This document shows positions 1 through 64,000 of a stretch of DNA of 64,000 nucleotides, piece by piece. Below the pieces are notes generated by a model, which saw only the letters and a program-made list of their open reading frames with translations, was not told the origin of the DNA and did not search any database. The position numbers and the translations under genes are program-made. Source of the DNA: Spizellomyces punctatus DAOM BR117 (taxonomy: Eukaryota); assembly GCA_000182565.2 (NCBI GenBank), contig KQ257456.1, one strand, 5' to 3'. Each line of letters starts with the position of its first letter. Positions within the stretch are counted from its first letter, which is position 1.

Positions 1-1328
1 TTACCAAAACTTGTAATGTCTATCCCGTAATCGAATTGAGCGCCCCATTCAAAAGTCCCCTCGTGAGCGTGTCTACCTGTTTCAGCTGATCTTTCAACTG
101 CGCCGGACACGCCATATCAAACGGCCCGATGGTAGTGTTAATTGTTATTCCCAACCGTCTCACAGCGGTCGGTGCAACGTTTACTGCAAATTCCATGGTG
201 AGCGGTATTGCATTGGGTGAACTCGGCGAGATGCCCAGGAAAGAACTCTGGCAAGAAGTTGCAAGAAGTTGGAGAAAGGGATCCTTCTGACCAATGATTT
301 GGGAAAAGGTGGCGTTATAGCGGAGATCTAATGGCTACAATGAAAGATTTGGAAATGTCAGTTTCCTTTTCTATATCGTTTCCGGCTACAACCATCATTC
401 GTTCTCCATACCACATGTTCCGTCGTGTTTGCGTTTTTCGGGAAATTTACATTGACCATATTGATCTGCAATTTAAAGTTCTTTGCATCGATAAACTGGC
501 CGTTCTCGCCTTTGACCCGCCCCTGTTTACAGAAAGCAACTATTAGAGACAATATAGCACCGGACCATCTGAACTTGATCACTTACCACAACATCCAATC
601 GATCCATCGCAATATCAAATCGATTCTTATTATTCAACCAAACATCAACGCCCATGCCGTAGGAGAAGGCGAAATTCCCTGCCAAGCTCGTCAAAGTGAT
701 TCCAGACTTGACCAACGGTATATCTGGGCCTGGTTTCCATTCGGAACCTGGGGCAAGGTGAACAAATTGCGCGGTTGAGGTCGGTTCGTAAGGTCCTACA
801 TATCCGTATTCCGGTATTGTTGGCCAAAAGTACCATACCAATACACCCAGGATGATGAGGATGACAAGAAAAATGAGGCAGAAAGTCAGGCAGCAGGATT
901 TGCGGGTCGGGAAACAGCAGCAGACACGTCGTTTGCGCTTGTCAGCTGAGCTGTATGCTTCCACGTCGTACGGTTGGGGTGCACTCCTTTCGGCATTCTG
1001 GTTGTACCAAGGATCGGCTAACGTTTCTGACGAGTTGGCCTATTGTTAGACAAAGTAAAGGTGTCAGTGTCAATGGTAAGGAAGGCAAGATCTAGCAGCA
1101 CATGACAGTGAATGCGGCTCATTCACGTTTACTCACTGGCTGGAGAGAATCTCGATACACATGTTCAGGCATACTGGAGTGCTGCTGCTGTTGCGGGTAT
1201 GTGTGCTGAGGTGCACCAGAGTATTGCATGTGTGAAGGTTCTGCCATGGGTTGACCGTATCCGTACTGCATGTGTGAATGTTCAGGCATGGGTTGATCGT
1301 ATCCGTTATGGTAGGGCGTAGCGGACAT
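1..1328 (-). CDS. Single-pass membrane protein, LEA_2-like (multi-exon, probably runs off the window start)
   Basis: ATG at 1328 (MSATPYHNG). Cys-rich basic stretch RRVCCCFPTRKSCC precedes a hydrophobic helix (LTFCLIFLVILIILGVLVWYFWP), followed by a VWLNNKNRFDIAMDRLDV segment resembling LEA_2 domains. GT-AG introns link the ORFs. Confidence 0.6.
1222..1307 (-). repeat. Two-copy 42-nt coding tandem repeat (GYDQPMPEHSHMQY / GYGQPMAEPSHMQY)
   Basis: tgcatgtgtgaa recurs at 1225 and 1267; the repeat is in frame. Confidence 0.8.
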
Positions 1329-1575
1329 GGTAAGATCTAATCTGGTGCTCAAGAAAGCTTAGAAATTGTGGAATTTATGGCAAGAGGTGAAATGTCAACG
1401 CCTGGTTCCTAAAAAGAAAATGATCTGTCTGTCCTTTCTACTTGTTATCATCTTTTCAGGGGATACAGCGGCTGTGGGTCGAGGGGCGTTTATTACGTAA
1501 GGCAAGCGGTCATTGAGGCTTGTCACAAATCACATGATCTGTATATATTCCATTACCAACTACCAAATCCGAGCT

Positions 1576-4500
1576 TTAAAAACCATTAAAGCCATTTACC
1601 CCGCTGTAGGCTCCTGGCGGTACAATAGGTCCGCCTGGTGCACCACCGTAGCCAGGTGCTCCACCATAACCGGCTCCGACTGGGGCTCCGCCATATGTGA
1701 TCATCAATGGATTTCCAAGGGCTGGCATAATGGTCGTTTCTATGTTGTAAAACAAGTCAGAGAAGACGATCACAGCCGTAGTTAAATGAAGAACACAAAC
1801 CTTGTTTCTCCTTTTCTTCTTCCTTGGCTGTCCTTTCAGTATTGGCCTTCTCCAACTTGTCTACTTTTCCCATGTACTCGCGTACAGTCTGGATGAAGTA
1901 TGGCATGGCAAAGTCATTCAATCGGTTCCTCCACGCAAGTTCCATTATCACGTCCGGCCTCAACAAATCGTAGCAAGTAAATAGACACGCAGCAAAGCAG
2001 TCCTTCTTCCCGTTGTCGATAAAGAATTGCAGCAGCTCTTCGGCGGTCTCTGTATCCCGTGATATTGCGGCTGTCTCCATGGCGTCCTTATATAATTTAT
2101 CTTGCTTTGACAATGTGATGGACTGCTTCCAGCGCTTGTTTTTCTAATCGGGTGAAAGAAATTAGGGATATAAACGCACATTGATAGCCGTACCGGGTAT
2201 CATACCTTGTACAAGTGTGCCGCAATACGACGGAACTCCAAGAGTTCGTGCTTCTCCAAACGTTGCGCGAGAGCGATGTTGTCAAAGTTGTCAAAGTTGT
2301 CAATGGAGTCGCGTAGTGATTTGTAATCTTCCTCTTCGATTAACAAATCATTGTATGCAGTGTTGACGGCTTGATTGTTTGCCTGCAACTAGGGCATTAG
2401 TCCACTGTTGTTAGCCATCCTGCTGTTCCAGTAACTGACCTGTTGCACAGAGATAAGGTATGGCTTGATCAAGGGCAGGTTGTTCGATTTTTGGAATGTC
2501 TGCACCACTCGAGTATGATCAATACGTGGGGTTAATACGGTCAGCAAATCATTGAGGAGCAGTGGTTGCTCGTCCAAGTAAAAGCGGAGAGCCTAAGCAT
2601 CGAGGCACTATCAGTATTGGCGTATACAGCTGGGATCCAACAAAGAGAGGTAGTACCTTATAGTAGATCTCCAAATTAGACACCTTTACAATCACATCCT
2701 TGAAGCTTGCGTGTTCCCAAGCATCCGCTGAGTGGCTCATGATGGTCAACGCAGCATTGTCATATTCATCGTAATGGGTGTATAAGAACACCAATTCTGG
2801 CCACATGTGCGCCGTCTCAGTTGCTCGTATGACTTTGGGTATATTAATTCGCTGCCAGAAAAGCTTCAAGTGCTCCATCAAGCGGTCAGGCTTGTACTTG
2901 GAGTAAAGAATGGACAGCTCCGTGAACATTCCCATGTGGGCCCTTTCAAGACCGAGTCCAGCTTCGAGTAGTTGCATGAGCTCTTCGAAATTGCCGCGAC
3001 GCTCGTACAGGTTGATTAAATCCTAAGCTCAAATATAAGACACCGCATCGCTGTCACCTAGAAGAACTTTCAAATGGTACAAACATACCTGAAGCTCTTC
3101 GGCGTGAACGATCAAGTGCAGAGCACAGATCTGCGCTAATCTGAACTCCCCGTTCTCGACACATGCAGCATTCACTTCCTTCCAAACCCTAAAAGCCACT
3201 TAGTCTCATACCTTGTCGCGTTCAACATGCACAAATGTGCGGGCTTACTTGGTAGAGTTGGCCTTTCTGGCGCAGTCGACCGCAGCCTGATACTCATTCA
3301 AGTAGACCAAAGTAGAAGCCAATCGTGCCCAATTGGATACATTGTTGAACAGAATTTTGGCAGCCTCGTACATCTTCTCCTCAAAACAACGTTCGCCAAC
3401 AACAGCAATCTGCGGAGTTCATTAATATTTTGACCTTACGTATGTTTACCTGCACATGTGCATACCTGGGCAAGGTTCGGGCTTGCGATGAACTCCTCAA
3501 GATCCGCAAGCCGACCCGTTTTTGCAAATGCGAAAATAAGCTCACTTTCTACCACGGGCTCGCGAACCTTTTTACGCGCCATTTGTAGATAGCGAACCAA
3601 ATCTTCAAATTTGTTGGCACGACTGGCAATCTGAATCACCTCCACAGAATTTGTGGCATCTTCAGACTTGATGTACGAATCTGACGTAAAGTAATGACTC
3701 AGCATTCAGGCCCAGAGCCTATCAATGGTCGGATGTGGTCGTACCTATGGCCTCCTTCACACGCATGTGGTCGAGCTGAGCCTTAGCCAACTTGCTCCAC
3801 ACCTCCGGCAAATCCACCCTTTCGGCAAACTCATTTGCGCGATCAAGATCGCCGATGTTGTCTAAAAGCACAGCAATACCATTCGCATGCTGCTCGTATT
3901 TCTTGTAGATGGCGAATGCTTCCTCATACAGTTCGGCACCAACCGCAATGTTCGCAATATCAGGTGCATCATAGTTGTCTAGTCGAGTAATGTACTCCAT
4001 CACGCGAGTTTTGTCCGCCTAACGTAATTAAGGTTAGTATTGGACGACAGGCTAGAACATATGATCAGTACCAACTTTAATTGCCGTAAGAATCAACAAG
4101 TTCTGCAAGTTGCGGTTGTCGCTAAAAGCAGATCCTTCAACAACCAGCTTCTCAAGCAGCTCAATTAACTCATTAGGTAAGTCCGCTGCCATGAAGGCTT
4201 TGACGGTGACAGACACATCCTCAGGGTCTTGAGTCTCAGGTAAAGCCGTGGCGACAACCTGGTCAACAAGCTGTCGTCGATATGCATTGGTTGGTTGTAA
4301 CGCAAAGTTCCAGAGCTCGGGATCTCGACGTTTCACCAGATAGCGAGACTGGTGTTTGAACATCGAGTTCTCATTAGTGATTTGAATAAGCTCCTGATCG
4401 CATTGTCCTCGCTCATAGGCGATAAAGGCGAGATAAGGATCCCGCTTCTCGCAGTACCTTCCGACTACCCGCGCATCGTAGAGCTGCAAAGAGAAGGGCT

Positions 4501-7500
4501 CCCGTGAGTACGGCTTCTCAGCTATAGGAGCGAGATACGTACCGTATTCTCCTTTAGGAAATGCTCCGCATTGTTGTTGGTATCAATATAAATCTTGGCA
4601 ATGGCATTGTAAAGGTGCACATCTGTGTTCCCTTCTCTGATTCTGTTTTCCAAGAAAGGCAGCAACAGCTTCAATCTGTTCCTCTTCTCAGCTTCGTCCA
4701 CGAGTTGATCCATGGGAATTGCACCGCGGATGGACATTAGCAAACTTTTGATGATATTTTCGTCGCAGTCAACATCAAGCAGAGCACCGATGACTTCAGG
4801 GGCACGGGTAGTGTTCACTTTCTGGACGTAAATCTCGATGAATTTATAGAGATTGTTTTGGTACAAGAACATTACGAGGTCGTGCACGTAGCCAAATCGA
4901 TCGCAGACGATGATGAGGGGAAGTTGGTCAGGCAATTTGGCTTCCTGGAATTTCAAGTGCCATTTGTCAGTGACCTCACTTTGAGTTATGGCAGCCATCG
5001 TTCTCGTACCTTTAGGAAGTTTTTCACCCGCTCCGGGTCGTAGCAGTTACTTTCCCGACAGATCCGCTCCACTTCCTTGAGCTGCCCAGTCCGGCACGCG
5101 GCCTGAATGTACTTGAAGTGAACTTCGCCGTCTTGACTGAAATTCACTACTGATCCCAAGTAGTAGTACAGTCCTAAAGAAAAATTGACACGCAATCAGA
5201 AAATGGAATATGGGATGGTTGAGATGGCTTCTGGTGTCATACCTTCGAAGCTCTTGTACGACTCAAACATATCGATGAGGTTCTTCGGTCCAAGTTGCTC
5301 CGAATACTTGGTCGCAATCTGAACGACAATCTGCAGGTTTTGACGGATGTTGTTTGACAACATCTCTTTCAGGCATTCAATCGATTGTTCCACTGAGAGA
5401 CGACCGAAGAAGTTCACGACCCACTTCAACGACAGTAAGGTGCTGTTGAGCCATATAGAAACAATTGGCGGACAGTTTTACTTTTCGTACCTCTGGGTTC
5501 AATAGATGAGTATGCACAATCGTACGTTTGATATCGTAAATATCGGTGTAGTGCTCGAGCGCCTAATAGAGTGCATTAGCGTACCATGCCCCCATCACTG
5601 CTGCTTGTTGTCTCCCAACCTACCCGTTGGAACAGTCCCGCCTTTTCACAAAGAGACGCAATATATGCACGGTCGTAGTGTGTGAACATCTCATTACCAA
5701 GAATGGCATCAGCAACTTGAGGAGCATGCAGCAAATTCATTTCCAGCAATTTTGTCTGAAGAGGGCCATGCTCAGGTCTGTTCTCCTTCAAGGCATCCAA
5801 CAGGAACGAGGTGGCCTGTTGGACCATATTCAACGATGAGAAGACATCGACAATCGATTCTAGAGGCACCAAAGGACCATTCTCATCGTTGACAAGAAGA
5901 GAGGCGAATTCGCTCCCTTTATCGGGATCAATTCGCATGATGTACTGTAGTAGATAAGCATAGTCCGGCTGATATCCAACTTTCTTGGCATAGAGGATGA
6001 TCTTGTTATACTGAGCGGTCTCTGCAAAACAGGCCACGACCTAGTGTTTCGAAGAATTGTAAGCACTCTTGAGCATGACAATACCGATGCACAATGCCAC
6101 ATACCTTGTTCGGCACATTTGCGCGTAGGTACACCGAGAGCGCCAGAGTTTGATCGAATTGTTTGACAATGTCCCCAAGTTCTTCGCTGCACTCCAGCTT
6201 GTCCTCTTTCAACCATTTCTCTAGCAGCTGCTTTCTACCCTGTTGCAAGACTGGTCGCGCTAACTCGATGGATTCATACTTGTTCAATTCACCCTTCTCC
6301 AAAAGCACGCCAAAGTACTGCAAAATGGGTGTGACTTGTCCCTGTCCAACAGGAACCTGCTTGAAGCGTTCGATTGTCGCAGGTGTCCGCAGCATACCCT
6401 AACAGGCACAAAAAAAAGCTTGTCTCACTGAGTCCTAGTCGACAATTAGTATCAGCGCTTACCCTGGGCGATGTAGCAGCTAGCTTCGTAGCTTCGGCAT
6501 AATTGCCGCTCTGCATGTAGAAATTAAAACGCTCCAACACCAGGTTGTCGGCACCCGGAAGGTTGTTCCGTGTCGCCAATCGCAATGCCAACTCGGGGTT
6601 GTTCAACGTGCTCAAAATGTAAGGAATCAGGTTGTTCTCATCCACACTGACAGAAAGCACCTAGCGTTGCGGACGACACATGCGTCAGTTTGCATCCTCT
6701 CCCAGTGTCACAATGCGACGTTATATGGATATCTAACCTGGCCCTTCCGGTTGACACCAATGATGCCTCCAGTGGCTTCCAACTCTGCCGTCACAAAAAT
6801 AGTATCACCACTGATCCGATTCATGAAAATACAGGTTCCGGTTTCCAAATCATATAGGTGGATGAAACCATATTTTGTCACCAGGAAAATGATGTCGTAC
6901 TTCTTGCTGACTTGCATGGCCACGGGAAAGTCGTTGACAGCATCTGGCGGAAAGAAAACATCCACTGCTCGCTTTTGGAAGACAGGTGTCCCTTCTTTGT
7001 GGTCGACTTCTACAATGTGTAGCTTTGACCGATTGGACGCATAAGCTATTCAATCCAATGTCACGTACGTGAACAGAACATACCTTAGCGCCATTTGCGC
7101 TTCGGACTGCAAATGTGAAAAGTTTTGCAGCAGGCTGTGTCACGTCCAATTTCAATTCCGCAAAGGCACCGGCATGGCCTTCGAGAGGTTGACTGACACC
7201 GCGTTCTTTGGAGTAGAGTTGCATGTTGCCCACAACCCGTCCTTGCTACACCAAGGGTGATACTGGAATTTAGAGTTCTGTGATTATTGCGATTTGTTCT
7301 GCATGCAACCAACCTGAGCTGAAATTCCAATCAACAAAAGCCATTTTTCGTCCGCGCCAACTCGATAGTTTATGATTTGGGAGCCAGCAAGATTTGTATT
7401 ACGGTCAAACATCTTCTGAGGCTGAGAATCACCCTCCATCGTCCAATGAAAAACAGTGGTTTCCGTCACGATTCCCAATGTTGTTGTCGAAATCCACTTC

Positions 7501-8009
7501 CAAAAGACAACATCTTCATTCATGGTATGCGCTTTTACCTTCGCCTTCAACTCAAGGTTGAAAATTTGGAGCTGCCGTTGAGCTGAAGCGAACGTCGTAA
7601 ATTATCATGCATGGATTCATATTGTGCAGGACGGCAAGATTCATCCACATACATTTTAGTGCAATAATCTTCGTAGCAGGATTCATTATGGCGGAATCGG
7701 CAGTGATAGGCCTTCGCAAGATTTGCGTAGGATCGTTCATGTCAATTATCACGACTTGGTTCTGCTCCCCAACCTTTTCTCTGACGCAGATGAATTTATC
7801 CGATTCCATGGTCAACGTGTTGAAGCCGATATTGGCGGCGTTGATGCCAAGATTTTGGAGCTGCACACATCGGCATTGGGATAAGTTGACAGCCATCAAT
7901 ATATACAATCTAATAGTATGCCAAAGGGTTTGCTATCACCGTTGTTGACAACCCGCAAACTAACCTGAACATGCTCCTGAAACTTGATTGGTAGCATTTG
8001 CCCAGACAT
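1576..8009 (-). CDS. CHC1: Clathrin heavy chain (many exons)
   Basis: Starts [15 protein letters not shown]. Hallmark segments: [84 protein letters not shown]. Ends in a GYGGAP-rich tail with stop at 1576. Confidence 0.97.
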
Positions 8010-8483
8010 CGTGCTCTAGTCTAGGTGAGACCAAATGGTAATATTAATAACAGCAGTACGTAGTATTATTAGCCCAGAGTTCTCCAAACAGCTCCTCTAT
8101 TGGCTTCCAAAGCAGGGCTGCCACACTTACTGTAGCGCCGTACGCGAAAAAGGTCACTGGCGCACGCGCCTTGATTTAGGATGAGATGTAAGCGTGCAAC
8201 AACGTGCGTGCAACAACAAAACGTTGCGTGGTGACGGAAAATATACGGGTCCCGTCGCAGATGTTGAGTCCGATGTATGAGCGTGAGAAGCCGCGATAGG
8301 CTCTGGGCAAAGGTTGCCGTGAAGGGCGTTGAATACGTTCCCGATAGCCTGGCAGTGCCTCACCCGCAAGTGCGCTCCCTTGATGAGGCCTCGAGTGGCT
8401 CAACTGCCACCAGCCACATTCGATGAGTCATCTGGTTTGCTAACCCACTCCGCTCCAAAGCGCTTTGAGCACCCATTAACGAC

Positions 8484-11021
8484 ATGCTGACTTCTTCAAA
8501 CCAACAAGAGTTTCCTCGGCAGCAACCCAAATGCGTGCCCTTACCTCCTGGTACTCGATTAAAAGTGGAACAAGCTCAGGTGTAGTGCGTATCGGTCGCG
8601 AGTGTTGGTTCTGAGAATGACTTTCGACGGATACTTCTTCCTGACCAATGGCGCCGAACCTGCGCCTGTCTTTACAGTAATCTTCGAGGTTTGGGTCATC
8701 TTTATGCAGAAGGTGGAGGGAATAGGGTCTCAGATGCATCAAGCGCAATTGCAGACTTTACCCGAGCCATTTTTCTGAATCCAGACGAGCCTAGCTATTA
8801 TTGGCATCGAGCGGAAGCATATTTGGCAATCGTTGACTTTGAATCCGCAATTGCAAATCTGAAGCAGCATGCACTGATTGTAAATGAGCTACGGGCAGAT
8901 GCATTGCGGGTGGGCGGATGGGTACCTCCAAGCGCTGAAAGGAAGCCGGAGCAGTCAACAGTGGGAGGGTCGATCTACGTGTCGAAGAAGCGATTAGGTC
9001 TGGTAGCATATACATGGGGCCAATGTCTATTAGACCAACGTCGTTTTAAGGAGGCTATGAGAATGTTTCAGCTCGCTGGTTCATTAGAGTTCCAAATTTC
9101 AAGCGTGCTACTACGGTGGTAATCTTACTATTGGTTGCCTACCTCGCAGAGAACTACCTAATAGCTTGCTTTAGCGTCTTTGTTCACATTGGCCTAGGAG
9201 AATTTGACGACGCCCTCGAGACTCTTTATAAACTCACCAAACTGGATGCCTCAAACATTGAACTCTACATTCTGAGAGCAAAGATTTACAAACATCTGGG
9301 AAACGTAGGGTCAATTGCTGTGGATATCCAGCCTTAAAATCGACGATGGGGTTAATAACTTTAATATGATATATAGGTGGACTTTGCCAACATTGATTTA
9401 CAAGCGGCCGACGAGATTGACCGAGATCACCCTGAACTGCCCGAGCTCCGTGAATACGCCATGACTACCGCGGTAGGCCTGAAAAATAAGGCTTCCGAGC
9501 GCATTCTGGCGGGAGAGCCTACGGTTGCAATTCATTACCTTAATACTGTGATCGAACTCGACAAAGCCGATTGGTCATCCTACTTCAAACGGTCAGTATA
9601 TCCGTGCAGGTATGCAATGCGGAACGAAAGCTGAAAGCGTGCTAGAGGTATACTTCTAGCAGAAATTGGGCAGTATGATGGCGCCATTCAAGATTTACAG
9701 AAGGTTTTGGAGATATCCGATCGTGATACAACCCGGGATCCGGAAGTGAAGGAGCGAATTGCCAGCGTATACAATAAAGCCGGTATTCAAGCATATCAGT
9801 ATGTATATCTTGTCTCCAACACACGTATTTGTTCTCTGTTTGACGGCAAATCTCTATAGGGAGGGAGATCTTGTTCGTGCGCTTTCGGAGTTCAGCATAG
9901 GATTGGATCACCACAATTCAGACCCAGTACTCTGGAAAAACAGGGCTGGTAAGACACTTGTAGTCAAGTCTCAGTTTTATAATTGGAAAACTGATGGTGT
10001 CAAAGATTGCTACTTGGCAACTGGTAACATCTCAAAAAGTTTGGAAGACCTGATGAAGGCAGTGGAGATTGACCCGCAGGACGTGGCATGCCGTCAGCGA
10101 TGTGGCCTTTTATGGTCCGCCGTTGCTGATAAGATTTTTTCTACCGGGGATTGGGCTCAATCTGCACGGATGTGGACTGCGGTAAAGCCTTATGTCTCCT
10201 CTTGTCACTACTTTTACGTTTCCATTTATGATGTCATCTCAATAGGCCATTCAATATGATCCTGCATGCGCCGAACTTTTCTTCAAGCGGGCACGAGCAT
10301 ACCATCTTTCGCAGAAAATAGATGAGGCTCGAGAAGACCTCGAAGAAGCGTTACGCTTGGATCCGTCCAGTATCGAAATATCTGCATTGCTCTCCCAACT
10401 TACGGTCGGCCCACCCCTTGATAATCTAGGTCCGTTCCCTCCACAGCGAACACGTCGTGCACAAGTGCCTTACGCCAACCAGCCAGCGAAGGAGCCTGGA
10501 CTGATCGGTAGGGCCGCCTCAAAATCGCTCATGCAACTGCACAATCCTCACGTAACGCCCTTACAGGAAAATCCATCATGGCACCTGTCCAGCAACCTCC
10601 ACCTACTGCTGCTCCTAATATGCTACCGCATATTCGTATTCCTGATCTATTGGTGTCAATATCCAGCTTGGTAACCAACTCAACTGGAAATCTCTCATTT
10701 GGAGAGGGATCAACTGGCAAAAAGAAGCTAGATGCAAAGAAGGTCGTGGCAGAGAGTCAATCGCATATCCTCTCCCTTCCACCTGTCTCCCTTCCGAAGC
10801 TTTCTGTGGAAGAAGGCGGTCCAACTGGCAGTACAGATCGTAAAGCCTTTGCCCCTTCGCGGGATCTTACCCATGGAGCCAAAGCATCACCATTCCCCTT
10901 GTCGAACAAGGACGTGCAATCGGCTGGAACGATCGACAAAGTGGACAAGACCACTAATAAAAGTATAACCTCGCAGAAGCCGAGTCTTCATCACATATCT
11001 CTGCAACTTGATCTCCAATAA
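8484..11021 (+). CDS. TTC16: Tetratricopeptide-repeat protein, TTC16-like (start uncertain)
   Basis: Successive TPR exons. AIADFTRAIFLNP..YYWHRAEAYLAIVDFESAIANL and RLGLVAYTWGQCLLDQ resemble, from memory, the N-terminal TPRs of metazoan TTC16. Low-complexity C-terminus. Confidence 0.7.
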
Positions 11022-11113
11022 TGATGTGTCCAGTATTGGCTCGTAGTAGGATGTAACCACAGGTTTATTCTATACATAAATGTGCTTTCTATATACACAA
11101 GTTGAAATATGTT

Positions 11114-11568
11114 TTAGCTCTCACTACGGAAAGAGACACGTCTTCTGGTCCGCGAGACGTCCGGTTTGTCTACGCAATCAACAGAAGACGCTGCCAATTC
11201 AGCAATCAGTTGCTGCCGGGGTTTCCCATCGGAATGGCTAGTTGTAGAATCCGGGCCATTCAAGTTTTCATCGTGGCCGCCGACGTCTCTTCTTATCGTA
11301 CGGCTTCGTCTCCGTGATGTGCGTGCCGGCTGCCCTTCAGGCTTTTGGGTAAATCCTGCCGACCCTACTATTTCCCGGAAAAACGGTATTTGGTGCAGTA
11401 TGAGCTTCCAAGCAACAAACCAGACTTTAAAAAAAAGTGAGTTACAGGATACAACCCGAACTTCCAATCAATGTAATTACTCTTACCGAAACTTATGGTG
11501 GCACATAGAAGGGAAATAGAGCCCAAGAGCGTTATCGCCGTCCGCCCGGTTTCGAGTAGTGCGTCCAT
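11114..11568 (-). CDS. Small integral membrane protein, SMIM13/DUF4750-like (2 exons)
   Basis: MDALLETGRTAITLLGSISLLCATISF spliced to VWFVAWKLILHQIPFFREIVG, which resembles SMIM13 WYFVWHLFLSKFKFLRELVG. Basic, disordered tail. Confidence 0.6.
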
Positions 11569-11802
11569 GTTTCACTCTCACCCGGACAGCTGAAGTACTT
11601 CGACCAACCCTTATTACACTATCATGGAAACGATGCGCACACGTTCCTTAAGGCAGGCTGTTGATGATTCAACCAGCGGAGGTGCTTTGAAAGCCACGAC
11701 GAACACGACGGGTCATATGACCTAGACACGTGACTTCTCACTTTTTTTGGCTGCTTACAGGTTCCTTGTTTCTTGACCTCCCATCAACCTTCGACAATTA
11801 CA

Positions 11803-12252
11803 ATGGCGACCACAGTGAACCCCAAAGCCTTTCCTCTTGGTGAGTCCGAAGTATGCACCTTAACTAAAGTATACGAAGAGAAACTTATCGTTATTGTTCC
11901 TCTAGCCGATGCGCAACTCACAAACAAGATTCTCGATCTTGTCCAGCAAGCATCCCACTACAAGCAGCTGAAAAAGGGTGCCAACGAAGCCACAAAAACA
12001 CTCAACCGTGGTATCTCCGAGTTCATTGTCATGACGGCTGACACTGAACCCCTCGAAATTCTTCTCCACCTCCCCTTGCTCTGTGAAGATAAGAACGTCC
12101 CATACGTCTTCGTTCCATCCAAAACCGCTCTTGGCCGTGCATGTGGTGTTTCTCGACCAGTCGTTTCCTGCTCGGTCACTACAAACGAGGGATCTGAGCT
12201 TAAACCTCAGATCCAGGCGATTAAGAACGAAATTGAGCGTCTCTTGATCTAA
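11803..12252 (+). CDS. SNU13: Snu13/15.5K, L7Ae-family kink-turn-binding protein of U4/U6 and box C/D snoRNPs; intron 11840-11905
   Basis: [44 protein letters not shown]...[29 protein letters not shown]...IERLLI. Confidence 0.98.
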
Positions 12253-12312
12253 TGTCTCGTTGCGTATTTAACGTCCTATTGCATAGTTACATAGACACAT
12301 CATATTGCCCTT

Positions 12313-12440
12313 TGCCATGATGGTGTCATCCGGGAAATGCTCGTGGTTGCCGGGCAGCTTTTAGTCTTGGATAGCATCCTGAGCGTTAATGTACGTAGTT
12401 TCTAGCAATCATCTTCTCTCATGATCCTTAGGTGAAGAGG
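12313..12440 (+). promoter_or_regulatory. Two predicted box C/D-type kink-turns in the SNU13 3' UTR
   Basis: Both motifs have a C-stem, a 3-nt CAU bulge, tandem G.A/A.G pairs, a U.U pair and an NC stem (12313-12385 and 12415-12440). AATAAA follows at 12451. Confidence 0.6.
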
Positions 12441-12657
12441 TTGTATTTACAATAAAGGAAAGACTGAAGCGAAATGTTTCCAATAATTGCTTTGCTGATT
12501 TACGACGTTGTTGTTGATGGCGATCGTGCTTTGATAATCAGCTCTTCATAAACGAGCTCACGTGGACAAGCCAGTTTCGTAAGTTGCCAGAACGGCGCGA
12601 CCTTGTTGCTTTGGCCTTGCACCACGCACGCAACCGTTTGCCGGCTGAGAAGAGGAT

Positions 12658-15190
12658 ATGCATGCGTCGGTGGTAGAATCCATAGTAGCAGACGCGCACG
12701 TTGAGGTCCTGATTCCTGCAACGGATTCAACCGATGCAGAGGACATCTTGAAAGCCCCAGCCAGGGACACAGTGTTTTACGGTATGGTTGCAGTACATGC
12801 CTCCGGCTTGTCCCTCTTTTAGCACAGCTGACGTGGCTCAGCGCTCTCATAATATAAATATGCAGACGAGACTCTCCACTGCTATGTCCTATTCAAACCT
12901 TCTCAGGCGCCTAGTGCCTCGAAGGTAACTGCAGCGATGCTCACAGACATCGCCAGTCGCGGTTTGGATCTGCATGTAGTTGTCAGTATAGGCGACATTG
13001 ATGAAGCAGACTCTACGATCTCGGCCTTCTTGCCTGCTACCCCCAAAGCGGCTCCTCCCGCCCCACCGCCAGCTGCCCACCATTTGGGCGCGTTTCCACA
13101 TAGAAACCGTTCAGCAACCACCGGCCCTCCCGTCCCATTAAAAGGATCTCCAGCTCCTAATTCTTCTAATTCTGCTGGCTACTTAGCGAGCCCAGCACTA
13201 AAGAGGAGGACTACATCTTTGAAGTCTGGTCAGATCTCATTAGGGCCGCTGGAATCGCAACCTTTAAAGAGGTCGCCTTTGTCCTCAGCAGTTACACCTA
13301 CAACAGAAGCAAAAGATGAGGAGATTCTTTACTCTTTCGTGTATAACGCGGTGAATGGGGAACAAGAGCCGATTGTCTTACCGGAGCAGCGATGTTGTCT
13401 CTTTCCGCTACGACTTCCGATAGGTACCGCGCGACATTATTGGCTAGCATTTTGAGAGCTGTTCTGATGTTCAATATGTTTCGATTTGGCACCAGCAATC
13501 CTAAAAGCCAGATCAAAAGATATTGGATATAGTATAATCGTTAGAATTAGTTTGATATCCAAATCAACACAGCAGTCGCCACCCAGAATGCGAGACGCTG
13601 TCCTATGCGACCCCGAAGACTTCGATGCGCCAAATTTGCTGGCAGGTCTAGCAAATGGTGAGTCCGATTTCATATTTCATTTGGCTCTGGCCAGCCTAAT
13701 GAAGCCACGTATAGACACTTATTTTAATCCGGAGGGAATACCGGTACATCGTTTACCGAATCACCCCAAGCGACCTTCATTAACACCAGCAACGCCATTC
13801 CCACGTGTGATACAAAAATGCATCCCTGTTCAACCAATACTTGATATAACGATTAATATCGTTGACGCCGGCCTTGATAGTATGTTGATGTCACTGGCGC
13901 TAGAAAATAATGTTGGCGAGGATAGTGAATTTTGCATCGAGTCTCTGAATGTGAATATGACAAATGCTATCATTTCGCCTGTTGATGAGACTTCAATCAG
14001 GAGCGAACCGGTATGTTTGTCGTCATGGGCAATTCCATTGACTTTTCTTTTCTTAATGCTGGCCTCAACTTGTGTCTTTCCAGCTTAAAACACAGGATGA
14101 GCTCCACCTTCTCTACAATGTTGCATTACTTGAGGATGCTTGTAAGGAAACACCTGTAGAGAGCACCACAAGTCCACCCGGAAGTGCCATGACCTCTCGA
14201 ATGGCATCTTTCGCGTCATTAGGGACGGTCAAGTCCATTGGAGCCGTTATAACGCCAAGAATCAAGCGGCTACTTTCGATATCAATCAAGGGGACGAGCT
14301 CGCTCGCTGGCTCCCGCGGACAGGTTATCGGAGCTAAATGGTTCACCCAGCTTCTTTTTGGAGGTGATTCTGAGAGCAAAACGCTGTTGGACGTGGTGCC
14401 TTTATACGGAAGGAAGAATGCTATGCCGAAAGAAATCCGGATTTTGAATGAAAAAGAAGGAGACGGATTGCAACTCTCATTTTCCAGTGAGTTTAACGTG
14501 GGTTTTTTCCGATTATGTGTATCCTCAACAATGCCGTCTCTCTTTTTCTGATTGAAAACAGTTGCATCACAAGTATATCTCCGCCACATCTTCACCGTTC
14601 AGGCATTCTTTGTCAACCGCTCCACAAAGACGAGAAATTTGAACCTAATCATACCGACGAAAGCGACTCCTAGTGATACATCCGCCCCGTCCCTTACTCG
14701 GTTAGTAAAGAATAGCATGATTCAACAAGTTATTATTAAAATAGCTAACTTATAACTGTAAATGTCGACAATAGTAGTCATGACAGTGGAATCAATCTGC
14801 ATATGGAAGAGGAAGGTGCGTGCTGCAAAATATGCCCGATATCCGTAACCGACACTGATATGTTCCATCCAAAGAGTTTTTGAGACGCTACCTGGAAATG
14901 GAAAAGCGCGAAGCCTCGCTCGTATGCTTAGAGCATAGTATTCAGCTAAGGTACGTGGACATGGATACGGTTTTCGACGTGAACAGCCTGTCGCATCAGT
15001 GCTAATAAGCTGCTTGGTCATTCGAAGCGCACTCCATCCGAACACGTGTCAAACAGTCAATCTGCATTTTGTCGCTATTAAAGGATTAGTTCACACTATT
15101 GAAGATATACAGCTGATTGATAGAGACAGCGGGGGTGTTATGCATTTGCGAAATGTGTTGGAAATCCACGTCCTGAACCCAAATACATAG
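12658..15190 (+). CDS. TRS65: TRAPPII complex subunit Trs65/TRAPPC14-like (multi-exon)
   Basis: ATG at 12658 (MHASVVES...VEVLIP...RDTVFY|DETLHCYVLF, intron 12782-12865). C-terminal LHPNTCQTVNLHFVAIKGLVHTIEDIQLID is typical of the Trs65 C-terminal domain. Confidence 0.65.
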
Positions 15191-15306
15191 ATCTCCCTAC
15201 GTTGTGTCCGGAGTTTCATGTGGCGAAGCCGCCGCGCGCCGGGACCCCGTCTACCCAGTTCAAAAGTACCGTTGTTTTTTGAGGCATCCTTCCGTCTTGA
15301 AGTTGA

Positions 15307-16281
15307 TCACTGTGTATTGGGATACAGAGGCGCGTTTGACTCCCTTCGATTATCCCCAGAATATCTAATATCCTCGGGACGATCATCCTTCTTTCGTTCT
15401 AAGGAACCCAAAACTGTCATCAGCACCAGTCAGCAGCAAACAAACCATAGCTGATACCTACGCAAAGGTGTATCCTCTGAGTCCACGAGCACTGCGTCAA
15501 AATCGTCTTCCGGCAAGTTGTTGTACTGCTGTCGGGAAGAAGATCCGCTGTCCTTGGGGGTAAACGCCTTGTCATACAACTCTTTGAACTTCTTCTTCGC
15601 CGATTCCCCTATGGCGCTGGCGCCAGCTATGACTTTCTCTTTGGTTTCGCGAAAAGGCGAAGGGCTTCGGGGCCTTGACGGGTCTACGCAGTTCTCAGAC
15701 GGTAAGAAATTTGGAGAATAGGTGTGGCTTACAATAGAATTGGAGAGATACCTTCATCGAGCTGCCGATGTCTTTGGGCTGCTGTAACCAGGCAGAGTAA
15801 ATTTCGCGAATTGTTTACGCACATGTAATTAAATACGCTGCCCTCTGTACCTTCCCCTTGACGCTCCTCTTCCTCCAAACGCCTTGCAAGTTCTTCATCT
15901 TCTTCTTGCTGTGCTAACGCGCGAGCCAACGCCTCATCATTTGTCTGGAAACATAGAGAAGAACAATTTCACAACGTTGAGGACGCTCATCCCGGGGCCC
16001 ACAACATCGCGCTTCAACTACACATTCATTACAAAACAGCTTACAGTGCTCGCATCTGCTTGTGTAGCGCCTATATTGGATTGCGGAGCAGAAGAGGGAT
16101 TGGATATTTCCAATAAAGCATTTATAGCAGCTTCGACATTGCCGTCGTTTGCAGTCAGGACAGCCTCGCATACATCTGCGTCGGTGTCAGGAAAGATTGC
16201 ACGCAATTGCTACAAGAGGTAAGAAAGTAAATATTATCATCCTTTCACTTCTTGACCCCTATCCAATAAACTCACCTCCAT
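15307..16281 (-). CDS. CUE-domain ubiquitin-binding protein (Cue5-like); last exon tentative
   Basis: A 6-nt first coding exon (ME) spliced to QLRAIFPDTDADVCEAVLTANDGNVEAAINALLEIS (CUE FP motif), then the acidic DEELARRL motif. Confidence 0.75.
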
Positions 16282-16464
16282 ATTCAATGGTTTTGTCCTT
16301 GTGCAGGCCGAGAAACTAATGCAAAGCGTCCCGTCGCCAGTTGGCGTGGCTGTTTGTTTGCCGTAAGCAATCGCCGCGGCACGTGCACACGCATCAATGG
16401 AGCGCAGGCCCCTGGGTTTGTACAGTAACTCGATTGACGCTGTCATTCCTAATCTGTTTGAAGC

Positions 16465-17404
16465 ATGCCATCTCAGGTCATTATAAACACCTTTGCAGGC
16501 CTCAAGCCTCTCTGTCTTCAGTTTCCAGATGATTCCCCAAGCGAGAGCCCGTTGCTGGTTGAAGATCTCAAATTCCGCCTTACCTCCATCCTAAATATTC
16601 CTGCTGACGTCCAACGTCTTACGACTGAAGGAGGCCGCTCCCTAGACAACAATGACATCCTGTTCCCTACAGAAAATACATCCAGAGATGTGTTTCCACC
16701 TGTCTTCAACCTCCTTCTTCGCCTTCCGGGTGGAAAAGGTGGCTTTGGTAGTATGCTCAGAGCCCAGGGTGGGAAAATGGCGTCTCAAAAGACGACAAAC
16801 TTTGAGGCATGTAGAGATTTATCTGGGCGTAGATTGAAGACGGTGAACGATGCCAAAAAGTAAGTGATATCTGTTACTGTAACCTGTATTTTCGGAGTGT
16901 TCTGACTTTCCGGTTTCAGGTTGGCAGACTACCTGGAGAAAGAACCTGAGCGGAAACGTAAGAGGCAAGAAGAGTTGATGAAAAAGATTGAAGAAGGTTT
17001 AAAGGAGCCCCAGAAGCAGAAAATCAGATATCATGACCCGGAGTTTGTGAGTAGTCACGAAAAGGTGATGGAGGATGTGAAGGATGCGGTGACGAAGGCG
17101 TTAGCAGCGGCACCTAGCAAGGCGGCTGCCCCACGAAAGCCTTCCCCACCAGCACTGGCTCAACCGGCCGCAGATCTGTCCCAATGGCAAGTACTTTGAT
17201 CATTTGGAAGAATGTGGTTCACAACCTAATTCTACTATTTTGAATAGGGATGCATTGTCCGATGCTGAGGAATCTGAAGAAGAGGAAGAAGAGGAATGGG
17301 AGGAGGAGCAGGCTGGAGAGGGAAGCTCCGCGGGCGGTAGCAGCGAAACGACAGTGCCACCGCTTGGCAAAGGCAAAGGCAAAGAAGTCGATGTATCAGC
17401 TTGA
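16465..17404 (+). CDS. SDE2: Sde2, ubiquitin-fold-containing splicing / replication-stress factor
   Basis: N-terminal ubiquitin-like domain followed by the diagnostic [16 protein letters not shown] and [13 protein letters not shown] motifs; 3 exons. Confidence 0.95.
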
Positions 17405-17458
17405 GAATTTGATGTGTAATTCGTTGAAGTCAATTTTGTGTATAGTATTATCTGCTTT

Positions 17459-20400
17459 CTAGTTCAATAATAACTTATTTACAATCGCAAGATTTGACAA
17501 TGTCTGTTCGAGATACTCTTCGTCCTGCTCGGACATGTCGTCCTTTGAGTCATGCGTTCCTGGTCGTCCATCACTTCGCTTGAGGTACCAAGAGTAGACT
17601 GAAGTGGACAAATGAGTAAGCGTTATAGAAGATGAGAGAGTTTGACTCTACCTGAATGAAGCCTATGATTGAGAGAGTCCAGATGTCGTTTGACATCGGC
17701 TTTTTTCAGTGCAACCTTGGCCTGAAAAAACAACCGTATTCACTAGTCTTTTCAACTGACTTTGAGTGTTCCGTCGCTTACCTTTTCACTGTCGCAGAGT
17801 AATCCTCGAATCAGGGAAGTCGTTGGTGAAAGAATCTCAAGCGACTTCGCTCCCAAAAGGTCGCATAAAATCGAGAGGACTTCGCCTAGATGATGATAAG
17901 GAACCATAAGTTTCGTTATGTCACGTTATAATGTATCAAATTCCAACCGTGGAGTAGAAAATGAGCTTTATTTTCCTTGGCAATCGCCAAGTTTCGTAGA
18001 ATCAATACCGTAGTGCGTTTGACGTGTATTGACCGCACCGTCAATAATTGTACGAGTTGATCGAACAGCTCTTAAACACAAGTATCAACAAAATACGACG
18101 ACTTGCCACCAATACGGCAAACCCAACATACCTGGCGTTCGCATAACATTTACTTGCCCGTCATAGGCAAAGGTCGAGTTCAAGTACAATGACAGGAGAG
18201 TCTCCACCCTCGGGTAATCTTTCACCTTGGTCAACCAAGATAGAACGTTTTTCAGATCCACCAGTATATTTGTCTGTAATGCGAGCAGAGGTTTTAGTCA
18301 ATTTAATGCTCACATGAGCATCAATCACGTCGCTGTACCTTCCACATAGCAGCACGAGATTCCCCATGCAGCGCAAGGATCTTCAGAACATCGAGACAAC
18401 CATTGTATGTATTCAGCTCAATCGTCTTCTTACGAACCATGCTGACCAGAATATCAGTCAAGCTTGCATCTCGTCCTTTTATCCGCATTTGCTCAAACAT
18501 GACTCTCTTTGTATTGTTGCAATTGGCAATCAAGTTACGCAAGCAGTGAAGCGCCTCCTGTGCCAACACATCGCTGGATTCTTTACTCGAGAGGATATGG
18601 TGAAGGAGTACATGCGTCCGCTCTTTGGTTGCAGATAACTAACATCGAGCAGTGAACGCGATTAGCAAGTTATGCACACACTGCGATATAAGCCGATCTA
18701 CCAACCTTCGCTTCTGTAGAACCAGCCAGGATGTGCCGCAAAAGAGTAACAATGACAAACATCTCTTGCTCCTGTGGGCCATCCAGTCTAGACTGAGAAT
18801 TTATAAACTTTGAGCAAATGCACAATTTTGGGACCCAAATTGTTCTGGCATGAGAACTTACTGTGCAATCTAATGCAAGCCGCGCGCGTTCTAGAAGATT
18901 TGACAAAAATCCTCCTGCCCACTACGATCAGTGAAATGTTCAGGAATGAGATCTATGGAAAGTCCATACCTTGCACAGCATGAGTTTTCACGGAGTTACA
19001 GCACCCCAATAAACACTGTAAACAGATCCGCACTGACTCCATGTATGCAGCGTCTTCGAGTTCATACCGTCTGAACAGGACATGAACAAGCTGTTCGAAG
19101 AGCACCGTCCCAATAGGACCATTACCACCCTCAAAGATGCGCATCTCATGATCTAGAATATCCGCCAAGCCCAGGTCGACGGTAACGCTATAATGCAAAG
19201 ACAGGATCCTCGCTAGTGTTTGGCAGGCAACTCGGGCTAACGAAGTACTTAAGGTCTGCCGCATGCTGACCACCAGCAGCTGACAGATCGTCAACCCGTT
19301 CTGTTCTGTCTTAAACGTCGTCTCGAGCTCCTTCGGCCTTCGCGTGGCGGACACGAATAGCAATTCCTTTAAGACGTGTAATGCGAGTGCAATAGTAGGA
19401 ATTTGGAGCAACTCCTGCCTCAGATGCCCATCTTTCCAATGGTCCCACAGGTCTCGTAGCACACGAACCAACTGCTTGAGAACAAAGGTCTCATCCACCA
19501 GATAAGCTTGAATCTCAGGCGATCCAAATGACACGAGCCATAGGATTCGGAGAACATTGCATTTAGTGCTATTGAGAATCTCGTAATCAGCATCTTGTAC
19601 AAGCTGCCTTCGGAATATTTCATAAAGTGCGTAAGTGTCTTCCTCGGGCGGACACTCCTTGATGTCCTTGTCCTCCAAGTATGTGAGCAAGAACGGCAAC
19701 GCATTGGCCTCGCAAAGGGCATGTCGCATTAATGCCGGGGAAAGAATGGACAGGCTGACTAGAAGCTCCGAGACGGCACATCGCACAAGAATGTCATCGC
19801 AATCAACAACATCTTTAAGACGTGCAAAAAAACCATATCTCTCAAACATTGCCAGTACATCGTCTCGCCGAGCGGTACCCAGTTTTCGAACAGCATCTTC
19901 AAAGCCATTACTTTGCTGTGTATCACTACTGAACCTGCCGTCCATGTCATGGCAAGACCTCACCACGTAATTCTTTACCAAAAGCACAGACTCTTTCCGA
20001 ATTGAAGGACTCGTATTGACCGTCATCACATGCTCAAAGGCCACGTCCAGGAAATGCGGAAGCTGGTTTTCCAAAAGTGGCCGAGCGTCGTCGACCATGG
20101 TGAGATTACTCAAAATCCCCATTCCAACTTTTTGCAAAAGTTCTTCATGGTCGTTAAGAAGAACCACCATCCAATCTATCGAGCCCTCCACCATCCAATG
20201 CTCGCCCCATGCGCATGCAACTTCACCGGTCGCTTCAATGAAGGTTGTTCGACTGATACTACGTAAGCACAAAGCTGCCAACCTGTACAAGCCCCGGCTT
20301 TCGTGACACGAGTGATGAGGATTGGCAGGTTGTGTAGGGTATTGCTGGCATGACCGAAGTGTGTGAACAAGTATACTGATGATGCCACTCATGACCTCGC

Positions 20401-23400
20401 CGCTGACCGCGCTCATGATGCCACACAAGCTTACGCAGCGAAGAAGTATCATCAGCCAGTTCATGCAGTTTCGGGGACTTGCTATCCCCTTGGCGTCCAA
20501 TAGCCGTTGTCCAAGAATGTACAAAGAACTGAGGGCATCAGTTCTAGAAATGCTTGCCATTACATCCTCATCGGATGCGTCATGAAGAATCTTTCGAGAA
20601 AATGCAAGGATTTCCGACATGAAGGCCGACGACCCCAAATATTCAACTGAAGCGTCAGCTTCATGATAGGTCCCATCTTGTGACCCACTACAAAGAATTG
20701 GGAGAAGAACCTTCTCGAATGATGACAGCAACACTTTTTCAAAATGAGAGAAGATGCCGGGGTAGATCAAAATATCGGCCAGAAAATGCAAGAGTTGAGT
20801 AAGCAGCAAGGCATCGTCCACGTTTGCAGGCGGTAAAAGAAGAATCCTACTCCAAAACGCTCATGAAACAACATTTTTAAGTACGCTTTACAAAACGTGC
20901 ACAGCGTACCTTTGAAGGGTTAGCGGCACATCAGTCTCCCACAATAGATTGCAGTCATTCTCGGAAATGAAAGCGGTTCGTAGATTGAGAACAGCAGCTT
21001 CAAATGCTGCATGACTTTGTGCCTGTCGCAGGTCGGATGCACTTTGCTCAATCTTCCAGAAAAAGGGATTGTTCCAGTTCTCAAGCATATGTGTTTCTGA
21101 CTGGGACAAGCGCACATTGCCCCTGTATGCTGCAGTCCTTGCTTAAGAACTAATAATACGATCAGATTGTCCCAGCGAGAACACAGCTTACATGAAAGAA
21201 AGTCTAGTATCGTGCGGACCATAGCCGGATCTTCTGCGATGCGCTCCGGACCACTGGCATCAACCGTTGCATTACTAGGCATGTACAGGTAGAATTTGCT
21301 CGCAACGACCCGGTGGACATTGGTACATAATTGATCATCCATAAAGAACAGGCTGGAAAAGATCCGCGCTAGTTCGTATCGTAATTGCGCTTCGAAGTGG
21401 AAAATATCTACCAACAATACTCCTCAGCACGTGCTTGAAAGAATGCGGGATGGGACAAACCCCACACAAGTGTACTCACATCGGGCAAGGGTACGGACAA
21501 AGGTCCGATCCTGAATCAAATCAGAACGCACTCCGACGTCCGTTTCAACTAATACCCGAAGAATGATGAAAGCCCGCAGCAACACGCCAGGGTGCATGAG
21601 CCACGACGCGCCAGATTGATTCAATAGCTTCAGTAACCTCAGATGGAGGCCCAGATCTTTGGCGCGCTGTTTGGTTGCCCTTACTCAAGATTGGGCACGG
21701 TCAGCAAGACCCATCGTCCCCAGTTGCTCGTAGTGATCACACTTACCAAAAATACCGTCGGCAATGTCACGCAGATCATCCTTAAGGTCACCATCACTGG
21801 GCAACGAGGATTCTAAGGAATTGCAGAACCGTTCTACGCTGGCGGACTTAACAACTGGATCGTTATCGCGACCATTCACAACGTGACTGAAAAGGAGCGC
21901 GCGACGATGGCTTACCTTGTCTACCATTGCTGCACTTGATCTGTCAGCTTGTATTATAGCCAAAAGAGATGAAGGAATAAGCAGCGTGTTCGCACAGTCC
22001 TCCAGATTCCCCGCTGCAGCTGTTAAGTCAGGAACACAAGCCATCAGGTGTGACACGGCCTCCTGCCGTAATCTGCACATCAAGTCTGTTAATGTGAGCC
22101 AAAAACAGACATGCCAAGATGTCGTGAGAAGGTACCGTTTGTCTTTATGTAACAGAGCTCTTGTCCAGAATGAAATCTCATCATGCTCATGTCCTTTGTG
22201 TTCCGCAATATTCATGGCGGATTTCATTAGCTTTCCTTCGTCTGCGTCGTACATAAGTTGAAGCCATGGTAAGATGCTCCAGATGAGAGAGGGATCGATA
22301 CAGGAAAGGATTGATTTCTGCAACATAGGGTAGACGACTTGTAGTGTCTAATGACCAAGGCGTTGGACGGTCAGTTTACGGGCAAGAGATGGCATCGCTT
22401 CAGACTCACCTGGCCATCCGCGCTTTCACAGGCAGTCTCTATCAACGCAATGACCAAAGGTGCAGAACAAAATAGTGCGCTCTTCTGTTCTGTGTCATTC
22501 CAGGCGTCTTTTAATCGCTCAACGGCCTGCAGGCGAACCCAGGAATTTTCGTGGCGTAACAGATACAAAAGGATTGCATTCGGAAGAGGGGATGGCTTGG
22601 TCAAGAGGTAGGTAATAAGGCTACCCGGGACTGCATTTGAGTTTGGCATGCTAGAAAAGAGTTCAACCACTTCCCACAACAATTCGGAAAAGTTCCAATC
22701 CTGTAATAAGCAAGAATTACCATGCAATGGTTGGAAAATGCAGCTGCAAGCGAGCGATACCTCTTCCAGCGATATGAGTGCATCGAGCAAGTCGAAGGCA
22801 AATAGAGCGCATCTTTCTCTGGCGTAAAGATATTCGGCGCATATAGTTTCCCCATGACTCCTCTCCACCATCGCACCATGATAGTCAACAATCGCCGTAA
22901 CCGATTGAACGTAGGATACGATCACCTTGTGCGAAATGTGCTGTGAAGTTTGAGCACTTGCCATGCTCAAGTGTAATTTGAAAAAAGGTAGAGCATTGTA
23001 CAAGATCCTTAACACTTCAGGCATCCATTTTAGGTGACGCATTAAGGGTATCATCGTGACGAACACCTCGTGGCAGGCAAATGGGATGCTTATCATGTAA
23101 TCTGTAACTGATGAACCGTGCTCTGCAAATAGACTTGGGCCGATGGAGACAGGTACGACCGTTGATGGGGTCAATGTGCAGTGTTTACTTGTCACATCTG
23201 CACATTTTCGAAAGTGGTTCTGCCACTGCAGGAGTAACTCTTCGAGGTACATACATGACGGGGATGTCACATCCGCAGTGGCATTGCTCAAAATGGTCTG
23301 TGGAGACTGAGTTATTCACGGTAGTCCCATCCTCTTGAAAAAAGCGGTGATTACCCGAAATAGCTGTGACTTTTGCAAAAAGATGCCCGCTCCAAAGTCC

Positions 23401-24410
23401 AACAACAAAATATCAAAAAGCTCGCGCCCACGCTCTCTGTCCCATCCACCCGACATTGTATGAATGGTACAAAACTCATCAATAATTCTTTCGTCCGCTG
23501 CTGTTAGCTGGATGACTTCGTATGTCGGGATCGCATAAGGCAAGTATGGCAGAGGATGCGGAGCACCTAGCATCCGACAGCTGGTAAGTAACCCAAACAT
23601 TCATTAATAACCATCTGCTCCCTTTGTGATCTTTACCTCCTTGCTCCCAGTGGTCCGGGGATCCAATTCTCCTATTCACTGGGCTAGCGGTAGTCGGTCT
23701 TCGGTCAGGACTATAATGCCCGAGGGAAGGTTGCCGAGAGCTGACTGCTTTTTCATATTCACCACTATACTGAGCTCGTTGGTAGATCAATGGGCTTTCG
23801 ACTTGCCCAGGAAGGTGCCGAAGACGTTCTCGAATGTCATCGAGTAGTGCAACGCTACCGCTCTCATGAATATTTTCCCGCAGTCGTTCCAGAACGTCTC
23901 GAACCCCAAGCTCCACGAGATTTGTCCGAGTAGTGGAATTCTACAAGATCATGTTTTAGCATTCCAGGTTTCCAAAAGTGATCTGCTCCACGCACTTTGC
24001 AAAGATCTTGCAAGAGCTCTAAAGAAGTGTGGATCTCTTCATGCTCGGAATTCCCAATACCAATATATTTAAGGATCTTCTCGAGAGCACCCCGTTCATG
24101 TGCTATCTCATCTATCGAGTCGAATGTATGAGTGCATTGTTCATTTCACGAACTTAGTACCAGAAATACCACCAACCAACAGATACAATGCCAGTACGAA
24201 GTTTGAACTAACAAAGAGACGGCACTGAAGTTACTATCGACCGAGCTCATTCTTCTATGAAGCAGCCCCTTACTTTTAGGTGTTCAAATGCCCGCTTCCG
24301 AACCTCGGGAATTGCATGATCTATAACATACCAACGTGTGGGCAATCGCCTCCAAGTACGCATAAACAGTCAATATGAAGCATTTTACCAAGCTTTACGG
24401 TATACTCCAT
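17459..24410 (-). CDS. RTTN: Rotatin, centriole/basal-body ARM-repeat protein (many exons)
   Basis: N-terminus MEYTVKL|DHAIPEVRKRAFEHLK resembles the RTTN_N motif KLGH.L.EIRERAL. DFGAGIFLQ resembles DFPAEIFLQ. Long helical-repeat exons follow; stop at 17459. Confidence 0.8.
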
Positions 24411-24482
24411 TGTATATGGAGGTCATGTATTGATACGATAGTGCATTTCGAAGGAATCTGATCGCAAAACGAGGATCTCTCC

Positions 24483-25320
24483 CAGCGGGTGGACTCGAAC
24501 GCGTCCGGACCTTTACACTATCCTAAGCCACTTGCTTGGATCGTCCTTTGACCAAACCCCACGGCGAATGAGAACCAGGACGACGGCGGGGTATCCGACT
24601 TAAGCTAAAGTTCACGGCATAAGTAGCTGCAGTATGTCGACATACGTTCCTTACATACCAGCAACGATTATGCAAAATACTTGTGTCGCCGCCATTTGTT
24701 CCCGTCGTCCTTTGCCCATTAAATGTCTCCACCTGCCCGACGCTTACGCGATGACTGCCCCCTTTTGATCATTTTTATAGTTCGCTTTTGCAGCAGCGTA
24801 TCCCGATTGAGAAAAAACCTTCCCTCGCTAGCTATTCGACCGTAGAGGCTAGTGCCAATCCCGGAACAATATCCGCCGCATCAAGTAACTGGCGTTAGGG
24901 CTGATACACTTTCCGCGTGGACGACCTGGTGCCCCGATTCTTCTTGAGCCAGGACGAAGGCTAATGCAAGAGCATTAATTCCCTCAAAAGCTTCGTCGTC
25001 TCCGTGGGTACGGAGCTTTCCGACGACGCATATATCTCACTCGGGAGGAAGGCAGCTGTCTTGTAAATTCTGCTTGACAGGAAGGTAGGCTTTGGGAGGA
25101 ATGGCAACAAGTAACGTTTGGGTATATCAGGACAACGAACCTGCCCATGATAGTTTGGCGGTGTAAGGAATTGAGTTGGCCTCACTTCAAATGTTGATGA
25201 AGGAAGGATAAATGTGCTTTTTTAATCCCCAGATCTAGGGGTTTTATGAGCGTGTGTGGTGTACTTCGCGTTTTTGCATGGTCATACGCCCAGCAACTCC
25301 AATAGTATAAAAGCACAATA
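24483..25320 (+). ncRNA. Large structured non-coding RNA, candidate telomerase RNA (ends approximate)
   Basis: No credible ORF. At least eight nested long-range helices whose G.U pairs favour the + strand. Three-way junction with hairpin TGAG-TTGGC-CTCA (P6.1-like) at 25172-25184. A 3' hairpin is followed by ACA at 25315. Confidence 0.55.
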
Positions 25321-25340
25321 GTAAACCTTCAATTATACCT

Positions 25341-27835
25341 ATGCAGATGCTACAGTCAATGGGGACTTGCTACGCTTCCCACAATGATTCAGCAAGTCAA
25401 CCCCACAAGACAGCGGAGAGGAGAGTTCAGCAAAATCCTTCGGAGAGAAGAATTCCAGGATCAAATTGTGACAGCAAAGACTGGACTAAAAAGCGAAAAC
25501 CAAATTCACCGCAAAAGGAACGGCTCTCTGCAGTTGGAAGGTCTTATTTTTCATCAAACGCTTCCACCTCGCCAACGGAACGACGTCGTCAGAAGAGCCC
25601 AGTTGTGCGGGGTAGAGCGGCATCTCTGTCCCCGCCTCCACCTCCACCTGGCCCAGCACCCGCATTCGCTTATGATGCAGGTCGAAGAGGAACTGATAGC
25701 ACCCTGAACAACCGCCTGCCACGTGCATCACTCTCACAACCCTGTGGGCCACTAGATCGATCAGCGAGCGAGAGTAGTTTGAAGACGAAAAAAGGAAGAG
25801 CGACTCCAGACCTATCTGACGTATTCAAATATGATGGCGACCCTAGTGTTTTGGAAACACCGCCAGCCGCGGAACAAGTGGGAGGACCGATATCTATCTT
25901 GACCGACCCGGACGTCCGTGCATCGCTATACGGGCGATCCGGGAAAGTAGCATCCCGACCCATCACCCAATCACATATGCATACTCGTGTCTCAATGACT
26001 CTTGGCAAAGTGAAGTCAAAACCTCCCCCACTCAGGTTTGAGATGAAGCCTCGCCCGTCCGGCTTCAACAACGTGTTTGATAGTAACGGGGCGCGAGAGG
26101 TGCGGGAGCGCGCTGCAGACCAAGAGGAAGCGTCTGAAGTCTTTATCGACAGTGATGGCAAGCGAGATTCCGGGATTGGATTGCGGGAGGATGCCGCTGA
26201 GTCTTGCCCCCAAAACGACGATCATCCGCAGCCTAAAAGTCGTATTATTATTCATGAGAAACCCGCTATTGGGCGGCGGAATTCAAGTTCTTGTTCATCC
26301 GCCACTGGGCATTCGCAACAGGGTAGGTCTCACTCAAGCAGGTCTAGGTCACCGACACTGTCGAGGTCGCGATCGGCGTCTAGAACGAAAAGCGAACCAC
26401 GGCAGCTGGAGCAGCTACGTGCGCGCTCACGATCAAAGTCTCGGTCTCAGTCCAGAAAACGAACGAGGAGTCGGTCTTCAGATGGTCAAAAGCATCGACA
26501 TTGGGACCGCGTACGAGATCGGAGTGATAGTCGAAGTCGAAGGCGTAGACGTAGTGGGCAGTACTATGTACCCGATCGCCATAGGACTATGCGACATCAT
26601 AGGAGCCCGCCAAGATCTAATGAGAGCGCCAATGCATCAAGATCTAAAAAGCCAAGATCAATATCGCTTCAGGCAGGAAAAGTATTAATTAAAGAACGAA
26701 CGGTGGAGCGCGACGTTAAGGAAGGCTGGACGCCGATAGCCCCAGCGGATCCCGTTAAACCACGAAAGCTCAAGATAGGCCGAGGCGATGATGAAAAGAG
26801 ACGACATACATCTAACAAACGGCGACGATCACCAAGAACGACCGAGAGGAGATGGTCTAAAGCGAGTAGTGAATCGATGGATGTCGTGGAGGGTGAACCT
26901 CACGAGTTGGGCAACAGCGAGAGTTATGATGAAGATCCTTCTGCAATGGAAGGGCAGGTAGATCAAGGAACCGAAGAGATGTTTCTGGGGGCCAGCGGAT
27001 CTCTTACACCCGAACAAGTATGCCCAGTACTGCTGCCGGATGTAATTACACCAGTGGAGAGTGAACTGGAAACGGACGTTGAAGGACAAGCTTGTTCAGA
27101 ATCTGACGGGTCAGCACTGAGTTGCGTCCGGGCGGATGATCCTGTGGCGGAAGTCGTGATGCCGGCAGAGACACATCCAACCACGCAAGTACCATCGCTC
27201 GTTTCAGAGACCCTGGACATACCTGAAGGCACGGAAGAGTGGTCATCAAGTGATGGCGGGCTGGTGGAAGACGATTACCGAGGTTTGGATGTTGTTGAAG
27301 AGGTAGGGTATGTACCTGTGTTGGGCGGAGTAGAGGAAGCCTTGGGATCGAGTATGAATGGGCTGGTGCCAAGAGGTATATATTCTGACAATCCGGAAAT
27401 CATTGGTTAAAATTGCTCATATTAATTCTGGCCCCTTACCAAGACCCAACCGATCCGCTTCATCTCGTAAACCATCTCACTTCTGCTACAACATATCCCC
27501 CCATGGTGGCCCTCCATGTTCGTGGAACGAACAATGCCCGGGCAATTTTAGCAGGCACGCTTGTTTCTATCACACCGACCGCCACAATGCACCTAACTGC
27601 AGCACGAGAAACTACTATTCACATTGCCGACATACCTGATACACGGGACGATCTCGACAGTGTCGAGATGGATGATTTCGATCCTTTTGCCTTAATTGAT
27701 GAGTTTTACGACGGAGAAGAAAAGAAGAAGACTGATGAAATTAAGATGAGGAGAGTTGTGATTGTTCGGAAAAGGGATATTGCCAATGTTTGGGTTGATG
27801 GGGAGAAAGTCGATGCTGGTGCGCTGCTGAGATGA
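25341..27835 (+). CDS. Uncharacterised, largely disordered Arg/Ser-rich protein with an acidic region (2 exons)
   Basis: 689-aa ORF with an RS-rich centre, joined by a probable short intron near 27407 to the 27413-27835 ORF. TATA-like tataaaag lies at about 25306. Confidence 0.7.
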
Positions 27836-28455
27836 CTTGCTTTGAATCCGTTGCAGTGTGGTATACCCTGTTTGATAGTCGCACGAAACTACTCTGAGAA
27901 ATAGATATTAGAATGGTAAATAGGATAGCGCTACGAGACAATAAATACATTGGTAGATGAGGCTTATATGGTTAACCCAACAGTTCGGAAATTGCGCAAC
28001 TTCATTAAATGACAAGCCATCGCAAGCGACGGCCACCAGAACACCTATTATATTTCTATAAGCCTCGGCTTCTCGCTCCTTTCCTCATCTCTTACTCTTT
28101 TACAAAATAAATCGAAACAAAGAAACAACGAAAACTAAACAACTAACCAAATCTGTACACAGGGAAGGTGCAAACGAAACACGAAGAAATAGAAACAGAA
28201 GTCACCCAACAAGCGTCACGACCAAATTACTGGAGCGCTATAGCCTTTCCATCCCCAGCCAACATCCCCATCCGTTCGGTCATCCTCTCAACCTCTTCCA
28301 GTAGCCTCCGCGGAATACTTCATAGATTCAGTGAGCGAGAAAGAAAAAAGTGCCTCCAAAATGTCTACGCCCGTGTTCCTCATCGAAATGTCTATGCAAA
28401 CAACCACAATCCCGTCACCGTCTATATCTATGAATTTCCAAAAAACAAGCCCGCT

Positions 28456-31400
28456 CTACCTATAGCTTCCTGCCGCAACCATAGTTGCCAAAGCCCCTCT
28501 CCCTCCGCCAGCTTCTTCATCAACCGTCTCAACAACGCTTACACTAATACCTCCAGCACTCCCTCGCCGTTTTCCGGTCCCCACCCCGATCTTGGCAGCC
28601 AGCGACTCTCCAGCTCCAATAATGCTGCCCGCCCAACTCTCCCGTCGTCTCTGTTTGTTCATGATGCTCTCAGGAAGCGGTGGGAGAGGAGGAACGCTGT
28701 CTTGAGAGTCAATGATAATGGGATCAATGTGTGCCAAGCTGCCTGGTACAGATCGATTACGACGTAAGACTCCACTAGACGCATCTCCTCCTGGTGATTG
28801 CGGAGCTGGCGTGGCTTGAGGCGTTTTGGATTGCTGTGGCTGCTGTCCGCCTCCAAATCTCTCTCGACTTGCCTCCAACCCTTCCCTCAGCTCTCCTAAT
28901 TCGACCCACTCCCCAATCGCCTCTACTAGTGGCGCAACGATGAATTCGATAAAACTCTTTTGACTGCTACGAGGATCATTAGCTCGTTCGCCGTCACGAT
29001 TACAGAAGGGAGAAATGGGGAGCCCAAGCTCCTTTTCTTTATCCCCTTGACAGAAAAATTCCTCGGTAATCCGTTGTATCCAGGTGGCATATATTGGCCA
29101 TGATTTAGTGGGGTTAGACACGTCGGAACATTTCATGAGCCTGCAGAGGAAAGATGATATTCATTGGTCCGAAATACATCATCTATTAATAACCCAAACA
29201 GGAATGACTTACATTTGCATCAACAATGTCCGATCCTCTCTCGTCGTGAACGGGTCAAATCCACCACTGGTGAGGACTTTCTTCTTAAACATTGCCAACA
29301 GCGAGAAATGTTGCGCCAAATCTGTTGCCAGGACCATTTCTACTATGCTCTCTCGAAGGGCTCTCCATTCCTTCTTTCCCAATCCCCGTACAAAATCGCA
29401 GTCCTTTCTCCGCATGACCCCGAATGCTGATGCACAATGATGATTTTCCAAAACACTCTTGTCATTGTACAGAAGCGCTCGTGGATCTGAAGTAGCAATG
29501 AGAAAGTGATTATTCACCCCTGGATGGTCGTAATCGTGGATCGCGGCGGCAATGTAAAAGGAGAGGATCTCGAGATCAGAGAAGCAGCTTTTGATTCGGG
29601 GAAGGGAGATCAAGTAATGGATGCAGTGAAGCACATCGGTAGCGTGTATAGAATTATGGACTTTTGTATGAAACATATCAGTACATGTGACCGAATAGAA
29701 AGCTTAGCACGCAACTTACATGTCAATTGCGGATTGTAACCAGCTTCGACTGCATGCATGAAATTTAGAAACTTATCCACAGGGAGGCCCAGTCTCGGTA
29801 ATAGTCCGCTTTGCACCACCAAATGATGCGATAAGACCAACAACGGATGCTGGCTTGTGGCTTCAACGAAATCGAAGATGGGAAAGTTATACTCGTTGGC
29901 ACGGACAAGGAGAGAAACGGTACGGTCGGTATAAAAGTCTTCGACGTTGACTGGAACGAAAGAAGGAGAAGGAGGACTGCTTCCTGGAGCTCCGCCGGAC
30001 TCTGTGTTGTCAAAAACCCAATGGGGGGGTCGCTTTGGCACCGAGCCAGACGACTCGGAAGTATTGTCGCCAGAAAAGTTCTTTCGTTGTGCCAGCTGGG
30101 TGAATAGCCATTTCTACATCAACAGATACCGGCAAATTTTAATATTCAGTCCAAATACTGCAGACGATAACAGACACATACCTCTTGCTCCGCATCCACT
30201 TCCACTTGCCCTCGCTTCACTTGCTGATCCAAGTCAGGTGCAAGCAAATTTGGCGCATTCAGGCAGGCCATAATCATGTTCAAGGTCTTAAGATCTTCTG
30301 CTCCAACTGAGGGACTTGCCATCAAGCACCGAAGTCCATAGATTGCCTTCTCCAGTGGGGAATCTAAATCCGCAATTCTCGACTCGAACCCTTTTTGCAG
30401 CCCCTTCAGCTGCTTCCGGAGCTTCACGTTGATACTCAAAAATCGCTGGTCGCTCAAATATTGCAGGCGCAGATTTCTCTCCACGTCATATGCGATGAAG
30501 CAGATGACAGTAGCCGCTAGACACACTGCTACGCTTGCAAAGGGGAATTCAGTGTCGGAAATAGGACTTGCAGTCCCCTCGTCTTTGTTCCGCGCACTGC
30601 CGATGCCAAATATTACGAGCCACAACGGTACGGCCACCAAGCACACTCCAACCAACGTATGCACAAATCGCAACCGACAAAAGAAAACGTTAGCAACTAG
30701 TACGAATATGTACAGAGGGGCGGTGAGGGAGCTAGTATATCGGCTTTCGGGCCAAATGAAGAAGCGCCCACAGATAATAATGGGGCCCATGAGCCACAAG
30801 AAGAGAAGGGATACCGAATGTATGTGCTTCGAAAGAGTGTCCTTCCTCACCGTACACGATACCAGTGTGAGAAGGACCATAGGAATTATCCCGAGTAGGC
30901 CAACCAAGATGAAATCAGACAATGGAGTGCTGAAGCCTCGGGGTTGTGAATATCGTGTTATGAGGATGATTTGAAGAATAAAAGTGACAGCAACGGCGAC
31001 CATGGTAAATTTTCTCCACATATGCAGTGTTCGATCCAGAAAGTATCGCTTGTAGGTGCTTTCCACATCCGGATCATGGAACGTGAGGGTAAGTCGCGAA
31101 AAGGAATTTGACACAGCGCTGAGATGTGCGTCCATGACATTTAATAGGGTGGCCTCTCCAAATGGAAAAGATTCTAGAGTTGGCGACATCACTGGTCCCC
31201 CAAGCCCAGGTGTCATCAGCCCTGCCGTCACATCCAACTGTCCCGAAGTCGTCGATTGTGAGCGTGGTTTTACATTAAAGTAATCCGTTGGTGCACGATC
31301 CCCCGTGTGATCGTCTGCAAAATGTTTATTTCGCAGTCGTCGTAGTACAACATCCCATATTTTCATGGAACTCAGAGCACCAGCAGCGGCCCGTCCAGAC

Positions 31401-31771
31401 GTCCGTATTGGGCTTGACGGATGAGAATGGAGCGGTTCTACTGATCCCCGTCCATCGACATCTGTGCGACTGTCTTTGTCGGACATGACTGACAGTCGAC
31501 GGGTAGCGAGATCTCTGGCAGCAGCAATGTCATTTACGCTGTTATACGATGCTCGTCTGGAATTCCTATGACTAGCACGGGACGGTAAGCTCACAACTGA
31601 GGAGCGTCGGCTGGATACGACAGGTAATGGTGGGAAGCGGTATGCGTCCGGAGCAGAAGCAGACGCCGGGAAGGGGAGGGAGTTGCCGCTGTCTCGAAGA
31701 CGTCGTGGAGATGGTGACGGCGACTCCTGCAGCGGCAAGGTCAATATTGTTTGTTCCTTTACTGAAGACAT
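28456..31771 (-). CDS. Class I cyclic-nucleotide phosphodiesterase with an N-terminal multi-pass membrane domain
   Basis: Catalytic motifs FHNSIHATDV, AAAIHDYDHPGVNN, SVLENHH, LATDL, KCSDVSNP, EEFFCQGDKE and Q.SFI. About six hydrophobic helices lie upstream. Probable start MSSVKEQ at 31771. Confidence 0.9.
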
Positions 31772-32544
31772 TCGGCGGTGACGGCAAGACTCTGTTCTGG
31801 CCGAATCACCATGCGTTATATCCCTCCACCAACCCGGACGACAAACGGTTTGTTGACACAAAACAGCGAGAGAAATCCCTTGCCCCCTTCACCGTCCCTT
31901 TGCTCGCCAAAAGGACGGGTTGGGGCACGTTGAAAAACAAAAGAGCCACAAGAGTGAGATCCCAAGCGCTAACAAAAGAGTACAGGCTCTCGCTGGGTCC
32001 AGTTGCGTGTGTTCGATGGATGCGCGGGATCGTCAACTGTTCGCAGTTTGGAGAGCGGAGGAAACGAATCTCGTCAAGAAAACGTCTTGTTGGCACCAAT
32101 GTACAAGACCCTCCTAAGAGATGGAGGAATGCAAGTAGGTGCGTGGGAATTGTCTCTGTATTTACAAGGATGCTCCCTTTGGAACAGATCCAAATGATTT
32201 CGCAATGAGCGAACGAGGCTGCAACCTACGCCACTGACAAAAGCCGACAAGTGGCTGATTCCAGGTGGGTGGGAAATGACCTGAAGGGATGATGGGGCGG
32301 AAGCGATGATCGAGAACGGAGAGAGATGGGAGTTGTCTGCAGCCACCAAAAACCTTTTGAACTTGCTGTTAGCAAAAAAGTTCAAAAGAACTCGGCAAGT
32401 TGAAAACGAGAAAAACTTTTTGATCGCGCAGAAAACGCGTGGGCGGATCCGAAACAAAACTTTTTTTTAGGGAGGGATTTCCAATGAAGAAGCATTTCAA
32501 AAGACTGCGAAACTTATGCAACGAACATCTCTTATGCAACGGTT

Positions 32545-33872
32545 TCATTCATCCTCGCGCTTGCTTTCTACCACCATGTCCCCAACACCATTCAACACTA
32601 TAAAAGGTCTATATGCTTGCTCAAAAAGATTGGATCGGTTGGTAACGCCGCTCAGCACAAGAACTGTTGAAAAGAGAGAGAAAAACTAGCATCAAAAACC
32701 ATAATAAAAATACAAGAGATCGTATGATAGCCTAGTTATTATACCTGGATCGATCTGAGCATAGACGCCCGCCAAAATGTCAGTGTCCATGCGATCCCCA
32801 ATAATGCAGGTTTCGTCTTTGTTGGTGCCCAGAATGCTTGCAGCATATCTTGATGTCAAAAGCATCAACAATTTGATGTACCATAACCGTTTGCGCTCAT
32901 GCATAATTACCGCATCATCAATGCACTTGGCTTTCCACAATAGAAAGCCTTTCGACCAGATGCCAGTTCCACGGCCGCGCAAAAGGCACCCGTTGCAGGC
33001 ACAATGCCCGCATCACTTGGGCCATTAACATCGGGATTCGTCCCAATCAATTTGGCACCACGGGCGACGAGATTCACTGCGCGGGTGATCTTGTTGGAAT
33101 TGCTTATTTAAAATTTCTTTTTCTCAAACAAATTTGCCCAACACTCACCTTTTCAAAATTGTGACTGTTTCCTTCCCCAATCACCACGTAATCTGGGTTC
33201 TACAAATGTGTCAGTGCAAAACATTTTGAACGTTTTGAACAAGTTGAACGCACCGAATCATTCATTGTAAACCCAGCTTCGTACAAAGCATACGTGAGCC
33301 CTGGTTCGCCAATGACATACACAGTTCCTCCATGTGGTTTTTGGGATTGTAGGAATTTGGCAGTGGCGATGGCGGACGTGTAGAAATGCTCTTCTGATAC
33401 GGCGAGCCCCAGGCGAGCGAGCTTTTGGGAAAGTTCGCGCGGAGTAGGTGCAGAATTGTTGGTCTATCAAACAACGCACATGCGGCGCATCAGCAAACAT
33501 ACATAAACCTTCGTACACGAGAGTAAACTCACCAAGAAGAGGAATTTTTTGTTTTCCTTCAATAGCCAGGAAATAAATTCCTTGACTCCTGGATACGGGC
33601 TAGGTTAAGAGTGCACTGGCCAAACGGATTTTCCACAGATGGCATTACTTACCAGGTAGCAGCAAATTCCCATGGTATATAACACCATCCATATCGCATA
33701 TGAACCCCTAATGCACGAGATAGAAAATTAGCAAATATTCGCAGGAACACTACGCCAACAGTCCGGGCACCTTCTTTTCTTGTATTTTATGCAGCCTTGC
33801 TTCATACTCATCAGGAGAGAGTTCTGAAAGAATAGCGAGGTCCGTGCGTGAAAAAGTTGGTATAGATGCCAT
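32545..33872 (-). CDS. HAD-superfamily IIA phosphatase, NagD-like (multi-exon)
   Basis: GFICDMDGVIYHG (motif I), LTNNS, HFYTSAIATAKFL, LIGTNPD, GKP and IIGDRMDTDILAG motifs across short exons. Confidence 0.92.
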
Positions 33873-34264
33873 GATGTTTGGAAAGTTTAAGGAATTCTTC
33901 ACCTCCAAGCAATCGATGAACTGAGGCCATCGGGGGCATCGCTGACTCATTACTGCGCACTCATTCGAGCCGGTTCGTGGATGCCTTTCTGACGCTTTTG
34001 GGGAGATGCAAGTCTCTTGGCACATTTTCCAGCTTTGTTCCGTAGGTTTAGATAGTAAAGAGCATTGTGGGGGATGCACGATACCGAGTCCCACGCTTGT
34101 TGCGCTCATAGTCAAAGCATCGCCGAAGTCGGTGTTAGCGGGCAGGAGCAGCGCTCGTAGGCTAGTGCCTCAGTCACAACGTTAAACATGTAACACCTAC
34201 ATTGGTCCAGACGTTTGCAAACGTATTTAAGTCAAATTCGGAGTTCTTTCTTCTGTCACTCTCA

Positions 34265-36290
34265 ATGGTATTGGACTCTACATTTGGTGGTCGCCGGGAA
34301 TGGCATTTTCTCGTGAGTGGAAGAAGTGGGTCTTGCTTGGGCCAAACCATATGGACCTGGTGAAAAGCGTCAAATCAAGCTGGAATACATTATCTCTCAT
34401 TCTGTATGTGGCCAACCCACGATGCAGTACTCACTTCTTGCAGGTATCGGTTTTTTCTTTGACGTTCCTGATCAAGGCCAACCCGCGCGGCTTCATGCAA
34501 TCACTGATCAACTAGCTCCCACGCAGTGTTAGTCTTCGTGGATGTTTGACACTATGTATGCACCGAATTTCAGATATTAATGTAGGCATACGTAGGACTT
34601 CCCTGTTGTTCCTATGACTTTGAATCTCGGTCTCAGGTGCTTGCCGTGTGAACCCGATACCTGTGGCCAATAGTTTTCGTAGATGGGGAATAATGGCGAT
34701 GGCAGCAAGACCACAAAATAGCGCCTTGATATCCGTCGCATCTGATATGTGTGGCCGCCAATTTCATGTTATTTTAGGTCAGGGCTAGGTTTATAGCACC
34801 AGCGTAGTTTAAGCCTCAAATGTAGTTTGAAGTGGTCGAGGACAGTGTAGTGGGGAACACAATCTTGCGCCGCTGAACTCGCATATACACCCTGGTGGTC
34901 CATGGGGATTCACATGCTCAGAAAGCTGCTATGAGATGCAGCCTTCTGGGTTGAAGTTAAAGGCAAGGGCTGTTTTACGACTTCCGATGTACGCCAAGTT
35001 CATCCTTGCCATCAGAGTTTGTTCACACTTATCGAACACTGGTGATCGCAAGGGATGACTTCCGAAGATCAGTGGAAAAGGCTTCATTACTGAACCTAGT
35101 GAAAACTTTGATCGATGATTCTATTCGAAAGGGTAAGGATCCGTATTTGACAGACTCGTTCTGGTTGGGAATACAGAAATTTGGGTATTGAAGTTATTCC
35201 AGATTCAACCGAGGCTACAAGTACAACCATGATAAAAAATACGTCTACATTGCTTTAGAACAAACCCAGGTGGACACGGGCAAAGGCATACCTCGCTTTG
35301 ATGTTGCAGTACATGTTAAAATCATGAACTTTGAAGGAAAGACGTATGCCGGAATAAAACGTTTTCAATAATAAGGCGGTAAATCGGGCATCAGTTGTAA
35401 TACCGCTGGGTAGTATTCGACCTAGCTTGTCGCGGCTTGATCCGACTACTTGCTTCAGTAGCTCTGAATCCTGGTGAAGAAATTCTCAATAGGACCGCCA
35501 AGTGCGAAGAATGTCGCCAATCAAGTGTGGGCCTATAGGTAACTCGTAAAGGTTGGCACCTATGGAACCTGTAGGAATGATATATCAGTCGGCAGACATG
35601 ATGATGGCAACAATCTAGGCAGGCTATCCTCGCAGATCCTTTCTATGGGGTTCGCCAAAAACATCAACTCTGTCGTGTATGGGCGCGACTTGGCTCCCGT
35701 TTTTGATATACTAGTATATCAGCCCTCGAAAACGTTTTGATTGCCAATCTTCAAAAAAAGGAGATGCAAGACCATTGTTAAACATCGTAGACGCACTCTC
35801 CATTGCATTCGTGATGTATGTGCGTGATGCTTTATTGAAGCGTTACAGACGAAGGTTATCCCCTATCAGTGAGTAAACATGAATACTTCAAGTATTGCAA
35901 ACTATTAATGATTTTATACATAGAGCCGATACGTCAGCTCTTGAGTATCGTGGTCTTTAGCGCAATTCCGACAACATTCAGCTCTTGTTAACATTGCAAA
36001 GGGTGATCGCAAAATAGGCCACCATGCGCGGACATTGCCTTAAATGTTTGCAGCACCATTGGTAGGGAGGTAGACTTTGCCTATCTGGCTGAATATCTTG
36101 GCTTTAAGGAAACCTACCTTCCGCACATCTTCCGACATCTTGCCAAGTCTGGTATTTCCGCTGCAGCAGGTCGATCCATTCCATATCATGCTAGTCTTGC
36201 TGGAGAAGAAAAGGATTCGGAACTTGGTGTGAAAAGAGTATCATTGCTGTTGGCTGAAGTGAAGAACTCATTGGGGCAAATATAGCATGA
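34265..36290 (+). other. Possible fragmented or decayed gene, or a gene with many small exons; product unknown
   Basis: Several short protein-like + strand segments and splice-like signals (gtatgt...ttgcag), but no consistent gene model could be assembled. Confidence 0.25.
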
Positions 36291-36582
36291 CTAACTCTGA
36301 AAAAAGTATTGTGTACAAACAAAAGAGACGGCTCAGTAGTATGCCACATGTGTATATATCAGATATCCCCCTCTTTTTGAATACAGCTATGCAATACCGC
36401 TGGGAACATACTGTGAGATCTGACTGGGAACAGCCCTATAATCACAGGTCAGAAAACTATCTATGAAAGTATAAGGATTTGCCCTGTACGTGACTATACA
36501 TTGTACTCCAATAGAATTGATGCATCAAACATTGCACGCATTAATCAATGAACATTTGGTACTCATTTATTGGTATTTCAAT

Positions 36583-38362
36583 TTACTGTACAGCAGCTAC
36601 AGCTGCATCACTGTCAACCCTAACGCACGGCACATCTGGACGCACAACGGCATTCACCATTTGTGCAGCTTTGACCAATATTTCACGGGACACCTCCTCC
36701 AACTCTGCAGTGGAAGCAGTGGCTGAAGACGGGTTGCTAGTCTCTGCCAGGTTAAGGTAATCTGGATAAGCAACGACAAGGCTGCGTGCTTGCGCGGCCG
36801 TACAGGGAGCAACTGTTACTGGGGTTTCCCACAGAACCGTATGTCCATCAGCAACCTCAATGGTAACGCGAGCCATGTGAGACACTTGGAATGTGCCTTT
36901 TGATAGTTTTGTGGGTCAGGACAGTCAGGAAATGACAACCAAAATCATGACGAAGAACTCACCCCAGGTGCCGGATGGGTTCACCTGCACACTGCTTTGG
37001 ACAATCCCAGTGGTATCTCCCGTAGACATTTTTCGATCAATCTGCGCTTTTCCGTTCATTTTGCTCCCCGGTGTAGGCAAAGCTGGACTCATTGTCGGAA
37101 GCTGAATCTTCAGTTCATGCCCGTGTTCCAAATTTTCTCCATCAATATCAATGCCGAAAATTTCGACCATTCCACCGCCAACGTCACGATCGATCAAGGT
37201 CGAATCCTTACTACGACGACGAAGCTTCAAGTCAAAACCGCCGCGGTGAGGAGCTACTGCGGCGGCTGCCGGCGTGTGTGCCACTTGATAGGTTTGGATT
37301 GAAGCTTCTTCAAAAAGTTTAAAGGTGGCCCGTCGGATAAAAGGCGCTGGGGCTAAGCGTTTGTTGGAAGTCCGCATAGCTGCAGCTTGAGTAGTAGGCT
37401 CAGATGCAGTAGGGTTTGCCCCACCATCGTTGCGTGGGTGAAGTGCAGCTTTCAAAAAGACCGTAGTGAATTCATTAGGAGAAAAAATCTGAGACCCGAG
37501 GCTGATGGACCAGTCGAGCTCTTCTGTAGATCCACTCCAGGTTTGCGGTTGAGGGTTTAGAAGCTGGAAACCCATCGTTACAAGGTTAAAATACTGGAAC
37601 AAGCAAATGCAAGGGGAATGGATAGCTGTCAATCATTACCTTTTTAACCTGGCCGACATCGTAGAAAGGCACAGGCACATCGTACTCCATTTTCACATTT
37701 CTGGCATCCAAGACGTTTTTAAATCCATGCGGACGGCCTTGTACATCGACACGCAAACGGTAGCGGGAAAATGCATTGTATCTATAATTGGATTGATATT
37801 AAAATCCATCGGAAAATCGCGAAATTAACTATACTTTTACTTTACCTTCCGCGTTCGACTTCACAGGTAGGAGGCAACGCTGAACCAAATTCAAAACGGA
37901 AAGGTAAATCGACGGGTTCACCTTCTTTGATGACAACGCCATTAGCTCCATGCGTAGTCTGAGGAATTATTTCCAGATCTTTGTTCTGAGTAAACGATAG
38001 ACAATGGTATTCAATAACTAAATGCTTTTACAATCCAAGATAAATGATCGGTTCCGTCTTACCAAATGCACAATTCCATTCCACTTTGCATCTCGACTTC
38101 CCGAACTACCTAAAGCAGCCAGCAAATCGCTCTCGCTCCTCGTTCCGACGAACGTGCCGACAGCGACATTCAGAGTAATTTTAATGCTGGTAGCAGTGAA
38201 AGACGCCTTATGCTTTCCTTCCGCTTTGGAGTCGGGGATGTGGTCGGGATGGGATCCAGCAACAAGACGCACAACGCCTTCGATGGCCCACGAGCCAACG
38301 TTATTGTACCCCGTCACAAGGGAGGGTGATGGGACGAGTGGGTGAATCGAAATGGCCACCAT
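36583..38362 (-). CDS. Arrestin-fold-like protein (multi-exon)
   Basis: MVAISIHP...IEGVVRL...SIKITL, FRFEFGSALPPT and a C-terminal VTIEV...ETPVTV beta-strand pattern resemble arrestin N and C domains. Confidence 0.5.
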
Positions 38363-39804
38363 TCTGAATGAATATTTCAAAGTCGTATGTGTTCTGAATT
38401 CGAGCGAGACCGTCTTATATATCTTTTTATCGCGGAGTTTCTGATTACATGACGCGCTTTGGCAAGTTCGAGGTTTTGGATGTCGTCATTTTCCAAGGAT
38501 CAAAGCCTCACATGCATCGTTTAATCACAATGAACCCCTAAGCTCGTTATTGGAATTTCAAGGGTCGAGATGTCAAGGAGAAACGCATGCAGCAGACAAG
38601 AGATACAATGGTTACAATTTGCAATATGCTTCCTTAACAGAGGAAGAATATCTTGAAAAGAAAAACAGAGGCATCTCGGAATACAGTAGACATGAGCAAG
38701 TCCATCCATTTCTAAATGCGTAGGCAGAATCAGTACATACATGTTACATCAAAAAAGCCATGTTTTTACATCAAAGGAACAGTAGCCTATATAAATGTAT
38801 ACACTCGATTATAGTTATCTGGACGCAATGTCCGTCGCGGAGTGCGATGAAATGAGGGTAGAAATAACGATGACTTCGTTGAACAAGCAAGGATAAATAC
38901 AATCAAACTGTTATCTACTGCCTTATGCATGATTCTGACATGACCCCTATGCGACAGATTTTTGTACATTCGATACCGATTAGCAACTAGCTCGCATCAT
39001 GAAATATGTAACTCAAGCAAACGCAATCACCCAAAGATGTACAAATCATATCGCAGTTATAATTATAGGACATATACACCCTTACGGATCCTAATGGAAC
39101 GTCTGAATATAAACATCTGTAAAGATATTTGATAACTATCCAGAAGGACACACACACATTGACCTCCACGTACCGGGTTACATGGACCTAAGTATCACAT
39201 TGAATTCATCACGGTTGTCAAGAAGATATTAGAATGCTTTTGTCACAAATGTGCCCCAATCCGTTCGTTGCCTAAAGACAACCATTACAAAGTCCAAGTC
39301 CGTCTGCAAAGATTCCAATGGGAAAACAAGCTGCGAATATCTTACCAGGATGAAGCTTCCTTATGGTCGTCTGGGCAGAAGCGGGGGTGACATTATTTGT
39401 TTGGCGAGGTCATTTTCCTTTGCATCGTAGAACCGTCGATTTTTTGGTGACGTAGCAGTTCCGGTGACAGCTTTTCTTATGGTCGCTGACAGGAACTTTC
39501 TCTTCCACATTTCTTACACAGAAGAAACCTGTAGTCTACTACCGAGCATACTTGGATATTTACAAGGACTAGAGTCCAGTCAGCCTCAATCGAAAAACTT
39601 TCCTTGAGTGATCAGGCACGTCGCTATAAAATTACGTTCTCATGTTACTTTTGCAAAGAGTAAACTAGAAGCAAAGCTAGTCGCTGCAATGACGGCGACG
39701 TTCCTTTCCAGCATGTATATGCTCATAGGTCTGTCCTCAAGCGCGAAGGAGAACCTTTTGATACAGAAATTGAGACAACACGAATACTTTATTTACTAAT
39801 ACGT

Positions 39805-42800
39805 CTATTCTACATCTAACCGCCTCTGGTCATGCTGCGCCGCAATTTCCCGCAACAGTTGGGCATTCGCCGCACCCGTTGCATCCACCAATTGTGAAAA
39901 CAGGGATTCTGGTCGTGCCAGCAAGTTGTGTGGGCTATCAAATTCAGCTCTACATCCATTGTCCAGGACCAACACGCGATCAAAGTCGGCGATGGTATTG
40001 AGCCGATGTGCAATGCTCAGTACTGTAGCGTTGGCAAAGTGGGTTTTAATGGAGCGTTGAATCAGTTGGTCGGCTTGGGCGTCAACAGAAGCAGTCGCTT
40101 CATCCTATTCGAAAAGTTAGATACACGCAATAAAGTAGTTCTAGCATTCTTTTCAATCTTACCATGACCAAAATGATCGGCTTCATGAGAATTGCACGAC
40201 CGAGGCATATCAACTGTCGTTGCCCGACCGATAAATTCTCGCCGTTTTCTGTTACAGGAGACTCGAGTTTATCTGGCAACGAGGATACGTAAGTTTTTAG
40301 GTTGATACGTTCCAGCGTCTCCCAGATCTCAGCGTCAGAGAATTGATTTTCAACATCTAGGTTGCTGCGGATGGTGCCCGTGAACAAGACGGGTTCTTGG
40401 GGAATTATTTGCATGCGGCTACGGAGGGTTTTGAGCCCGAGTTTGGCGATATCTGGAGCAATTGATCAGTCAAGCGGGTTCAGCGAAGAACCAGGCAGTA
40501 TTATCATCATACCTTGTCCATCTATTGAAATTGACCCTTTCGATAGCTCCACAACTCTGAACAGGGCGGTCAACAAGGTTGATTTTCCAGAGCCCGTTCG
40601 ACCCACAATTCCAATCTTCTCTCCTGGCGAAATCTCTAGCGAAAGGTCGCGGATGACTGGATGCTCGGGTCGCGAAGGGTATCGAAGCTCAATGTCGCGA
40701 ATGGCTATCTCGCCGCCTTTTGGCCAAGCCTCGCATGGTGGATCGCTGTCCTTGATTGCGGGCGCTTCTTCCGGAAGCTCCGTCGCGTATTCTTGCAGAC
40801 GCTCGACAGAGTTAAGCTGATAAAAATGGTGTGAGAATGTGCCAAAAAATACAGCTTGCACGCATTAAACGTACATTGGATTCCAGCAATGCAAAAGAAC
40901 GAAGGATCATGTTGATATACTGGGTTAATGGAACTGCATAGGTAAAGGCCAAGCCGATTAAAGTGCCTGCAACTACTTTTGTCACACCGAGCATAGCGAG
41001 AATGAAAACAATCAAGGAGGTGAATAATTCTAGGCGTATAGTAATCCATAGCTGGGCGATCATCATTAGGAAATATGGCGCATTACTCAAGTCCATGAGC
41101 ATTCGTTGACGCTTGACGAAGCGTTCCTCGGCTTTATACGCTCGAATGGTTGGAATACCAGTGAGCGATTCGCTTATTTGTGAGAATAGCGGCGATCGCT
41201 GGTTGCTGTCAAGGCGCTTCAGTTCACGGAAGGAAGATCGGTAAAAACGGAGAATGTAGTAATAGAGGGCAGAAATAGGGGTGAAGAAAACTAAAAAGTA
41301 GAGCAAACATTAGGAATGGTGTGTATGGCAGGAAGGATGACTGACTGCGACGTACGGAGCATATATGGTGAGACAACGCTAAGCAAGACGATGGTTCCCA
41401 AAATGTGGGCAATGCTGATGAGTGTCAAGAGAACATCCGCCCACAATCGCCGGTCAATAGCATCCACATCTTTTGAAAAGCGGTTCAATATTCGCCCCAC
41501 AGGCTGACTATCGAAGAAGCCCATCGGTGCCTGAAGCAAGCGCTTGAAAGCGGCTCGGTGAATCTTCTTCGCTACCTTGTAATTTCCGTAAAACAAAATA
41601 GCGTTCACGCTGACTGGAAGGGGACCAGAAGTTATGATTGTAGCTAAAAATCACAATGTAAAGAAGAAACGAGACATACCTGTCATTATTGCCAATGCCG
41701 CACCGAGAAGTCCATATCCCAGCAGATACCCATCGGATTCCCACGCAAACTTCCTTTCTGCCCACCATGTCAACCAATAGTTGGTCATAATGGATGAGAG
41801 CTGCAGCAGAGCGAGCATCGCAATGGTTGCGCCAGCCCACCACCCGCCGCCGGCCGCCACGATATATGCCTTGTACGTTTTCCACCGGATCGCACCAATG
41901 ACGCGATCTTCCGCTACAATCAAGCCGCCTGCTTCTTTTCTGCTCTCGCTGCTGGCGTCCTTCACCTCAGTTACTTTATTTGACTCTTCCTCTTCTTCGG
42001 ACGTGTCATCCAACTGGTAATCTTTCATCATCTCCGTAAAGTGACCACCGGATGCAACTAGCCCTTCGAACGTGCCCTGCTCCACTACGACTCCGTCTTC
42101 CAGAACGATGATCTTATCGACGTTTTGGAGAAGATGCAAATGATGCGTGACCAGCACGCGGGTTTTACCGGCAAGTGCGCCTTTTATGCAATCAATATAC
42201 ACGGCTTGACCGACCTGAGCGTCCAAGGCGCTGATGGGATCGTCGAGGAGATAGATATCGCAATTTTCGTAGACAGCGCGAGCTATTTTGATTTAACATG
42301 AGTATCGAAGATATCGGGGAACCGCTAGACCCTGTGGCACTAGTACTTACCTAAAGCCACTCGGGCCTTTTGTCCGCCACTCAAGTTGACTCCTTTCTCT
42401 CCAATTTCGGTATCGATTCCGGTAGGGAGTTGATGAAGGTCGGCTTCAAGCCCGCATACCTGGACTACATTTTGCAGGCGCTTTTCGTCATATGGCTGAC
42501 CAAATAGAATGTTGGCTTTCAGGGTTTCGGTTTGGATCCACGGCTGCTGGGTACAATATGCGACTGTTCCTCGGACATGTACCTACAGGAAGACACGAAA
42601 AAATAAGGAATCGGTTGTTTACAAATACAGCGGGTTGTAGACTGCGTCAATTTACCTTGCCATCGAGCTTTGACATTTCTCCTATAATCGCTGACAGCAA
42701 AGAACTCTTTCCTGAGCCTACCGAACCGACGACAGCCGTCAAAGATCCTCGTTCGATCGTGAGGTTCAGGTTCCGGAAGAGTGGTAGGGTTTCTGTGGGC

Positions 42801-44701
42801 TGATCGTCCGTTGATGACTTCGACTCTGGGGGCACCAAGGTCATTGAACTGTCGGCTGGTTCGAGGTCGCCATGATTTGGTGAAGCATCTCTTTCTTTTG
42901 TGTCCTGCCTCTTTTTGCTCCTCTTTGACCCTTTCTTCTTTGCCTCATCTACCTTTACAGTTTCCCACTTGAACGTCGCATCAGATATCGTGACGGCTTC
43001 CGGGTGATCACCACCATTAGAGCTGATAGGCGCAATCGCTAAAGGTTGTGTTTCCGAAGTGACAAGGTACTCTGCGACACGGCCCCAAGAAACTATTGCC
43101 ATTATAAGATTGCTACAGGTATGTTGATGTTAGGAAACACACCATATGGAGCCAAAACTTTATAGCACAGAACTCACGTCGCACTCTGCGGAAGGTCCAA
43201 CATCGGTGCAAATAGTATATTGAACAGAATGAGGGCAGGAAAGACCACTGTGGGATCCAAAAAGCCGTTCACAGAGCTGTACACCACAAAGGCCACGATG
43301 GGCATGATGATGGGCGTCAGCTGTCCAATGGATATGAATCCGAGGAACGAAACGTAATTGCCCTTCAGAGCAGCGACCTGTCTCTCGCGCAATGCAGAAA
43401 CCTTTTTCAAAAAGAAGTCCTCCCAGGCTCGGAGCTTGATAATCTTGATAGCTGTTAAACACTTTAGCAATCCACGTATGTACCAGCGTTCAATAAGCAG
43501 GTTAGGCAGAGACATACCATATAAAGACTCCCTAACACCCTTTAGGCGAGCATCGCCTGCTGCCAAAATTTTAACTTGATACTTTTTGGAAAAGATCATA
43601 GCGGGTATCTGCAACAGGAACAGGCCTATCATGGCTCCGACCCCAGCCCACACTGTTGCCCCCAATAGACGAACGAGAAGAATGATGGCCACAGCGATTT
43701 GGATTGGTGATGTAATGAGCATGTTCATGAAAAACAAGTTAAAGCTGATGGTTTCAGCATCCACGTTGATCATATTCATAATCTTTCCCTGCGAAAATTT
43801 CTGTAACAATCAAGGGAACCAAAAGTTAGCATACATCCCAGCAAATGTGAGCACAGGTCCACAGGTTTTGAGGTCCCAGAACGTACCTGTGCAGACTGCC
43901 CACTCAACCGCAGGCTCTTCTCATAGATAGCGCCGATTAAGACGGTTCTTACGTCCATCATTACTGTTCTCACGAGTTGTTCAGATACGACACGACATAG
44001 AGTTGTGGATACTTGAAGCCCCAGAACGCAGAAGGCAATGCCTATTCCACTATGGATCCATAGATCTTCGCGCCGAGAAGATTCAACCGGCTGTACGTAA
44101 AGAAGGAGCTGTTGGATAAAAATGGGGATTGCAAGCTCACTGCACACTGAGAGGACAGCAAAAGTGACGGATATGAACCTAAGTGGAAAGTTGTAAAGTT
44201 TGAGAGGAATGGACAATCTTTTCATCATAACTGCGAGTCGCACATACCAAGGGAGGAAGAAGGCCTTTAGCATAAACCTGAATGGATGTGGACTTGGTTT
44301 GGTTTTGTCGTCCAAATATGTAGCCAAGGCATGCCAAAATGGTTCCAAAACATGAGATACAACGCTCGCTTGGTTCTTTTTGTTGACATTGTAAAGATCC
44401 TGTCAATGCTCGCATTGTTAGCAATTTACGTTAACCGAGAACAAAATATTACAGTGCAACTCACCTCTGGTTGGAGAGCCTTACGGTACCCCAGCTTCAT
44501 TAAAGGAGTAAGCCATGTCATAAAAGCTTTATCAAAAATATTGGACGGATTCTATGGATGTCCGTCAATACATTAACCGAACGTCTTTTTGTAAATAACA
44601 TTATATCCTACAATTTCTTTCTGTGTATTATCATCAACATTAACTTCTTCCACCTTGAAACCCTTCTCCACCGGATGCGTTTGCTCATTGTAGCCTGCCA
44701 T
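39805..44701 (-). CDS. ABCC/MRP-family ABC transporter (Yor1-like, TMD-NBD-TMD-NBD)
   Basis: Walker A motifs [11 protein letters not shown] and GRTGSGKS; signatures LSGGQK and [39 protein letters not shown]. Probable ATG at 44701. Confidence 0.95.
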
Positions 44702-45453
44702 GATAATACGTGGCCGCCTATTGAAATATCCACCAGGATTGTTGTCCAAGGCGGTCTTTTAAAAAGGAGCTTAAGAAACCCCATGTTCGCCAGGTCATCT
44801 AAATAAAAGGTCGTGGGGAGGTGGAGAGGTCACTTTGTCTTGCTGGCCCATGGTTGTCTAACAAAGTTGCCATAATTTTCATAAGTTGTCCGCTTCCGCG
44901 CGTCTATTATTGAAGCTGACTGGCCATGAAACTGGGAAAAAGGTCACGAAAATTAAGGTGCAGAAAGTGTTCCTTTTCATTTTGTGCAATCTGATCATAA
45001 AGTGCAAGAAAAACTGTTGAACAACGTTAAGCAAAAAGCGTTGTCCACGTCACGGAAAATTGCTGATCGGCCGTGGTGAAGGAGGAGTGTCAAAAGAAAG
45101 ATAGTTGACAGATAGTGAGTGCACAGAGGGGGGGCCACTAGCACGTCAGTTTGTGCGTTCGTCCTTTGGATTCTTCCACCAAGCAGGCAGCTCAAGATTG
45201 TGGGTTCGGACTACTGCACGCTGGTGCATTCTTGATGGAACAATTGACAATTGCCCAAACAATCCATTAAATAAAAAAATGAGTAAATCCTTTTGGGTTG
45301 ATCTTTTAGGTTTTTTACGTTTTTCGCGCCGCTTTGAATCTGTGGGCTACTCCTTTGAATGGCCATTGACGAACAAGAACATTGGGTATAGATCTAGTTT
45401 TTGAGTGCAGATAAATTGAGAATGTTCTATATGCTTAAATATACAGTATTGAA

Positions 45454-48400
45454 TCAACCCATCACAAGCTCGTCCAAAGATGTTTCCTTAAAGTCTATGA
45501 CCCATTTATCTATATTCTCCCTGTTAATTGCTTCAGTTTCATCCATATTCGGCACCATACCCAAGGATTCTCGCATCGCTTGCGCTGATGCTCCGGGTGC
45601 AGTGGTCGCAACAGTGATGCGACTATACGGTGAAATTAGATATTTGCCTCATATACTGTCATGCAAACCCATTATACTCACCGGTCTACGTCAAAAAATC
45701 GCATGAAATAGTCTGCGTAAACCCTACGCAAGTCATCCCGGGTAACAGCATAGAGTCTTTGATGGAAGGCTTCCTCTTCCTCAAGCGTTTTGAAACCCTA
45801 TCCACAGATCTAGTTAGTACTTGTACTTGTACCAACAATGGAATCAAAAGACAAGGGAATGCATACCCTAAGGACCGCCCGTAAAGCGGAGACAACTACA
45901 CCTCCACTCGTAGCTCTTGATGAAGCTGCCTTGTACGCAACTGAGGCCCTTGCAGTCTCGAGGTGAAACTGGCTACAAATGTCATCAAATCCAACCGGTG
46001 TTCCCAGTTTCGTCAAAATACTATAGAATGCAAGGAGTGCACGCCGTGGCTCTGAGGATTCGTAGAGCTCAAAAGACAGTTGACCCGTCCAAAGTGAAAT
46101 GTGAACAGATGCGTCATATGCGTATCTAAACGAGGTGGCGGTGATTAGTGGCCGTCGTATAAAAGAGTTACGGGCGCCGTTTTACCCTTTTCCACGGATG
46201 GCAGTGTATAATGGTCCTTCCAACCGGGTCAAAAGCTCAGCCAACAGTGTCACTGAGACAGTCCCATAAAATTAACACAATCAAATGCGTGCATAAAATA
46301 GAAGGATACTGATATCACACATACCAGCAAAGTAGTCAGGATGAGGATGAGGTTGCAGTACGTCGCAAGGTACGATCTGCGAGAAGAAGGTAGTATTGAC
46401 GCCAGGTATTGGAACAAGCACAGCGTTTCCAAACGTTCGGTCTGCCAACGCAGCGTCATATGCTTTGCGAGGAAAGGGAAAAGCAGATTGGGTCTCCGGA
46501 GCAGTGGATACCCCATTCTCCCGCTTTGAAGCCTTGCTAGACACCAGTGCTGAGTGCTTTTGCACCTCCTCGTCCCAGATCTGTGCGACTTCCCTGACAA
46601 GGGCATCAGCACCTCGTGCGTTGGCGACGGGAACCGCAATTTGCGTAAACCCTGGGCCTTTGGCGACGCCCGCCTTGAGCAGGCACTCTTTTACTTTGCC
46701 CAGCCCTTCCAAAACAACGTCCACCTTGCCTTCCTTGCAGTTTCGGACCACGTCCTTTAAAAACCCTTCCTGCCTAAAAATACTAATGGCACCGTCGTTC
46801 CTTTGCGCATTCTTAGCCTTTGATCCAACGGGCATTGTAATTCTTCCCGATACGGCCGCCAACATGTCTGGTCCATCGCGTTTGACTTCAACAATCTCAC
46901 TGAGCAAATTCTTAGCGGTCGTCAAAACTCGCTCCTCGGTGAACGTCGCAAAAATTAGCGCCTGGCATAAGAACCTGATCATATGCTCCCATTTCGAATT
47001 TTCGGCACTTGCGGAAATCATAAACACCTCGCTCAGCCAGCTAGCGCTCCAGAGGTCATTCCCGAATCCAAGGGCAGCCTCGTAAGAAACGAAAAGATCG
47101 GCCGATTTGCGGACCACTTCTCTATAATCCATCGTAATGCTTTCTCCTTTAGGTCCTGGAAGAACCAACGGCGTCTGGAAAATAAGCTCTTGAAACAGGA
47201 CCAAATATGGGCGCAAGTCATCTGGCAGGTCATTTGTATTAAATGCCAACCTCAGGTGAACAAACACAGTTTCGGTTTGGACCACCTGGCAAGTCTCAAA
47301 TGGTCTTGATGTCCCACCCGGTGAATTCGGAAACAGGAGGATTTCCATCTCGCCTTTCAACCGGGCGGCTTTGGTAACGTCTGGAACCGGGGGCATTTTG
47401 ACAACCAATTCCTCCGGAAGGTTCACTTTGTTCTCGTTCACAGCTGCTTCCACCTTTGCCTTTAATATCTCCAGTCCTGCTGGTCCAATTGCCTCCACCC
47501 GTTCCCTCTGCTCCTCTGCCTCCCTGCGAGAGTGCTCTTCAGCCAACTCACGATCGGGTATCATTTTCACTTCAACCATCGGAGCATCGATCAACCATCG
47601 ACGTGCCAGGTCCGACCAAAAACTCATAGGCATAGCACCAAGTTCATTCACAATAGACAAAATCTTCGCGCGCGTACCGATGACAGGGACACCACCTTCT
47701 GCTCTAGTGTCGTTTAAAGTTGATCCTGATGCAAGGAAATGTCTGACCACATCAGATACAAGATACATTGCGACAGAGTCATGCGGCTCTTCCTCCAGTG
47801 CTTCCAGGATCTTCCGACGATGTCGTTCTAGACTGGAACACATAGCGTCGGGAACTGACAACTTTGTCTCAACAACGTCTTTCAGCACGTTCATAACGAG
47901 TCCATGATATACTCCAGATTCGAAAAGGTCCGTCCGTGGGGCATGCTCCTCATCCTCGACAACAGAGTTTTCCTCCGAGTCCTCCTCGCTATAGTCAGAA
48001 TCATCTTCCTCAGATTCGTCAATGTCCATCGCATGTGCTTCGTTATCCCCATCCGTTTTGCAAGGCACTCCACTAAACACCAGTTCAATCGCCGTGTTGA
48101 CATACCCTCTCAGCTCAAAATCAACCTGAGAGGCAAATGGATCACTTCGCTCCACAAACGCCTGCGCGAACGGCGATGCTGAGGTCTCTTGCAGAAACCG
48201 GAAGAGGACATCCAAGGCTACAATTGTGAATATGTCCTCTGATGGTGGACCTCTCCATCCTGGAAAGGTTGCAATCGCAGCGGGTCATTCATAAAGATCA
48301 TAGGTTTACAGAACCCATACCAGACTTACCGTAAGCAATGGATCCCACTTCCTCATCTGAAGAAGGAAATCTGACCGTCTCCGTAATCAGATCTCCTGGT

Positions 48401-49188
48401 TTGCCTGGCAGAGGAGGGACGACAATGACGGGCATTTGCGCGGTTCCCTTTGGAACACCCGTCATACTATCCAGCAATCCAGGCATACTAGCGATCTTAT
48501 CAAACACTGCCTCAGGTTGCACTTGTCCACAGATAATAGCAGTCAAATTGTCAATATGGTAGTAACGTCTATGGTAATCAATGATCTGGTCATTGTTCAG
48601 TAGCTTAATATCCTTGGTTAACCCCCCGCATTCCCGCGAATAGGTAGTCTGATTCTGAAACAATAAACGCCGTAGAGCAAGATCTAGCATATCAGACTCT
48701 GTGTTCTCCCGACCAGCCATTTCGCAGTACACGACTCCTTGATGCTTTGCCTCCCCATCCAAATGATAGACTTCAGTGACAAACTGTGCGTCTCTCAACG
48801 TTGGGTAAAGAATGTGTTCTAGAAACACTGGCAAAACTTCCAACATTCCTTCTGACCCCGCTGTGGTGATAGTGTATGCCGTGTGGTCTTCGGAAGTATA
48901 AGCGTTGGTTCCTGTACTCAAACACCTCGTCGCCAGAGAGTCCAAATAACCTCGGTGAGGAATTCCTCGAGACCCGCAAAAGACTAAATGCTCCAAAGTA
49001 TGTGCCAGTCCTTCGTCGCCCTCTCCTAATGTTGGAACCACAATGGCGGCGGAACATAGCGGGCCAGGAATGGAACAGAATACCAGTCGAAATGCTGAGT
49101 TTATATGCTTATATGTTGTGATCGTTGTCGGCGATGCTGGGAGGGGGAATGGAACGGTGGATTCTAACTGGAAAAGTGGACGAGACAT
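45454..49188 (-). CDS. M16C insulinase-family metallopeptidase (Sdd3/YOL098C-like)
   Basis: Inverted zinc motif GLAHTLEHLVFCGS; GTNAYTSEDHTAY; GVVYCEM. C-terminal exons EGPLYTAIRGKG|YAY continue to a stop at 45454. Confidence 0.9.
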
Positions 49189-49488
49189 GCTTCGGACCCA
49201 GTGATGACGTGCGTGGTTATAAGGAAATTGCTTAAAAGAAAGGCTCGATAAAATAGATCTCATTAGCAGACCGTGTCAAGGCCGAGGAGGCCGTGTAGTT
49301 CATTAATGTCACCATGGAAATTAGGCCATGGCAGCCACGCCCAATTTCGTCTTAAGGTCTAAATGCAACAGATAAGTGAACCGTAGCGTCAAATGATGGA
49401 TATTACATAGAGCATCAAAAAAATAATCGTATCAGAAGCCTCGCTCGAACCCGGAAAATACAAAAACTTGCTACAAAAGGGTCTAATA

Positions 49489-52400
49489 TCATCGTGCACT
49501 CCACATCCCATCTTCCGCACCTCCATCGCTGAAGTATGCTTCAAACTCTCGCACGCCGCGCTTTTCATCATCCCCTTCTTCTACCACTTCCTCTGCAACA
49601 CTTGCCGTCTCTTCTTCCTCCTCCCCACCGTTCGCCTCTACTCCATCACCGTCAAAATCACCCTCTACCTCCATTTCCCCGTCGATCACAACTTCCCCGA
49701 ACGATGCTCTATCTACAGCCTTTCTTTCACCGCGACCTTGCCCTCTATCTTCATGATCATCCTCCTCCTCGCGAGTACGCTTTGAGCCACTAACTGGGCG
49801 CGTTGGAGAGCGCGGGCTTCCAGGTGACACAGTCGCTGACGGTAGGGGTGCATTTTCAGCGGTCGTTATGAACCCACTTGAATCAATGGTGGGGGGTGCC
49901 CCTGTATCGGGTAATCCCCCAAAGGATAAACCACTAGCCAGCCCCATGCCTGCATTCTGTCTGGCTCTTCGCTTTGCAGAATTGGGTTGCCGGCGCTTTG
50001 GGATGGGTAGATCTGCTTCCACGACAGGCTCACTAACAGCCGGCGGAGAGTTTTGTTCGACCTCGACCATGTTAGAATTGACATCTTGAGGTGACTCCTC
50101 GCCTGTAACGCCTGGTGATGGATCTTCGGCATCCATACTTCCTCTCGTCTCTTCCCGACCGTCCCACCAGAAAACGCTCGCAAATTCGGCCATCATCAGC
50201 GTGAACACCCCGGCCGGTACACCGACAGTAGGACTGAAAACAATACCCACGTTCCGGACCGTCATCTTATTCACCTCGCATTTCTGCACCACTCGAACTA
50301 GATGAGCCATCAGGGTTCTCAAGAGCGTATAGTTTGATAATGGTAAGAGGGACACTAGCCGCGCAAGTTCGGTAATGCGTTCATCACGATCTGCCAAGTC
50401 CATGACATGCAAGAAATCTCGTTGTAATTGTTTTGTTAGGATTGGGGAAGGTAGTTCACGAAGGTACAGCTTCAGCAGGCCAGAAATGGCATGAACATCG
50501 TAGTAAGATGAACTCCCAAGAAGGTCGATATCTCCTTCTACAATCAAGGGTCACTATTAGGCTCAGCCCATGCCATTGGAGAAAATGCATGCACTTACCA
50601 GAGTCAAAGGCCTGCTTCAAGCTCTGAATAACCGAAGAGCTCCCGCTCAATCTATAGATACCCTCTTCTTCATTCGCCCTCTTTGCGTCCAAATACTCAA
50701 TGCATCTATAGACCACCGCAGGCAAGGACAAATCATCCCGCACCCTCGAGACGGCCACTGCCTGCTCCAAGGGCACACCAAAGACTCTTCGAGACGGATC
50801 TGCAGCTCTTGAGAGGCCTTCGCTTTGTTTTTTCTTTCCCCAGTTAAAAGTCGTTATCCGCCGGTTCTTTCTGTCGTCTCTCTTGTCCTTCCCTCCTGAC
50901 CCTGGCCCCGCTCCGGCAGCTTCTCTCAATCGTCGCTCCTGCTCCTCTACTCCAACTAGCGGTGGTGGTTCAGGTTGCATCATGACACGTTCGTTATCGT
51001 CCACATAGGACCGACCGCGTGGTTTCATTGTAGAAGACGGCGAATTTTGGGCGGATTGCATGAGCGGGTTATTCCCACCCATGACCATAGATATTGATGC
51101 CGTTCGTGCAGGTGCAACAGGCGAACCTTCCACTTCAGGTACACTTTGATCAGGGATTTCCGGGGCGGGCCGGCCGACGTTGGCCGGAGAATTTGACAAG
51201 GCCGCTTGTGCTTGGGACTGGGGTTCCTCCACCTCCATCGGAGCATCGTCGAGAGCTTCCTCTTTTGCAGGGCTGCCAGCACGCTCGTCCGATTTACTTC
51301 GACTCTCCTTCTCGCTTCGGGGATCTCTTTCACTCTCTACATGATCTGTTCCATTCGTCTTCTTTATTGATTGAACTGTATTGCTTCTGGCAAATCCTTC
51401 CTCGGGTCTAATAGACTTTATCTGTGCCGCGATACACCGTACCCAATCATCTCGCTCTTCATCATTCTCCGCGCAGAGAATATGTCTAGCAGTGACTTTA
51501 CTCTCACTGAACGCGTCCGGCTTGTCACGATTCTCAGAAGAGAAACTTGACTTTTTGTACTCGGTCAACATGAATGCGTGGCGGTAGTCTGTGTCGCTCG
51601 TCGTGCCTTCGCCACCATCATTTGATGGGTTGTCAAAGGGATGGGCGGACGATTGGCGGGAAACAAAGACATATTTTAATTTTATGGTACCTAGCAGACT
51701 TCGATCCTTCGGAGATTCGTAGTATTCCAACATGCCTCCCTCTTTGAGAACAAAGTAACGCGATTTCCAGGCACCAAAATTCTTCCCCTTCTTGAATAGG
51801 TACCCTTCCTTTGAATTAGCTGTTTTGGAACTCTTCTTGCCAGAGTCAACGTCAGTCGAAAGGAATTGAAGAATATCCCGATTATCGCGGCAGATAGTCT
51901 TTACGTTCTGCAGATACAATTCCAATGCGACTTTGCGCTGATCGCTCTTTGATGGTGCGTGTGTGGTAAACATGGCCTTCTCTGGTAATTTGCCGATCTT
52001 TGCTACCAAGGCCTTGCCCTGATTGACTTTAAGCTTTGCATCGAGAGCGAGGAAGTCGGAATAAACTTTCTCCACACGCCACAACTCGCCCCCAGTTGCC
52101 GCATCCCGGACGGATATTAGAAAACTAATGACCTCCCGTCCTTTGTCGTTGACCTTGATTTGAGATCCCGTTACCTGCACGTTCACTTGATCAGCGGATT
52201 TGAGGAAGGAATCGATCGCTCCGTCTTTAGATCCTCTTCTCATCGCGTGTGAAGAGTCGTCATCATTGGAATTCATAGAAATTGACATATCTGAGCCAAG
52301 CTGCCCGCGCTTCGCGGAGAGCTGGTCCTGGAGATGGTGATTGTCCTTTCGGTTAGATGCCGGAGGAGTTAGCAAGGTTCCCGATGGACTGTCGGGGATG

Positions 52401-53821
52401 GTGCTCAGAGTAGGACCAGAGGTTTCGTTTTGTTGAAGAGCCCTCACGCGAGGGGCCACAGGGCGTGGAGCTGCGGGTGACTTTTTATTGGGTCTTTCTA
52501 GACTGTCTTCCCGATCTGCGATATGGCTGAGAACCTCTGGTGGCAGCCCGTTGCTATTATACACGGTACCAGCGCTTGGTAACGATTCCAGATTGGTTCG
52601 ACTTGCGTCAGTGCTAAGGCCATGGCCTAATGCGCCTTGGGCGGGTATATCTTCTGCGGGAGTAAGACCGGGATAAGAGCGCACACCTCCGTGGTCCCGT
52701 CCCGCTGAATCTTCTCGTTCATTTAAATCTTCTAGTCGCCCACGCCCTGATACTGGTCGCATAGCCTTGCGCCGTCCATCTGTCGACTTTGTACTGAGTC
52801 TTCCTTGATCTTCACCTAGAACTTCCTCCAGATCAGTAGAGGAGCGCTGCTGTGGAATTCTGCTGCGTCTATCGTTGCGCGCACTGCCATTGGATCTATT
52901 TCGAGCACCACCTTCGCCAAGTGCCGTCGAGCCAGGATCACTGGTAATGCTGCTCTGTAATGTTGATCGCGATGATCCAGATTCCTCCGCGTTGTGTTCA
53001 TGAATTCCCACATTTGAGCTAGATCCGATGACACCTGAGCCAGGAGCGGTGATGGACGATCCTGATGGTTTGCGTTGTAAGCCGCCAGGTGCCGCGCCTT
53101 GTACTGGAGGTAAAATGGTTGGTCCTTTCTGAGAGGACGTGGACGCGCTTCGCTGGCGGCCGCCAGCGGATGGCTGTGGGTGCGAATGTGAAGAAGCGGA
53201 GCCTGGTGCGTGTTTCCTGCTGGGAGTTTGAACAGTGATCGCAGGAAGATTTATATTTTCCCGCTCTGCTGTTGAACGCCGTCTTGAAGTGGTCTCTCGT
53301 CCTTCAGAAACCGTTCGTTTCCGATTCACGTGCTCTGCCTCTTCGCGAGAGTTGACTGGAGGTCGCTCGGAAGTGGATCTGTCGCGAGGAGCGCCAGAGC
53401 CCTTGCGTGGCGACGCAGATGCTCCTTGTGGCGGTGGATGTGATGGAGCTGATGGTTGATTTGATATGCCCGTGAATGCAGCAGTTGCATCCGAAAACGA
53501 CATGCCTTCTCCACCCAACGCAGTATCGCTGCCAGCAGCGGTACCGTTGACAACCTGGGACTGAAGTTGGGCGATGATGATCCTCTGCTTTTCTATGATC
53601 TTCCAAAGTTGATCGTTTTGCAATCGCAGAGCGTTTCGCTCGGCAATCACATTCTGCAGCAAAACCTCCAACCCAGGAACGTCGGGGCTCTTGCTCCTGC
53701 CACTCTTTTCACCCTTGCCTCCACTTCCGCCACCCGCCCCGGGGTCATTTCGCGACCCGTCCATGGCGCCAGTCCCGTTAACGTGACGCTGATTTTCTTT
53801 ATTTTCTGGTGATATTCCCAT
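49489..53821 (-). CDS. PX-PH-RhoGAP protein (Bem3/Rga2-like)
   Basis: PX-like WRVEKVYSDFLALD; PH domain KEGYLFKKGKNFGAWKSRYFVL; RhoGAP VFGVPL...LPAVVYRCIEYL...EEGIYRLSG...NKMTVRNVGIVFSPT. One intron at about 50540-50597. Confidence 0.93.
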
Positions 53822-55970
53822 CACCTTCCATTCGCTGTTATGTTGGGTATCAAAGAGGAAAACTTGCTAGACGTTGACGGCCCGCGTACGATGCGAGTGG
53901 CAAGCCGACTCGCAAAAGAGGTTCTGAGTGTTTGTTCTATTATCCAGCCGTATGAAGAAAGACGGGTTGGGGGTGCAAAAAGTCAAAAAAAATGACAAAG
54001 ATGCTGTGCTTTGAGTCCGGAGCAAGCGGCGGAACAAGCCAAGTATGAAACTTGTAGCAAAACGGTCACGCCCTCGGGTTGAACCAAAAGTGTTCCCTAA
54101 AAGGTAAAAATGAGAACCAAAAGGCTTGAAATAGCAACAAGAACACATTTTATTACCAATACCTTTTTGACGTCGTTTTATTTCCTGCTGGTAAAACGCT
54201 CGTTATCGTTTTGTCGTCCTTCCCTTCAACTTGCTTCCGGTCGATGGAACCTGGGGTCAGGCTTTTTGTTTGCCTTGTCGTCGTTTTGTTTCATAGACCT
54301 CGTTTTACATTTACACAATTGTTGAAGGGGATTTATTACTAAGCCATCCTTCCTATCGCGTGACCTGTGTTGCCATGGCAGCTATTTTGCATAAAATGAG
54401 ATTCTCTTTTTCTTTTCCTTGTATTATTCCAGGGCCATCGCACACAATCTAAAAGGTACGTTGCACTTTCAACTCTATAGCTTGAGCCCCCTTCGTGAAG
54501 GGGGGTGACTCGGTTTGATGAGCAAAACCTCACAACACTGAAAATCTCGGACGAGGGGGGACAGAACGTCCTTCCTCCATGAGCGACCATAACTTCCTCT
54601 GAATATCGCATCGTGTACTCGACTTGAATTCCATTCAGAGTCGTAGCCTCTCAACTGACCTGTCTTTTTGTTTTCCTCTAGGTACACACACTGTAACCGG
54701 ACAAGGAGAGCCTGAACAAGCGAACGAGAAATGCCCGACCGCTTCTTCAGCTTAACTTGAGACCGGGCATATTACATGTGCATGTCTGGAGAGTATCACA
54801 GTGATTATATTGGTATCGTAACCGTTTTTTCGGAATGACGATTCAAAAACCCTACAACACTCTAATTTTTATATGAGTGGTACTCTCCTTGATGGGCGTC
54901 CAAGTGGGGTCATGCACTCTGTAGAATGCTCAGACCATCTGACTCTCACGCCCGTGCTTCAAGAAAGTCGTTGATGGATGTGACAGTCGTGGTTGGGTGC
55001 CTTGCAGAGTGTGCCGGTTGAGATGCCATTGAAGCACTTGTTTCAATTCTGTCGGCCCGGGGACGCTACGCTCGACCTGTTCATTTACAAACAAGAGGTA
55101 TGTCTCAACTTGCCCAACATGAGAGAGACACGCACACCTGCAATCCGGAATGATGCTGTGAAAATATATTCTGACAACCTCTTGTATAAGTCGAGAGTCA
55201 TGGCTCGGCGATGTGCACAAATTCCGACTGACTGGATTGTTTGTGTGTGGTGTCTCTCATGTTTTCTTTGAATGACATGGCGATGAGGACTCACTCTTTG
55301 TTCAAACAGAAACACAAAACATTCACTGGAATGATAAGGACACTCAGCGGCAGGTACATAAACAAGTGGATTGGCGTAATCCATTCATCATGGAACAAGT
55401 TTGGGTTCTGCGTATTTACGATCAGAGGCTTCCAACTCTAGTCCTGCGTACCCATCAGCCAGCGTTGCGAGCTTCTGATCTCACTACAATGAATCCAAAT
55501 TTACTGCCGCGAGGCAGATGTGACGTCTCCGCCGATGAATGGATTACGCCAATTTTATTAGATTACTAAAACTCGAATGTACCATCGCCCTGTATTCGAT
55601 TTTTTAATGTTATGTCAACATGAATTCCACCTACCAGTAACAACCATAACAAGCACACATCCTATTTCAAGAACAAGGTGGAAAGGTTCTTACCTTGAGC
55701 ATCACAAGGTGTATATATCTGAATACTTTCAATTGATATTGGACATAACCACCATAATGAAACCCCACAACTAGGCTGATGTGTAATATGCAGTCGAATG
55801 CGATCGTGCACGCTCCCCAATTATCTGGTGGAGCGGTTTATGAATTGGCTTGAAGGCACCGGTATCGTTATTAAGGTTCCAGTGGCTTATGATTCTACGA
55901 CTATGAACAACGGACTGATGCGCATCCGGCACTCTGATTTACTCTGAACTGAGGTCTATGGTAATAATTT

Positions 55971-57349
55971 TCAAGCGGAAACCTTTGGCTCCCGCAACCT
56001 GAGGAGTACAAGCAACCATACAGCGGAGGAGAAGAGTTCCTCCTTGAATGCAAAGGTAAAGGCGGAAGCCAAAACACTCTGCACGAGCTTAGCTTCAATG
56101 CCCTTGTAAAGACCCTTCACGCCCTCGGTCTTGATGATCTTTTGGAACCCGTCCAAAACAGATCTGTATCGGCTGTTCTCATCACCCGTCTGTTTGAGCT
56201 GCATGCGGGATTTTACGACACTACAGGCATCGCAAGAGTTACTCGAGAGTCTTCTCAAGTAGACATCATTGGCCGTTACTTACATGTACGGGTAAGTGAT
56301 TGAGGTAGCGGCCAACTTGCTGATGGCACCAAGCAAGAAAAAGTCCAAGCCGCTAAGGTTTCCCTTGCGAGTTTGCAGCCATGCCTTGAGACGTTCGAAA
56401 ACAGTAAACTGGATAACAGGGTTGATGACCAAGATCAACGCTGGTAGGATACCCTGGAAAAATCTGAGGCATTGTGTTAGCGTACCAACTTCTTCCGAGT
56501 GGATCAGTGATAACTCAACCCCGGCTTACCCAGCAGGGCCCTCTTCTCGGAGAATCTTCAATGCGGTTTGCCAAGTGCTTTGCTTCTTGAAGGTTGGCTT
56601 GCCATCATCACCAGTAGATTCCTTCTTGACAACTTGTCGTGTCTACAGGTTTGCGTAATGACGTCAGACAGATTGGTAAATCATCACCACACAAGAGCCA
56701 AGCCTCACGTTGATAACCCAGATGGGGTTAGTAATTGTCGCGGTGGCAGCACCTATTGTTCAATGAGTCCACGATTCCACCTCTGTAGCTTCCGGAAAAC
56801 GGTCTTTACCTGCAATGGCACCCGTCAACATGTTTTCCCCAATGGTCAGCGCGCGTCCAGCAGCAACGCCCTTTTCAATCCCCGCTTTCACCAGCTCGTA
56901 CCAGTAGTAATACACATACTGGGTAACGGCAATCCCAAACATAGCAGAGTTGATCCCGCTGGAGAAATGCATTATATCAGTGAGTTGCCGGCAGCCAAGA
57001 AAAATCAAGCATAACACATACGAGTAGAATCCTTTCGGTCCCTCCTCCTTCATGATCCTCTTGAAAGCCTCAACTTGGCTAATACGGCCGCCACTTTTAC
57101 TGACTTGCGAGCGGGTCGACAAGGTCGTCAACGGGTAAGTCAGAGCCATACTGTAGCAAGTATGTGCGCGTTAGCGAGTGGTCTGGTCTGTCAGAATGCC
57201 CCACTTGCAGCCAAATGAATACCTGACCATACCGCCGCCGGCACCTTATTTTGAGATAAGTACAAGGTCAGGGACAGCTCTGATCTACCATCGTGCGCGT
57301 AATCTTGGGTCAACTTACCGGCCAAAGCGTGAGCAACATTGTCAGACAT
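55971..57349 (-). CDS. Peroxisomal adenine-nucleotide/cofactor carrier (Pmp47/PMP34, SLC25A17-like)
   Basis: MSDNVAHALAG, LTYPL..LSTRSQV, TNPIWV, LVINPVIQF and GLYKGIEAKLVQSVL: mitochondrial-carrier repeats of the PMP34 type. Confidence 0.9.
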
Positions 57350-57633
57350 GATAAACTGGTTGCTTTGGATATTCCTATGAAAATAGCTAGATACACTAAA
57401 TCTCCAAGCAAAAAGAGCCCTGATGTGGTAAAAAGTTCAAGGCAGGACAACCCGGGATGTCGACGGCCGCCTGACTATGATTTCACGTGTGAGACCGGGT
57501 GGATGATTAACCGATCAATGTGGTTCTTTCCATTCGAATCACCATTTGGAACTGCGATCGGGCTTTGTTCAAGCGTGACCGGATAACGCCAGCGTCCCAA
57601 CCGACAGATAGCAGTCTGGAAACGACAGCAACA

Positions 57634-59463
57634 ATGGCATCCCACACGCGGCCCCAGAAGCGACCTTGTGGAGAGAGGTTCTGGCTGCGTGGCGACAATG
57701 CTCGGCTGCGAGACTTTACCGAGTTTCTGTCTGACGAGATTATCTTGTATATATTTGCATACCTCTCGCACCAAGACTTGGCGTGCATAGCGTCGGCCTC
57801 TCGAAGCTGGAAGCGTTTGGCATCAGACCAATACGTAAGTTTAACAATCGCTTACGGTTAACAATGCACACGGCGAGCGAGAGTAGTCTGTAGTAACCAT
57901 GCCGGCTTTTTGCAGTTGTGGAAGCGTTTGTTTATGGACCGTTTCTCGCTCCTTCCTCCACCACCGCGACAATCCCTTACTCAGCAATGTAAACCATCGC
58001 GCGCTGATTCTCCAACTTCAGGGCGGGAGCTATGTTCCTCGTCGCGAACGAGAAAGAGTAGTATGGCGGGAAGAATTATGCAGGAGCGCGAGGATTGGCA
58101 TTCAATGTACATACTTCAACATAATTGGCATGTAGGTAACTGCCGTATCACGAGCTTGGACGTATCCGGGAAGATCCGGGCTGGGCAGGACGACAATACA
58201 AGTATTTCTACATACCCCACCACCAAGACAGCTGGGTACGCTGTTAACGCCACAGTTGATCGCAAGAGCAATCCAGTTGTTACCTTTACGAAAGACCTTA
58301 TTTTCTCATCCACCTTCCTGGAAACCTCTTGCCATTCTCCCGAAATCAATGTTTGGCGAATCGAGGATCAATCCCATGTTGGTACATTGGTCAGCTCGTC
58401 AAACTTGCCAGCATCGGTTATTATTACTACGTTACGGATTGACGAAGGTACCGGAAATCATGGTGCGAATCCAAAGCGGGTCATAGCGGGCTATAGCACC
58501 GGAGGATTTACATTATGGTCCTTCTCGACAAAGAACGACAATGGCACGTCTGGTTGGAAAGCCGAGGAGTTATGCACCATCCATCGCAACGCTCAGGGTC
58601 GCTCTTTACTATCTGTAGCGATTCTCAACAATTATGTTGTAACTTGCTCGTCAGACTTTGATTTGGTCGTTTACAAGGTGCAGGGCACCTCATCGAACGA
58701 GCGCCAAACTTGTATACCAATCCACCACTTGCGAGGAAGCTCTTGCTGGGCTCCAGTAGACCTTCATTTCGAGCAAAATCAGCACGACGGACAATATCTT
58801 TTATATGTTTCATATGCTGCACCCACCCTTCACGGTGAATGGGACGTGGGTGTTCAAGAATTTCGATTTACCGATACCATGACGTTGGTAACAACGCGGC
58901 ACTACACACCTGCTCCTGTCGGTTTTTCCATGCCGAGAGGAACCTCACCGTTGACATGTATTCGCTTCCGGCCACCATATCTTGTCACCGCCCACGCAGA
59001 TAACAGAGTGGAAGTCTACAGACTTGTCACTGCCGAAGCCGGCACTCGTAAATCTCTGCCGCGCGCATACCTCATTCATGCGTCAACACTTTACGCTCAT
59101 GCCGCTGCGGTAATGGCTCTGGAACTGGATGCAGTGAGCGGCAAATTGATTACTGGTGGAGTTGATGGATTGAAAATCTGGAAACTCGCTACCAGCGCAG
59201 AGTGCTTATACGGTGACATGGCGCCAGATCCGGTCGTCACTCTTATGGATGATGACTGGGCAAAGGAATGGGAAACAGGAATAACGGCTTGCGGGCGTGG
59301 TCCAAGGTGGCTTGGGTTTGATGAAGGGAAGATTGTGAGTGTAAGTGGGGGCTGGTGGATAGATAAATTTGAGGGAAGATCAAGAGAGGGACTCAAAATG
59401 GGCGGCAATGAATTTGACAATCCGGTCGGTGTTGTGAAAATCTTTTCCTTTTTGGATGAGTGA
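57634..59463 (+). CDS. F-box / WD40-like protein (2 exons)
   Basis: F-box LSDEIILYIFAYL..DL...SRSWKRLASDQ|LWKRLF, then W...Y...HNW..GNC and a beta-propeller-like C-terminus. Confidence 0.85.
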
Positions 59464-59679
59464 GTACGGTTCAATTGGCAATCCGTTATAGTAAATATCA
59501 AAAGAATGAATGCTCCGAACCTCGAAGCTGTTTACAAAAAATCCACATTGTTACTCTGTTATTCGTAAGCAGCGTATCGATTGCAACCATACGTACAATA
59601 ATAAGAACTATACAAAAGACACAAAAGCAAACCCAGCCAAATCCAAGCATTTACTGCTATCGGTAGCAAGCCATCCAAT

Positions 59680-62600
59680 CTAGTAAGCAGCAGCGGGTTG
59701 TTGTGAGTAATCCCAACCTTGCTGTGGAGCACCAGCTGCGGGAGCTGCACCATAGTAGCCCCCAGCGTATCCCTGTTGACATATCAGCTGATGAATATTA
59801 TGTAGACGGTCTGCAAGGGAAGTATACTTTTGACTGACCTGTTGTGCACCATATGCCGCGTAAGGATTGTAGGCAGCTTGCGCCTGAGGAGCGTAATATG
59901 GCGTTGTTGGAGTACCAACATCAACAGGCGCGACCCCACTCACATCGACACTGGCTCGCGCTTGCTTGATTGGTCGATACTCAGAGTCGTCTTCAAAGCC
60001 CCGCTTTCTCGACGTTTCGCCATGCGAAGCATAGTCCCTGTGCACAGTCAGCTCAACCTTGTTTATGAGCGCTATATCTGTACTTCTTTCCAAGAGGAAG
60101 TCGAGATACCGCAGACCAAGGTCCCGCTTGTCTTCAGCAGGTAAGGAGGAGGCTTTTACCCCCTCCCATATTTGTGCTACGAGGTTCAGCGCCTTTGGTC
60201 CTTTACAATATGATAAGGATAAATACATGGGGTAATATGGGCACTGCATATCTATCTTTCTCACCTGGTTGAGCTACCTCGAGAAGCAGGTAACTAAGCC
60301 ATAGGAATCTGCTATCTGAGTACTTTTGTGTTGCGTCTTGATAGGCTGCTCGTGCCGCTTCTATGTCGCCGTCCGCCTTAAATAATAAAGGGACGTTTAA
60401 TTTGTGACAAGCATGAAACAGATGTTACTTCTAAGCTTACATTGTACTTGCACTTCAACTTCTTTGCCTCCAAGAAACCTTTTGACTTTGTGTCCCTTGC
60501 GGACTGGATTCCATTGTCCAAAACCTCTATCGCCTTCTCTTGACTGCCCTGACGACGTTCAAAGTGCGCAAACTTTGTGAGGGTTTCCAAATGCCCTGGG
60601 ACTGACGTTGCAACCATGGTTAGGAATTACCAGTACGTTATTCAGGTACAATGCATAACGTACGCTGTGTCAGCACTTGCGTGTAAATCTGTCGTGCTTC
60701 CTCAATACGCCCCCGCTCTTCTTCAAAGGCGGCGTACGATAGGCGTACAGAAGGTCGGCTGATTATCGGTTTGTTAGGATTTGTTTAGATTGACCCATAA
60801 TGCGAATTCTCACCTTGAAGGTATGAAAATGTTGGTAGCCCTGATATAGACATTTCGCGCTCCTTCAAAGTCTTCTCTTGCAAGGAGAAATTGGATATAC
60901 CGTTTCCAGAACTCTTCATACAGAGCCTAGAGGAAAGATAAAAGGATGTTTTTGATCAGGAAACCATATAAAAACCGTGCAACACAACACTGAGCGGGCG
61001 TGTCCTCGCCTTGTGATACGTACACATGCTACCAGACATCTCTCATAGAGCACATAGATTCGCATCTGATCTCCCTCTGATTCTTCGAACTCCAGGTATC
61101 GGCGCCAGTTAGCCAGCTGCGCTTCATCGAGCGGCTTGACATGAAAATATGGGCGTTTGATTTCGGACTCATAGATCCATCGCTTATGCACAGCATCTTG
61201 TGTTTTCATGTATAATTCAGATTTGATGGCATGGATACGTTGTCGCATTTCTGCTTGAACCTGGTCGTCGGTCTGTCGGCAAAATAAGCCTTGTTAATAC
61301 CATGCGCGCAGATCTAAACGCATGGATCAGTAAGTCAACCTTGTGTTCAGGTGGGGCTCTGTCATCATCCTCTTGCTTCGGAGGATTACGGATCTCATCT
61401 TCTAGGTTCGCGTATTCCTCGGCAGACACGAGTTCTCGGACGGGTCGCGTAATGGACAACGTCGAATAACTGCATGCAATAAAATTTTTTTATATAGTCA
61501 ATCCCATTTTGGGTAGGGCAGTTGCTACGAACCTTTCGAAATAACGTGCATACTGGTGCAGTGGTATGTGGATAATGCGCTCCAAGATCGCCATAATCCC
61601 GGCCGAGTTCCCCTTTGATTCCTCATATGCGATGTATTTGTCCCAGAAAACGTGACTCATGAAGTCATAACCGACCGCGTCAGCTCCTCTTTCGAACAGA
61701 CTAAAAGAAAAGAAAAACCGGGATACTACGTCAGAATCTCGACCCGAGTCAGCATTGCGGCCAAAGACCGTAATGTTACAACCCTCATCCCACCCACAAC
61801 TGCATAAAAGCTGGCAAAACATAGTCAGAAGACCACACCTAATTGGTGGCTTCAAGCTATACCTTCTGGCCCATTGCTCGCGTCGCCGCAACATTCATCA
61901 ACGGGCAATGACAATCCATGGGCAAAAATCCCCACAACATCGCAAAGCGAACAAAACAAAACAAGGTAATACCAGCTATCCCAGCCATGAGTCTGGTCCC
62001 GCCCACTTCGCGTTGCCCCCTTTGCCTTGCCTACGGGAACAGTCAGCCGTGCATTCGATGCGACCATTAGATCGACACCGAACACAACGTCTTATCCACC
62101 CCTAATGGACACACCTGTACAGTAATACACTCCTACCCACCTTCTAATGCCAGTTTCGTCAATAGCAAAGTTTTCAATTTTGAAAGTGCAATATTGAGTC
62201 CACAAGTCGACACTATTATGAATGGACACAACCCCACGTTCAAAGATCTGTCATGTCGTAACAATGTGAGAACACTGCACAACATTCAATATGAAGGACT
62301 TTACAGCCTCCGCTGACCTCCTGTGCCTTCTCAGGTCCCTCCAGCGCATTCTCCCGATCCGCGTACTTTTTCCAATACCCAAAGCATAGAGGAAATTTCA
62401 GCAGGAAATGATCATACACTGTCCGAAGATTTTGCTGGTCTTCTGCAGATGAGTTCTTCGTAACGTCACCGTTGGCACCCTCTGCAGCTGCAATCAGGTA
62501 TTCCCAAGATTCAAAATCATCAGGATTCTTTCACATGGTTGGTTAGTAGGGCATTTCCGTCCGGTAGCAGTGAGTTAATGTACCTTGCTGACTGCGTCCC

Positions 62601-62808
62601 ACAGCCGCTCCCAGTCCGATTGCTGTGGAACCTCATCCGCGTTAGGGTCTTTTGCTGCATCCCCGTCGTACTTTTGCATGTCCCTTCCGTTGGCCCCATC
62701 AATGTGGTCTATAATGCGCATTATTACGAGAGCACCTGTGCGGTAAAGCTGTCCAAACAAATGCATACCACCATAAGCACCGTTACCCATAAGATAATCC
62801 TCTGCCAT
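59680..62808 (-). CDS. PRP39: Prp39, U1 snRNP HAT-repeat splicing factor (multi-exon)
   Basis: DFESWEYL, YDHFLLKFPLCFGYWKKYA, VGYDFMSHVFWDKYIAYE and YESEIKRPYFHVKPLDEAQLANWRRYLEFEE. Confidence 0.95.
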
Positions 62809-62997
62809 CTTGTGTTGTCAGGTGGTATGGACTAGGGTAGGATGTGCGATCGCGACGGATTTGACAAGATTTTGTTCGAAAAAGCAATTTGCAATCCGAT
62901 GGAATGTCAAAGACACGTCAGGCATTTACCACGTGAACACGCTCGATCGTGAAGGCGACTTTCAGAATCCCGCCCTTGACCGCCACGGGTGAAAAGC

Positions 62998-63616
62998 ATG
63001 TTGAAGCCAAAAGTTATTACCCAAGTCCTTCAGCAAGCCAACACCGCAGGCGTTCACGCCGCACTGTAAGGATACGCTGTTTACATTGACGAGAGCATCA
63101 CCTCATACTCTGACTTTTAATGATATGCATTATGTGCGCTTCACCTTACTCTAGTCTCTTAAACCCCGACGGATCACTGGTGTCCTTTGCAGGGGGGACG
63201 GAGAAGGATGCCAAGGTCTTGGCAGCAGTGGCCAGTAATGTGTGGTTTGGATATGAGCGGTACGGTAAACCTCCTGCTGCGAATTCAGTGGAGGGTGGGG
63301 AGGGAAAAGAAGGTTTGCGAAATTTGATACTGGATTGCGAGGTGCGGTATTGTTAGTGCTATACTGGTGCTGGAATATTGGTTTTAAATCCAATATGTGT
63401 CATTGTATAAGCAAGGGAAGCTATCGATAACAAGGACAAGCAGGATGCTCTTATGTCTAGTGGCTGATGAAAGGGTGGAATGGGGTTTGCTAAAGGCAAA
63501 GGTAATTCCATACACATTCCCACCCCAAGATTTCATACTGATGCGATCTATCGGCTTAGACAAGAACACTGAAAGAATATTTGGAAGGGCCATTAAACTT
63601 GGTTGCGAGTTATTAA
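62998..63616 (+). CDS. LAMTOR2: Ragulator subunit LAMTOR2 (roadblock/LC7 domain), 4 exons
   Basis: MLKPKVITQVLQQANT..|LLNPDGSLVSFAG...AAVASNVW..Y...LILDCE|..GLLKAK|..LKEYLEGPL. Confidence 0.92.
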
Positions 63617-63786
63617 CGAGAGAGAAATCTTTGCCAAGCAGGCTGAGCATCTTGTCGTTCCCCATCTACTTTCTTGATTATGAATTATTGAATACATACA
63701 TAAAAGCGCTTTAACTATCTCCCTAAGTACAAATCGCCACTGATAGTTGGATGCATAACTACAATTACATTTAAGTTCGTATTTTG

Positions 63787-64000
63787 CTAACGCAGCGCTA
63801 GCGTTGACGCAACGAGAACGGCGACGAACGTGAAGATGCCCGAAGCAGACTTGAAGGCCCCACTATTAGGGCCCATAGTGTCCGGAGTTGTTACAAGAGG
63901 GAGCGAGTTCATAATCTTAAACTGTTGACTATTCGTCGGACCAGGGAAAGTGTCAGGCACGCAGTTTCCGTTCGCAGGAACCCTCTGGGGGTCAAGGTCG
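63787..64000 (-). CDS. 3' end of a probable GPI-anchored protein (partial)
   Basis: Open frame ending ...GPNSGAFKSASGIFTFVAVLVASTLALR*: small omega-site-like residues followed by a hydrophobic tail. Confidence 0.5.
   Translation of the reverse strand, partial: DLDPQRVPANGNCVPDTFPGPTNSQQFKIMNSLPLVTTPDTMGPNSGAFKSASGIFTFVAVLVASTLALR

Follow-up and report, generated by a model that had tools for sequence, protein, structure and literature searches.

Assembly of the U4 snRNP, and of every box C/D snoRNP, is nucleated by Snu13/15.5K, and no description was found in the literature of how cells set the level of this protein. The locus considered here raises the question of whether the mRNA for Snu13 carries, in its own 3′ UTR, the kink-turn (K-turn) motif that the protein binds and, if so, whether the motif feeds back on the supply of the protein. 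A sequence-only reading of the window (the whole 64,000-nt stretch of DNA that was analysed, to which all coordinates refer unless another locus is named) had proposed such an element at 12313–12385 on the + strand. The answer depends on the identity of the gene, on the end of its transcript, on the fit of the motif to the known preference of Snu13, and on how readily a motif of this kind arises by chance.

The SNU13 gene and the 3′ end of its transcript

The interval 11803–12252 (+) holds a two-exon SNU13 (Snu13/15.5K) gene. Exon 1 (11803–11839, +), taken from the list of open reading frames and the sequence, runs from the ATG to ...FPL and the first base of an Ala codon. It is followed by a predicted 66-nt intron (11840–11905, +; GTGAGT...TAG), the splice being placed from the GTGAGT at 11840 and the continuity of the N-terminus NPKAFPLA with other loci, that is, from frame and homology and not from reads. 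The coding part of exon 2 (11906–12252, +) translates with no earlier in-frame stop down to the TAA at 12250–12252. Its 114-residue product matches Pfam PF01248 (E 2.5e-27) and, over residues 1–114, the structures of human 15.5K (PDB 1e7k, E 1.1e-56) and yeast Snu13p (PDB 1zwz, E 5.4e-54), whereas chains of NHP2 (H/ACA subunit 2) are weaker, at about 1e-22 to 1e-14, and archaeal L7Ae also scores far lower. Judged by these matches, the gene is SNU13 rather than NHP2 or L7Ae, which bears out the name given to it in the sequence-only reading. In a tree of the 114-residue protein, the window is placed weakly (support 67/75) beside a group with KAFPLA N-termini, presumably the yeast spelling of the Snu13 N-terminus, so that the host is probably a fungus. 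About 70 nt 5′ of the start codon lies a CACGTG palindrome (11727–11732), which may be a promoter element.

The extent of the mRNA was followed with raw RNA reads of the same species label, from a 3′-biased library of poly(A)-ended transcripts, of which 1,138 (1,137 of them first mates) were mapped to 11980–12700. Nearly all of the depth lies on the + strand and climbs toward the 3′ end, with a sense depth of 110–276 over 12230–12479, 4 in 12480–12504 and 0 in 12505–12604. Untemplated A-runs follow 12474 in 52 reads and 12486 in 9 reads. The sense depth and the A-runs together define a SNU13 3′ UTR of 222 nt (12253–12474, +), with a minor poly(A) site at 12486; given these poly(A) ends and the sense coverage, 12313–12385 is placed within it. 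The location claimed for the element was therefore confirmed: polyadenylated sense transcripts cross 12313–12385 and end at 12474 or 12486, and not 5′ of 12313. An AAUAAA poly(A) signal is found at 12451–12456 (+), 18 nt before the major cleavage site, and just before it lies a UA-rich stretch, UGUAUUUA (12442–12449, +), which is possibly an efficiency element for 3′-end formation. Across 11980–12700, the RNA reads show neither splice joints nor any accumulation of their ends at the borders of the kink-turns. Contigs from three further runs say nothing about the element; among them, identical ones of organism B stop at 12310, 3 nt before the first kink-turn, and resume at 12636, but such gaps are uninterpretable.

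Two kink-turns of the type preferred by Snu13

The first kink-turn (Kt1, 12313–12385, +) forms the base of a hairpin of 73 nt and is of the box C/D type. The C-stem consists of U12313·G12385, G12314–C12384 and C12315–G12383, and is followed by the bulge C12316, A12317, U12318 and by the core G12319·A12382, A12320·G12381 and then U12321·U12380. The long stem (12322–12335/12365–12379) has 13 pairs, including three G·U, and is interrupted by a bulged U12377 and a single mismatch, C12327·A12373. Above it, A12336 and A12337 are unpaired beneath an apical hairpin (12338–12356, +; 12338–12343 with 12351–12356) of six pairs, one of them G·U. Every base and pair previously listed for this structure, from the C-stem and the CAT bulge through GA·GA, the U·U and the long stem to the AA and the apical hairpin, was verified when the pairs were read from the sequence, and the hairpin was also matched by the scanner described below. 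The box C-like AUGAUGG (12317–12323, +) agrees at six of seven positions with the consensus RUGAUGA, as given in a preprint (10.64898/2026.08.03.742641), and box D is represented by CUGA (12379–12382, +), the two boxes being joined by the 3-bp terminal stem. By these features, Kt1 is classed as the box C/D flavour of K-turn, beyond a merely generic one.

A hairpin of this shape in a 3′ UTR might also be taken for a SECIS element of form 2. The pattern of that element comprises an AUGA core, a long helix II, unpaired AA and a mini-stem, and Kt1 offers AUGA at 12317–12320, AA(A) at 12335–12337 after 13–14 nt, an apical hairpin and GA at 12381–12382. However, the upstream frame is without an in-frame UGA and its stop is TAA, the core is a bulge and not an internal loop, and no loop nucleotides stand on the 3′ strand between the GA and helix I. 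The rule of bulge versus internal loop is the one that separates a K-turn from SECIS in PMC1874613. The second kink-turn is without SECIS features as well, and a SECIS element is, in our judgement, scarcely credible here.

Kt1 could also be a small box C/D-like RNA gene whose product, a compact K-turn RNA or an orphan snoRNA, is released from the SNU13 3′ UTR or competes with it, and its placement in SNU13 would then mean co-expression and not feedback. Although AUGAUGG, CUGA, the terminal stem and the length of 73 nt are snoRNA-like, C′/D′ boxes are absent (no UGA occurs within 12324–12378), and the 13-pair stem ties up the stretch 5′ of box D that would have to serve as guide. No Rfam family was matched, either by the region at E up to 10 or by the whole window at the gathering score. 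For mammalian cells, the preprint 10.64898/2026.08.03.742641 reports that compact orphan RNAs with C/D motifs, numbering in the thousands, are bound by 15.5K, and in a 3′-biased library of poly(A)-ended transcripts a small non-adenylated RNA would escape detection. The intact polyadenylated mRNA, however, spans both motifs with no accumulation of read ends at their borders, and the second motif, of 26 nt, is too short for a guide RNA. We therefore consider a small RNA gene improbable as the origin of Kt1, and turn back to K-turns that belong to the mRNA.

The second kink-turn (Kt2, 12415–12440, +), read from its sequence pairs and likewise matched by the scanner, is of the same type as Kt1 and, in its 26 nt, is similar in size to what we take to be the extent of the U4 snRNA 5′ stem-loop. 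Its C-stem, UCUCU/AGAGG, has four Watson–Crick pairs and one G·U, and the remainder comprises the bulge CAU, G·A/A·G, U·U, CC/GG and a loop UUA. The boxes are AUGAUCC and GUGA only, a weaker C/D likeness than in Kt1. From the end of Kt2 it is 10 nt to AAUAAA, with UGUAUUUA in between, and 34 nt to the cleavage site. Both motifs have the 3-nt bulge CAU, with U at position 3, and a GA directly joined to the 3′ strand of the C-stem; after the tandem GA/GA and the U·U, helix II continues with G–C, G–C in Kt1 and with C–G, C–G in Kt2. According to PMC1874613, Snu13p prefers U at bulge position 3 and a U·U adjoining the G·A pairs, and SELEX winners bind with a Kd of 35 nM. As predicted binding sites, Kt1 and Kt2 fit these published preferences at the level of sequence. 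On the + strand of the 64 kb window there are 26 copies of the hexamer CAUGAU, and Kt1 and Kt2 account for two of them.

It has then to be considered whether the two motifs are fortuitous, functionless matches in a GA- and U-rich UTR. K-turn-like matches of a generic kind are common: a loose definition gives about 100 per strand in 64 kb, and at least one generic match arose in 1,828 of 5,000 shuffles of the UTR. A strict scanner (UGAU...UGA, C-stem of at least 3 pairs, NC stem of at least 2 pairs, span of at most 120 nt) finds 14 matches in the 128 kb of both strands of the window. When the 222-nt UTR was dinucleotide-shuffled 20,000 times, at least one strict match was obtained in 362 shuffles and at least two non-overlapping ones in none. 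The strict definition was set after the element had been seen, although it agrees with the published SELEX preference. With any 3b·3n pair allowed, at least two matches appeared in 50 of 20,000 shuffles of the UTR, and under the laxest definition, with any 3b·3n pair and no bulge rule, in 81 of 5,000. Since the strict definition was chosen with the element in view, the true significance lies somewhere between the strict and the lax figures; the probability of a chance pair remains small. Further, among 5,104 sliding segments of 222 nt (64 kb, both strands), four have at least two matches, and these overlap and all represent the SNU13 3′ UTR, which is thus the sole such site in the window. CAUGAU and the SELEX-preferred U·U are common to both motifs, and the host mRNA encodes the window's one protein that binds a K-turn motif, features which also speak against chance. 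In favour of chance, it should be added that the motif was sought on account of the gene being SNU13.

The stability of the fold is unremarkable, which is again what chance would give: folding-energy z-scores of +0.25 (91 nt) and −0.83 (208 nt) lend no support to the element. The K-turn fold of Kt1 has −19.7 kcal/mol versus −23.8 for an alternative register in which GAUG is paired to CAUC, and that of Kt2 −1.2 versus −4.9 kcal/mol for an alternative fold, all in an energy model that gives no credit for sheared G·A pairs. More stable alternative folds that hide the GA bases would fit a protein-dependent switch. Work on L7Ae argues likewise that a regulator needs a K-turn which, as long as protein is absent, is less stable than another fold (PMC6298567).

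SNU13 flanks at other loci

A metagenome scan with the Snu13 protein yielded 80 SNU13 loci, kept from 548 relatives, with 61–85% protein identity. Neither synteny nor UTR similarity was found between the window and these 80 loci, and with no common neighbours or UTR sequence the window's element cannot be aligned to an ortholog. The corresponding scan of prokaryote genome contigs returned five loci, none of them useful: L7Ae homologues from archaea, and two contigs that look like contaminants. Across 68 SNU13 3′ flanks, K-turns are not enriched, with 4 forward and 4 reverse matches; in 54 distinct clusters of 3′ flanks there are 2 forward versus 1 reverse, and far-downstream controls give 2 and 0. 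When the NC stem may also begin one pair later, 5 forward matches are found versus 1 reverse in 52 clusters, and two of the five forward ones belong to the L016 clade discussed below. This lack of enrichment across 52–54 distinct flanks favours a chance origin of the window's motifs. The 5′ flanks of SNU13 loci and the opposite orientation likewise show nothing above chance. The box C core TGATG is not enriched in the 3′ flanks, being found 17 times forward and 17 times reverse, with a Markov mean of 18.6. A very relaxed search for a shared core gave 21 forward versus 11 reverse hits, noise on both strands, and was discarded.

Among fungal-looking relatives, L062 alone has a match, a compact hairpin (L062:1864–1889; AGU-CAU-GA-U-GGG...UCU-U-GA-GCU) located 19–44 nt past the SNU13 stop. 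It could be explained by chance, about 0.03 matches being expected per flank. A second CAUGAU in L062 lies 87 nt further on, without pairing flanks. At another locus, L046, a neat K-turn hairpin, CGACC-AGU-GA-U-CGCCACG-U-GA-GGUCG, was noticed at about 1300–1325, some 200 nt 5′ of a SNU13-like gene. Elsewhere in the window, far from SNU13, a 101-nt intergenic element (54788–54888, +) has a 12-bp terminal stem around AGUGAUUA on the 5′ side and AUGA on the 3′ side; this candidate gene for a small box C/D-like RNA has no Rfam match at the gathering score.

A conserved K-turn was found in a separate clade of SNU13 loci (L014, L016 = L018, L025 and L027; support 99/96), in which two conserved blocks stand in otherwise unalignable 3′ flanks. 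The 3′ flanks of L014, L016/L018 and L025 have 0–4% of 16-mers in common. Together, the two blocks make up a K-turn with the C-stem UCUC/GRGA, the bulge ARU, GA/GA, U·U and two Watson–Crick pairs, which stricter scanners that demand a pair at 4b·4n miss, the position being occupied by U·U. By alignment and a relaxed scanner, it was located at L014:1908–1972, L016:1304–1333, L018:1970–1999, L025:2002–2069 and L027:2119–2208, from 63 to 274 nt past the SNU13 stop. Its loop is shortest in L016/L018 (7 nt) and longer in L014 (41 nt), L025 (44 nt) and L027 (about 70 nt). Pair 6b–6n is C–G in three sequences of the clade and U–A in L027, a compensatory change, and pair −2 of the C-stem is U–A in L014 and U·G in the others. 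In three of the four distinct sequences (L016/L018, L025 and L027), an outer K-turn, GUU-GAU-GA-A...G-GA-GAC or -AAC, is nested around the first, so that its NC stem is the C-stem of the inner K-turn. As a control, the shared core was sought on the reverse strand of these flanks and found 0 times. L022 has a variant of the K-turn with C at bulge position 3, and L021 is without the 3′ half. Rfam gave no match at E up to 1 for five related SNU13 loci. A pattern match at 2520–2613 of L082, an archaeal MAG, was dismissed as chance, as its flanks do not pair. A further conserved block, CUCUUUCGGGGAU, is seen at varying positions in the 3′ flanks of L016, L018, L025, L021 and L022, with a variant in L027, and may be a small UUCG-type hairpin.

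The K-turn of the L016 clade, which is known from DNA alone, is on its sequence not homologous to the element of the window. It shows, nevertheless, that SNU13 3′ flanks can carry selected K-turns, again paired, and the existence of such a separate clade raises the prior for a K-turn reading of the window. An independent SNU13 clade that conserves a K-turn at a comparable place also counts against chance, and, with all of the above evidence taken together, a fortuitous origin of Kt1 and Kt2 is considered unlikely, if still a serious possibility. Conserved K-turns in another SNU13 clade further suggest that the principle may recur, and make a systematic search possible.

A possible feedback on SNU13 and its known relatives

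It is proposed that excess Snu13 binds Kt1 and Kt2 and lowers the output of its own mRNA, probably at 3′-end formation. The chances that this proposal, drawn by analogy, is right appear to us about even. Free Snu13 beyond what U4 snRNA and the box C/D snoRNAs absorb would become available for its own transcript. The surplus, acting alone or with further snoRNP or U4 partners, would bind Kt1 and Kt2, as mimics of the normal targets, on the nascent SNU13 transcript. Binding beside the poly(A) signal could then make 3′-end formation, export or stability less productive, and less Snu13 would result. Kt1 has the features of a full C/D motif, to which fibrillarin, Nop56 and Nop58 might therefore be recruited as well, in which case the repressive step could be nuclear retention or trimming to a snoRNA-ended RNA. 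The two short motifs offer a directly testable handle for mutation.

The same sequence evidence would also be expected if the K-turns bound Snu13, or a different member of the L7Ae family, in a role unconnected with feedback, such as routing the mRNA to the nucleus or nucleolus or helping the new protein to assemble with its partners, since the direction and the purpose of the effect are not fixed by sequence. However, where L7Ae-family proteins are known to bind their own mRNA, the effect is repressive (PMC5539422; PMC6298567; PMC3706390), and a site just 5′ of the poly(A) signal suits control of 3′-end formation, as described for U1A (PMC6884704). A role apart from feedback is thus regarded as quite improbable. 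A broader form of the feedback proposal is that several eukaryotic lineages independently set the supply of Snu13 by paired 3′-UTR K-turn decoys, tandem in the window and nested in the L016 clade, which would capture surplus Snu13 while the transcript is nascent and block 3′-end formation. We put this forward tentatively and hold it to be rather doubtful.

Several known systems can be set beside the SNU13 element. In its bulge ending in U and its tandem G·A, and in the U·U that marks the C/D type, it is like the terminal motif of box C/D snoRNAs and the U4 5′ stem-loop. Unlike these snoRNA and U4 targets, it is embedded in a polyadenylated mRNA and is without C′/D′ boxes, an Rfam match or an evident guide. 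It also resembles the compact K-turn/K-loop RNAs of mammals, orphan cis C/D motifs that, according to the preprint on 15.5K-bound compact RNAs (10.64898/2026.08.03.742641), bind 15.5K and regulate the host transcript. The mammalian RNAs are described there as intronic and released as small RNAs, as suppressing excision of the host intron and as occurring in many host genes, whereas the present element lies in a UTR, a term mentioned 0 times in the text available. Another cis box C/D element is the intronic snoRNA snoRD86, through which NOP56 is controlled (PMC8162545). Both elements lie in the precursor of a box C/D core protein, and the one in NOP56 senses the supply of core protein. In contrast to snoRD86, which is intronic, human and acts on the choice of splice site, the SNU13 element is exonic, in a 3′ UTR crossed by no splice joints in 11980–12700.

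Closer in protein family are the self-regulating relatives of Snu13. The mRNA for archaeal L7Ae has a K-turn in its 5′ leader to which L7Ae itself binds (PMC5539422; PMC6298567). The likeness is that the mRNA of an L7Ae-family protein bears a K-turn, and that in the absence of protein a different fold is more stable than the K-turn. The systems differ in that L7Ae is archaeal and blocks translation from a 5′ leader, whereas here the host is a eukaryote, the protein is Snu13, and two sites lie in the 3′ UTR by the poly(A) signal. The site of L30 is at the 5′ end of the transcript and a splice site, whereas here it is in the 3′ UTR. In yeast and mammals, L30 recognizes a K-turn within the pre-mRNA and mRNA that encode it (PMC3706390), and so is, like Snu13, a eukaryotic member of the L7Ae family whose transcript contains a K-turn. 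At the L30 site, the protruding base is A or C and sits in a small internal loop (PMC1874613), whereas the motifs in SNU13 have a protruding U and a clean 3-nt bulge. Neither a K-turn in SNU13 mRNA nor autoregulation by Snu13 turned up in full-text searches of the literature or in the main texts of the 2026 preprints on 15.5K-bound RNAs.

In layout, the element is closest to U1A, so surplus Snu13 is proposed to act at the nascent 3′ UTR. In the U1A mRNA, polyadenylation is blocked when two molecules of U1A occupy a bipartite element that keeps a fixed distance to the poly(A) site (PMC6884704). In both cases, an snRNP protein would face two mimics of its snRNA site in its own 3′ UTR near the poly(A) signal. 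The RNA motif differs, and U1A belongs to the RRM proteins and acts through a C-terminal motif as an inhibitor of poly(A) polymerase. Snu13 is not known to have a motif with that activity. The element may work like the U1A polyadenylation-inhibition element without being one, and, if the proposal is true, a U1A-like circuit would have arisen with another protein fold and another RNA motif. SNU13 output would then be tied to the capacity for spliceosome and snoRNP assembly, and the self-regulation of L7Ae and L30 would extend to a hub of the eukaryotic spliceosome and snoRNPs, at a 3′ UTR beside the poly(A) signal. What is known is thus the principle of self-regulation in relatives of Snu13; what is new is the protein, the position in the 3′ UTR and the paired layout.

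Follow-up and report, generated by a model that had tools for sequence, protein, structure and literature searches.

The 3′ UTR of the SNU13/15.5K gene of Spizellomyces punctatus DAOM BR117 holds two Snu13-type k-turns beside the poly(A) site that is used, and this pair is a real, non-random feature of the sequence. Feedback of some kind by Snu13 through the k-turns in its own mRNA is probable, both binding and regulation being inferred. The best guess for the step regulated, by analogy with U1A, is a block to 3′ processing, to which we would give a little less than an even chance.

The interest of such a circuit lies in the position of Snu13/15.5K, a shared component of the U4/U6.U5 tri-snRNP, U3, and every box C/D snoRNP; through its free level, splicing and ribosome production are coupled. 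The literature searched gives no answer as to how this level is set. A k-turn in its own mRNA would provide a direct mechanism and would extend the archaeal L7Ae loop to the eukaryotes; if this is true, the 3′ version would exemplify how an RNA motif can shift from one end of an mRNA to the other and come to control a different step. In the literature searched, which consisted mostly of the main texts of open papers, we found no description of a k-turn in the SNU13 mRNA of any eukaryote; two fungal RNA-motif screens do not name snu13 in their main text (PMC5640933, PMC8216456), and the available parts of two further papers make no mention of the element (PMC12510878, PMC4624896). The 5′ counterpart in the SNU13 of other eukaryotes, yeast included, is apparently unreported; a prior description is possible.

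The window analysed is a stretch of 64,000 nucleotides of contig KQ257456.1 (assembly GCA_000182565.2). The gene 5′ of the k-turns is SNU13/15.5K (domain profile match to PF01248, E 2.5e-27), and its product resembles human 15.5K and yeast Snu13p far more than archaeal L7Ae or Nhp2: the closest solved structure is that of human 15.5K (E 1e-56), with yeast Snu13p at 5e-54 and archaeal L7Ae at about 1e-24. The region is single-copy in the genome (24.1 Mb, 38 contigs), and exon 2 alone has no exact protein match. The features of the gene are as follows.

11803..11839, + strand: SNU13/15.5K coding exon 1, with the ATG at 11803, joined to exon 2 in reads
11840..11905, + strand: SNU13 coding intron, 66 nt, GT..AG, skipped by a read joint and with an open frame throughout
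11906..12252, + strand: SNU13 coding exon 2, ending in TAA at 12250-52 and without an in-frame UGA
12253..12474, + strand: SNU13 3′ UTR, 222 nt up to the main cleavage site, from sense-strand read depth
12451..12456, + strand: AATAAA poly(A) signal, with tails starting 15-18 nt downstream
12471..12486, + strand: cleavage/poly(A) sites, the main one at 12474 (12471-74 being ambiguous) and a minor one at 12486

The splice between the two exons was seen in contigs of two runs and in one read of an RNA run with the same species label; the intron is in frame and stop-free, and if it were retained, the protein would gain 22 residues close to its N terminus. The RNA data for the 3′ UTR come from one raw run with the same species label, a poly(A)-end library with strongly 3′-biased reads of at most 60 nt, of which about 6 in 100 reads were sampled and 1287 placed; reads from a soil run reach only 11797-12135 and those of another run only 35 nt, and neither informs on the 3′ UTR. 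In this single run, the SNU13 transcript is well polyadenylated. The sense-strand depth is 159-246 over 12226-12453 (246 at 12340-96 and 184 at 12397-453) and 0 beyond 12510, and untemplated A tails with a median length of 15-16 nt are carried by 52 reads at 12474 and by nine at 12486, the main site having only three A’s templated by the genome. The AATAAA reported at 12451 in the preliminary description is therefore not only present but in use, and, since the mapped poly(A) sites lie 3′ of both k-turns, both belong to the mature mRNA.

Around the gene, CACGTGAC followed by a T run at 11737-11756, just upstream of SNU13, is probably a promoter element; the CACGTG in it, which we take to be an E-box, also precedes SNU13 at three other loci (L003, L016, and L018). 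A well expressed transcript on the − strand (11200-11427, depth up to 46, no long ORF listed) diverges from the SNU13 promoter region, and an 84-nt GT..AG intron in the downstream gene (12781-12864) is supported by one contig.

The two k-turns are the following.

12313..12385, + strand: K-turn 1, with C helix 12313-15/12383-85, bulge CAU, GA at 12319-20 and 12381-82, U.U, then G-C and G-C
12415..12440, + strand: K-turn 2, with a 5-bp C helix, bulge CAU, tandem G.A/A.G, U.U, two C-G pairs, and loop UUA

Both have the standard layout, in which a 3-nt bulge and then tandem G.A/A.G pairs lie between the C helix and the NC helix; in K-turn 1, a long irregular hairpin is closed by a nearly canonical pair of boxes, box C being AUGAUGG and box D CUGA. 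On re-reading of the sequence, the layout first proposed for K-turn 2 was exact in every position: TCTCT at 12415-19 faces AGAGG at 12436-40, the bulge CAT is at 12420-22, and the core consists of GA at 12423-24 and 12434-35, U.U at 12425/12433, CC/GG at 12426-27/12431-32, and the loop TTA. The CAU bulge with U at L3 and the U.U after the G.A pairs are among the features selected in SELEX experiments with Snu13p, which, in the part of that study available, favoured U.U and left helix length unrestricted (PMC1874613).

How rare such motifs are was estimated with a scanner, the strict rule of which describes a box C/D-type k-turn (L2 a purine and L3 a U, with tandem GA and U.U; two Watson-Crick pairs in the NC helix and three pairs in the C helix; a span of up to 80). 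This rule is modelled on the box C/D consensus and was written after the motifs had been seen, which makes the loose-rule figure the safer one. Over both strands of the whole window, the strict rule has four matches, two of them in the SNU13 3′ UTR; in these 222 nt, 0.0025 would be expected from a background of six per 527,556 nt of the same genome (P 3e-6). Under the loosest rule, which has 223 background matches, two in the UTR have a P of 0.004 (6 of 5000 shuffles). A k-turn of the quality of K-turn 2, with a C helix of at least 5 bp and a span of at most 20, occurs neither in the 527,556 nt nor in 5000 UTR shuffles. This rarity is due to the C helix, the hairpin half alone being common: by our own count, it has 79 pattern matches genome-wide, 17 of them with complementary inner pairs. 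As controls, the relaxed setting recovers the U4 k-turn of this genome, and the strict setting finds two snoRNA-like elements. Scattered single matches occur in the NOP56, NOP58, PRP31, fibrillarin, L30, NHP2, S12, and L7a loci of this genome; as a further instance of the same element, none is convincing except an intronic snoRNA-like one (L084). In this genome, the L7a/L8-like gene is followed, beyond its stop and at about 1885-1920 of L086, by a weak k-turn-like match with a 3-bp C helix, which may be due to chance.

The preliminary description had seen in the 3′ UTR a Snu13-type k-turn beside a poly(A) signal and had suggested autoregulation; this is the likely purpose, and the idea is made much stronger by the k-turns found upstream of SNU13 in orthologues. 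A metagenome scan gave at least 548 SNU13-like stretches among at least 590, and the best 80 of these (at least 548) were kept and collapsed to 59 loci by flank similarity; for each, the upstream zone was the 450 nt before the match and the 3′ zone the 300 nt after the stop, against a background of 267,525 nt of flanks. With rule S1 (short k-turn hairpins with any 3b.3n pair), there were eight matches upstream of SNU13, where 0.17 were expected, and one after the stop, where 0.13 were expected. Rule G1, which was widened after inspection (3b.3n A.C or U.U, U or G at L3, loop on either helix), gave 29 upstream matches in 28 of the 59 loci as against 1.67 expected, and none of the 59 had a match in the 3′ zone; when the same upstream zones were read in antisense, one locus matched. 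Rule G3, which allows any 3b.3n pair, gave 27 upstream matches in 24 loci (5.27 expected), with six antisense and with four in the 3′ zones, where 3.97 were expected. These rules were tuned after the data had been seen, and the loci are linked by descent, so the 28 carriers do not amount to 28 independent cases; one G1 match (L036) lies inside coding sequence and is probably due to chance. In the 5′ region of the SNU13 gene studied here (11400-11810), rules G1-G3 or looser find no k-turn.

The carriers, L021 and 26 further loci, range over ascomycetes, basidiomycetes, animals (insects and copepods), and green algae. Among ten loci looked up, proteins identical to known Snu13 were those of S. 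cerevisiae (L021), Brettanomyces (L010), and Malassezia (L003), and others fell in protein clusters of beetles (L076), copepods (L030), and Ostreococcus (L069). At the S. cerevisiae-type locus, the k-turn is at about 1372-1430 and the ATG at 1465, with the bulge side 45 nt upstream of the start codon; across the 16 loci measured, the distance from bulge to ATG is 26-130 nt, and it is by this position that the k-turns are called leader k-turns. The loop is on the C helix in the ascomycete-like and algal copies and on the NC helix in the Malassezia-like and animal copies. Apparent nested double k-turns were found by eye in animal-like leaders (L007:560-610, L027 at about 1365-1410, and L030:1398-1445), and variant leader k-turns, also by eye, at L024, L025, L027, and L044. 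No k-turn was found at diatom-like, plant-like, and several further loci, nor at L002 and L029; it is with these last two, the former Neocallimastix by protein name, that the SNU13 studied here groups in a protein tree of 61 rows (support 94/90, unstarred), a placement that makes an early-diverging fungus likely, and in neither of these nearest rows was a 3′ k-turn found.

K-turn 2 aligns column for column with the 5′-leader k-turns of ten other SNU13 loci, which are NC-loop copies, the nearest being the U.U-type copies of L003, L016, L018, and L047. In this alignment, 86% of cells pair and all seven pairs change on both sides; the covariation is 0.76, as against 0.21 when shuffled and at most 0.14 when slid, figures that are partly circular since the rows were chosen for pairing. 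Rfam searches of the window and of 28 among the 80 related loci gave no relevant family; one match in the window (E=8, in the coding intron/exon) is at chance level, and at L029 it gives a tRNA with an overlapping sub-threshold match. A eukaryote-like SNU13 contig in a bacterial assembly (L125:215-265) has a k-turn candidate, with U.G at 3b.3n, just after the stop and is, besides a weak case in L033, the only other notable 3′ case. The prokaryote genomes gave five loci (three in archaeal and two in bacterial assemblies) and no close fungus, the two in bacterial assemblies looking like stray eukaryotic contigs; viral contigs gave no SNU13 relative with a 3′ UTR.

Folding predictions bear on how the sites might work, and two further predicted pairings are involved.

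12440..12453, + strand: predicted small A-U-rich hairpin, possible once K-turn 2 is in register, covering the AAU of AAUAAA
12261..12274, + strand: competing strand that pairs with about 12383-12398 in whole-UTR folds

The free RNA of K-turn 2 is predicted to take a slipped register in which the bulge is paired (−6.9 versus −1.8 kcal/mol in the k-turn register). The local ensemble cost of forming the kinks is put at 6.6 kcal/mol for K-turn 1 (10.8 within the whole UTR) and 7.4 kcal/mol for K-turn 2, values at the high end of those of 15 other SNU13 copies (1.3-9.1 kcal/mol), which counts against easy binding. According to the folding rules, in the parts of these sources available, k-turns with no C at 3b or G at 3n, and often no C:G at −1, are unfolded without protein (PMC6298567, PMC4382518). 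K-turn 2, with its U.U and U-A pairs, is thus predicted not to fold without protein, as the archaeal switch requires, which is what a secondary, excess-sensing site would need. The stability of the folds gives no signal relative to shuffles (z-score −0.35 for the UTR and +0.07 for K-turn 2). Forcing K-turn 2 is predicted to release 12440-44 to pair with 12449-53: the probabilities that the AAU is unpaired go from 0.62/0.88/0.54 to 0.05/0.09/0.16 when a 4-bp C helix is forced, but only to 0.28/0.46/0.87 when all five C-helix pairs are forced, and the hairpin over AAUAAA, being weak and dependent on the constraint, is suggestive only. The strand at 12261-12274 is predicted to compete with the C helix of K-turn 1 and to cover GUACGU; this pairing is possibly due to chance, the UTR having a z-score of −0.35.

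We propose the following model, which as a whole has slightly worse than even prospects of being right. K-turn 1 and K-turn 2 would be low-affinity sites for Snu13 in its own mRNA, the free RNA being in a non-kinked register, and only the Snu13 left after U4 and the box C/D snoRNAs are filled would bind and fold the kinks. Snu13 bound 10 nt upstream of AAUAAA, this being the gap between the signal and K-turn 2, would most likely hinder cleavage and polyadenylation, either sterically or via the small hairpin closing over AAUAAA; the transcript would then decay in the nucleus, and the output of Snu13 would fall. The 3′-UTR k-turns would thereby be the 3′ form of an element that many eukaryotes hold in the 5′ leader of SNU13. 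Two observations weigh against the model: polyadenylation of the transcript is good in the single RNA run, and under rule G1 the 3′ position is confined to this genome, with no such match among the 59 other loci. If the probability of feedback as a whole is divided by step, 3′-end formation takes the largest part, translation or decay a much smaller one, snoRNP nucleation a slightly smaller one again, and splicing with NMD very little.

This last step had been advanced on the grounds of a possible intron in the 3′ UTR.

12391..12431, + strand: proposed 41-nt intron, with the splice pattern present and its use unsupported

The GTACGT at 12391, the branch-like CTCAT, and the TAG at 12429-31, which places the acceptor in the loop of K-turn 2, do exist, and the intron would indeed be short (41 nt, as against 66 and 84 nt for the two introns supported by reads). 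These two start with GTGAGT and GTATGG and not with GTACGT, which the preliminary description gives as the form used by other introns. Comparable donor, branch, and acceptor patterns appear in 6-9% of controls, namely in 105 of 1800 genomic windows of 222 nt and in 454 of 5000 UTR shuffles. No joint of 12390 to 12432 was called at depths of 246 and 184, though the coding intron 11840-11905 was detected; with a threshold of three reads from two starts, only the joints of the coding intron and of 12780/12865 were called, 141 weaker loose ends being below it. Given a detection limit of a few percent in short 3′-biased reads from a sample with NMD left uninhibited, the intron is used in at most a few percent of transcripts at steady state, and it can be discarded as a common isoform, a rare NMD-sensitive one below that level being possible. 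A switch in which Snu13 binding controls this intron, whose removal triggers NMD, is accordingly very improbable, even though an NMD target would be scarce among the reads and mammalian 15.5K-bound K-loops suppress the excision of host introns, as the available text has it (10.64898/2026.08.03.742641). Besides the missing junction, the chance-level pattern, and the shortness of the intron, the donor is predicted to be paired in the whole-UTR fold, and binding would hide the branch and the acceptor, thus blocking the NMD splice and giving a positive instead of a negative loop.

A related question is whether K-turn 1 is part of a snoRNA. Relative to the box C/D consensus RUGAUGA/CUGA, K-turn 1 (AUGAUGG/CUGA) nearly fits and K-turn 2 (AUGAUCC/GUGA) does not. 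The longest perfect rRNA complement in K-turn 1 is 8 nt, and 956 of 1000 shuffles have one as long (the LSU target being without its 5′ part); with this chance-level complement and no Rfam family, K-turn 1 was rejected as a guide snoRNA. The control for this search is an unannotated box C/D snoRNA-like element at 54788-54888 (+ strand), below the Rfam gathering threshold, which has a 12-bp terminal stem, a C/D k-turn, and, at 54856-70, just before the D-like box, a 15-nt perfect complement to the SSU rRNA of this genome. Two other box C/D snoRNA-like elements were noted, one with a 12-bp terminal stem in the S12-like ribosomal protein locus (L084:1956-2052) and one at about 3545-3640 of L107.

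If Snu13 does act through these k-turns, the step need not be 3′-end formation. Snu13 is located mainly in the nucleus, which is against an action at a later step, where it would stay on the mature mRNA and, from the 3′ UTR, lower translation or speed cytoplasmic decay. Both k-turns are within the polyadenylated mRNA, and the 5′-leader versions elsewhere, like the archaeal ones, point to translational control; moreover, the accessible portion of one study has k-turns repressing translation in mammalian reporters, two more than one (PMC3711428), but these were in 5′ UTRs, and a 3′ site cannot block scanning. We consider such a later step unlikely. Somewhat less likely still is the nucleation of a snoRNP, in which K-turn 1 would seed Nop58, Nop56, and fibrillarin, and the transcript would be retained in the nucleus or processed by trimming, as snoRNAs are, thus sensing assembly capacity. 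The box C (6/7) and exact box D of K-turn 1, about 60 nt apart, have a snoRNA-like size, and there is a precedent in SNORD86 in NOP56, at least in the text available (PMC8162545, PMC7038934); what speaks against it is that K-turn 1 has neither an rRNA guide nor an Rfam match, that the first stem II pair of K-turn 2 is inverted relative to box C/D, and that no read ends pile up at the boxes, a weak point with a poly(A)-end library.

That the motifs are due to chance or are functionless relics has about the same low probability, perhaps a shade lower. The lack of a 3′ copy under rule G1 in the 59 other loci, a UTR that folds no better than its shuffles, the 17 occurrences of the hairpin half, and k-turn-like matches of similar strictness elsewhere in this genome, at the loci of further genes such as L086 and L088, would all fit this explanation; it has difficulty with the low probability of two k-turns in this UTR (P 3e-6 under the strict rule and 0.004 under the loosest), with a gene whose own product binds such motifs, and with orthologues that carry the motif upstream. 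There is very little to recommend a reader from elsewhere in the L7Ae family (L30, Nhp2, or an SBP2-like protein), acting for example on a SECIS-like element. The genome has five L7Ae-family loci, none of them SBP2-like in the exons translated; SBP2 is able to bind k-turns in which a U protrudes and a U.U pair is present but, again in the part available, favours an internal loop and, as fourth pair, a purine-pyrimidine one, which is absent from K-turn 2; the protruding base favoured by L30 is A or C (PMC1874613). Since the SNU13 gene is also without an in-frame UGA, a SECIS element was rejected.

A block to 3′-end formation, the reading that we prefer, has its nearest model in U1A, which blocks its own polyadenylation through two 3′-UTR sites (PMC6884704, available part). 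In both cases, the mRNA of an snRNP protein has in its 3′ UTR a pair of sites for that protein, close to the poly(A) site. U1A is an RRM protein with a motif that inhibits poly(A) polymerase; the likeness of Snu13 is drawn from the arrangement of the sites. A conserved distance to the poly(A) site, as for U1A, was not found, none of the 59 other loci having a G1 match in the 3′ zone. Box C/D-type motifs acting in cis on their host transcript are also known, in the accessible texts, from SNORD86, which gives feedback on the snoRNP protein NOP56 (PMC8162545, PMC7038934), and from 15.5K-bound klRNAs, which act on host introns in a report whose available part mentions neither SNU13 nor a UTR (10.64898/2026.08.03.742641). 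Those elements are intronic and act on splicing, whereas the present ones are exonic, belong to the very mRNA that encodes the k-turn binder, and retain a C helix. In form, K-turn 2 is like the 5′ stem-loop of U4 snRNA, with the bulged strand first, a very short NC helix, and a small loop (span 11 versus 12 for U4 in this genome), and differs from it at two pairs: next to the G.A pairs it has U.U where U4 has a Watson-Crick pair, and before the bulge it has U-A where U4 has C-G.

Within the L7Ae family itself, archaeal L7Ae represses its own translation via a 5′-UTR k-turn, and yeast L30e regulates its own transcript, as stated in the available part of PMC5539422. Another paralogue of the family that binds a k-turn in its own RNA is alike to that extent; its k-turn has a protruding A rather than U and sits at the 5′ end of the transcript, and the splicing branch is unsupported here. 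The archaeal loop is closer, as far as the available texts go, since an orthologous family has a weak k-turn in the protein’s own mRNA (PMC5539422, PMC6298567), with a sequence predicted not to fold without protein and with the loop on either helix according to lineage (three and three), just as both polarities occur among the eukaryotic leaders. The present case differs in being eukaryotic, known from sequence, and in two copies, with no ribosome binding site to hide, and in having its k-turns in the 3′ UTR rather than in the 5′ leader, the position that, in other eukaryotes, the k-turns of SNU13 do occupy. It is conceivable, though we hold it to be less probable than the 3′-end block as such, that the circuit was kept from archaeal L7Ae across the eukaryotes, with its k-turn persisting in the SNU13 leader of S. 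cerevisiae, and that, in this early-diverging fungus, it moved to the 3′ end, was doubled, and switched from translation to a block of 3′-end formation.
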